NCBI RefSeq assembly: GCF_000150275.1
Contig: NW_002060972.1
Coordinates: forward strand, 252,500 to 316,499
Direction: 5' to 3'
Source: Trichoplax adhaerens
Lineage: Eukaryota; Animalia; Placozoa
DNA length: 64,000 nt
The notes below the pieces were generated by a model. That model had not been told where the DNA came from and did no database searches. It worked only from the letters and a program-made list of their open reading frames with translations. Shown here one piece after another: positions 1 through 64,000 of the stretch. The translations under genes were made by a program, and so were the position numbers. The first letter of the stretch is position 1. The number at the start of each line of letters is the position of its first letter.

Positions 1-3000
1 GCAATCTTGCTTTGTAGTTTCGCCATGTGCGAACGTTGTGTCCTTGTATTGGCAAACTTCTTCCTTGGCTATAGAAACAAACAAACAGCTATGAATACAA
101 CATTACAACTAAAACTTAAAAAATAATTTCTTTAGCTTACGTGGGCACATCATTCTTGTGCAAGCCCATTTTCCTGTAATACATTTGCTGTAGTCATGTA
201 AATAAAGATATTAGATTTTACTGCAAAGAGATGAGCTATAGTATCTGTAGTTACTAGCTATTCAGTATGTAAAGAAAGGCCAACTATCGTAGAATAATTT
301 ACCAGGTATTGCAATCTTGCTTTCTAGTTTCGCCATGTTCGTACAATGTATCTCTGTATGTGCAAACTTCTCTTTCTTCCTTTGCTGTAATGGGAAAATG
401 AAGCTATTACGACGACATGGAAACAAAGTTTATTTATTAATCTCCTTAGCTTACGTGGGCACATCATTCTTGTGCAAGCCCATTTTCCTGTAATACATTT
501 GCTGTAGTCATGTAAATAAAGATATTAGATTTTTACTGCAAAAGATGAGCTACGTATCTGCTATTTCTAGACGTTATTCAGTATGTAAAGAAAGGCCAAC
601 TATCGTAGAATAATTTACCAGGTATTGCAATCTTGCTTTCTAGTTTCATTATGTTCGTATATCGTATCTTCGTATTCGCAGACTCCTTCCCTGGCTGTAG
701 TAGAAGGAAATGACTATTAGAGCGATATTATAACTAAAATTTGAGTATCAGCTTTCTTAACTTACGTGGACATAGCATCCTTGTGCAAGCCCATCTTCCC
801 TTGATACATTTGCTGTAGTCATATTAATTAAGATATTAGATTTTTACTATTAAGAGATGAGGTGTAGTATTTTGTTACATCTGATTATTACTTAGCAAGT
901 AAAGAGATCTACCAGTAATACATATTAACAAACGGTTACTTTCATACGATAATTTACCAGGTGTTACAATCTTGCTTTGTAGTTTCGCCATGTGCGAACG
1001 TTGTGTCCTTGTATTGGCAAACTTCTTCCTTGGCTATAGAAACAAACAAACAGCTATGAATACAACATTACATCTAAAACTTAAAAATTAATTTCTTTAG
1101 CTTACGTGGGCACATCATTCTTGTGCAAGCCCATTTTCCTGTAATACATTTGCTGTAGTCATATAAATAAAGATATTAGATTTTTACTGCAAAGAGATGA
1201 GCTATGTATCTGCTATTTCTAGACGTTATTCAGTATGTAAAGAAAGGCCAACTATCGTAGGATAATTTACCAGGTATTGCAATCTTGCTTTCTAGTTTCA
1301 TTATGTTCGTATATCGTATCTTCGTATTCGCAGACTCCTTCCCTGGCTGTAGTAGAAGGAAATGACTATTAGAGCGATATTATAACTAAATTTAAGCATC
1401 AACTTTCTTAACTTACGTGGACATAGCATCCTTGTGCAAGCCCATCTTCCCTTGATACATTTGCTGTAGTCATATTAATTAAGATATTAGATTTTTACTA
1501 TTAAGAGATGAGGTGTAGTATTTTGTTACATCTGATTATTACTTAGCAAGTAAAGAGATCTACCAGTAATACATATTAACAAACGGTTACTTTCATACGA
1601 TAATTTACCAGGTATTACAATCTTGCTTTGTAGTTTCGCCATGTGCGAACGTTGTGTCCTTGTATTGGCAAACTTCTTCCTTGGCTATAGAAACAAACAA
1701 ACAGCTATGAATACAACATTACATCTAAAACTTAAAAATTAATTTCTTTAGCTTACGTGGGCACATCATTCTTGTGCAAGCCCATTTTCCTGTAATACAT
1801 TTGCTGTAGTCATGTAAATAAAGACATTAGAATTTTACTGCAAAGAGATGAGCTATAGTATCTGTAGTTACTAGCTATTCAGTATGTAAAGAAAGGCCAA
1901 CTATCGTAGAATAATTTACCAGGTATTGCAATCTTGCTTTCTAGTTTCGCCATGTTCGTACAATGTATCTCTGTATGTGCAAACTTCTCTTTCTTCCTTT
2001 GCTGTAATGGGAAAATGAGGCTATTACGACGACATGGAAACAAAGTTTATTTATTAATCTCCTTAGCTTACGTGGGCACATCATTCTTGTGCAAGCCCAT
2101 TTTCCTGTAATACATTTGCTGTAGTCATGTAAATAAAGATATTAGATTTTTACTGCAAAGAGATGAGCTATGTATCTGCTATTTCTAGACGTTATTCAGT
2201 ATGTAAAGAAAGGCCAACTATCGTAGGATAATTTACCAGGTATTGCAATCTTGCTTTCTAGTTTCATTATGTTCGTATATCGTATCTTCGTATTCGCAGA
2301 CTCCTTCCCTGGCTGTAGCAGAAGGAAATGACTATTAGAGCGATATTATAACTAAATTTAAGCATCAACTTTCTTAACTTACGTGGACATAGCATCCTTG
2401 TGCAAGCCCATCTTCCCTTGATACATTTGCTGTATCATATTAATTAAGATATTAGATTTTTAATATTAAGAGATGAGGTGTAGTATTTTGTTACATCTGA
2501 TTATTACTTAGTAAGTAAAGAGATCTACCAGTAATACATATTAACAAACGGTTACTTTCATACGATAATTTACCAGGTGTTACAATCTTGCTTTGTAGTT
2601 TCGCCATGTGCGAACGTTGTGTCCTTGTATTGGCAAACTTCTTCCTTGGCTATAGAAACAAACAAACAGCTATGAATACAACATTACAACTAAAACTTAA
2701 AAATTAATTTCTTTAGCTTACGTGGGCACATCATTCTTGTGCAAGCCCATTTTCCTGTAATACATTTGCTGTAGTCATGTAAATAAAGATATTAGAATTT
2801 TACTTCAAAGAGATGAGCTATAGTATCTGTAGTTACTAGCTATTCAGTATGTAAAGAAAGGCCAACTATCGTAGAATAATTTACCAGGTATTGCAATCTT
2901 GCTTTCTAGTTTCGCCATGTTCGTACAATGTATCTCTGTATGTGCAAACTTCCCTTTCTTCCTTTGCTGTAATGGGAAAATGAGGCTATTACGACGACAT

Positions 3001-5380
3001 GGAAACAAAAGTTTATTTATTAATCTCCTTAGCTTACGTGGGCACATCATTCTTGTGCAAGCCCATTTTCCTGTAATACATTTGCTGTAGTCACGTAAAT
3101 AAAGATATTAGATTTTTACTGCAAAGAGATGAGCTATGTATCTGCTATTTCTAGACGTTATTCAGTATGTAAAGAAAGGCCAACTATTGTAAGATAATTT
3201 ACCAGGTATTGCAATCTTGCTTTCTAGTTTCATTATGTTCGTATATCGTATCTTCGTATTCGCAGACTCCTTCCCTGGCTGTAGTAGAAGGAAATGACTA
3301 TTAGAGCGATATTAGAACTAAATTTAAGCATCAACTTTCTTAACTTACGTGGACATAGCATCCTTGTGCAAGCCCATCTTCCCTTGATACATTTGCTGTA
3401 GTCATATTAATTAAGATATTAGATTTTTACTATTAAGAGATGAGGTGTAGTATTTTGTTACATCTGATTATTACTTAGCAAGTAAAGAGATCTACCAGTA
3501 ATACATATTAACAAACGGTTACTTTCATACGATAATTTACCAGGTATTACAATCTTGCTTTGTAGTTTCGCCATGTGCGAACGTTGTGTCCTTGTATTGG
3601 CAAACTTCTTCCTTGGCTATAGAAACAAACAAACAGCTATGAATACAACATTACATCTAAAACTTAAAAATTAATTTCTTTAGCTTACGTGGGCACATCA
3701 TTCTTGTGCAAGCCCATTTTCCTGTAATACATTTGCTGTAGTCATGTAAATAAAGACATTAGAATTTTACTGCAAAGAGATGAGCTATAGTATCTGTAGT
3801 TACTAGCTATTCAGTATGTAAAGAAAGGCCAACTATCGTAGAATAATTTACCAGGTATTGCAATCTTGCTTTCTAGTTTCGCCATGTTCGTACAATGTAT
3901 CTCTGAATGTGCAAACTTCTCTTTCTTCCTTTGCTGTAATGGGAAAATGAAGCTATTACGACGACATGGAAACAAAGTTTATTTATTAATCTCCTTAGCT
4001 TACGTGGGCACATCATTCTTGTGCAAGCCCATTTTCCTGTAATACATTTGCTGTAGTCATGTAAATAAAGATATTAGATTTTTACTTCAAAGAGATGAGC
4101 TATGTATCTGCTATTTCTAGACGTTATTCAGTATGTAAAGAAAGGCCAACTATCGTAGAATAATTTACCAGGTATTGCAATCTTGCTTTCTAGTTTCATT
4201 ATGTTCGTATATCGTATCTTCGTATTCGCAGACTCCTTCCCTGGCTGTAGTAGAAGGAAATGACTATTAGAGAGATATTATAACTAAAATTTGAGTATCA
4301 GCTTTCTTAACTTACGTGGACATAGCATCCTTGTGCAAGCCCATCTTCCCTTGATACATTTGCTGTAGTCATATTAATTAAGATATTAGATTTTTACTAT
4401 TAAGAGATGAGGTGTAGTATTTTGTTACATCTGATTATTACTTAGTAAGTAAAGAGATCTACCAGTAATATATATTAATTAACAAACGGTTACTTTCATA
4501 CGATAATTTACCAGGTATTGCAATCTTGCTTTGTAGTTTCGCCATGTGCGAACGTTGTGTCCTTGTATTGGCAAACTTCTTCCTTGGCTATAGAAACAAA
4601 CAAACAGCTATGAATACAACATTACAACTAAAGCTTAAAAATTAATTTCTTTAGCTTACGTGGGCACATCATTCTTGTGCAAGCCCATTTTCCTGTAATA
4701 CATTTGCTGTAGTCATGTAAATAAAGACATTAGAATTTTACTGCAAAGAGATGAGCTATAGTATCTGTAGTTACTAGCTATTCAGTATGTAAAGAAAGGC
4801 CAACTATCGTAGAATAATTTACCAGGTATTGCAATCTTGCTTTCTAGTTTCGCCATGTTCGTACAATGTATCTCTGAATGTGCAAACTTCTCTTTCTTCC
4901 TTTGCTGTAATGGGAAAATGAGGCTATTACGACGACATGGAAACAAAGTTTATTTATTAATCTCCTTAGCTTACGTGGGCACATCATTCTTGTGCAAGCC
5001 CATTTTCCTGTAATACATTTGCTGTAGTCATGTAAATAAAGATATTAGATTTTTACTTCAAAAATGAGCTATGTATCTGCTATTTCTAGACGTTATTCAG
5101 TATGTAAAGAAAGGCCAACTATCGTAGGATAATTTACCAGGTATTGCAATCTTGCTTTCTAGTTTCATTATGTTCGTATATCGTATCTTCGTATTCGCAG
5201 ACTCCTTCCCTGGCTGTAGTAGAAGGAAATGACTATTAGAGCGATATTATAACTAAAATTTAAGCATCAGCTTTCTTAACTTACGTGGACATAGCATCCT
5301 TGTGCAAGCCCATCTTCCCTTGATACATTTGCTGTAATCATATTAATTAAGATATTAGATTTTTAATATTAAGAGATGAG
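1..5380. repeat. Higher-order tandem repeat, ~965-bp unit = three pacifastin domains (6 exons plus introns); one unit shortened to 651 bp
   Basis: A-type exon left edges at 958, 1609, 2574, 3541, 4512 (spacings 651, 965, 967, 971). Exons and introns are near-identical. Domain types: A (KEEVCQYK), B (KEEREVCTY/FR), C (REGVCEYE). Confidence 0.97.
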
Positions 5381-8300
5381 CCTTAGTATCTGCTATTTCT
5401 GATAATTATCTAGCATCTAAAAAATCTAGCGTTGATACATGTAAAAAAGGGCAAATGTTATAGGATAATTTACCAGGTGTTGCAATCTTGCTTTGTAATT
5501 TCACCTTGTTGGAACATTTCATCTTTGTATTGGCAAACTTCTTCCTTGGCTATATTAGAAAGAAAACGTCCTTCAGGGCGATTTTATAACTAAAATTTAA
5601 GTATTAATCTCATTAACTTACGTGGACACATCATCCTTGTGCAACCCCATCTTCCATCAATACATTTGCTATAGAGATATAAAATAAAAGATCAGTATTT
5701 ACAGTTATTAAAACTGGACTACAATATCAGTTGTATCTCTTTAGTCTCTTGCGAGACAGAAGCCAAGTCATTATGCATGCGTAGAGCAGAGATCAAAGTA
5801 CTATACTGAAATTACTTAATAGCATGCTAGTGTTTAATAGGGTTGCTTTCCTTACCAAGTGTTACAATCTTGTTTTCGGGTAGCACCATGTTGGAAAGTT
5901 TCGTTTTCATGGAAGCATGATTTTCGCTCTATAAGTAGTTTAAAGAACTTAGTCAGTACCACAAACTAGCACTAATTATCCTTTTCAACTCCAACTTACT
6001 TGGTGGACACATCATTCTAGTACAAGCCCATTTTCCGTTAGTGCACATGCTAAATACACGTAAATGATGCAGCATTAATACAAGGTAGATAGATCAAATG
6101 TACAATACGGAATAAATTTTTACCAAGTGTTGCAGTCTTGCTTTCGGGTTTCTCTATGAGAATAATATTCATTATTATGGACACAAATTTCGGATCCTGA
6201 GGTAAAATGAAAGCGAAATTAGTATCCTAACAGCTGTAATCCAAAATCTGAATACTGATCCCATTTCGATTACTTACCTGGTGGGCACATTTTCATAGTG
6301 CATGCCCAGCTACCGTTGTTGCATATACTACATACAAATTACACATCGTTAGCTAACCTATCCTTTTGTAAGGAACATATTCATTTCAATGATAGTTACA
6401 AATAGATGAAAGTTTCAACGTAGCTCTATATCATGGAATAATATCCACCTAATTCAATCTAAAATGATTCAATAAGCTATAATATTTTTTTTACCAGGTA
6501 TTACAATCTAAGCTTCTGTTTTCGCCATGGTTGAATTTGAGGCCACTATGTCGGCATACTCTAGCAGCTGATCAACATTAAATGATCACTTTATTAATTA
6601 AATAGAAAATGCAATTGCACACTATAGCTTCAGTAGCATCTTTTAAATCTTCTGAATAGGAGAACTTACTGGTGTTTTCGTGGTGGCGGCAAGGTCTGTG
6701 TCTACATCCCCAGAAACCTCCTTCCATGCATCGGCTATAGATTAATTTAATCATATCATAACAAGATAAATACCAAGAAAAAGGACTTATCTATGATTGT
6801 CGGTAATCAATTAAATGATATTTTAGAAACATACCAATGTCTGCATCGGTGTCGCATTCTGTGGCCAACTTCAAAAGTTCTGTCCATCATTCTACATTTT
6901 CTTTCTGTTATTCATAAGCAATGGAAGTTAGGCATCGCAGTTTTTCATATTCGCTTGGTATCATTGCTATATAGCTTGGATTAACTGTTTACCTGGTTTG
7001 TTTTCACAAGTATTTTGTGTGCAGTTCCAACTTCCATTTGAAAGGCATTGGCTAATAATTTCGCAGTATAGTAGTGTGAATCAGAGTTAAAGCAGAGTAA
7101 ATATCTACTACTGATGGCTTTAAATCTTTGATTATTTTACCATTCATTGCAGTCTTGTTTGGATCGTTCGCCTTCATAGAAAAGACGTTTTCCGTGTTTG
7201 CAGGTTGTCTCAGCTACATTAAAAGGAAAGAAAGGTGTTATACCAGTATTTTATGTCAAAGTCAGTATCAATTTTAGTTACAATAACTGTAATAACTTAC
7301 AAAGTGTTTCGTTTTCAGTGCAGTCTTTCGCTGTGCATGCCATATTACCAGTAGGTAAGCATGTGCTATAAGAAAATAATGGATGAGTTTTAGTATTCTC
7401 GTATGGACCTTCAACGTTATATTTTTAATCCGATAATAATTAATCAATGAGTAACATATTCATTTTACACACTGTCGTAGGTCTAAATACTTACCATAAG
7501 TTGCAGTTCTTGCGGATAGTTTCACCATGGAAAAGGAACATTCCACGCATTTCGCATATGAATTTAACATCTAGATATCAATGAATGGCAATTAGTATTT
7601 CTTTCCGTTAAAATGTGTTAGGGTTGCATAGTAAGAGACAAGAAAATACTTACGAGGATTAGAGCAAGGTTTGGTAGTACAGTTCCATTCGCCATTTGTA
7701 TAGCACTTACTATATAAGTAAAAGTATCGAAAAAGGTTTCATCAGCTTAGCCAACAGGTAAAAGTAACAAGCAAAATTCGACACTATGACAAATCTTAAT
7801 CCTACTTACCACATATTGCATCCTTGCTTCTTAATGGTACCAGCAGCAAAAGTCCTACCACGGAAGGTACAAGTCGGGGTAGTTTCTAGATGAAAAGTCA
7901 AATTGGGTAATTATGAGGCCAATTCCTCAATTTGGGATTTTAATGTAGGATTGAACCGAACTCTTGATCGATTAAATTAAATGTATTTTCCCACTATAGC
8001 TGCTAATTTCTTATATTTCTGAACAAAACCTAACATTTGTTTCAATATCTCAATAGTTAACCTCAATCAAGCTACAAACGTTATCTAATTCATTATGGGA
8101 AATAACCTAGCTAACATAAACTTGCTCAGATATGTTACAATGTTTGCTGCTAAACATGTACTGTGTTGTATCCGAATAGCTAGTTATTGACAATTCTTGG
8201 TCACAACTCTTACTGAAACAGTAATAAGATTAGGTCTATATATATAATACCTGCTTAACCTGATATTATAGCTTTCAACTATCAAAATACCCCACTAGAC

Positions 8301-11300
8301 TCTTCATTCAAGAATATTGATTTCTTGTATTCCTCAAACAAGGTCTAATGTTTTCTACAGTATCTTAATAGTTTACCTTAATCAAGCTATATACTTGCAT
8401 CTCATTCATTACGAAAATAATCTGGATTATATAAATTTGTTAAGATATGTTGCAATATCTGCTGCTACAGAAGTGTAGGACTTTATTCGAATAACTAGTT
8501 CTTGATAGTTCTTGATCGTAACTCCTACTACAACAGTAACTAAGATTAAGTCGATGGACTACTGTACTGAACCCAGTGATAAAGCTTTTAGCTACGGAAG
8601 TATACCAGTAAACTATTCATACACAACCAATTAAGCTTGCATAATTACCATTGCGAGGTGGACACATCATTCGAGTGCATCCCCAAGCTCCATCCTTCAG
8701 GCACATACTATTAGAGAATAAATTATGAAAATGATTAATCTATTTCTACAAAGAAATAGTACTTAGAGCTATTCATTTATTCATGCCAAGTTCTATCCAC
8801 CTACCATCGGTTGCAGTCATCCATACGTATTTCACTAGGACGATAGATTTCATTGTTGTGTGTGCATAATTTGGTAGCCACTGTACCATAAAAATATGAA
8901 TTTTATAATCATTAATGACTACATAGTTGTGAGTCTTAAAATAGATTGCAAAATAATTGGACTAGCTACTGCTTCTAAACTGCATCTCATCATAACTGAT
9001 GTAAATGCACTGTCAACTTGTGTTCCAAACTTGAATGAAGCACTAAAAGATATCAACTTTTTCCTAGTAGTGATGATCAACTACTCAATTAAAATTTTGC
9101 ATTACTTGGTTGTTTTGGACATTTAAAGGCGGTGCAAGCCCACAAGCCATATTTGTTACATTTGCTATTTTAAAGCCAATTCAAGACATTCATCAAGTAA
9201 CAAATTGTTGCAAATATTAAATGTATACTGTGTTATTAAAACGCTAGTATTACATTAATTGGATTTCATCTTACCACTTGTTGCAACTATCCTTTTTGGC
9301 AATAAAGCCAGTAGGGTAAGTTGTTCCCATATGATAGCAAACTGGAGATTCTTCTATTTTATATAGAATAAAAAAAAGGATTCACAGTTAATTCAAGACT
9401 AGCTAGGAAAAAATGCTTTGGATAGAACTTACCACGTGCACATGGTAACTCCATACACTCAACAGTTTCATTACCCCGGCATGAACTATTAAACAACAAA
9501 CAGTTAAGATTTGATACTAAATTTTACTATAATAATTCAACTCTCCAACAGCCTAACTAACCAATAACTGCAATTAAACTTTCTAACTTCACCCAAGTAC
9601 AATGTCGTATTCTGGTAGGTGCATTGAGGTAGTGATTCTAGCATTAAAACCATAGTCATTGGAGAATCATTAGTAAAACCGATCAATTCTACTAGACGGC
9701 AAAGTGATATGATTGAATAAGAATGGAAATAAAATATTTTCTGATACCTTTCTCATAGTTTGGATTGCACATCATTCGTGTGCAAGCCCACTGGCCGGTA
9801 TAGCCGCATTTGCTGAAAAATAGCAAATTGTCGATATTAGCAATGGCATGAACTTAACTTTAGCTTTTATATAGGAAAAGACGAATGATAGCGTAGACGA
9901 TTAACGATTTAGATAGACCTACCAGAGATTGCAGCTATTACGGATCTGTTCTCCCTTCTGGAAATATTGATTGTTAAATTTGCAAACGCGTGTAACGTCT
10001 AGAGATAAATTAGAAAATGATCGGCTCGGTATAACAAGGTAGAATGTTATAGAAATATGCTCTGTATTTAAGGTAAAGATAACCAAAATTTAATTACATG
10101 CTTTTATTTTATTTTGAAAAATTAAGTTTTACTTACTGTATTTCTCTTCGACACAGACTTTCTCGGTGCACATCCATTTTCCGGTAGATGAGCAAGTACT
10201 AATAACGAGTGATATCGGAGTTATTTGTTGAAATATCAAGCATGACCGATTTGATGCAATCATTACGATCAAACTGAAAATTCATTAGCTTGAATCAAAT
10301 TGATTTTTCTTACCATTTATTACAGTCAAGGAATTTAGTTTCTCCAACTCGACTGACTTCATTACCCATTTGGCAAGTGGTATCTGAAATAGAGATAGAG
10401 AAATTGGTTAGTTAAAACATTGCAAGAATATGAACTACTATTGAAAAGAAAGTCATGCTTACTTGGTCTATTAGGTGGGCACATCATTCTGGTGCAACCC
10501 CAACCACCATTGGTTAAACATTTACTACAAACGTAAAGTTCTCCATTTTAGAGCAGAATCATACAATAGTATCACAGATAAAGCAAAATGATATACCATG
10601 TATTGCAGTCCTGCATCCGGATTTCATAGGTATTATAAGTTCGGTTTTCGTGCATACATAAAGTTTGGTTGACTAAAAAATTGATGCCAAGATTAAATCG
10701 ATTCGCTCAGCGAGCTTATTATTTCATTTAGATATTTAAATATACAAACATGTAGTTGGGCATCGCTTAGCGGTACATAGCCATTGTCCAGTCTTGCCGC
10801 ACATACTGTAAGGGAGTAAAATAGTTAAAAAAATTGAATTGGAATGTTAAATTCCTATTTTAAAGTTGTAAAAATACAAAATCTAAACTGCCGATATTGA
10901 TATGATATAATCAATTTATCGATACCTCTCATACCGCAAGATATGCAGTTGCAAAACTTATTAATCCTTATACATAAAGATATTTCAAAATTGGCACGTG
11001 TGCTAACATATTAAGGCCTATTACTCACCAGGTATTGCAGCTCTGCTTTTTAATATGTCCAATGTTAAATCGACGACCACGGTGGACGCAGCCTTCTATA
11101 AGGACAACGAAAAATAAAATTTTTACGATACATCTATTTATTAGGCCTATTTCTGTAACCAATTTCCCTAAATAAATACTAAGAAACCCTTATTTACACT
11201 ACCTTGGCTATAAGGATATCCGCAGCTATAGTTTGAGCAAGCCCAGGTTTCATTTCGGGTACAGTTGCTATAAAAATATCCAAGATACAAGATTATTAGT

Positions 11301-14300
11301 CCTAAATACTTATTACATTTTGAAATTGCTTGCTCCATGTAAATAATTTATTAACACACCAGAAATTGCATTGGTCTTTACGGATTTCACCATGGAAGAA
11401 AGTTCTTGTTTTATGTTGGCACTGAGGTACAGTTGCTGTGAATATAAAGAAAGAAATTAATCAAGACTGAGATATATTACTAAGAGAGCAGGAGTAATGA
11501 CCTAAGGATAGTAAAGCGCTAAATAATAATTAATTTAGATCAAAATGTTAACCATTACTTAAATTAAATTCAGGTGGACACATTTTAGTGGTACACATCC
11601 AGCGTCCAGAGTTTGAACAGCGGCTAAATTTGATAATGGAAAAACGTTAAATATCAATTTGTGCTATTATCTAAGATTTCTCTTTGGTAACAAGTAATAG
11701 CTCAATGGCATAAATATTAATACCATAGATTGCATTTTTCCCTTCTTAGTTCACCGCGAACGAAAAATCGCCCGTCTTTTTCACAAACGTTGTCGAGCAT
11801 GTTAGCTGTAATAACATATAAGCCATATTTAAATTGATAGTCGAGTTTGAACTGATAGAAATCAAAGTATCAATTTAAGAACACTATGTAGCAGATGATT
11901 TTAGATCTCTTAATAAGGTTTATTCAGTATTAATTAATCTACATGACCGCCCATTACTTTGGTTAGTTGGCTGGCAAGCCATTCTAGTGCATGCCCATAT
12001 GCCCTTTAGGCATCGACTAAATGAAAGTAATAAAATAAAGTAAAAAGTGAGCTTATTCTTTGCCATTAAACATGATCACAAACAGTATAAGTAATAAGCT
12101 ATACCAGGTGTTGCAGTCTTGCTTCCTCATTTGATATTGTCTGTATTCACGACCACGGTACGTGCAGGTATATTCTATGAGTATCAATATAAAATTAAAT
12201 TTCATCATGAGACAGATAAGAAGTAAAATAAAAATGATTAATAATCCCGATCTATTTCGCCAAATTGCAGTTAAAGCATTGATATAAACTTGCCTCTGTT
12301 GGGTAAACACATTCTGCGTGTACACATCCACTTAGCGTTTGGTCCACATTTGCTGTAATACAACATTATGCAATTAGTTAATCAATTATAAAATAGCATA
12401 TATGCGACCTTTAAATTGCCGAAGAATCCAGATTTAGAATCTTAGTTATAAAATGAATAAGTTTCAATTCATACCAGTAGTTGCAGTCGATCTTGGTAAC
12501 CGCGCTAATGTTATATTCTCGGTCGTTTAAGATACATTTCCTAGTCTTGGGTGGTGTATCTTTAATACAATTGCAACGAAGTGTTAGGTCTGCCTATCAA
12601 AGTAGGCTACTTAAACTAAATGCATCAATGCTTCGCAATTTCTTCCTGAATATCAGTATAACTAATGAAAATGACTACAACTGAAATCACATAAATGTAG
12701 CAAATGATGCATGTCTAACTTGAACTTGTACTTGGAGGTTAGAAATTAAGGAAAAGCTATAATTATATCTCCAATTATTGCAAATATTGTAATGTTAGTA
12801 CTACTTAAATGTGTAGGTAATCTAAGTAAACATCTTCATAATCTCTTTGATCAGCATAATGGCTATCACTGTTCTGGTAATAATGATTGATAATGCCTCT
12901 TTGGTATGAATATCAAGGTAACGGAAGCTTATACTAATACATAGTAAAAAATAGGAAATTTATCCAATTTAGATAGTACTGACATTCCACTGGAAAGAAT
13001 ACGAAAAGAAAGCTAAACTTTCATAATATAATAATTACCTGGACGATCATTGCAATCATTTCTGGTACACATGAATTTGCCAGTTGGTGTGCATCGGCTA
13101 GTAATCAAAAATAAAGCGGATGAACCAATCAATAAGGATAGAATGAATCCTATCAAATACTAATGATCTTTTTTATAGATTATGTATACCAAACATTGCA
13201 ACCACGAGCTACGTAGTCACCAGTTCTGAATCTACGTCCGCCATAATTGCAAGTAACTAAAAATGGAGAAGCAAGTTTACGATTGGTCTGTTCAAATTAT
13301 GTACAAGTAAAACATGAGCTAGTTACATTCTCTAGGTGGGCAGGCTTTACGTGTACAACCCCATCGATTGTTTCCGAAACATCGACTATTATCCAAAGTA
13401 AAAAATAATCAAATTAGCACGACTATTTATGTAATAGCATAACTAGCTAAGAATTTCACTGACCAGATGTTACAATCGTCAGCTCTTGTTTCTTCTTTTC
13501 TGAACATTTTACCTTCAAAAATGCAGACATCTCGTCGTCCTATGCATTGATTGAGCAATCCAAAGATTAGTTATAAAATAATAATATAACTACTGAATTA
13601 TCTATAAGTATGCCTAAAATACTCTTGATTAAGTTGGCATGAAAACTGAAGAATAATTAGGATGATTGAATGTATTTTTGTAACTGTTATCAACATACCT
13701 TCAGGTGGTGGGCAGAACATTCTGGTACAAGCCCATCTGTTGCTACCAAGGCACTTACTATTTGAAAAATAATTCCAAAAAGTTTCACTTTAGCCATTTG
13801 CTGTAAAAATGCAACACCACTGCTATTACTAGACTTGATGATAACTGTTGTAAACTAAGTTAAAGGTGAAAAATTAACCAGGTGTTGCAATCTTTGCGTT
13901 TGGTTTCATTTTGCTTGAGCAACATGGTATTATGGACACACAATTTGGTAGTATCTGTAATGATTGCAAGACATGAACAGTTAGACAATATTAACATCTC
14001 AGTAGAACGCGATGAGCTTATTTAGGTTACTAGCAGCCACTCCATGAAGAATTTATGCTAGCAAAGGAAGTTAGTAGCACTATACTGACCTGGGTGATTT
14101 GGTGTATCAGGGCAGGCTATCCTGGTGCAAGCCCATTTGTTTTGGCCTAAACACTTGCTAAAGAGCAAGAAGAAATAAATAAAGACGAGCTATAGCGATA
14201 ATTGATCCTCTCAAATTGCAGATATACTGCTAAATATTTCAATAGCGAACAATAAAAGCATATAGAAGTACTGATAATGAAGGAGCAGCAACACCTACCA

Positions 14301-17300
14301 TTGATTGCACTTTTGCTTAACTGTTTCGCCTAAGCGGAATAGTTTCTCTTCGAAGATACACGTATCAGTTCCATTTGGCCTAGTTGGTTTAGTACCTGAA
14401 GAAAACAATCATATCATTACTAAACTAGAACTTGTAAGATATTTTCTAGAAAGAAATTCCACAGTTAGCTTGCATCATCGTTGGCCTCCTTTGTTATGAA
14501 GCACTAACCCCTATAACCAAATCTATTTACATCCATTATCGTCTAACGAATATGAAAGTAAAACTTAAATACCATTGTTGCATTGATCCCTGCGGACGAG
14601 CAGTTCTTCATTTGGATTGCATCCGTTAGAATTTTCGCAACATCTAGTTGAACAAAAATCAATCTTAATAATGCGAGATTTGAATACTCTGATGAGATTA
14701 GAATCATCTGTCCAATTCATTGTATGGCTTTGGTAATTTAGCCTTGTTCTCAGTTAGTTTACTCACTGGCTGCAGTTATCCCTCTTACAGAAAGTAGTGA
14801 CCATCATGGGGCAGATTCGGTTATCTTGAGGATTAAAGGGACATCTTGGCAAGTTATTAGTTCCAGTAGGTTGGCAAGCCATCCTAGTGCAGCCCCAGCC
14901 ACCATTCTTCAAGCACATGCTATAGAATGAGTCAAAATTTTAACATTAGATCTTGGCCAATTTAGCTGGATCATGCTATCAACTTATACTAACCAGGTAT
15001 TGCAACCATCTTCAGCCTTTCGGTTTTCTCCAACTTGATAATTTATGTTGTTAAATTTGCAAGCTAGAAAAAATACCAATATCATCCATATAAGATTTTA
15101 TTATAATTATCTTTAAATAGCGATCGAGAATCATTTAAAACCCAGCTCTATAACTTACTGGAACATGCTCCTTGTTCAAAACGGATAGGGCGGCCACTTT
15201 GACATTCAAGTCTTCTCAATTCGCATAAATTAGAGATGGTAGTGCCGGTCTCCGTATTGCAAATAGGTTGATAGATTTCAGGACATGCTTCATTACATCG
15301 ACAGACGGCTTGGCTATTGAGGACTTGGCAAGTCTGCCTGAAACCGCATCGAGCGCGCATACATTCGGCTATTACCGGTAGAGAGGACAGCATTAAAATC
15401 TTTATTAGTAGCTTGGAAATCGATGATACTGAATATTACTAACTCTAGAGCAAAGATGTGCAAAGTACCAGTGAAAAGCTGTTTGTACTGTAAGCTACGT
15501 TTTGTCATAGTAGGAATTGGTATGATCATTTCCATTTTTTACTCCCCTTTTCGTCAAGGAATAATTTCGGAAATTATAGTAGACTACTTATATTATTTCA
15601 TATGTCAATAAGGGATATTTTCTTTGCTTCAGTAGAATCAACAGTAGACAGAACTTTTGCATAGGTATGCTCATATGTTAGTTCAGGATTTTACAGAGCG
15701 AAATTGAAATTCTCAACTTTTAATTTGCAAGGATTCCGATTTGACTTTTGAGAGTAGAAATTCCTAGTTTCTTAGTATTAAAATGTACCTAATATGCTCG
15801 TATGCTTAAATTTGAGAATTCTTCAGAGCAGAACCTCGACTCTTCAAAACTAGACAGGAATTTTAATTTGCCTCTATTATAAAATAGGTCATATAATGTT
15901 CTTTCCCAAGTATAATATGCTAGGGTTGAAAATTTATCACAGCAGAATTTCAATAGTTTACTACGGAGTTTTTGACTTGCCCCTATAGCTAAAAGTATCT
16001 TCAATTTTCAAGCATAGTATTACAAAAATTCAACTGAGTAAGCTGCAGGTAAAGTAAGGTTAGCTTAGTTAAGAATCCTTGAGGGAAGAATCTTAATTCT
16101 CGGATGTTAAAACCATCAAAATTTTTGGGTCAAAATTTTGTAAAAATACAGCTAGTTCCGCTGAAGCATGAACTACCAGAAATTTCAAATCTCTGGCGGT
16201 CCATATCTGAATTAAAATTTCTGTAGTTTAAAATTCTTTAGAGTAGAATTCGAACTCATGGGTGTCAAAATCATTCAATTTTTGTTTTGCAAATATGCCA
16301 TTGAATGCACCGTAGTTACGTTAGTGTAAGAATCCTTCGCAGAAGAGTCTTCACTCTAGGATGTCTAAACCATCAAGATTTTGAATGACCTCTACAGCAG
16401 TTGAAACTACTCTCCATTTTTACGAACAGTAAGGCAAAATGATCACTAGAATAGCCAATTTTACGATAGAATGGCATGAATGATAAACTACCGTATAAAC
16501 AAGCATCAACGAATGCTTTGACGTCAAGATTGGCCAGCTCCGCTTGTTTTTGTCAACAGTTTTTAATCTCAATCAATAACAAAACTGAGAAAATTTTTGA
16601 ATTGATAACGTTGAGAGTTATAATAAATAGACGGCGATTTAGATTTTATACGGGAAATAGAGTAGAACTGATTCTATTGCGCAATCAGTGTTAGCAAATA
16701 AACTACCCTGTTGTTTTTACGTCATCTAAGCCTAGAGTAGTTTATTTACACTTATTTATACACCCCACGTTGCGAACGGCATGAGATAAATGGATAAATT
16801 GCAGCTGGATGTACTGTACGATTCTAATATTTGAAGATCGATTAGAACTCAATACTAGAACTCTCTATAGTACTTTCAACGATTACGCTATCGGCTGTTC
16901 CGTCCAATCTCAGAACTAGGTGATATTGACGTCAAGATAATATTGCCTTATTACTATCAAAACAGGCAAGACGACAAGCAATTTAACAACATTATTTTGT
17001 TATAACGAGAGTATAGCAAGATAGATATAGGCAAATGGACTACTTATCTAATTAGTAGCACGATTTTTCAATCATGATAAACAGATGGTTTCATTGGCTG
17101 TTTAAAATTGCATAATAATAAATAATGTTTACTACAATCTCTTCTCATGGACTGTATTCGAATTCATAGTTCAAAAGTTCAATTTTAATAAGGATTGGAT
17201 ATGCTTCAAGTGCATGAATTGACTAGAAACGAATTAAAGTCTAAAATAAACGTAATATTTATAATTGATGTGACTTAGAGTTAATAAAGTAACCAATGCT

Positions 17301-18514
17301 TACTAGTGATTACATAATGGAGAAAATATTGGATCAGCTTTTAATCCAGCAGATAAATATAGTAATTTGTGTTCTATCCTTATAAAATTTTACTCGATGA
17401 TAGCAATAAGCGTCAAAGTGATATTCGATAGGGGAATTCTTGCACGATTCTAGTCTGAAAAATAAGCCACTAATATACTGCAAAGTAGTTTAAAAAATGA
17501 ACCAAACGGAAATAGAATAATACTACGCGAGAACTAACTGGAATGAATTGGAGGAAATGTCTCTTGCGACTGATTGATCTCATTTGCACTTAAGCCATAT
17601 TTCAAATTTAAAGCGAATTAAATGCTACACTACACCATAAACTTAACTTGGGACGCGAGTCTAAAGTAAAATTCTTTCATTAACTAAGTTTGAATAGATA
17701 GGCATTAGGCTATCTTTGTCCACTAAAATAAAATACCTATGAGGTACTGATATAGGTGATCATGAAATTTCACGTATTATGAACTTCTTAAATGAGCATA
17801 CCGATCACATTATTAATTAGAATCTAATTATCATACCTTAATTATGTATTTCCTTAATTAATGCATATGGAATTTTGGACTTTTCACATATAGTTTATGG
17901 AATGACTACAAAGATCTAATTTGCCATTCTTTTTTTATATTTCTTGCTTACTATAACAACTAAACATAAACGACTACGGCGGTATTTATAAATATCATCA
18001 ATCAATTTTAGCTGGTATAAAATGCAAGCTTTGCTCATCAAGCAAACTGAACATTCATGCGCGTAAATACTGAAATGATTCGATACTCTTCATTGCATAA
18101 ATAAGCGACTGTTGTCAGTAAAAAGTTTACATGAGTATTATAACAGAGCTGTAAAAATAGATAGAATAGCTTACCTTGCATGCAGGTGAAGTTTAATTGA
18201 GGTAAGCGCCTGAATGTTTCTCCAATGATTGGATTATCGATGGCTGTTTGGAAGGGAAGTACGCTACCATCGTCTTTGCGATGGGCGCAAAACAATCCCT
18301 CTCTACAGACACCTTGTCCGACAGGGCTCATTCCGATAGCGCAAATTTGATTTTCATTTTTGACGCAAGTTTGGCAACAACCGCAAAAATCAGAAGCAAT
18401 TGGTTCCTCACAATCTGGCCTAGGACATCGAATTATTTCGCATTGTGGACACGTAGTGGCCCAACAAAGGCTTACGGCACTGGCAAGTGCCAATGAAAGA
18501 AAAAGGAATTTCAT
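1..18514 (-). CDS. Giant secreted multidomain Cys-rich protease-inhibitor-like protein: SP-IGFBP-follistatin/Kazal-pacifastin-WAP-like-(pacifastin)x39+; 3' end beyond window
   Basis: Hand-spliced exons are phase-compatible with no stops: 18175-18514, 15159-15368, 14994-15063, 14767-14919, 14573-14643, then alternating a/b exons 14299-14395/14090-14157, 13879-13954/13699-13757, 13464-13539/13327-13385 ... 303-384/141-187, and partial 1-68. Typical domain: KEEVCQYKDTTFAHGETTKQDCNTCKCIKGRWACTRMLCP. It fits the pacifastin (MEROPS I19) pattern CNxCxCx2-3Gx3CTx3C and resembles the locust SGTI/PMP-D2 core KQDCNTCxCxxxGxWxCTRKGC. I count 40 complete domains plus one partial. The join across the 2.8-kb first intron is inferred from phase. 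Confidence 0.9.
8020..8620. repeat. Degenerate ~315-bp intronic tandem duplication
   Basis: caatagttaacctcaatcaagctacaaac...ccgaatagctagttattgacaattcttggtcacaactc versus taatagtttaccttaatcaagctatatac...tcgaataactagttcttgatagttcttgatcgtaactc. Confidence 0.8.
14573..14850 (-). other. WAP (four-disulfide core)-like domain between pacifastin domains 1 and 2
   Basis: Spliced translation LPRCPFNPQDNRICPMMVTTFCKRDNCSQCCENSNGCNPNEELLVRRDQCNN: 8 Cys in WAP order (CP..C..CxxDxC..CC..GC..C) with atypical spacing. Confidence 0.55.
15159..15368 (-). CDS. Exon 2: follistatin/Kazal domain (10 Cys)
   Basis: ECMRARCGFRQTCQVLNSQAVCRCNEACPEIYQPICNTETGTTISNLCELRRLECQSGRPIRFEQGACS: FOLN part plus Kazal CPxxYxPIC...NxCEL...C...GAC. 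Phase 1-1 exon. Confidence 0.9.
18175..18514 (-). CDS. Exon 1: signal peptide plus IGFBP N-terminal domain
   Basis: Hydrophobic leader MKFLFLSLALASAVSLCWA, then CPQCEIIRCPRPDCEEPIASDFCGCCQTCVKNENQIC...GVCREGLFC, containing the IGFBP CGCCxxC motif. Phase-1 donor G|GTAAG at 18175. Confidence 0.88.
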
Positions 18515-21500
18515 AGAGTCGATCCTTATAGTTAAGAAAAAGAACAGACGAACAAAGATTAAAAAAAAAATTGGCTGCATCTACCGCTCATTCTCTGTCA
18601 ATTTTAAATCTTACAACTGAGCTAAAAGCACTTCATTTAATCTAATGAGTAACTATTTTGATTAAATCGTATCGATTAATAGTCTGTACTAATTATATCA
18701 ATACTATCATTACTTATCTTTCCTATTAAAAAGATGAGAATAGGATAGCAAATAAAATGACGCAAAATTGAACACCTAATTCTAGTGCAAGACTTATTTC
18801 GATATTTTTTCTTAGTTTAGAACATCATCTTAATTCTTAAATTTATCGATTGCAGTCTTTTCAAACACTAAGCAATTATCATCTAAAATTTCCTTTTTAA
18901 TCGATAAGCGATATTTTATAAAACAAAAATTTTGCTGCAATAAATGGCTTGCTTCATGCTATCGTTATTTTCTTTCTAGCATTGGTTAAACTATATAAAT
19001 TTTCTAAAATAGGAATTCTCTAATGTCAAAATTATTAACTTGAAAAAAACTCAGCAGCAATCACAAAAGAACTGAGACCTATTCTAAGCTTACTGAAGTT
19101 CAAGAAGCGTATTAGAATACTCTATCTAGGAATCCACTCGTTACCATTTTGAAAAATAGTGACTAGGGTGAGTAAAGCTGTTTAAGTTTTATTACAACGT
19201 TTCTTGCAATATTAGAAAGTGCAATAGTATTTAATCAGGAAATTGCAGAGCTGATTAATGTAATTTCGTATGATCAAAGACTAGGAAGTACACGTATTAT
19301 GCACTAATTTTTGCTTCACTATAAACATAACTTTTTTTAGATTACTGAATTGGAAGTTAATGAGAATAATTTTATCTGTACTTTTATCTCCTTTTTTTAG
19401 ATAAAAATATGTTTTGTTAATGTTATCTAAGTGATACTGATTTGTTTACGTATCTATGGTAGAACTCAATTGGTTTTTCCATAAAATTTAGGTTACCAAA
19501 TTTAGTTTTAAGTAAATTGAAGGATGTGTTTTCACTGTACCCTCCTGAAGACAGGAAACGCTTAGTATTTTTAAGTTATACGAAGTGCTAGAAGATTTAC
19601 GCTTACTGTCTCGTTGCAAGCTCAAGTTTGTAAAATTTTACTCCATTTTCTCAACATCTTACTCTAAAAAGTTTGTTACTAAAACGGATATTCGTACTGC
19701 TGAAAACGATCCCTTATCTATCTTCATGTACCGTGAAATCAAAGACTATCTAATTAGAATTTGAAAATCTTGAATTTGCAAAATGAAATAAAAACCTACA
19801 AAAGAATTTGAATTCCAGCTACCCCAAATATTAAGTTTCTTAATATTTGTTACTTAATAAAGCATCAATGTCATTAATAGTGTAAGAGAAATCCATCAAT
19901 TCTAGAGTGAACTAGTAGGGCTTTTAAGAGTAATTTTTTTCCAAATTTTACCTTACAAAACGTGATCTTCCCTATAAGATTGATTTGGACTTGATAGATT
20001 GGGTAAAGTTTAATCAATCGGGTCTTAAGTGATGTCAGTGCCTTGCACTCGTCTATATAGGTATGGATTTGAGCAGTAGGTGGTCTAACAAAATGATATT
20101 TATGAAGGCATTTGATTGTCATTAATAATTTTACCTATGATTGGTTACGCCATTGAAAATATTGAAATTTTTTCGTGAGGTTAATAACATGCACGACCCC
20201 ATTCTAAGTTCGTTTCATAATATTTTTGCACTGTCATTCATCCTAAGCTTACCACAATGATATCTGATGCCGTAGCTTATACGAGCACCGAAATCAGTGA
20301 ATTCAAAATGTGATGAAATAGTAGACATTGTCAAAATACACAACATGCTACCATGCGTAGCTGATCGTCATTCCATGGCTATTTGATGTATAGTCATTAA
20401 AATTCACAGCAGACCCCACGGAATACTTTAAAAGTCAAATGAATTAATAATATTTTTCCTATAATGAAAATATACACTACTATCGAGTAGAAGCACGCGG
20501 TGTTCAACGGTCCTTTTGGAACAACTGCTATGCATCGAGTTAGAAGACAAGCAGTACCGTTCTATTAATCAGACACTTGTTATTATTTTTATTTTTGAGA
20601 CGGTATTCAGGTATTAATTTAGATTGGCTTTTTTTATCCAATTCAAAGGATAATCACTCAATATCAAAGCGTATATTCCTAGATTGAAGATTGCTGTAAT
20701 TTGGTATAGCAGCAGTGTTCAATATTCATTCCACCATTTTATGCAAACGCTGCATCCATTTACTCATTGGTCTAATATTGCACTAGTTTCTAGTTTTGAT
20801 ATACGACATGTATATCAAGTTCAAGCGTAGCAATAGCCTGTATGGCTCCAATTTAAGAGCACAGATGAAATTCAAAAATAGTAAAACTATTCCAAGCGCC
20901 AGAATTAACCTCTACGTAAATATTATGCACGAGCGATTGCTCTCGACTGACAAAATCACTGCATGTAAATGTTTAACGGCGGCTTAAGTTCGATATTGAT
21001 CAACAGATAGCTTTCCAATATCCATGTAGAAAGTATTTTCTTTAGCAAAGATAATGCAAACAATTGGGTGCATGCATAAAATTTAAGTAATATTCTAGGT
21101 TCAAAATGATGTCATTAGTACTAACGATTATTTGAGTATGATATTAGAATATGGCTTGAAATGAACGCATTGTTTTCGTCTGCGATTTTATGACAGATAG
21201 AGAGTAAATTTATTCGTGGATCGAGTGTGTTTAGGGTTATATGCATATTGATCTTAATTTTACTAAAATACAATATGAAGTATAACGTACAATGTGAGCA
21301 GCCTCTGTTATATACTTAAGTTTGAAGATGCGCTGTCGCTACGACTATTACAACTGGCTTCTATATATCATTATAATGAGCACCATGAATATTCAATATT
21401 TTCTAATAGCAGATAAATCTATTTGCACCAACTATGCCATATGTGACTTCGCATAGCTAATAAATTGTCGCTTTGGCGGCAAATTGTAATTCTTCGAAAA

Positions 21501-22930
21501 ATATTGCACCAGGTACGAGCATGTTCGTGGTGATTAAAGAATTTATATTTTGATATTTAGATGAAAACCAAGTGTGATAAATAACTTTCGACACCCTACA
21601 ATCGACTTTAGCTTTACAATAATCTTAATAAACTTGGTATTGCCTAGAATTTTCCCAAATTAAAGTATTTTAAAAATTTTTATCAGCATTCCTTATTGAT
21701 AATCGGAATTTAGGAAATGAATGAATGATTTACTTTAGACAAATAGAGAATTAAAATTAGATAAATTTTTTTCGCATTTTAAACCCTGCATGATACTATC
21801 ATAAATCCTGCATCTTCGTATGAAATAACTGAAATATCTAAAATTTGTTACCCGTTCTCTTATATTAAAATACTGCAGCTGAAAATGAAGCCCTGCAGTT
21901 GTGTCAGCACAATTTTTCAACTGCTAACATATTTTAAATGGATTTGGAAATACCATTCATTGAATTCCTTAAAAATTAATCATTTTTGCGTTGTTTTCTT
22001 TATGATGCCACTAGTTACCTTCATATAAAATCAACTAGGAGAAGATAGTCTATTTTAGCCTCTTTTTTAAAGTAAATTTTTATTAAATGGAAATAGTAAC
22101 CGTTGATTCTCGAAAATTTTTGTTTGATATAGGCTCCATCAGACAGTAACGCTGTCCGGAGATTGATTTAAATTTGTTTCATCACCCTAAGCGGCGGCTA
22201 TTGACAGTTACCAGGCGAATAGTTTATGGATCTAGTAAGCTCTGTTACTCGTTCATACCTTACATACATCGCATTAAACGCTCTACTTCTGCATAAACAG
22301 GAGAGGAATAAACCTTTTGCTACGTATATCCTGTGTTATGATAGGATTACATCGATATAAAATCAATAAACATTTAAAAACAACGCAGAATAAGATCTTT
22401 GTACTCTATTAATAAATTGATTATTTGATCTATATATCATAACAGATTTTAGCTTCTACGAGTATTCATGTAAAGACAATATTGAGGTATACATACGTTG
22501 AGTAACATAAGAAAAATCATTATATGTAAATTATAATGAGAACAATGCTGGCGTTTTAATTTTTGACTAGAATGGTTAGGATTGGTTATTCGCTCATTAA
22601 ATTACCAGTAAAGAAAACAAATTAAGCCAGAGTAGTAGAAATTAAACACAAGTGATAGGCAAGAAGAGTGACGAAGTTAAGTTTAGCTCACCTGATTTCA
22701 TTAATGATAAACAATAAGCAGTCTTGAATATTTAGATCTCTTCTTTATTTCTAGAATACAAGCAAAGCAAACATTAAAAAGTTGAGATAGTTGAAAGCGA
22801 TGAGAAGTATAGAAATATCATTATTATCTTGAGTGAGACTTTGGTTATATTGATATATCAGCTAGTACTAGACATCAGCGGTCCTCCCAATATACTATCG
22901 CAGAATACTGTATCCGAATACATATTTTTG

Positions 22931-23124
22931 ATTATTGCTTTAGTTTTTATAGCGATATCTTTTTTTGATATGCAAGTAGACTCTGATTGACTTTCGATGA
23001 CTGCTCGATATTGCTTTAGTTTTCATAGATATAGCTTTATTCATATGCAAGTAGACATTGGTTAATTTTTGCTCGATATTGCTTTAGCTTTTTCAGCTAT
23101 GCATGTATTCGTATATAAGTAGAC
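22931..23124. repeat. Three degenerate ~70-bp tandem copies
   Basis: tattgctttag...tatgcaagtagac occurs three times. Confidence 0.75.
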
Positions 23125-26100
23125 AGAGATAGCAATTCAATTGTTTGAACTGAGCTATGCTATGTGACCAACTTATCAAATAAGTGAAGGTCTTGTCTGA
23201 CGCTAAGTTATGAATTTTTTTATTTTTTTCATAAGATCTCTAGTGACGATGAGAACGGGTACCGGCTAAATCGTTTTGAATTCTAGCTGTAACTAGATAG
23301 TAAGATCGACTAATTCTGACTCTCCTATAGCTAAATTTAATTAATTTTTCAAAATTTGGATATAAAAACAAACTTTTACTTACCACTGCATTAATTATGT
23401 TTGCGGCGTATTGAATTTAATTACCGGTTTTAACCTGTCTACCAAGTACATTAATATGCAAATACTTTGCTCTATGACGTGCGAGTATGTGCTAAAATGC
23501 TGACTGTATGTATAATCAATCACAGGTTATACGAGATTTTACCGCTAAGCAGAAATTATACATCCCTATAACCAGAATTAGTCACTGAAGCTATTTATAC
23601 TGGCAAGAAGAATGCCGTAAATTAGCTGCAATGCGATAGTAGCTGTAAACTATCGCTGCGGTAGCTTGAATGAGTAACTTTTGCTTTTATTTACAGATGG
23701 CCATCAGAATAGCAGTTACAGAAGTAACATCTGCTAAAATGATTTTTATTACCATGCTAATTTGAGGATTATGTTAGATTACCTTTAACTTCGGATTAAA
23801 GCGGACACTGTTGGGTTTAGTAAGATATTCTAATATGAGAAGGTATTAATTACCTATTAAAAGCGATAAGTTACTACAGAGTTCATGTTTGTCAATCTTA
23901 TAGTTGGAATAGTCTAGTGTTATGTGAATATATTTGGTGTAGGAATAAATTACTGGGTGTTAAAAATCAATACTGTTTGGCACTTTAATATTGACTTGAG
24001 CTTGTTTCTATTTCGTTGTATAATAAATTTTTTACCTTTAGGAATAAAATTGAATGCAATTTCAATAGATGCTTATAAGACTATGAAGAATAGTCGACAC
24101 AGATCAACTCGCCGTAAATTAGGGTAGGAGCCAATATTGATATGACAGTATGAAGCAAGTAATGCCAAATTAGGAAAGGTGATTGTGTTTTCTATTAAAA
24201 CTGAACAGTAAGGTTTACATGGGAAAAGGGTATTGCTGTTCTACTGTAAATTAGCACCGTGAAAAGTTTAAACGCTCTCACACCATTACACGTATTCATC
24301 AAATGTGTTTGTAGCCGTTGCACTATCGAATTCTTCCAATGTAGCGATAGCCCTGCAAGGAAATTTCGTTGTTGATTTTAGCAAAGGCAATCCTATGTTC
24401 AAAGTCTACGATTCTCTTTTGACTGAAATTGCACCTATCTAGATGCTAATTATATCATTATTCTCTCATTAGTCGTTATTCATATAAAACATTGTTGGTA
24501 TTAAGATATTAATTAAACTAGGCATTCCAGTATGGAGGACTTTAACCTTAGCTCACAAATTAGTGTTACAATTTCTCAAAAATAATCTTTCTCTGCATGT
24601 AGAATATAAATTGTTCAGTTTACGATCCTGTAGCGGCAGGTATGAATATTTGCCAGCCCGGATAATTCTTTTGAGTGAGATCATAAATCGATCGCCTAAT
24701 TGCCAATGTCAAATTATTTTATATTTATTTTGATAAATCAGCAAGAAAATTAGAAATAGGAAATGACGGCTAAAAATGTAAATATAACAAATGGCATACG
24801 AGTATGTCTGCGAATGCAGATTGCAGACTTGATATGTCTTCTAGCTACTGTATATTATCTTTGCCTTTATTGCTAGAGTGGAAGAATTCGTTACCGATAT
24901 GATTTTATAATTTCTATGTCTGGTAACCGGACCATATACCCGTAGTGCTAGACGACAATTTCTACCAGTTGCACAGTGGGTGTGGAATTCAGAAACGAAT
25001 CAGTCTGCACTTGGAAATAGAAGCATTGACTAGCTAAAAGTTCAATAATAAAAACTACAGTATACCCGATACCTATTTGCCTGCTCGTATACGAGATTGA
25101 TAAATGTTTAGCCTGTTTGATCCTGTGTTAGTATTGAGTTGCTTTTACTTTAGGCTGTAGTAATAGCAGACTAATTTTGGATAGTTTTCCTTAATAATTA
25201 TAAAAGTTACAAATGAAATGATAACGCAATCTTAATTGATAGAGTATGATAGCATTAGTTAAACATTTTTTACTACAGCATCATTCGATATATGGACTGC
25301 AGTTAGTCAGTCACCATTTTATTTGATTGAACAGCTTCATCATTATATTTCTAGGCTCTTTTTGGTAATTACTGTAAGAAAATGTTCCAAGGTTGCCATC
25401 AATCAATGTTAGTAGTTTATTAATAAATACTGTTTAAGATCATGTAGCACGGCATTGCAATCTGTTATAGCCATCTTCGAGATAGCTTATCTCCTATGGA
25501 ATACGCTACCATGACAGGAAGGCACTTTATTTCATACCTTTACATGCCATCACAGCCTTTGCCGCTATATCGTCGATAGGACATCATCAAGTGCCTCTAT
25601 TTCGTCTTTTCTTACATTAAAGGAGAGGCTTGACGAAGAAATACCACATGAACCTGTTGCAGCAATGAATCTATCTAATGACATTATTCGATGCATTTAG
25701 TAGCATTGTACTGTGCAATAAATAAATGAAAGTATAAAAGCTGGGACGAATGTGTTTTGGTCATAAAAATTTTAATTTACAGCTAAGCCTAATAGCTAGA
25801 TCCAATGTCAGACCTTGCAGTTTAGGCAACAGCGATGGCATGCAATTGGTAGAGCTACAAGAGATGTTCATAATTGCTACCTTGTCCAATAGCAGTATCT
25901 GAACACCAATGCTACAGTGCCCCCCCCCCCCAAAAAAATAAAATAAAATATTTTTTCTTCCATTTCTATAATCGAATTAGATTTCAACTTACTTCATATG
26001 ATGGCAACAGAGATATTGATGGAGATGTGAGACTACTATACCTGCAAGTCACATTGTTATAGAGTTACTCCAATTTTATTCTTGATACGTTAAGAAATCC

Positions 26101-28322
26101 CCCAAATTGATTGAATTAGAACAGTAGCAAGTCGATTGATCATTTTCGATTCTATCCAATCATTACCTAACCATGTTGAATTCGTGTTGTAACTGAACCA
26201 ATTCCGTCCTACTTTTAGTCTGCTGTGCAGCCATCAAACACGGTTCATGAATGAAATTGTTTCTATGGCTGCAAAGGATGCAATAGTGCGTTACTACTCT
26301 ACGTTTATGCAAATACTGTAGGTATATTTGTGGGGGTTCATGGAAGTAGACCATGATAAAGGTGTTGAACAGCTAATTGGCCAGTATTGGATTCGTTTCA
26401 TAAGGAAAAAATCGACCAAAGACATACAGTAGCAAATGGTACCAGGTAGATCTATAACGACGGGCTTTAAAAGTATATTAAATTACTACATGTTGGTAAC
26501 ATCGATAGCCAGGTGATATGCAGAAAAATCGCCATAAAGGAAAATATATGCGTAGACGTTGATCAAAAAGTTGCCTAAACAGGTAGACTAGTACCAATCA
26601 TATCAGCTTAGAAGCAATGATGAGAAGAGTAATTCAACTTTATAGTATATCAAGTTGCGAAATTGCTTTGCTAGATCGATCAGGGTAAAACATACCTATT
26701 TTACAGAATGATCTTGAGTCACAAACACGGTCGTGACAATGATCTACATGAGAATCATGCCTGCTTCTAAATGCCCTTGTTAAGACTGAAAACTGCTTGT
26801 AGAGGACAGAAATGAACAGGAAAAATAATACAGTCTATTTTCAATGTTTAACAGGGATTTTTTCTCGCTCATTTCAAGTAGTGATGATGGGCTTTATGCG
26901 TCAAGATTAACTCATTCTTGAGTATGCGATTTATAGGAAAATGGCGCTGTTATACAGTATTTAAACGATGTAGATGAAGACTAAAGAGTCTACCAGGAAG
27001 GAAATAAGATAATCACACTATCATATAAGGTTAATAAAACTCTGCTCTGAGTATTTTAGCAATCTCTAGCTTAGGAAAGACAACCGACTATTGCGGAAAA
27101 GAAATGAACAAATAAAAGATAATATCATGTTGTCGATGATTATAATAATCAGCTGCATTTTTGCCATCAAAGTCTGCGAGACCATCTGCCAGCCCGACAT
27201 TACCTTCAATTTAATATATGTCTGTAATGCATCCAATTCAGTATTATCCGCACAATAATGTGGCAAAACTACATAGGTATACGGTATAGGTACTAAAATT
27301 GAATTTAACCGCAGTTAAATTGGATCAAGACTTGGATTACGAAATTGAATAATCGAAGGTGAGTAGACTGAGCCACCTCAACAGAGAATTTTGGTTGAAT
27401 TTCAGCAGTGGACGAAAATGAACGTTGAACGAGGTTGGGTCTACGCTAAAGGATCTCTTATTAGACCTATTTCTAATATGATTTACGAAATTTAGTAATC
27501 GTTAATCGCGTTAAGGATCTCTGGGAATAAATTAATTCATTACGCCTGTTCCTAATATATATATTTAGGATCTGGATTACCAAATTAAGCAAACTATGGG
27601 TGAACAAGGATTCAGTGAATAGGATTAATTCAACTTACTGTACTCTAAATCCGATGAGAACCTAGAGTAATCCATGGTTAATTTAAGAGCTTTAGAAATT
27701 AAATAATATCAATTAAATCTATAGCATTCCCAATAGGTTAAGGCCTCCATTACGAAATGGAGTATACCATGGTTAATCAGCTCGGGTATTCAATCAAGCC
27801 TGCTGCAAATAGGTTTAGGGTAAAGGATATCTGGCATTAAGTCAAAATCGATCTAAATATACAATTCTTCCCCAGTCCAGCCATTCTAGAAAACTGGCGG
27901 TAGGGTACAATATACACGTATATGCAAAATCGACGTGGATAGTACAGTACCCTACAGGAGGGCAAGATACCACCGCGCTAACTTGCTGCGCACGGTATCA
28001 TCAAATACGAATTGGCCGCGTTAGTTTTCACACTTTCTGCCACCATTAGTCAACAAGGTAACGAAGAACTGGTGAATTACCTTTGTAGAGGCCTTAAGGT
28101 AAGGTAGAAGAATGCTATCATGAGTGCTATTATCGCGGTATGATAGTGACTTGCAAGAATCTGCCCATAACACAGATATTGTATGTTAAAAACCTTTGGC
28201 ATCTTGCGTCGACTCTTCCATGAGGGAAATTCATCCATTTTACGGCACCATTTTGATCGGACTGTTGAAGTTTGACATCCAATAGTGTATCGCTTTATTA
28301 ATTAATATTATCATTTTTATCT

Positions 28323-28750
28323 GCGTTCATGATCATCGGTTATTCATTTCAATTGTGCTTGATGTCGATGTAAAGGCTGCGTTGGAATTTCATTATCAAA
28401 TTCCTGTCTGATCTCTTGTGTTGTGTTTATGAACATTTTTCTTTGATGACTGACTTTAATAATGTGGAAACTTTGTCCAGTCTAGATTGTACATTCCAAA
28501 ATTGAAGGCAAGTTTAGTTGATCCAACAACGATAATCAACATTATCCGCGTTCATGATGATCGATTACTCATTTCAATTGTGCTGGATGTCGATGTATAG
28601 GCTGCGTTACAATGTTATTAACAAATTACTGTTTGATCTGTTGTAGTATTGATTTTTATGTACAGTTTTCCTTGATGACTGATTTTGGAAACTTTGTCCC
28701 ATCTAGATTGTACATTCCAAAATTGAAGGCAAGTTTAGTTGATCTAGCAA
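28323..28750. repeat. ~225-bp tandem duplication just upstream of the ubiquitin-like ATG
   Basis: gcgttcatgat...catttcaattgtgct...tctagattgtacattccaaaattgaaggcaagtttagttgatc occurs twice (from 28323 and 28548). Confidence 0.85.
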
Positions 28751-28761
28751 TAGTAAGCAAG

Positions 28762-29424
28762 ATGTTCATCTACATTAAAACCTCTATGGGGAAATTAACG
28801 AGGTTAATTGTAGACCCTAGTGATACTATCGAAATGGTCAAAATGAAATACGAATTTGAAGTAGGTAAGGCGTAGATTAATTATTAGCGAAAATGACTTT
28901 AAGCTAAAGAGATTTCATCTTGAATGAATAGCAATCTGAATGCTGTTTTACCATGATTGTGCAATGAGCAGAACATAAAGTAGGCTACGGCATGATAATG
29001 TGTAGTAGAGTTGATAATTCTGCTAGCAATGGAAATGGATCTAAATTGGATCATCCAAGTAGTATTTAGATTAGCATGAAGTATTATTTAGGTACAAGTA
29101 TAAATAAGTGCATGTTGCCTACAGTCAACTCTTTCCTGTAATGATTCGAATTGCAATTCCTGTTATCATGGACAGTAAGCGTTTTCACCAATGGATGATT
29201 AACGTTATAGGAATACCTTCAGGTAAGCAACGTCTAGTCTTTGGTGGATTACGCCTAGAAGATGAGCATACTTTAGCATATTATGGTATCCAGAACGGTA
29301 AGATTGGGCATGTTTCATCTCCAATAGAAGTGGAATAGTATATCACATTATTCAATAACGTATCTTTATTACAAAATCTATAGAGACAACCTTATTTTTG
29401 ATGCTTACGTTAACGGGAAAATGA
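28762..29424 (+). CDS. Divergent 76-aa ubiquitin-like protein lacking the C-terminal di-glycine
   Basis: Exons 28762-28864, 29211-29297, 29384-29424 give MFIYIKTSMGKLTRLIVDPSDTIEMVKMKYEFEVGIPSGKQRLVFGGLRLEDEHTLAYYGIQNETTLFLMLTLTGK*. It is 40/76 identical to the ubiquitin at 39610 without gaps. AATAAA near 29550. Confidence 0.85.
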
Positions 29425-30154
29425 TATGAAGATGCAAATTGGAATAGGCTTGTTTCTATAGTAAGAATGAGAGAAAGCAAGAGTGTCTTATACACTAATA
29501 CCTAATGTTCGATGAATTGGTTTGACTGAGCATTGTACATGTCCATAAAATAAATAAAAGTATAAAACACTTTTGGACTGATAAACGAAAGTTGCCGCAA
29601 ATCTTCATGGTTATTTTTCGTTGATCAAATATTGACCCGCTAATAGATGTAAGATCGTATTTAGTTTTGATAATTTCTCATCATGCCATTTGTTGGTATT
29701 GTATCTCATTTAGTATCGCATAAGATTATAATCACTTATCAGGCGTGTATTTTGAACATCCGAAACCCTATCGAAAGTAAAAAGAAGTGAAAGACATTTG
29801 CAAAGTTGGTGTAGAATTAATCGATTACTCGTTGTAACGATAAATTGCTGTTGCGGAAAATTATTCCCTTGACCAACTAGTACACGAGCGAGTAAATTAG
29901 TAAAAACTAAGATAGCTGCCAATCCGATTATTCTGATATCGAAGGATGTTGTGACAAAACTGCTATTATGAACAAAATCGCTTTCGAGGATCACTTTTAT
30001 TCAGGAAAGACTCTCGTAAAGTTTATATTTGCAATGACGAATGGCGATGACCAGCTAATATACGCACCAGTAAGTTATTTAAATAAAATACACGGTATTT
30101 TATATCATTTCGACTATTCCGAAACCTGTAAGACATTATTACAAATTTTTTCGC

Positions 30155-30356
30155 GGCTCCTGCAGTAGATCTCAATTCTATCTACCACTCTGACCTGTAC
30201 TGTAGTAAACAGTCGATATCCTGAACAGAAAATTCCGTAACATTTTGTAGCGACTCCTGCAGTGGAAGATCTAAAGTCCATCTACTACTCTGATCTGTGC
30301 TGTAGTAAACAGTCGATATCCTGTACAGAAAATGCCGTAAATTGCAACTCCTGCAG
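30155..30356. repeat. ~96-bp tandem duplication
   Basis: ctcctgcagt...ctgtagtaaacagtcgatatcctg.acagaaaat.ccgtaa occurs twice. Confidence 0.8.
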
Positions 30357-31399
30357 GCATCCATTCCATTACTTATAGCATCCATGTTCACTGGGTAGTA
30401 ACTACGCTAGATGAGTTTAAGCTCTTCAATCTAGTGAAGCAGTCATGCAGCACAGAGATGGCAATCAGGTTATAACTTGTTCAGTAATTTCCTTGGATAA
30501 CCCATCAAATGATGATAGTAATAGCAGTACAGCATTACTAATCATAATACGCAGATATTGCAGCAAGGCTACTATATTTCTTACTCTACGAGGACATACA
30601 GGTATTGCCAGTAGTGGAGTGGATTGAAATAGAAATATCAATAACTATCTATAGTCTCCAATAGGACCGATCCATCTCGAAATGATTATGATGAAGTTGT
30701 CAAGTTAGAGACAAAATCAAGTCAATCTAATGTAGATGATTAAAGCAAATAAATTAGCCATGCAACGAAACTTTTTCACTATACTGTAGATAAGATATAT
30801 AGGTTATGTGTAGGCATATCCGTTTGAAATATTGGACCTCTTTTAATCTATTGCTGATCCAATGGTAAACCTAAATTGAGGCCATAACTGGCTATAAATC
30901 AGTGCTTACTGCAATTATGACCTATATTCAACAGGCATAGAAGATCAATTCCTCGCCAAGAGCAGTATATACGTGACATGTACACATTTCGAAATAGAAG
31001 GACAGCGGATTACAGTACTAACATGGAATATAATAATTTATTAATCTAAGAAAGGCCAGTACATACAACATCAATCACAGAACATTTTATATCAATTAGA
31101 GATCGATAGAACAAATAGATACAATCTTTCCTGAATAGGAAATGTATGCATATACGTACAGTATTACCATTCCTTTATCCTGGCTACAACGAAATTTATG
31201 GATTTATTTTAAATGAGTAAGTCCAAAGGAATAATTTATCTAATAGAGAGAAAAAATTTAAAATTGATCGCAGTACAGTTTCCTATTCCATCGTAATGAT
31301 TATTGTAATTAGTAAAGCATCCGTTCTCGTTCAAATGTATGGCCTGAAACCAAACATGCTCTCCATGACTGCATCATACCAGTAGGACATTTTTATCGC

Positions 31400-32986
31400 T
31401 TATAATGACGCAGTTACATTACTACTATTTAAAACTTGTGAAATCATTTCGGCAATATATTTCGCGTGGAATTTTTGAACGTAGTGCCCACCATTCCTAA
31501 ATACAATTTGCCGTGATTGACGTGTTCGTAGTTCATATAGTACGGCATCATTTTCTACGACTGAAAAAGTAAATAGAATCAATTCTGCTGGCAATAATGC
31601 AATGAGTGAAGACGGAAAATGATCCTTTTCCATGTGAAAATACGTGTAGAAGTTGCAAATCCATTTAATGTAAAATTGTTGAATCAGTTAATATTTCATC
31701 TTGTTTATGAAACTTACCTTGTCCATCACTAATCTCTGCTAATTCCTTCATGGTTTTTAATCCTAAAGTTTGACCAATTCCACTAAATATCGCATTTTCG
31801 ATAAGTGCATCATTCTTCCCGTAAGCCAAGATAACAGGAGCATTTCGATCACGAATGCATTGTAAATTCTTGGTGTGTAGTGCAAAATCAAGACTGGCAA
31901 CTATATCTTGAGTATGCTCGATTTCACCTTTGACGAATCTGCTCACTTTAAATCCAAGCATGCGATAAAAGTAAGGCAAAATCATTCCAATTATGACTTT
32001 GGTTAACCAGCAGAAATGGAGTAAGTAGGATAATAATTTCACCACTAATTGAAGTCAAATAAAGGTTAAGTTACTGAAGTAAATAAAACTCACTGTGTAC
32101 GTACGATTATTTGTTGATAGCATAATATAGAAGGCAATTTTTAACCGTAACGAAATGCAGACCTATTCGACCTAATCTACTCGTAGCTGATAATGAATTG
32201 AACACGACAGTAGACAGTAGGTATAACATCGATATTGGTAAACAGTGTGGTAGAAATTACCTGAAAATGGACTTATAGAGTGGTGAGGTCTTAGGCCAGG
32301 GCCAGATATCAGCCCAAGACTTAAAACCAAGTTTGGATGTGTAACAAGTAGGTTGGAAATAACTGTGCATGAAAAGCTATGTGCAATTGCCATATCAACC
32401 TTGTCAATATTCAAACTAGACAAAAAGTTCACCACAAAATGGACCAGGTTCATGGGGTTATATTGGAGATCATCTGGCTTTTCTGTCTCTCCAAATCCAG
32501 GAAGGTTGATCCTTATCACTCTAAATCCTTTTTGAACTAACGGAGGAGCAAGATAACGAAAGTCATAATGGTTTCCTGAAATAAAATAGCAAACAGTTAT
32601 CGACAGTTAGTACCGTCATGGATCCTTCGCCACATTGTTCAAGTGTTGAACAGTATTTCTGGCGATGTGTACGTTATTTTAAGGATCGTGTACAATATTG
32701 GCGTCGGGCATGACAATGATGAACAGAGTTATAAGTTTGCATTAAATACAACTGATTAAATTCTTATTTTATCATTGATGAAGATTGATCATTTACCAGG
32801 GCATCCGTGCATGGCTATAATAATTCGAGATCCTGTAGGATTTTCGTCCGTGTAGCTAGCCTTAAAATGGCGGACAGAAGTAATACCCATATTTTGGGTA
32901 CTAACTTGAGTGTATTTTACCTCTGGATCCGATGGTGTAGGTAAATCGTACTTGTCATTTTCTTGTTGATGCGTGTTGCTTGACAT
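31400..32986 (-). CDS. Alpha/beta hydrolase, DUF1057-like, paralogue 1 (~330 aa)
   Basis: Exons 32797-32986, 32261-32575, 31718-32044, 31400-31560. Motifs: HGCPGNHYDFRY, INLPGFG, elbow AHSFS, GKNDALI (Asp), GGHY (His). Confidence 0.9.
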
Positions 32987-33377
32987 GGCTGAGAAATTTC
33001 TAGGAATGATTGGATCAATTGTAGATCTATCTATCTTGTATATTCTACATTAATATATGTAAATGTACAATATGCTTTCTCTTGTCGGCTAGTACTTGGA
33101 ATGGATGATAGTGTAAACAGTGCGTGTATCGTGTTTAGGGTGTGTCCACTACCTAGACGACGATACTAGGAATACGTAATGTTATTGGCATCCTTGCTAA
33201 TTAATTCTTGTACGATGAAAGGAGTTTAAATTCTCATTCGTGACTAGACTTTAGCATAACATACAGTATACTATATTATTTACTGCCATGCATATGGTAT
33301 CGACTAGTCTCCTTCATCAAAATAATCGGGTTAGGGTACTTCTGATAATAAACCTTACGCTGTAGATGGGTCGTAGA

Positions 33378-33817
33378 TCATCGAATTCGACTTGTTTCAG
33401 TCACTGTTGATCCTTGATTCGTTGGATGGTATCGTGCCATATTTAAAGCAGCAATAAAAGTAAGCTCTAACGACTGCCTTTGTAATGTCATCGAATTCTA
33501 CTTGTTTCAGTCCCTGTTGATCCTTGATTACTTGGATAATATCGTCTCATATTTAAAGCAGCAATAAAAGTAAGCTCTAACGACTGCCTTTGTAATGTCA
33601 TCGAATTCTACTTGTTTCAGTCCCTGTTGATCCTTGATTACTTGGATAATATCGTCTCATATTTAAAGCAGCAATAAAAGTAAGCTCTAACGACTGCCTT
33701 TGTAATGTCATCGAATTCTACTTGTTTTAGTCTCTGTTGATCTTTGATTACTTGGATGATATCGTGTCATATTTAAAGTAGCAATGAAAGTAAGCTCTAA
33801 CGACTGCCTTTGTAATG
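33378..33817. repeat. 4 x 110-bp tandem repeat between divergently transcribed hydrolases 1 and 2
   Basis: Unit tcatcgaattctacttgtttcag...ctgcctttgtaatg starts at 33378, 33488, 33598, 33708. The two middle copies are identical. Confidence 0.97.
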
Positions 33818-33955
33818 TACATTGACTAGGTAGGTGCAGTCGCGTATGAAATTAGAATTGCATCGACAAACTTTGATATCTTGAATTTAAACTCTCATCA
33901 ATGAGTGGTATAATCGACACTAACAGAGGCACTGGATAGCAATAACAGTAGAAGC

Positions 33956-36152
33956 ATGGCATCAAACAAGGATCAACACAACAATAATGAGTTTGAATTA
34001 CCAACACCATCTGATCCGGAGGTAAAATACACTCAAGTCAGTACTAATAATATGGGCATAACTTCTATCAACAATTTCCAAGCTGGCTACACTGACGAAA
34101 ATCCTACAGGATTTCGAATTGTTCTAGCCGTTCATGGAACTCCTGGTAAGTGATGATAGGGTATCACGGATTGATTCAATTTCAGACTGTTCCATAAATT
34201 TAACTTTTCATCAAGTTAAGAGTAATCGAAGCTAGATCCAATACTGTACACTGACCATGGTTAAAATAGGTTGGATGAGATGATCAGTATCGCTCATTAG
34301 ATGACATAATGATTACGATGATCGGTACAACAGTTTGTCTTATGAGTAAATTAAATGCATGTGATTATAGGTAGCCATCATGACTTTCGATACCTTGCTC
34401 CACCTCTGGTTCAAGCAGGATTAAGGGTTATCAGAGTTAATCTCCCTGGCTTTGGAGCTACGAAGAAACCGGATGAGCTCGTATACAATTTTAACACAAT
34501 GGCCCATTGGCTAGCTAACTTTTTATCTAGTATTAATATTCATACGGTTGATATGGCTGTTGGACATAGCTTTGGATGTGCAATCATTGCCACCTTGTCT
34601 GTTACACATCCAGAATTAATTTCAGCTTTTACACTCCTATCTACCTTTGGCCTAAGACCCCACCGCATTATTAGACCATTTGCAGGTACTACTTTGTTAC
34701 TACCTAACCAACAGCTCGAGTATTAGTTTCATGCATGCGACATTTTAGTAATTAAATAAAACGCGCTTCAAATTCGTATGGGTTTGTAGTCATTAATATC
34801 TAAAAAATGATATAATAATCGCTTTAAATAAGCATCGATTTGTAAGCAATGATACCTGAACGTTATAGGATAATATACAAGATTCTATATTAGTGAACAT
34901 CTACCTGCAAATGTTGCTATCCTGTAATTCTATAAGATAACATACAAATTTTAACTAGTCGTAATAAATGCGTCTCATAATAATTATCTTAGTCAAATAG
35001 TATTTCCTAAAAGGCTTCTATTACAAGGATTTAGTAATAGTAGAGCAATAATTAATTACTACAAGAATCTAGTCTAAAATCGAAAGTATTCCGAGCTTAA
35101 AGAGAAGTAAAGTCTCTTCTCCTCTGTGAGCTCATCTCTACAGTTCTTATAAACATTCGTTAAATCCATTTATGACAACTTGATTAATCTACAATCAGAT
35201 ATGAATCATCAAACAAAACACTTTTCTCTAATAGTACGTCATTATTTTCTACAATCGAAATCGTTCTACTAAAGATGTCACTACTCTTCCATTAACGTCT
35301 AGGCCCTTTCTTCGAAGGGTATTTTAACAACTACAGTGTTTTTAGCTACATAAATCTTGTACCATAATTAGTCAACTGGCTACTATTAGTCATCAACAAT
35401 TTCTAATATAGTAGTTAGCAATCATCTAATATTGGCTTCACGGTAATATCTATCCAAAGCAGCCTAAATATATCTAATATAGCTATCCATATATTCAAAT
35501 ATGGGTGCATTACTACACTAGTGTAAGATAACAATGCTTCTTTTTTTACTAGCGATAAAGTTGTCAGCATACCTTCTGGATCTTTCATGGGTAACCAACT
35601 TTATAGCTACCAAGATTTTAACTTGTGCTTATAGAATGGCTGGATTTAAAATGAGCAAATTTGTTGAAAATGAAATGGTACATAGTCACCAGTTGACTAC
35701 CAATATCGATTTTGACCAGCATGCCAATAATTTAAAATCCATTGGTAAAAGGAAAGTTCCTGTCATTTTAGCATACGGAAAGGATGATCCACTTATTGAA
35801 AATGAAATATTTAGTGAAGTTGGTCAAATATTAGGACTAAAAAGTATGACGGAATTAAGTGATTTAAATGGCGAACAAGGTGAGATTCATATCCCTATGT
35901 ACAATATTCAATGATTTAAACTTAAAAACTCATAAACGACTTTTAAAGTATCTTCTCATATTAAACGTACATGTCGCACCGTTTTTAATAAGGGATTGTT
36001 TTTACTTTTCAGATATAGAAAATGGAGTCATGTATGAAATACAATTAAATCAATCACGAGAAATTGTGTTTAGAAATGGTAGCCATTATATTCAAAAATT
36101 CCATGCGAAATATATTGCAAAAATTATTATACAAGTTATGAATAAGCAGTAA
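33956..36152 (+). CDS. Alpha/beta hydrolase, DUF1057-like, paralogue 2 (~323 aa)
   Basis: Exons 33956-34145, 34371-34685, 35553-35879, 36013-36152. Motifs: HGTPGSHHDFRY, NLPGFG, GHSFG, GKDDPLI, GSHY. First three exon sizes (190/315/327) equal those of paralogue 1. Confidence 0.92.
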
Positions 36153-37216
36153 ATGATTTCATCAAATTGGATCCTCTGGTTGTGGATATAACATCAGAAA
36201 CGATTGTTTTTGCTAATTATTATAATACATGACTTTTAGATATGGATCGTTAGAAGAGGATTCATGCATGAAAAAGTTTTTATTACATTATTTGGTAATA
36301 AGAGCATAGGCCTACACTTTGTAAGATAAATGTTGCAGTAGCTCGTATAGCAAGAAAAATTTTATCTCTATTTGAAAATGTATACAGTTGTACATTCACT
36401 AAATATCTATAAGGTTGATAGATCAAGAATCTTTGAAGACGTTAGAAAATTAAGATTTGTTGAACAAAACCTTGTTTACAAAGATACAACGTAATCGATC
36501 AGCTGAGGACCTCTAATGAGAAAGAACGAGTTTACTGTACTAAACCGCTCGCATATATACTTTTCCGCGTTAATAGCTGACTGTCTTGGAATCTGTTGAG
36601 AGATCATCTCTGCAGTGCAGTATCCAGCAACTCTAAGTGATGCAACACACTGCGGCATTTACGTATCCAGTTACATCGATGTCTTTCAGTGTGTTTTACG
36701 CTTACTTTGTAGCTGAATGTGAAATTTCAGAAATGTCTGAATATACTAATAATATAGTGGGCTACTGACACTAACTCACTGTAGATCAAATTATAACCCC
36801 CTAGTTGTATTATTCCACATGATCTATATTGTCAACCTCAAAGTAATCATTATTATTGATTGCAATACTTAGCCAATTTACGCTTCATTGTTATGATTGG
36901 TGTTCAAATCGGCAATTTTTATGTCGATTTTCAATGCAATTGTATGACTTTATCGAGTTTACCCACCCTGTACTATGGAATAGCAAGTTTCGGCCATTTT
37001 GATCAGACGGCAAGGTAATGCACGCTGCAGAGCACAGGTCTAAATTAGCCAACGATAAGCATCTTGGAATATAGTGTATATGCGTCTAATCATATGTAAA
37101 AATAGATATTTGGCTAACAGTAATTATCATGGAAGCTCTCAAATCCTGTATAAGCAAAACATGTTTGGCACAATTTAGTAGTGTACAGAATACTGGTTTA
37201 GACTATGCCTGTTCCA

Positions 37217-37362
37217 GGTCAGGGCTTCGCTGAACTAGCTCAAGAGCTAAAAGCGAGCTTTCGACAGCCAGGTTCAATTTAAACAGACGCATAGACGTTG
37301 GTCAGGGTTTCGCTGAACTAGCTCAAGAGCTAAATGCGAGCTCTCGACAGCCTGGTTCAATT
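37217..37362. repeat. 83-bp-period direct duplication
   Basis: ggtcaggg.ttcgctgaactagctcaagagctaaa.gcgagct.tcgacagcc.ggttcaatt at 37217 and 37300. Confidence 0.9.
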
Positions 37363-38183
37363 CGGACCGATGTTGGTCCATTTTTTAAGTTTGCTATTCT
37401 GCTTCTACGGAGAAATGGACATTTCAACGAAAAACAAGGGAGAGCTATCCATGATAACCCATGATTCATGAAAGGGTTAAAGCCACAAGTAGAAGTCCTT
37501 GCCGTTGCCATGGCATTCGTGCTAAGCTGCAGTATTAGTACGGTATAGCTAATGCAATTTCTATATATTATATAGTATACATAAAGTAGCAGCCGATTTT
37601 TTTGTAATGCCATCACGGCCACGGAGAGTTTTTTTTTTGCAGCGGCTATAGTCCCTGATATAGCATATGCAAACAGAGGAATTATAGCTAACAGTCGTTC
37701 AGTATACTAAAAATGGCGGACTGACTATTTTGCATTTTGCTGGTCATCTTAACTCAGTCATATATCTGAAACGATATATGCGTTCTACTGTACTACCGTA
37801 GTATACTGTCCTGTCTGCGATTGGAGCTGCTAACAGTAGTTGGTTTTTGTACACTATGGCATACGGTTTCAATGATAGCGTAGAGTAGAAAGACCAGGAA
37901 AATGATTTTCCTTTGGCACTGCTCATAGGACATATCCTACAGTGAACAGCCTTCGGGACGGACAGACATTTAACCTCATTTCGTTCACAAATAGGTTGCT
38001 AAATACTTCGTTAGTGGATTCTGAACTGACTGATTTTTTTCTCGATGAAGTCATATTATATTGTATACCATTACCTGTTGCTAAGTTCTGCTTGGAAGCA
38101 GAGTAACTTTAGATCATCCATGTTTTTCAAATGAATACGAGTGATTAAGAAAACAGACAAGGAAGATTCGTACCGAATAGTCC

Positions 38184-38820
38184 TTTTTGAACATGGTCGG
38201 CCTCATCAGGTATGAAAAGTCCGTCCGACAGTCCAAGACTTTTGGACATGGTCAGTAGGCCTGATCATTTTGCATAGATTTTTATACACTTCGTTTAAGC
38301 ATGTCTAACGTATCAGTAGGACAGCTTAAACGAAGTGTATAAAAAAATCTAAAATCTATCTATGCAAAATGATCAGGCCTAATGGTCAGCCGCATCAGGT
38401 ATGAAAAGTCCGTCCGACAGTCCAAGACTTTTGGACATGGTCGGCCTCATCAGATCTGAAAAGTCCGTCCGACAGTCCAAGACTGTTGAACATGGTCGGC
38501 CTCATCAGGTCTGAAAAGTCCGTCCGACAGTCCAAGACTTTTGGACATGGTCGGCCTCATCAGATCTGAAAAGTCCGTCCGACAGTCCAAGACTTTGGAC
38601 ATGGTCGGCCTCATCAGGTCTGAAAAGTCCGTCCGACAGTCCAAGACTTTTGGACATGGTCGGCCTCATCAGATCTGAAAAGTCCGTCCGACAGTCCAAG
38701 ACTTTGGACATGGTCGGCCTCATCAGGTCTGAAAAGTCCGTCCGACAGTCCAAGACTTTTGGACATGGTCGGCCTCATCAGGTATGAAAAGTCCGTCCGA
38801 CGGTCCAAGACTATTGGACT
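38184..38820. repeat. 54/55-bp minisatellite (~9 units, partly dimeric) ~200 bp upstream of the putative UBA52 start site
   Basis: Unit ggacatggtcggcctcatcag(g/a)tctgaaaagtccgtccgacagtccaagactttt. The cagatctg and caggtctg variants alternate. Confidence 0.97.
38256..38381. mobile_element. 126-bp non-autonomous hAT-type MITE inserted in the satellite
   Basis: TIRs taggcctgatcattttgcatagat / atctatgcaaaatgatcaggccta, inner inverted arms ttttatacacttcgtttaagc / gcttaaacgaagtgtataaaa, and a perfect 8-bp TSD atggtcag at 38248-38255 and 38382-38389. Confidence 0.9.
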
Positions 38821-39014
38821 GGTATCGTACCGTACTGTACACAGTGTACAGCTTCGATATCAAGCAAGTATGTCCGTATGCATACTGTAACAGCTGTCTA
38901 GAACCATACTGTAGCACTGTACTGTGAGTAAAATCACCAAATACACAGCGGAGAGGAACTAGCTTCAACCGTTGGATTGCGCATGATCAAATCTTTTCGC
39001 AGAACGCGTGTTCG

Positions 39015-39060
39015 CCCTTTCTTGCTCATTCCTTGGAAGCAAGTGGAGTCCATTGGCAAG
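39015..39060 (+). promoter_or_regulatory. Probable TCT/5'TOP start and non-coding first exon of UBA52
   Basis: Pyrimidine tract ccctttcttgctc, donor AAG|GTAGCG at 39060/61, acceptor tatag at 39592 shortly before the ATG. This is typical ribosomal-protein gene layout. Confidence 0.6.
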
Positions 39061-39561
39061 GTAGCGACATTCAATGTCTTCAATTTTGATTTTAATCCCT
39101 TTCTAGCCTAATAATTCAGCAGTGAATTGATCATGGATTGTGTTTATAGACTATTTTACTTTTTGATAAGTTTGTTAACGTGTCCATTGGATGGAAATCA
39201 TGTTATTTTAAATTCATCATCCATGGTGATTCCACTGCTACCATAGTGAACTCAAGTGGAGTTTTTCTATTATAATGGAATCGTCCATTTCAAAGGGAAT
39301 ACTTTACTTAATGCTTGTAGTAGAATGTTAGGAGACAGCAGGAACAAAGAAAAGTGAATTGAGTGATGTTATTTTTTTGTCCAGGCGAGCTAGAACTCGC
39401 CATTTCTTGTTAGAGATGATTTCTGATATTTTTTTTGCAAGTCAGTCGTCTTTCGTAGAGTAGATTGTATGGTTGACTACTGTACACTGTACAGTATAGT
39501 GGTGTATTCAGTAGCGTAGCAACATCAATTCCATAGAGAGGATAGCTTGTTATCCAACTAG

Positions 39562-41122
<1,561 letters not shown>

Positions 41123-42185
41123 AGGAGTGGATTCATCTTTTGTCGTTGTAAAGCTGTCACTGTCAAAAGATATCTCTCCAATGTTGTAATATCAATAAAA
41201 CTCTTGTTCAATTAAAACTTGTGTTTCGCGAATGTTGTGTACTGACATTTCTTCGGGTGTATGAGCTACAGTAATTAATTATTTATGCGCACTTTCAGTA
41301 GTTTAATTGAAGATGATTAATTCAAGTTCCTTATTGCATCAATGTAGTTTCTGACTTTGCACAGTATGCATGAGGTATCTTTATTGAGAGCTATTGAAAT
41401 ATGAAGTTGAAATGCCCCTGTTGCTGCCGAGATGTTTTTCTCGTTAAAGATATTGAACAAGCCAATAGTGCAGGTAGTTAATACCTACTTATTGGCGTAG
41501 ATATGCATATCACGCACATATAAAAGATCATCCATTTATAACTATATGATTCAACATCAGTCATAATTATACAGTATTTTACTTCCCGGTAACTACAGCT
41601 TTGGAGCTAGAGTTGAAATTAAACTTTAAAAATACAAGAGTAGCATTAGTAATAACATTAAATTAAGTTCATTACAGTATTTTATTTCGCCATGGCAACA
41701 GCTCTGAAGGGAGTCAAAAAAATAAGATTAAAATAAAAAAGTAGAGCTTCATGTCTACTGTAACAAAAATACAGCACTAGTCATTGGTACATTGATGCCC
41801 TTGAATTAAATCCAAAATGTAAGATCGCAAGACAGAAATTGAGTCATCTCCAAGGTGTACTAGTTATTGATTCGTGGTATAGTATTTATAAGCATATTTA
41901 TTCTTTGGTTTAGTATACAATGTCAAAATTATAGCCTAACGATAGCAATGGCTTACACTCTAGCATTAGCTTGTCATCTTAATTTAATTAGGTGAACGTA
42001 GCTTCAAGCTACCAATCAAGATATTAATAACGAAATTAGTAATGCATCCGATATAGTGGACTGCGAATTTTGCGTATAAGCCAGGTATCAATATTGCACT
42101 ATAGCAGCACTAATTGTAAAGCAGAAAGGAATTTCAACGCTCAATCCCTGAATATCTTCTTCAGCTAAGCTACTGATGGCTGCAA

Positions 42186-45072
42186 TCATTCTTTATTATT
42201 TCTCTCTAGCATTCGTAAAATAGCTTCTCCAATATATCTTGCATGTATTTTGTGAATATAATGGCCTCCCGTTTTGAATACAATCTGTCGAAATGGATTG
42301 GTTTTAATATCATACAGTACGGAATTGTTTTCTTGAGAGTCTAGATAGTTATTTTGAAAAGAGAGTATATAAGGTAGCAGCAATAAGTTATAGGTCGATA
42401 GATTGAAGAAATCATTTTAGCGATAATCTACGTATACATATCGAAGTTCATTCGGTAAGAGCACTTTAAAATAATTGGCCAAAATAGTGTACAAAAGACA
42501 TGAACAGATACTTGTACCTGGTTCTATACTTTCCGTGGCCATTTCCTTCAAGGTCTTTAATCCAAGGGCTTGGCAATTTTCATTCAAGATTTTGTTCTCT
42601 ATTAGATGATCATCAATACCGTGAACCAAAAGTACTGGAATCTTGCTGCGACTAATATGTCGTAGATTTTGGTGATGCAGCTGAAAGTCGGCAATACCAC
42701 ACATGCGAACAGTATTAGGCATTTCGTCTTTGCTTAATTTATTGACATTAAAGCCCGAAAGTTGAAAGGCATAACGCAAAATACTGGAGATAGCTGCGCT
42801 GGTTATTGATGAAAATTCTAGCATGTAGGCTCCAAATTGAGTTACTGCAATGAAAGAAGAATTGAATTAATGTAGCTGAACGATGACATAGCGTTGATAT
42901 GCTCTACTTTCTTATTTAAATCATTATTTTCTACACGGAAAGAGATGTTAGATATTCAAATGCTTTACAGTAAATCGTGCCAATGGTTATGATGTCATTG
43001 CATTTATGTATATCCAGTATCTTATATAACTTGATAGATTACTATCACAGTTGCATATCTTCAACTACTAAATATATTATACAGCTGCATTTATTAACTA
43101 TAGTCAAATGGCTAGATAATAAATCTATTTTGTGTCCATTTCAATGCTTTGATACTGTTTAATATATCAGATAGAGATATAATCTTAGTTTATAGCTTAA
43201 CATTTCATCTTTTAGCTTTGACTGAGACATTACAGAGAAATTAAATGATTCTTTACTTTAACCATTTTTCTAATAGAAGAGAAATTTTACGGATGGACAG
43301 CAACTAGTTCATAATATATAATTCGCGGCCGGAGAGCCATTACGGTAGCTTTAAGCATATCATTTTACGCGTACAATTTGATAAACTACCATCACGAGCT
43401 GCATCTTAAAGCAAGAACATGATGGTGTTGTGTACAGTATAGTAACTAGAACTTATAAGATTTAAATATTATATACCGTTGGATATAATAGATAGAGATA
43501 TTACTGTAAATCTGTCTATCTTTTAAAATTAGCCATCCTTACTAAAATAAGGCCTTAGACCAGCATGCGGTCGGCCACCAACACTCGATAAAAGTCCATA
43601 GGATAAGACTAAATTGGGTTGAACAGTTGATAAAGAGGTTACGATGGAGCAGCCAAAACTAATTCCAACTGCCATGTTGATTTTTGTAACCCCGATATTA
43701 TCTAAAAATGCAGCTACAAACTTAGCCAAATTGTGAGCACTATAGATAAATTCAGGAGGTTTTTCAGACGATCCAAATCCAGGCATATTAAGCCGAATAA
43801 CGCGAACACCGGCTGGAACTAGTACAGAAGAAATATAACGAAAATCCAAATGGCTACCTACATTGAAATATTATAAAGTTAGAATAGATGAAGAGAAATT
43901 AAAAGCTAATGGTAATTTATCGTACTATCTTACTCTACCTAATTCATTTATTACGACATACAGAATATAAAAGTTTTGTAGCGCTTATAGATATCAATAA
44001 AAAGATATTTGACTATTTAATAATTACTAATCAGACAGTACATGATTAATTCATCTCCAATTTGTGGCAATTGATTAACATTTTACAACACTAGATAGAG
44101 CACTACACAGCCTAACAGGGTGCTTTTACATGACTGACGTACATTATTGCCTACTTTCGTCGTGTAAATGGCGATATTGAAGATACTTCTTCGTCAAAGT
44201 AGAGATCCTCCTTCTTTACTGCATTTTGCCTACGTTTTATAATACTAGCTATAGCACTATACAGGATGAAATCAACATGCCTAATGTGTATTATTGCCTA
44301 CTTTCGTTGTGCTGAAGGTGATGTTGAGAATATTTCTTCGTCAAAAGGTAACTGATGCTTCTTTCTTTACACACTAGATATACTACTACTCAATCTATCA
44401 GGATAAATTAACAAACCTTATGTACATTATTGCCTACTTTTTTGTGCTAAAGGTGATTTTGAGAATATTTTTTGGGCATAAAGCAACCAATACTCCTTTC
44501 TTTACCGTAATTTGCTAACAGCCCTGCAACGTTAGTGCCGCAGATCGACTGATCAATGGACTCATGCATCTAGATTATATGTACTGTACTTTCTATCCAA
44601 TGGTTTATCTTCAGAAATGCTCAACACTACAATAAGGGAATGTTTGTATGATAATAAAAGTAAAATGTCATTATTGAAGTTATTTGAAGTGGATTCGATG
44701 TAATGAAGGGGATGCAAGATAAACATTAACGTAGGAAGAAAGTTATACTGCTAGTAAATCGAATTGATTACCTGGGCAGCCATGGACTACCAATGTCACT
44801 AATGGCGATGTGCTATTTTCATCGGTGTAACTCACATTAAAATGATTCGTACTCGTTAGCCCTAAATACTTTCCTGGAACATTGGTAAATAGGAGCTCGG
44901 GATCGGAAGGCGTTAATAATTCTTGGTTAAATTTACTTGCCTGATGCAGTGATGATTTGATAATTGTTATATGAGGATGGAGACTCTTCGCAAACGGCAT
45001 GGTAGCTGCATTATGACAATAGTAAATTGTAGATCTACGTGATATCACTCTAGCAATAGGTAACCAAGCCAT
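42186..45072 (-). CDS. Alpha/beta hydrolase, DUF1057-like, paralogue 3 (~365 aa, N-terminal extension)
   Basis: Exons 44772-45072, 43543-43857, 42518-42844, 42186-42340. Motifs: HGCPGSHLDFRY, NMPGFG, GISFG, GIDDHLI, GGHY. Same intron positions as paralogues 1 and 2. Confidence 0.9.
44095..44510. repeat. Three degenerate ~140-bp copies in intron 1 of hydrolase 3
   Basis: ttattgcctacttt at ~44144, ~44291 and ~44427, with similar flanks. Confidence 0.75.
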
Positions 45073-46539
45073 CTTTGGTTCTATTTCAGACTAGTAATTC
45101 TTGGATAATAATTAATGTCAGTCTATCAAAAAACTCTAAATATCTTTGGTTGAAAGCTTTAAAAACCAGATAGCAGTCACGACAAGTCATTTATTTTCAT
45201 TGAAATAGCTAGAGAGCAAAAGCGACGACAGAATCATAGTATTGGCTTATAGATACTCGTCATCATAATCATCTGTCGTGATGGAAGTAATTGAATAACG
45301 ATGGCAATGCTGGCAATGGATCAATAGTAAGAATCAACCCAAACTTGACTTCAATATGGTCACCACTATCCAGGCAGTTGGTCGGCATTGACTGCGTTAA
45401 CAGGATGGTGCTTGCGGTAATTGGATTGTTTACCTTTATTAATTATTTGCAGCAATGGAAATTAGTACAAAATTACTCTGTCCTAGCTTCACGAATAGCC
45501 AATAATACTGTCAGAACTAGCTAAAATTAAAGATAGATTGAAACATCGAGTGCTACTATCGGGATAATAATGTCATTTGTTAGGTACTATTTCATGCTGA
45601 AAGCGGATAATTTTGCAGTTAGAAAGAGTTTCTCCGACGTATAAATAGCAATTACAAGATGGAGAAAGTGGGAAAGTTCTTATTTGCTACCAATCACTCC
45701 TTTCAAAGTTGATAGATGGTCAAGCTAGTCTTAAAAGATGTCGATATTGTCTCTGTTGAGCCAGTAATAGCCTTATTAGTTTAATATGGCCTATCTTGCT
45801 GGGATAGATAGTTTACAATATCAACGAATCACTTTAATGGTATCCAATTCGACAGAAAGTTTATAAACAGACCTTGTAACTGAATTCTCTAATTCAAGGA
45901 ATACCGGACGGACAAGTTGTTGACAAAGAATCAAATATTAGCAGTCCATTCTATTCTGAATAGCAGACAAGCTGTTATACATCGAAGAGGATACTACCTT
46001 AAATGGCCTAGCGCTTGATAGAGTAACGTAAGTGGAAATAGTTTTCTCAGCAAATTGAACCATTTTAAACTTAGATCTGTAACACTACTTCAAACACTAT
46101 GAAAGAATTCAAATTGCCATTCATTGATACCATCGATTTGTTGTAGGTCCAACTGCTTTCATCATTTGGCTCGATTTACGATTGATTCTTCTTCATAAAG
46201 ACTGGATATCTTAATCGCTGGTTGATAACGATTATCCGTTAACTTATTGTTTGTGTTATCTTGCTAAACCGTTAATGACACCGATCCAAGGGATGGCGAT
46301 CCGAGAACGACTTCAACAACCCATAGCGACCATTATGAGTTATAATCCTTGCGATAAAGGTAAGCTGTAGCGTTTACCAGGTTAATACTGGATGATGAAG
46401 TCAAGTAGAAAGGAAGGTGATGAGCATTGTAGGGTGAGAGAGTGATATCATCATTAAAATAGATCGCCAGTAGAAGTGAACGATAGGAATCATAGGATGT
46501 TACCCATTATCTGCTATCCCTACTCTTGTCATTTTAAAA

Positions 46540-47740
46540 ATTCCATTAGGATAGTATAGTGGCATGATAGTATAAGCCATATCACATATACAAGAAAGGA
46601 CCACTAAAACTGAAAGCCACTCGTTTGTTTCGCACAATTATAAGACCAGATTTCGTTTATTAGTATCATTTGATCAGCCACAGTACCTGCTCTAATCATT
46701 TTAAGCAATTAGGATAAGGCAGTGGCATGATAGAATAAGTCATGTTACGTATGCAATAAAGGATCAATAAAATTGCAAAACCACTCAATTTACTTTCGCT
46801 TAAGGCCATATTTCGTCTTTCAATATCATTTTATCCTGAGTAATGAGTAGATGATGACGAAAGGCAACGACGACAACATTGAATAGCTGTCAAAGTTTAG
46901 AGTGGAACGATCGCCGTTGCACAAAACTAGCTTTCACTGTGATCTAGACTTGGTCATTTCAATATGATTTTACCACTACGTACAGTATTTCGCTAGATAG
47001 GATAGCGCCTGGTTGAATACTGTAAGAAAAGGAATAAATCAAGATCGTATTTGTATAAAATGGATTAAGACAATTGTTATCGCATAAAACAAACTTTTCC
47101 TTGCCATTTGATAGAGTCATCTTGAAACGAGATATTGGCATTCGTCGTGAGCTAAATACAACAACGATAAATTGAATTGAACATCAAAATTAATTAGTAA
47201 TAAAGATTGTTGACCACGACGATCGTTGTTACACAAAGTTTACTTATGCCTATCTCTAGATTCGATCAATCTCTCCAATGCGATCGATGTTTCCATTCTT
47301 AGAGAGTCTATCGCTAGATAGAGCAACGTTAGGTTGAATACTACAAGAGAATCATGATCGTATTTGCACTAAATAAATTAGAACGGTTATTGTTGTATAA
47401 AACATACTTTCTTCGGGAAATTACCTTGAGTCATCTTTAAACGAGATACTGGCATTCATCGATAGCATCGATTGCTAGATAGAGTAATGACAGATTGAAT
47501 TGAACAGTGGCATTAAATAATACCCGGAAATAATGATTTTGACCATAACGATCGCTATTGCATATTGTCTCCTTACGAAAACCTCCTTTCGCATATCATT
47601 AGATGGAATAACAGTGGTTTGAGCTCATCTAAATTCGATCATTTTAATGCGATTTTACTATTCGTATCATTCTATTGCTAGGCAGAATAACATTAGATTT
47701 AATACTACAGAAAAGTGGAAAGTAAAGATCGTATCTGCAT
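46540..47740. repeat. Degenerate tandem duplications (~160 bp x2, then ~310-350 bp x3)
   Basis: agtggcatgatag.ataag.cat twice; cgctagatag...ggttgaatact...gatcgtatttg and gagtcatctt.aaacgagata.tggcattc.tcg recur. Confidence 0.65.
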
Positions 47741-48097
47741 AAGTTTCCTTTCATCTACGGCTGGACTTGATAATAACTATGATTTTCTCAATTGTATAAA
47801 GTAAAGTATATTGATAGTTGTCATCAGAGTAAGTTTAATGTTAAAAGGAGTTGTTAGTCAAGGTTATACTTTTCATGAGACTAGCCTAATCAAATCTTTG
47901 ATCATTTTAATTTACACTTTGAATCTTTTCTTCTACCATTTTATCTTTCATAAACAGCAGATAGCGAGATAGAATAATATTCAATTCAATACATTTAAAA
48001 TCTGTCATTACAAGGACTGCCGTCTCAACATGTTCTCTCCATAACTCAACACGACTGAATATTAAATCGTTCGTAATAACATTTTACAAATAAAGAA

Positions 48098-50925
48098 ATG
48101 GATACCTCCATAATGGAACTAATAACTTCAATTTTTGAGACAACGATACTATTTTTCGCTACTTGTACTTACTTTAGATCGCGCTAGATCCATTAATTAA
48201 AATAATATCATTATTCCTCGTAGGCTGAATTTCTTATTAAAATATGGGTATTTATGTTTTGTTGATTTGAAAAATTATAGTCGATACCTATCAAAGCAAA
48301 GGATTATGGAGACTATTTATTAATGAAGATGAACTAGTTTGTGAAATTTTAGCAACATGTTCACGCTTGGAAGTTCTATGCCTAGCTGAAATTAAGGTTT
48401 ATATCGTACTCTATTCTTACCGTATGCCTATCTATTTTAAAAAAATATTAAATAAAGCCGGAATTTTTTACAGATGATTCGACTAACTGATCAACGATGC
48501 TTATTTCATTCTATTTTTTAGCAGCTTTATTTTCATAGATTTATTGGTATTAACTGATAAAATTAAAATTTAAATCAGTTATGTAGTATTAAGCAGATAT
48601 AATTTAGCTCTTTTGCTCTTTCCTTTCATCGTGATTTCGTCTTATTTTTACGTATATTTTCGTCAATAAGCAGTTAATTTTGTCGATGTAAATATGATGC
48701 GATAGCTTCCATAGCAATGGATAGACGTGTATGGGCATGGATGTACAAAAAATTATTCAACTTGACACCCTATCATCATTTAAGAGATTACAATTTAGCC
48801 GCTGACTGTCCTTAAAAGATTGCTATTATTTCATTCTATAGGTGATGCAGTTAGCTAAGCAACAAAATTCCATTTTGAAGCGATCCTTTACCACCACTTT
48901 TGATTCAAAGGGTAAGCAGAAAAGAAGACAAAAACATAATGCCAAAAGACATCATCAATATCCATCAAAAAAGGATAAATTTCGGATTAAAGTTTATCAA
49001 CTAGAAAATCAGAAGCATAGTGCTTAGTATAGACTTCAATCACTTCTCATAGTGATTGGATCATCCTATTTGATCGTAAATATATCTTCAGTTTATATCA
49101 GAATCATCATTCTTTTAATCCTAAAATTTATAAAATTACAACTCAATAGACAGTTTGATGGATTTTATTAGTAGATACTCGTATACAGTAGCAGATATTC
49201 TGTAGAGCTGATTAAATTTTTTAAGTTAATTAAATTAAGGCCTTCTCTATGATATGCTCTTGGGATGTAGGTTATTGCTTGATAAATTTAAATTACAATA
49301 ATATATAAAAATGTTTTTATCAATACTACTAATTAAACTACAAGGCACAAAAAAATTTGCACGGGCCCCGTGCAAACCCTACGGGGCAGTAGGACATTAA
49401 CTGTTGCTCGTAATAGGCGTTATATTAAGCCTGTTAGCTCTAGAATTAAACGTACGGATATGCCCTTTGACTTTCTTTATTTAAAATCTTTTGCCAACTG
49501 AATTATTAGAGCATTTAGCCAAGTCTAGAGTCCAAATCTATTTCAAATACTTCAAGTGTATGAATTAGATTAACATGAAAGTCTATCCAATTGTGACTTA
49601 ACGATCCCATAATATTCATTCAACAACAATCAATTTTCTATGTCCATACTGTACAATATACAACTCCTACAATCTTCTTTGCCAATAACTATCAAACGTT
49701 ATATCATATTTGAAAATGTCCTAAGCTAAGCTCTATAATCATTTCCTAGAGCTTAGATACTCTTTCTATAGTCTAATAATCGTAAAGAATGGTTAAATTA
49801 TCCTAGTTTAGAATTATTTAAGCGACAAAAATTTACAGATCTATCGATATTAATAACTTTGTAATTGCTTTCCAGCCTACTTATTTTTAAATGAAATGCA
49901 TCGATATTTTAACTACATCTCGGATAAAGAAGATATTTCATTACCTGTATGTGAGCTATAAAGTATTTAATATTACCCTAAATTTATTTTTAAAATTCTC
50001 AACTGCTAATGCTACGTATGCAACTTGATTTAAACTTATTATAGGTGTATTTAAGGACATTAGGAGTCGATATGCTTTTTCCTCATGCTCTTCTATTTAT
50101 TGATAATCCCAATAAATTACTTACCGTCGAGATGAATCAAAGTTCGCCCATGACAGGTACCTTAATATGTATTTTAAATCGACTTTGCGATGTAACTATC
50201 TGGATACATATTTCTCTATATTATCTATACAATTAAATTTATCTATCTAAAATTTGAATCAATCTAGGATACTTTGACCAGTTGGCTAACTTGAATCATA
50301 TCTTGACCATTAGCAATACTTTACGCGATAAAATTGATGAAGAACCTTTCCATAAATATATAGCTCATCAATTGGCTTTGCTATACGTATGTAGGAATGA
50401 TACTTTGTAGCAACTTTAACATTATTTCTCTTAATTAAGGCAATCAATTTGTTCCCTTAGCGCGCTGTAGACCATCTTGGGTCACGTAAAAAACAGTATA
50501 AACAAATTATCCTGGAAAGATTTGAAGAAATTAAACAAGCATGCCAAAATGTTAATCAAGATTCATCATCTACTTTAACACCAGAAATGAAGTCATGGTT
50601 AGCCCATAAACTTATTTATTCATTGCATTGTAAAATGATTCCTTGTGATTTCCTTAGCGTTACACGTTTTGCTGTTGCAGTATAGTCACATTATACTACT
50701 GCTAATGAACACACATGCAAATTAATTCTATTAGCATGACTAATTGATTAATACGATCAGATTACTTCATATACCGATACTGAATTAATTCTGTTGTTCT
50801 TGTTCATTTTTAGGATTGTTGACTTAACAACTTCAATAACTGATACTATAAGGACTTTACCCCATGATATTACAGATAAAATGCAGCCATTTATTAATTT
50901 TTATCTAAAATATAACAATTACTAA
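48098..50925 (+). CDS. Uncharacterised protein (~283 aa, 9 exons)
   Basis: Phase-consistent exons 48098-48164, 48281-48396, 48842-48911, 49510-49557, 49876-49946, 50045-50156, 50268-50386, 50461-50597, 50814-50925. Includes GYFDQLANLNHILTISNTLRDKIDEEPFHKYIAHQLALLYRAV. The 5' exons are less certain. Confidence 0.72.
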
Positions 50926-52493
50926 GTATTCAATTTCTGCCATACCTTAAGAAGAATACCCATGACTCTCTCGTGCGATAGTAAATGAATTATATATCTA
51001 TATCGACATGAGATTTGTGTTATCTTACAAAGATTACTCGTATACGTTTAATTATTCTGATATAGAAGAACTGTTGCGTTTCTTTTCGATTCCTGAACCG
51101 CCCATTAGGAACTATTGTAACAAAATGAGAATATTACGAATGGCAGATCTTAAAAAAATGCAATACTAGTGGAATAGTTTCGACGCTGAAGAGGAAAATC
51201 CAGCAGTTAAATAATAGTTGACAATTAAGAAATACAAGCATTTATTACTATTTATCAACAGCGATTAAAGATGCTTATCCTTTATTCCATCAATTAATCA
51301 ATATATAATAAAATTGGTTAATACTACAGTTGATTATTTCTTACTCTTTATCGATGAGGAAAGCTGCTGTAGCACATCAAGTTTTCCATGGTTTTGACTG
51401 AGAATACCTCATTTTCATATTGAAAGGTGGTTGAAATTAAATCCTTTTGTAAAATTTGTAGCTAAAGTAAATAATAAGAATGTGATGGGGTATCGTAATG
51501 ACTAAAAAATGTAGTTTATCACTTTATACGACTGGTAGACTAGATGCGAAGAGTCATGTACTCCAATTAGCCGATTTTTTTTAACTACAAGCCATAAAAA
51601 TACTTTAAAACCGACCACCGTAATAAAGAATAATAAAAACTTCCCTAACCACTAGTCAAGTCGATGTAAAATAACTATTTTTTATTCAAATGCAGATTCA
51701 TAAAATTGGAATAATGAAAATAGAATAGAAAAAATGGTAATATTAATGATGATATAAAAATAATAATAATTAAAAATGTCTATTTCAAATATAGCGGTAA
51801 ATTGACACATCTCTCTGCATTGTTGGATCCATAGAAGTGATCAGATCTTGATAAAATTTAAATATCTATATAAAAGCTTTGGTAGATAGCTAAAGAAATT
51901 TCACAAAGCTTATTGTCTGCATAGCAGGATTAATAATCGGCGCTAAAATGCCAATAATTGTAATCAGTCCAAAATGAATTAATCAAATTCAGTTTCTTAA
52001 ATAGTGTTATTGTGATAATCATTTTGAAGGTAAAAGCTTACAATAATGCCATAAGAAATATTTTATACATTTTTTAAGGGTAAAATTATCCAAGAATGTA
52101 TCGTACCGTAGATATAGCGGAGAATCTCAATATTCCTAGTCAGGCTGTAACAAAATGCATGCCACTATACATTAATGGCCAGAAAAATGCCGTAACATAC
52201 GAAATATAAAATTATAAACATCCAAAGATTGTTATACAGATTTACAAAGTATGAGAGATGCATACATCAATGGTAATACAGGTAATTGTATGTGGTGCAA
52301 TCATACTGCAACACTGAACATTTCATAATTAAGTTTTGGCAATAAAACGCATATAATAATTAATTCAAATTTGTCGATGATGAACAAATTTTATGATTGA
52401 TAATATTTGAATCAAGTATTTTAGTAAAAGTAATTCCTATTCATTTGATCGAAATTGCAATACTATTAGCACGTCCAGCTTTATATGATCCGT

Positions 52494-55400
52494 TTAATTT
52501 CGTAGAATAGAGATAATTTCTTGGATTGTTGTACAGATACGTAAAACGTCCCTTTCGTTCATAATATCTCCGACAGAACATAACCGATGCTATCCGAAGA
52601 TAAATAACGTTAGAGCTATAGGTTCGGAAATATAATATCTATATGGAACGTAACCTGATTAATGATATACCCACCTTTGGCATTCCGAAAACACTACAAA
52701 CGTCAATAAAGGCACTGACATTTTGAAATTTTTTCGCCTGGCTTATTTCCGGCTAGGGAGTAAAAACCATCAATATTATAAATAACAAAATTAAATAAAT
52801 GAACTCTTATTTATAAAAGCAGCATGATATATACGTCTCATAAGCATCACACAGGTACCTGATCGACTGAGGGTTCATGTACTCTGCCGATCGTTCTTGG
52901 TCTTAAGGCATTAACAAGATAGCAGAGGAGTATACCATCTGACAGAGCTGACAATAGATTTTGGCTGACATTTGTTTGCAGAATATTTTCCATTAACTAC
53001 AAAGAAATGTTATATAAAATTTGTCAATGATTTCTAGCAGAAATATACTGTATACTTGTTAAAAATTAACCTTTATGACATAGTTATAATAAGAAACTGC
53101 TTACTTGTCTAGTGTACTCAATTTGATCAACTTCAGGTCTGGATACTACTCGCCAGCGAGCATCTGCGCCGCTATTAGGTCCAGGAGATTTTGTTGGCGA
53201 CCCGATTTGGCTTCTAGTCCGAGTATTAATAGTTAAAGACTGCGGCCGATTCACAGGTCCAGGAGATAGTTGTTCCTCCTACGAATGATTGACAATGATA
53301 CCAAAACACATTGGAAGTGTATCAGTTAGATCTAAGATTAGGCAACCCAATGATATGTCATCATTACGTATTTACAAAAATGGATCTTATGGAAGTTTTC
53401 ATTTCTGTAACTTTACGCTACATTAAGTTATCTTAGATAAAATAAATAACGAAAATTAAACATTGAGATTCTACCTGATAACCCAAATCATTTATCATTT
53501 CTTGGCTGGTATTATGCTATTCAATAAACAGTAAGTCATTACGAAGATATCGCAGCTAATATTAACATTTATCAGATAGTCTAATTGCAGTATTGACAGG
53601 TAATTAACTTACTCGTTCGAGGTTTTGATCACTGCCTAGCTCCTGGGAACTATATCTTCTATTAGGTATCTCCATCTCTTCATCGTAAACTTCATGATAT
53701 GACGCCGCTCTCCGAGGATTCTGAATCTAAGGTGAAACAGGTATATCACCAGTTGTAAGTTAATTTGTTAGATAATTTTTATAAGGTTCATCAGTTCATG
53801 TTATATAGCTACTTACGGTGTCTTCATCATAATCTGGGTCGCTGAATAAGATTAAAATGATTTTTAAAATAGTCAGCAAACATTCAGATTAATAACCAAT
53901 TTTATGCAAAGTATCTTCGAAAGTACTTTTACTTACTCAATTGATATTATCTCCTCATCATTGTATCCAATAGAATTTGATCTATCGTTCTCGGAGGAAT
54001 AACTATCACTTGGCTTGGAAGATGTTGGCGATCTATTTTAGTGAATGAGAAAAGCTCTTAATATAAATTAGGTATGGCTTGACTTTGAATAATAATATCA
54101 ATTGATCGTACAACTTAAAATTTTAACGCTGTAGTGAATCACGTACAAGTTGATAGATTCAGAACGTTGCCGTAAAATCATTTCATGTTGTTGTTGCTGA
54201 AGTTTTTTAGCCATTCGCCTTCTTTCCTCCCTAATCAGGTCGTTATCGAATAATCTCAAGCTTTCGTTACTGGCAAACCGTCTGATATGCGCTTTTTGTT
54301 TAATGGCTGGCGTTCTCCGTAATCTTGGTGGAGGTTGTAAAGACACATTTCTCTGAACAGTTGCAATTTCTTCAGCATCTAAATTTGCTTCATTTTTACC
54401 GTTTGTTAGCTGTATTTCGAAAATCAAGTTTAAAAAGGAGGTAGGATTACTTAAAATCAATAAATAACCTGTAGTTTAATTTCTACATAATATAGTTTTT
54501 CAATTTTCGAAATATCATCAATATAAGTTCTCTTCAACATTGAAATGTCTTATCTGAATGGAGAAAATTATACTCACAGTCGACGAATCATATTCCTCAT
54601 CGTAGATGTCACTATCTTCGTAATCCAATTCTTGTTCGGTTGCACTCATGCGCGGACTACGATCTTGGGAGCCTTGGGGTAATGGCATTGCCATATTATT
54701 TACATCTGTCGTTTGATTAGCGTCTGATTCCATATTTTCCATAACGCGATTTTTGGCTATTGTAGCATTAGATAGGCGCAAGCTTGACCTTCTACGGGTA
54801 GGTTTAGGAGGGGTTGGAGTAGATCTACTTCTGCTTCGATTACCAGAAGGTTCAGAATAAAGTCTAACAGGTCTCTTTGAGGGGAGTGGAGATTCCTTTG
54901 GTGAATCTGTTGTTCGCTGATAGTCAAAGTTATCAATACTGTGAGTTCGTACTACTACTCCGCCTTTGTTTTGCATTGCAGCAGTTGTATGCCTATCATT
55001 TTGTCTGAATTTCATTCCCGATATAGATAGCTGTGCATGTTCCTCTCTCAACGTCGGTAATTGAGAGGCATCAGACGTTAAGCTAGAAGATTGAGTGGAA
55101 GAAGTGGTATCGATGGTTGCTATAGAAGAAAGGCTTAGTTCTGATACCGTATCATCTTCCTAAAGTGTTGTATCATAGCGTTCAAAAGAAAATTTGATAC
55201 AATCTTTTAAAACATGTCGGCTTATGTCAAAGTGTCAAACTATGCTAACAGAAATTAAGGCCAAAGTGATATACGAAGTTAAAGGCTATTTGTTCTTTTT
55301 CTTAGACAGGATGACATACCTTATGATTTGTTGGGGTTACTCTAAATTATTTATTTGTAAGAATAAAACATTAATATATTTTAAATTGGGAAGATTAAAT

Positions 55401-58400
55401 TTATATATTATGTTCACTTAATATGCGTACATATGAGTTTTAGAGCCGCCATTGGCGTGCCACAGTTTTTTGTTTCTGTTGCCATTCTGTAGTAATAAAG
55501 AATGTATAAACTGAGCATGATCAATTTTTTTTGCAGCGCGAGAAAGACATAGGAATATATAAACAGTTGTATTAATTATAGTTTTAGATCAGAAGTTACA
55601 CTGCAAGTAATGCATATTACAGCATTTAGTTAATTCACTCAGAAAAAGAAATATCTGACAAGCATCGTACATCAACAAGAATGATTAACATGCTTACATT
55701 TGCGTCAATCGTGGATAAATACTTGAAAATGTGTAATCGGCCTAAACTACATATCTTGTATAAAAAGAATGATCATATTAATTCAGGTTGATAAAGGAAA
55801 AATATAGGTATCATGAAGTTCTAGCCATAATAATAAAGAAAATTGGTCATGTTCTAACCTTTGATGGAGGTGAAACCAATGGATTATTGAAGACAATAAG
55901 TACGTCCAAAGTTGCAATACGACAAAGTGATGGAGGTAAGTACGAAATTTGATTGAAGGAAATATCCAATTTTGTTAATCTCAGAAGACCAAGTTCTAAA
56001 GGAATTGTTATGTAATGGGTCAATATTTCTAAGTTTATTGATGTACAGTATTAAATTTCACTAAAGCAAGTAATATAGACCAGATAATATAGTACATTAG
56101 ACTGTTATATGCAACCATAATAAATTAATGGTGCAGTAATATGGTTTACAATTTATGATCATACCGGTAGGTAATTGCGTAAGTGAATTATGTCTGACAT
56201 TAATTTCTCGTAATCTTTTCAGTTCAACAGTTACATCAGGCAATGAAGACAAAGCATTATAACTTAAATCCTAAAATATATAAATAAAACCATAGTTAGT
56301 TAAGCTACACAATAATTATGGCAATTTCCTTACAAAAGCAGATAATTCATGAATATAAGTCATTTTATAAAATAGTACATGTATAGTCTGCTTAGGTTGC
56401 TACAATATCATACTTTTATTGTTTAAAACAGAAATTATCGCATATTAGGATGACTACGCTACATGACTGAGGATAAACCAGACAGTTGATGAAGATTAAT
56501 CATTATACAGGGTTATTAGACATATTGTAGAAGATGTTACAACAAGAAACTGATTGAGCTAACGTCTTATTACTTTTATGGTATGAATGAAGACAATCGT
56601 AGTAAAATAGTCATTAATGCTCGCAAGTTAAGTTACGGTAACCCAAAGTATGATTTCCATCCTGCATAATGAGCAGTTGTTAAAATATAACTGAAAGAAT
56701 CGCATACAATATTAGACTTACAAGATCTTGTAAGGCTTGTAACATAGACAATTCAGTAGAGAGTGAGGAGATTTTGTTATGGCTAACATTTAAAATTGAT
56801 ATCGGCAGTTGGCCTAAACCAGGTGGTAATGACGTTAACTTGTTATAGCTAGAAAGTAAAATCGAATCGAACCAAAGAGAACAATATCAAGCCGTGCAGA
56901 GTATATTATTAAAAAGAAACAATTCAACATATTAGGTATGTTTAGCTTAAAATTTAGTGGATATGATTAGCGACATAGAAACTAAACTGATTTTCTGAAT
57001 TTTAAGAAAAGAGTCAAAATATGGTATTTACAGTTCATAATTTTACCCCAGACAGATTGTTTATTTGATGGCATTAATTTCTTGAAATATGTAACTTACC
57101 TCAGATCTAATACAGTTAGACATTTTAGGAGATGAATATCATTGACGGCTTTAATAGAGTTATGTGAACAATTCAACTTTTGTATATAGTCACCAGAGTT
57201 CATCAACCAATCGATTTGTGTGAATCGATTCCGGCTAAGATCTATCAAGACAAAACATACATCTGTTTATAATCGAGATACGGCAAATAAAGTTATAAAT
57301 CATGATAATTGAAAGAAATATCACGCTATTATACAGTTAATGAAAATATGTAATATTAATTGATATTAAGGGTATTATTAGTGAAGTATTACATATCTAT
57401 TAATGTTCGAATGTTGATTCGTTTTCGTGGCAGGTGTTGTCTATTATATGGCATAATGTAGATTTAGTGAAAACTGATTTGTGATGCTGCAGTAAGATTA
57501 GCATTGTACAGTGTGATATTTTCTTCAGTAGACTGCGTAGAAGTAAAAGATAAAAAGAGCCACAGTCCTTGATGATAATAAACCGTACTGAAAAATGTCC
57601 TGCAGTAATTTGGGCAATTAATCCATATATTTGGTAAAGATTTATCAAGTCTGCATAATCTCTTAAATTCCATTTTGCAAGCATCATTTCGATAGCATTT
57701 CACAGTGTTTACAGCGTAACTATGATATTGACATCCTTTAGAGTTGACAATGTTAAGCATGGTGGATTCTGTATTTGAAACATGCATTTTAGTTCAAATT
57801 TAAATTAGTATTTATTATTTTTATACGAATATGCCAAAGTAGTCAAGTGTAGACGTATATAATATGTATTTTATATATACGTGTATCAGTTTTGCGCTTA
57901 TCAAAATTTCTCATTATGTTAAAGTAGTACAGCTTTACATGACTTTATTTACGCTTGCATCAACCCAGGTATAAAAGTTAAAATTAATATTATTATTTGG
58001 GAGAGTTGAAAAAGTAAAGTCCATAGTTTAACATCTTTCTTATACGTTCCAAAACATTTATATCACTGACAATAACATAAAAAAGTTAGCGATTTTATCA
58101 GAAACAATCATGAGAAGATATTTATTGCAATTTTTTCCTTTTATTTTGCAGGTAATATTAGTGTTGTGAAATTGTAAAGCATCACAGAATAATATCGCAA
58201 GATTGTGGGAGGCTCGATTTTAGTTTATAGAATATTTTTCTCCCTTTGGAATTTGCTGTTTACATACATTTAGCAATGATTACTGCATTCTATTCTATTT
58301 GTACACGGTAAATTATGTTGTAGAAAACAGTCAACGTCAATCAAGATGAAGATTCTTGTCTTTTGATTGGGAGAAGTTATTCCCAGCATGACATAAATAA

Positions 58401-61400
58401 AATAAATTTTAGTTAAAATGAATGCCAACGTAAAATCCACAATGACTAAAATATCACCAGGTTGTAAATCAGTGTTAGGATGAGAAATGATTATCATTCA
58501 TATTATGTCATCTCGATGGTTAACGAACTGCCCGGATGTGTTTATAATTATAAGAATAACAAGATGGAAAACTTTAAATTTTGGAAGAGACCAATGTAAA
58601 TTGATAACCTATCAGCAATAAAATGTAAATGCCCTTCGTCTTGCGGTAGCATGTGGAATCTTTCTGGTCTAGTGAGGTGGTACAGCCGCGTACAGTTACG
58701 GCCTATTGTACTTCGAACGTACATCAACTATGCCTACAATACTTATAATTTGGTTTGTACTGCAAAAGCAATAAAGACCATCAAGACGATAATGAATTAA
58801 TTAATTAATAATCGTGAATGCTTGATCAACGTGTTGATAAATATTTATTCACAATGCAAAGCATCTTTTCTCTAATGTACTACTATGCTTTCATTCAATT
58901 TGGATTAGCACAGGCTGATTGCAGCAAATAGTTTTCAACAATTCATTAGTATGACAGTTATGTAGGAGAGGAAGTTAAAGTTGAGAGCTCGTCTTGATTT
59001 CAAGTAAATACTAAAATATATAAGTGTTACTAGTTAATTAATTATTTACGTATCAATGATGATTATACCGTACAGTGTACAATGTACTCTATAGAGTAGG
59101 TGTATTAGTTCATTATTGCACGCGTCCGAGTAGGGTATTATCATGGCACTGTATTATTATACTCCGCTGCGAGTATCAAGAAAGGCTTAGTACTTGGTTG
59201 GCAATAAATTTAATTTAAAATCTACTTGTATCTAGGGGAATGAATCGCCAAGGAAAGCAATAAGACTATAATTTTGTAGTAGATGAGTCATGAATTCATT
59301 TGCGAATGGCGATTATAACGAGCAGATGACTCATACTTTTAATAAGTACAGTATAACGCGTTCAGTAGCCATTACACGAGACCTTATGGAAAAAGTACTA
59401 AAGGTTGTTTATACACAATATTGAATTATACCAAGAACAAGTAGTGCAAGACTATAGTTAGCCGATGACTCACAAGTTTCATAATGTAAAAAAGTTGGTC
59501 ATTGTCAGGCTTAGGATGATTAATCTGAGTGAGAAAATATTAAAAAGCGTGCGGTAATTCACAAGTGTACATAGTTTAATAAAGTAAAAATGACTCCTGC
59601 ATAATTTTACATTTAATAAGCAAATAAACTTCATGATGACAATAGGTGTTGCCACGAAAACCTCTTCCAAATCTTTTGTTTTTATTGCTGTTAAGGTCGT
59701 TAGACTAGGTTATGATCACTCGCTGTAAACAATTTAGGAAGCGTTCCTGAAATATTCGAATTAATTACTTTTAACACCCATCATTCATAAACGGATACTT
59801 TTAATCTAGTGGAAACCTTGAAGCTTATGCGTACAATTTGTTAATAATAGTCAATACGAAAGTATAATGAACGTCCACTGCTGCCGTGAAAGATATATAA
59901 TCAGAGATTGATTGAAAATTGTCCCTTAAAATTGAAAATAAAATTTATCAAAACAGTTAAAATTCAAGAATCATTACACTCGTTCATCCGATGATACAAT
60001 TAATCACCGTTAGAAATGGCGTGATTGCAAAGCATAACAGTCTACTAGTAAATATCTCTCTTATACAATGGACCACTAGAAAAGTAAGATAGTTTTCTAA
60101 TGGTCTTTGCTTATACGTATGAATTTTTTTTTAAATAATACGCAAAATACGAGCTGCAGTAATTAATCATCGATAGCAACAGTCATTGATCGATAGCGAA
60201 CTGCAGCACCGTATCTAATACGTATTGCTTGTAGCTTAAAATGAGTCAATGAAACTATTGGATATAGTATAGTATGATATGGTGAAAAGTCAAATTTATC
60301 GTCAAGAAATTGCTTTGAATTACATTGACAGAGGCGATACTTGGGGGTTGGTACAAGGACAACGCAACATTGTTTTCAAAATAAAATAACATTCAATCAT
60401 ACCCTATCAAATTAAGTTTAAAGTATAAAAGAGAAATCTTTGCATTTGAAAAGCGATACAAGTTTAGCGATGGAGCAAAAACCACTTACGCGTATATATA
60501 GAAATTCTAACGTTCACGGTACAATAATTGATAGCCTGCATGTCGTATTTGACAATTTTAATGGTCAAAACAGCACAAACTGGTAGGCTAGATACTGTCC
60601 CAGAATAAATGCAAGATGTTGTTACATTAAAGATTGATATACGAAATCGATAGTTACCAGTTAACGATAACACCGAATGAATTTTAAAAATACTGTATTA
60701 TGTTTCTGTTATCGGATAGATCGTATCAATGAGATTAGGTGTTGGATTCGTTTCTATTTAGCATAAAAGCAGTGACTTTTACTGATGACTTTGACGCCTA
60801 GGCTTACGAATTACAGCCATTGGCAAAGGATTGGAGATTATAGCCGATCCTGTATGTACTGCAATTTGATCAGAGTTAATGTTCGATTTAGCAGTATTAA
60901 GAGTATGAATATTCGTAAGTCGATGTGTTCACAAAATAGCAAAAAAGGATATTGTGGAACGATTGCATGAACAAACTCAATCGAATCAATCAGATCAGAA
61001 TACTGGTATAATCAATTTCTTGATCATGATGACCATTTCACTTCCGTTTGTTCATCACGGTATATTACTGTATGAATTTGAAATTGAATGAACATTTAGG
61101 CAACTACAATTGATCTAATCCGCTTTCTCTAGATAGTAGTAGCATTGCCAAAGGCCTCTGCAGTGGTACTTTGCCAAGTGTGTTCAAGGTAACTTGCAAA
61201 TTTTAGCGATTCTATAACATTATAAGAAACCTCTTTGGATCGACTGGTGTCCAAAATATAATTGATCATTCTTGTCGTATTGTTTAATGTCAACGATTGA
61301 TGAATGTTATAATAGTAAGGAAGTTCAATTTGTGCCGTTTAGGAACCAGGGGAAAACCTGTAGATGCATTATGAAATAGGAAATGATAAACGCTTTTATT

Positions 61401-62452
61401 GTATTACAGTAATATAATTAATGAAATTTAAGGCGAGCCAATGATTGCAATCAGAAAGAAGATGCCAGGATCGACGAGGTGAAATGTCTCTATTTGATCG
61501 TCGAACTTTATATTCAACTACTTGACACAGTGTATCCGTAGATCGTCTAGAGAACGGTTAGATCTAGTCATCATTAGCAATCTTGTCTCTATTTTATTGT
61601 GACACAGTATTTTATGTTGGAAATTGTATTTTGAATCTTTTGTATATATAAATTAATTATTCATTGCGATGGGAGGAACCCAAAATAAGCAGGAATTAAA
61701 AGGACGATTTGTACAGTACTTGTGCACTATTTGGAGATAAATGACAGTAAATGCTCGTCATCGTCATTCGTTCGTTGATAACTAGAATCAACAATGATAA
61801 CAAGTTAAGTGTAGCCTAATACACTATCTATGATTTGTGATTGAATAATAATTATTATTGACTATGGGCCAATTTAGTCTGGGTTTGCAGCGACAAAGTG
61901 ACTGCGATGAGAAGATGGTGGTCTAGCGTGTGTACGATATGTAGTCATTGACTTTAATTAATCAGCTGATTGAATATTGAGCTGTAAGAGCTAAACCACC
62001 CTTGCCCCGACCGACGATCACTACGTCTGGTAAAAAAAAAAAGAACCAATGTAGAAAACTCATGGGCATAGACCTTCATCCATTCTATTTCTATTGACTA
62101 TCGAGAAAGAGTGGTACCTAGAGGGTAAGTAGGTTAGCGCAATTGGGACAAGTTGTTAGACGGTTTTCAAGTATCCATTTTTTTCCTCCCTTCAATTAAT
62201 TGAAAGGAATTTGAAAGTATGAAACGAAAGTCTTTGTGCTAAGACAGACTGCCTTGCCCTCAATTTGAAATTATTAGCCTACATAGAACGTTCTATCGTA
62301 CCTGCTTCGATGACTCCATAGAGGCCATTAAAGTAGACATTGGGTATAGACTTTAATTTTCGGCTGCTTAAATTTAATTTACCAATATCATTGGATTCTT
62401 GTAAGCATCTTTCCACTGATTTCTTCTTATTGGAATAGATTGCAGTCGACAT
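52494..62452 (-). CDS. LRCH: Leucine-rich repeat and calponin homology domain protein (~787 aa, 17 exons)
   Basis: Exon 1 62302-62452 (SVERCLQESNDIGKLNLSSRKLK). LRR exons 57100-57241, 56722-56848, 56165-56270, 55859-55995 (NNPLVSPP), 55698-55754 (ICSLGRLHIFKYL). Ser/Arg-rich middle. CH exons 52859-52996 (ALSDGILLCYLVNALRP), 52675-52752 (NVSAFIDVC), 52494-52589. Confidence 0.92.
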
Positions 62453-62709
62453 GACGTACCATGTTTTTTGCCCCTACAGTTTTAGGGTCAATTTAGCATA
62501 GCAAGTAGTAGGATAGCATGAAATGGAGCATTTATTCAAAGGCAACCAAGGCAGAAAGTCTTGATAGAGTGAATTAATTGATGTAGATTGACAAAATGGA
62601 GGAGAATTTCATTGAAATCCGGCAAGAATGTGTTTGGTCTGGGGAAATGAGCGTCTGACTCTTTCTACGTCCAATCAATCAACAACAGTCTGACGCCAGC
62701 TTGACGACA

Positions 62710-63280
62710 GTACCGAGTACTGTACTCAGTCTGTCTCAGTGTATAGTACTGTAAACCAAGGCATGAACACTTGCAGTACAGTACTGTATTGAGCAGGCCT
62801 CACCGTACAGTGTACAGTACACTGCCTTACAATACTATGTACCGTAAAGCGCTCTTATTGGATCGGAGTCAGTGTACTCAGTGTACAGTACAGTACTAGT
62901 GAAAACCAAGGCATGAATACAGTAGACCTGAGGAAGGTTCGGTTCGAAGTTCGAACCATTATCATCTACTGTACTGTACTGTATGCCCGCATGAAGAGGC
63001 CTAACCTTACAGTGTACAGTACACTGCCGTACAATACTATGTACTCTTACTTATCGGAGTCAGTGTACTGTACTGTAATGTACAGTACTCAGTGTGCTGT
63101 AGTACTGAGTGTACAGTACAGTACACTACGGTACAATACTATACTGTATTGTACAGTACAAAACAGCGTATCGTACAGTACACACCACTGTAAGTCGATC
63201 ATAAACACAGTAATGTACAGTACAGTGTACAGTGTACAGTGTACAGTACAAGTGCTTGTCAAGGGTACGGTACACGAATA
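62710..63280. repeat. GTAC/CAGT-rich low-complexity tract with an internal direct duplication, upstream of LRCH
   Basis: Dense tacag/gtaca/tactg motifs. aaaccaaggcatgaa and tacagtgtacagtacactgcc.tacaatactatgtac each occur twice. Confidence 0.85.
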
Positions 63281-64000
63281 GACATAGAAAATGTCCAAGA
63301 ACTGATTTCCCAAATTTTAGATGATTGAAAAATAAATTGGTTTGCAATTTCAATTCATTTTATATCTATCCAAAGAAAAAGAGTTGAAGTACAAGATATC
63401 CGCTGATAGAACATGGATTGAAAAAGCAAAACATTTTTTTCATTAATATAGAAATTCGGGAATTAGTTCTTGGACACTTTGTACCATAAGCTTTTGCTTG
63501 GTATACAGAATGACAGAAACGTTTCATTTAGTTCACTTTGACCTTGGCTACCATTGGATGATGAAGGTGAAAAAAGAATTTGAAATAAAATAGTTTACAT
63601 CCATATGTTATGCTATAGTATTTACTATGAATGCTGCTGTTCAATCAGCTTAGCAAGCCTGCCTGAAACCTTAAACTGTATTCTTAATAGAAATCACCAT
63701 ATTGAAGGAAGTCCTTCTGATGTGACGGTTCAAGTCATTTCATTGCAATCTTGTCTTCATCAAATAAACCGTTTCAGTGATTTACCCCAAAATTTCAAAT
63801 TTTTTTCAATCCTAATTCAATATGCTACCTTAGAAACAAATTACAATGGATAACTTAATTATTGAGACCCGAAGAAAGATCACACAGATGCTGTTATGAT
63901 ATCGAATCGCAGTAGATTACATTGACTATACTGTACTTGATCAATTAACGGAAGAGCAGGTAGGAATAATGTAGGCGGATCAACTTTAATACAATCCAGT

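Follow-up and report, generated by a model that had tools for sequence, protein, structure and literature searches.

In the 64,000-nucleotide stretch of Trichoplax adhaerens DNA analysed here (the window; contig NW_002060972.1, positions 252,500 to 316,499), a head composed of an IGFBP and a Kazal domain and a long array of six-cysteine modules are encoded by one abundantly transcribed gene on the minus strand. Judged by its sequence, this gene is the already known TAPP-1 (XP_002117942; Breugelmans 2009, PMC2689174): the published sequence and domain list match our chain of exons, TAPD-1 to TAPD-5 being modules 1 to 5. What is new is the real start of the gene: according to the RNA data it encodes a signal peptide together with IGFBP and Kazal domains, none of which the published model captures. 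The sequence-only reading had mentioned an earlier placozoan pacifastin-like precursor, and this is the same gene (TAPP-1, PMC2689174). Its suggestion that such a combination has not been described in any protein fails for the array, published as TAPP-1 and hence not novel, and stands for the IGFBP head, on which both pacifastin papers are silent. IGFBP is mentioned in the main text of neither PMC2689174 nor PMC13388995, Kazal is likewise unmentioned in PMC2689174, insulin is absent from the main text of PMC13388995, and the terms IGFBP, Trichoplax and Placozoa are absent from two supplementary files of the latter.

The gene model was obtained by a splice-chain search with hand corrections and comprises, on the minus strand, 84 coding exons between an ATG at 18514 and base 1 of the window (6003 bases, 2001 codons, no stop). 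Exons measure 47 to 340 bases and introns have a median of 102 bases; 82 introns are of the GT-AG type and one is GC-AG, with its donor at 12293 (this donor and the exons at 12352-12105 are solely predicted). The chain encodes a signal peptide-like start, the IGFBP and Kazal domains, 40 complete six-cysteine modules, each split across two exons, and one module cut at the window edge. The earlier description of a chain that runs off the window is correct insofar as the frame is open at base 1, but the cause is an assembly gap of 1855 N that adjoins base 1 on its left; past it we found 11 further exons, which add five modules and lead to a stop codon, the gene ending about 2 kb beyond the gap. 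With the five modules past the gap, which interrupts the array, the gene has at least 46 modules; the full model has 95 coding exons plus a 5' UTR exon. The published account of TAPP-1 gives 88 exons and 42 pacifastin-like domains (PMC2689174).

At the 5' end, the start-codon exon (18175..18524, minus strand) encodes a signal-peptide-like N-terminus, assigned by eye only, and an IGFBP N-terminal domain. When Pfam models were run exon by exon, the IGFBP profile matched the stretch 18514-18175 over its whole length (residues 22-76) with 31.2 bits, the cut-off being 28, and the exon contains CGCCQTC, a form of the GCGCCxxC-type motif of PF00219. Upstream of it there is a non-coding first exon, whose 3' part lies at 19952..19985 (minus strand, donor GT at 19951-19950) and is spliced to about 18524. 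Contigs of runs X5 (70 letters) and X4 (25 letters) extend beyond 18528, where their letters no longer agree with the local sequence, and the reverse complement of these letters was placed by eye on the minus strand at 19985-19956; this 5' UTR exon thus has at least 70 bases and starts further upstream of 19985. The Kazal exon (15159..15368, minus strand) scores 21.6 bits with Kazal_1 (PF00050), barely above the cut-off of 21, and is flanked by RNA joints on both sides. It is separated from the IGFBP exon by an intron of 2806 bases (15369..18174, minus strand), within which there is no further open reading frame of at least 90 amino acids.

All 14 model introns inside 12620-18600 were seen as joints in spliced RNA contigs of runs X5, X6 and X4, which come from two studies. 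The joint 15368->18175, which skips the 2806 bases and has GT..AG ends on the gene strand, was found in two contigs of X5 and in X6 and X4; in the DNA-like run X1, exons and introns were evenly covered and no joints were found, this one included. RNA word depth was in the thousands in exons versus tens in introns, and was 12-42 in the intron flanking the IGFBP exon. The contigs are short, and we infer that head and array lie on a single molecule from the unbroken chain of joints. RNA backs the first five modules; for the remaining chain, the support comes from the reading frame, the splice sites and the model already published. Together with the Pfam scores, the joints bear out the proposed union of an IGFBP and Kazal head with a long pacifastin-like array.

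The published model resembles the present chain in its two-exon modules with three cysteines per exon, but lacks the IGFBP and Kazal exons and begins instead at exon 15535-15376. If this start were right, the two head exons (IGFBP, Kazal) would belong to one gene and the module array to another, the case that the sequence-only reading had itself set against its proposal, and the 2806-base intron, far longer than the median, would agree with it. This alternative is close to refuted, given that joints link the two parts (15368->18175, then 15063->15159 and onward) in three RNA runs with exon-like depths. The first exon of XP_002117942, the so-called signal peptide exon (15376..15535, minus strand), whose translation is the published N-terminus, has a depth of only 17-41, versus thousands in genuine exons, and no splice joint starts in it, which makes it probably a prediction artefact inside the intron. 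Moreover, at least two domains of the published model, TAPD-6 and TAPD-9, combine the first half of a module with the second half of its successor and leave out the exon pair in between.

An alternative exon was detected in X4 only (12656..12933, minus strand; joint 13039->12933, with a contig of depth 3740 reaching 12656). It contains an immediate stop codon at 12931-12929 and would yield a short isoform with five modules. In X5 and X6, 13039 continues instead into the exon at 12559, with loose contig ends.

Module 1 and an eight-cysteine insert occupy 14573..15063 on the minus strand, with joints 15063->15159, 14919->14994 and 14643->14767. Module 1 consists of exon 15063-14994 and extends into exon 14919-14767, whose remainder, together with exon 14643-14573, encodes the insert (14873-14573). 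The insert had been called WAP-like, a label that we could not uphold: Pfam WAP (PF00095) matches neither insert exon at E up to 10, a weak test for an insert split over two exons, neither exon (14919-14767, 14643-14573) matches any solved structure by sequence, and a search of the same genome found four true WAP domains elsewhere and none at the TAPP-1 locus. The cysteine spacing of the insert, C-x9-C-x7-C-x4-C-x2-CC-x5-C-x12-C, also departs from the WAP signature.

Modules 2-24 (5214..14395, minus strand) are diverged from one another and take two exons each, with a phase-2 intron within the codon of the third cysteine and phase-1 introns between modules. They were delineated by the splice chain, with RNA joints for modules 2-5 and Pacifastin_I matches on second-half exons, and blastn detects no DNA similarity among their units. 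Modules 25-41 (1..5213, minus strand) form a young array, built of a three-module repeat of about 967 bases and truncated by the edge of the window and by the assembly gap. Its units are 97-99.7% identical by blastn, introns included, and the period given by Tandem Repeats Finder is 315.

The modules have the form C-x16-18-C-N-x-C-x-C-x6-7-C-T-x3-C. Among 45 whole modules, C1-C2 spacing is 16 in 41, 17 in three and 18 in one; Asn follows C2 in 39, Gly occurs in the C4-C5 loop in 44, Thr follows C5 in 39 and the C5-C6 loop has four residues in 43. They thereby conform to the six-cysteine pacifastin signature C2-N-x-C3-x-C4-x(2,3)-G-x(3,6)-C5-T-x3-C6. P1 is Arg in 31 of the 45, including 11 of the 23 oldest modules; in the young array it is due to recent duplication and not to independent conservation. 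The linkers between modules, 6-13 residues long, contain no cysteines, only five of them carry a dibasic pair, and there are 34 N-glycosylation sequons.

With respect to the domain models that had been proposed for the locus, IGFBP and Kazal score above their cut-offs, Pacifastin_I remains below its own on single exons, and VWC, TILa and WAP do not match. Pacifastin_I (PF05375) matches 31 second-half exons at 16-26 bits over profile positions 16-37 of 40; as half-domains scored exon by exon, second-half exons range overall from 16 to 27.4 bits (best 27.4 and 26.1; cut-off 27.9), the second half of module 1 scoring 21.6, and first-half exons give nothing with this model. Neither VWC (PF00093) nor TILa (PF12714) matched any of 27 first-half exons searched with a limit of E 10, none of the 31 Pacifastin_I-positive second-half exons is matched by VWC, TILa or WAP, and a search of the same genome returned 12 VWC and two TILa matches, none of them at the TAPP-1 locus. 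At five other loci of this genome, Pacifastin_I and VWC match the same sequence with similar scores, indicating that the Pfam model is not specific.

Profiles were also built from the two module halves. The profile of the second halves (25 exons) retrieves from the PDB pacifastin inhibitors alone: 2xtt (SGPI-1) with E 1.3e-5, followed by 1wo9, 2vu8, 1kj0/2f91 and 1gl0 (to 0.015). No other chain scores below E 1, and chains of VWF or mucins are missing even at E up to 10; the alignment spans the reactive loop W-x-C-T-R-x-x-C-P-P. The first-half profile matches best VWF 829-848 and 350-369, MUC5B 832-851 and MUC5AC (E 1.7e-8 for whole VWF, 0.003 for the best single stretch), so that the caveat of a resemblance to VWF E/TILa repeats was well placed; it also reaches pacifastin inhibitor structures with E 0.016-0.04.

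This closeness of the first half to VWF E', E1 and the MUC5B/MUC5AC modules, greater than to pacifastins, raises the alternative that TAPP-1 is a structural or adhesive extracellular protein of mucus, glycocalyx or matrix, made of VWF-type E modules (half-VWC) without inhibitor activity, in which the loop is a feature of the fold only. The 34 sequons on one giant chain would suit such a role, as would the likeness to the VWF E' module, which has the same cysteine spacing, Asn-Thr after C2 and Thr after C5. We nevertheless regard this alternative as unlikely: the second-half profile retrieves true inhibitors only, Pfam VWC and TILa do not match the locus, the gene lacks VWD, C8 and TIL partners, roughly half of the old, diverged modules retain Arg at P1, and the same type of head carries other inhibitor domains (Kazal, antistasin, Kunitz) in a sea anemone.

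A recently described 'Ancestral' pacifastin class, found in early-branching animals including Placozoa, is defined by an extended C1-C2 hairpin in which the extension has 13-20 residues and is enriched in Tyr/Phe and Gly; its domains frequently occur together in one protein with Kazal, Kunitz, WAP, TIL or VWC domains (PMC13388995, 2026). The spacing of 16-18 in TAPP-1 falls within this range, and by sequence the modules fit this long-hairpin class, with a first half like VWF E modules and a second half like arthropod pacifastins. Long-hairpin domains are often located in matrix-type proteins (PMC13388995), a point that counts in favour of the structural alternative.

The arthropod pacifastins (SGPI-1/SGTI: 2xtt, 1kj0, 2f91; 1wo9; 2vu8; LCMI I 1gl0) have in common with TAPP-1 the second half with its reactive loop, the stretch before C2-N-T (E 0.016-0.04), and the six-cysteine pattern with Asn after C2, Gly in the C4-C5 loop and Thr at P2. 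They differ in a C1-C2 loop of 9-12 residues, versus 16-18 in TAPP-1 modules, and in precursors of 1-13 domains, versus at least 46; unlike them, TAPP-1 has intron-split domains, few dibasic linkers (five), an IGFBP-Kazal head and an inhibitor role that is predicted. The E modules of VWF (829-848 in D', 350-369 in D1), MUC5B and MUC5AC share with the TAPP-1 first half the form C-x-H-x-G-x-x-[YF]-x-x-G-E-x6-C-N-T with its 16-residue spacing, whereas TAPP-1 modules are unpaired with VWD, C8 and TIL and have a second half nearer to inhibitors. Nor do the modules, with six cysteines, correspond to the ten-cysteine VWC with its second subdomain.

From these features, TAPP-1 with its 'Ancestral'-class modules is probably a secreted, multivalent, canonical inhibitor of trypsin-like serine proteases. 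The protein would be secreted and, because only five linkers are dibasic, would stay largely intact; each module would offer its C5-C6 loop, with Thr at P2 and in those 31 modules Arg at P1, to the active site of a protease, as locust and crayfish pacifastin domains do, and inhibition would be canonical in the sense of substrate-like and tight-binding. Pacifastin inhibitors as a family have disulfides paired 1-4, 2-6 and 3-5 and a fold with a three-stranded sheet, which the modules would be predicted to share. The targets would probably be digestive trypsins that the animal itself secretes, or else proteases of microbes encountered at the feeding surface. The P1 residues of the published domains had also been predicted to be mostly of trypsin type (PMC2689174).

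The IGFBP domain, above its Pfam cut-off, and the likeness of the modules to the N-terminal half of VWC-type repeats might point elsewhere, to a regulator of signalling whose half-VWC-like modules bind ligands of the BMP/TGF-beta type, in the manner of chordin, and whose head binds insulin-like peptides. BMP binding is established for the VWC repeats of chordin and crossveinless-2, but Pfam VWC has no match at the locus, and the IGFBP-like head of the related HtrA1 protease is not known to bind IGF. The very high transcript depth, the at least 46 repeats and the recent burst of identical copies suit a bulk effector better, and we consider a signalling role improbable.

The head itself has relatives outside the Placozoa. 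The predicted Actinia tenebrosa protein XP_031566431.1 ('four-domain proteases inhibitor-like') is collinear with TAPP-1 over IGFBP, Kazal and a six-cysteine module: its IGFBP domain is 36% identical and its Kazal (Kazal_2) region 38% identical to the TAPP-1 Kazal exon, without gaps (E 6e-16), and directly after it there is a module C-x17-C-x2-C-x-C-x6-C-x3-C, which Pfam reads weakly as half a VWC and on which both TAPP-1 half-profiles align in order (E about 0.07). Unlike TAPP-1, this protein of 354 residues then continues with antistasin and Kunitz domains and has no module array. IGFBP7, KAZALD1 and HtrA1 also share the IGFBP-Kazal head, which is followed by an Ig domain in IGFBP7 and KAZALD1 and by a protease and a PDZ domain in HtrA1; in TAPP-1, only six-cysteine modules follow the head up to the stop, in neither of these layouts. 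We infer that the IGFBP-Kazal head is an older scaffold, shared with cnidarian multi-inhibitor proteins.

We tentatively raise the possibility that the modules are intermediates between VWF-type E modules, in their first half, and arthropod pacifastins, in their second, on an IGFBP-Kazal-module head common to placozoans and cnidarians, and that pacifastins arose before the bilaterians through tandem growth of an E-like module in an older multi-inhibitor scaffold. If this is true, the published gene model has hidden the link. The half-by-half comparison provides a concrete sequence link between VWF/mucin E modules and arthropod pacifastins, which bears on common origin versus convergence, a question raised in PMC2689174. 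Expression, phylogenetic or recombinant work that relies on XP_002117942 has the N-terminus wrong and includes no fewer than two chimeric domains; the corrected model is a mosaic headed by IGFBP and Kazal domains, with more modules than published, rather than an array preceded by nothing more than a predicted signal peptide. As the largest known pacifastin-type precursor, TAPP-1 is key to whether the family predates bilaterian animals.

Reading of the minus strand revealed two short exon types that alternate regularly between GT..AG borders, and the gene model was built by a splice-chain search trained on the obvious exons and then corrected from reading frame and RNA joints. The joined reading of the chain served for the frame check and the motif counts, and the Pfam, PDB and homology searches were run exon by exon. 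Within the window the corrected chain comprises 84 coding exons (6003 bases, 2001 codons, no stop) of 47-340 bases, separated by introns of 70-2806 bases (median 102), 82 of them GT-AG and one GC-AG with its donor at 12293. It starts with a hydrophobic N-terminus that by eye resembles a signal peptide, followed by an IGFBP domain (exon 18514-18175; Pfam 31.2 bits, cut-off 28), a Kazal domain (exon 15368-15159; Kazal_1, 21.6 bits, cut-off 21), a first six-cysteine module, a 71-residue stretch with eight cysteines including a CC pair (14873-14573), and 39 more whole modules plus one interrupted at window base 1. Modules follow the pattern C-x16-18-C-N-x-C-x-C-x6-7-C-T-x3-C and are encoded by two exons each; their borders are phase-1 introns, and an internal phase-2 intron interrupts the third cysteine codon. 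This chain bears out the domain order and the numbers of exons and modules proposed in the sequence-only reading.

Several elements of the first automatic chain, namely a split exon 1 and three mini-exons in the long intron, were removed on RNA joints and frame, as were a 24-base exon (6423-6400), a short donor at 13351 and a truncated exon at 12140. The GC-AG intron (12292-12293, minus strand) has a GCAAGT donor directly after exon 12352-12294. Modules 16 and 17 are separated by an intron of 763 bases (7886-8648, minus strand), in which an internal repeat of about 300 bases occurs twice and no open module remnant is present.

Contigs from four public sequencing runs were placed on 12620-18600; X5 and X6 are RNA-seq, X4 is probably RNA and X1 is DNA-like. 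The mosaic gene is very abundantly transcribed, with word depth in the thousands over exons versus 12-42 over the long intron, and X5, X6 and X4 show all 14 model introns inside this interval as joints whose ends read GT..AG in the orientation of the gene. Because X1 covers exons and introns evenly, at a depth near 100 and without joints, the joined forms are RNA. Among the joints, 13256->13327 put right one exon end, and 15368->18175 skips 2806 bases and so connects the IGFBP and Kazal exons, in agreement with the proposal that head and array belong to one transcript chain. A single molecule spanning head and array is an inference drawn from the unbroken chain of joints in short contigs, with RNA cover confined to the head and modules 1-5.

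Beyond 18528, contigs from X5 and X4 carry letters that match, by eye, the minus strand at 19985-19956; the gene therefore has a non-coding first exon whose end, at 19952, is spliced to about 18524. Since an in-frame ATG at 18580 falls inside the intron of this first exon, the start codon is the one at 18514. In X4, the exon ending at 13039 also joins 12933 (minus strand), where a stop follows at once (12931-12929) in a contig that reaches 12656 with an exon-like depth of 3740; in X5 and X6, 13039 is joined to 12559 instead. The X4 joint would possibly give a short secreted isoform consisting of the head and five modules. Across 12620-18600, X5 and X6 (labelled organism B) and X4 (labelled organism A) show many site differences from the window, most of them intronic, together with small indels, which points to variation of the locus between strains or sister lineages.

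The placozoan pacifastin-like precursor mentioned in the sequence-only reading is this very gene, TAPP-1 (XP_002117942), described by Breugelmans et al. in 2009 as having 88 exons and 42 pacifastin-like domains (TAPDs) of two exons each, 30 of which were predicted to be of trypsin type, in a model that had no ESTs for verification (PMC2689174). The published protein matches the chain found here, but its N-terminus is a translation of window 15535-15376, within the long intron, where RNA depth is 17-41 and no joint occurs, and the Kazal exon is omitted. In addition, TAPD-6 and TAPD-9 each combine the first half of one module with the second half of the next, one exon pair being skipped, and one of the skipped exons comes after the GC donor. 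The published model leaves out exon 12352-12294 and the next exon, giving the chimeric TAPD-6. The text of PMC2689174 mentions neither Kazal, IGFBP, insulin nor WAP; among searchable papers the accession XP_002117942 appears in no main text and is listed in the supplement of PMC2689174.

At the other end, the chain had been said to run off the window, but what directly adjoins window base 1 on the left is an assembly gap of 1855 N (G000:C1385:250645-252499, equal to 8146-10000 of L002, the adjoining stretch of the same contig), and the gene resumes beyond it with 11 further exons encoding five further modules and a short tail, and ends in a stop codon at L002 6080. Together with the 84 exons of the window, this gives at least 95 coding exons and at least 46 modules, with more hidden in the gap. 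The gap interrupts a near-identical three-module repeat: modules 25-41 consist of a unit of about 967 bases whose copies are 97-99.7% identical, introns included, and no DNA similarity among modules 1-23 was detectable by blastn. The near-identity of the copies indicates that the array grew very recently and that copy number in the assembly is unreliable; module number may vary between individuals.

Protein representatives were searched within length limits that excluded the giant protein. With the IGFBP exon, the only matches were IGFBP proteins from further animals and one fragment of 134 residues, 64% identical, which comes from a different, placozoan-like source; the Kazal exon gave no candidate. 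Outside the placozoans, the head is most closely matched by Actinia tenebrosa XP_031566431.1, whose IGFBP domain is 36% identical and whose Kazal domain is 38% identical without gaps (E 6e-16). In the Actinia protein the Kazal domain is followed directly by a six-cysteine module, which Pfam weakly recognizes as half a VWC, and then by antistasin and Kunitz domains; both half-profiles match this module in the right order, weakly (E about 0.07). The eight-cysteine insert between modules 1 and 2, split over two exons, found no Pfam or PDB relative in the exon-wise search. Its earlier label "WAP-like" was rejected, given that it has neither a Pfam WAP match nor a solved relative and that its cysteine spacing presumably departs from the WAP signature.

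To characterize the module, profiles of 25 second-half and 27 first-half exons were searched against all PDB chains. The second-half profile found pacifastin inhibitors only, with SGPI-1 (2xtt) best at E 1.3e-5, followed by 1wo9, 2vu8, 1kj0/2f91 and 1gl0, and the alignment spans the reactive loop. The first-half profile, in turn, had its best matches in von Willebrand factor (829-848 and 350-369) and mucins 5B and 5AC, and reached pacifastin inhibitors over its last ten positions only (E 0.016-0.04). We take the von Willebrand stretches to be E modules. Only the profile was informative here, as single first-half exons (27 scanned with Pfam, one against PDB) gave no match. Second-half exons scored up to 27.4 bits with Pfam Pacifastin_I, as half-domains against a cut-off of 27.9, and a genome-wide six-frame search (105.6 Mb, 1414 contigs, 33% G+C) placed 31 Pacifastin_I matches in this locus, whereas the VWC, TILa and WAP models matched at other loci only. 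Judged from these comparisons, the module combines a long first hairpin of E-module type with a pacifastin-like half that carries the reactive loop; the caveat that the modules resemble E/TILa (half-VWC) repeats was right on the strength of the first-half profile.

At five other loci, all single-exon cysteine modules (G000:C1412:551787-551876, C1409:1920108-1920176, C1409:1947045-1947110, C1409:4257843-4257902 and C1287:4976-5041), Pacifastin_I and VWC match the same sequence with similar scores, so that the Pfam boundary between the two models is soft. One of them, at 30.1 bits, lies above the Pacifastin_I cut-off, and all five could represent additional domains of the long-hairpin pacifastin-like or half-VWC kind, in other genes. 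The same mix of E-like hairpin and pacifastin-like loop half is described by the "Ancestral" pacifastin class, defined by a C1-C2 hairpin of 13-20 residues, found in early-branching animals including Placozoa and linked to Kazal, Kunitz, WAP, TIL and VWC domains (PMC13388995, 2026); IGFBP is not mentioned there.

From its sequence, the protein would remain largely unprocessed and act on trypsin-like serine proteases as a multivalent canonical inhibitor, a reading that we hold to be fairly probable. Thr-Arg occupies P2-P1 of the reactive loop in 31 of 45 modules, and a dibasic pair occurs in only five linkers. The main rival, a structural protein built of E modules, would account for the first-half matches to von Willebrand factor and mucins, while the exclusive second-half matches across the reactive loop speak for inhibition; among the 23 oldest modules P1 is Arg in 11, and Ala, Thr, Glu, Asn, Gln, His or Met in the others. 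Lipophil cells secrete trypsin and chymotrypsin for external digestion (PMC6737977), and for an inhibitor these enzymes, or microbial proteases, would be plausible targets. A 2025 paper on placozoan secretory cells mentions neither inhibitors nor Kazal.

The array has been known since 2009, together with its size and exon grammar (PMC2689174), and the domain class since 2026 (PMC13388995), and the novelty suggested for the array therefore falls away. What is new is the RNA-supported gene start with its IGFBP and Kazal exons, the recognition of the published first exon as false, the higher module count, the gap, the young three-module repeat, the possible short isoform, the half-by-half link to E modules and the collinear cnidarian head. 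The result is thus a useful correction of a known gene and not a new kind of system.
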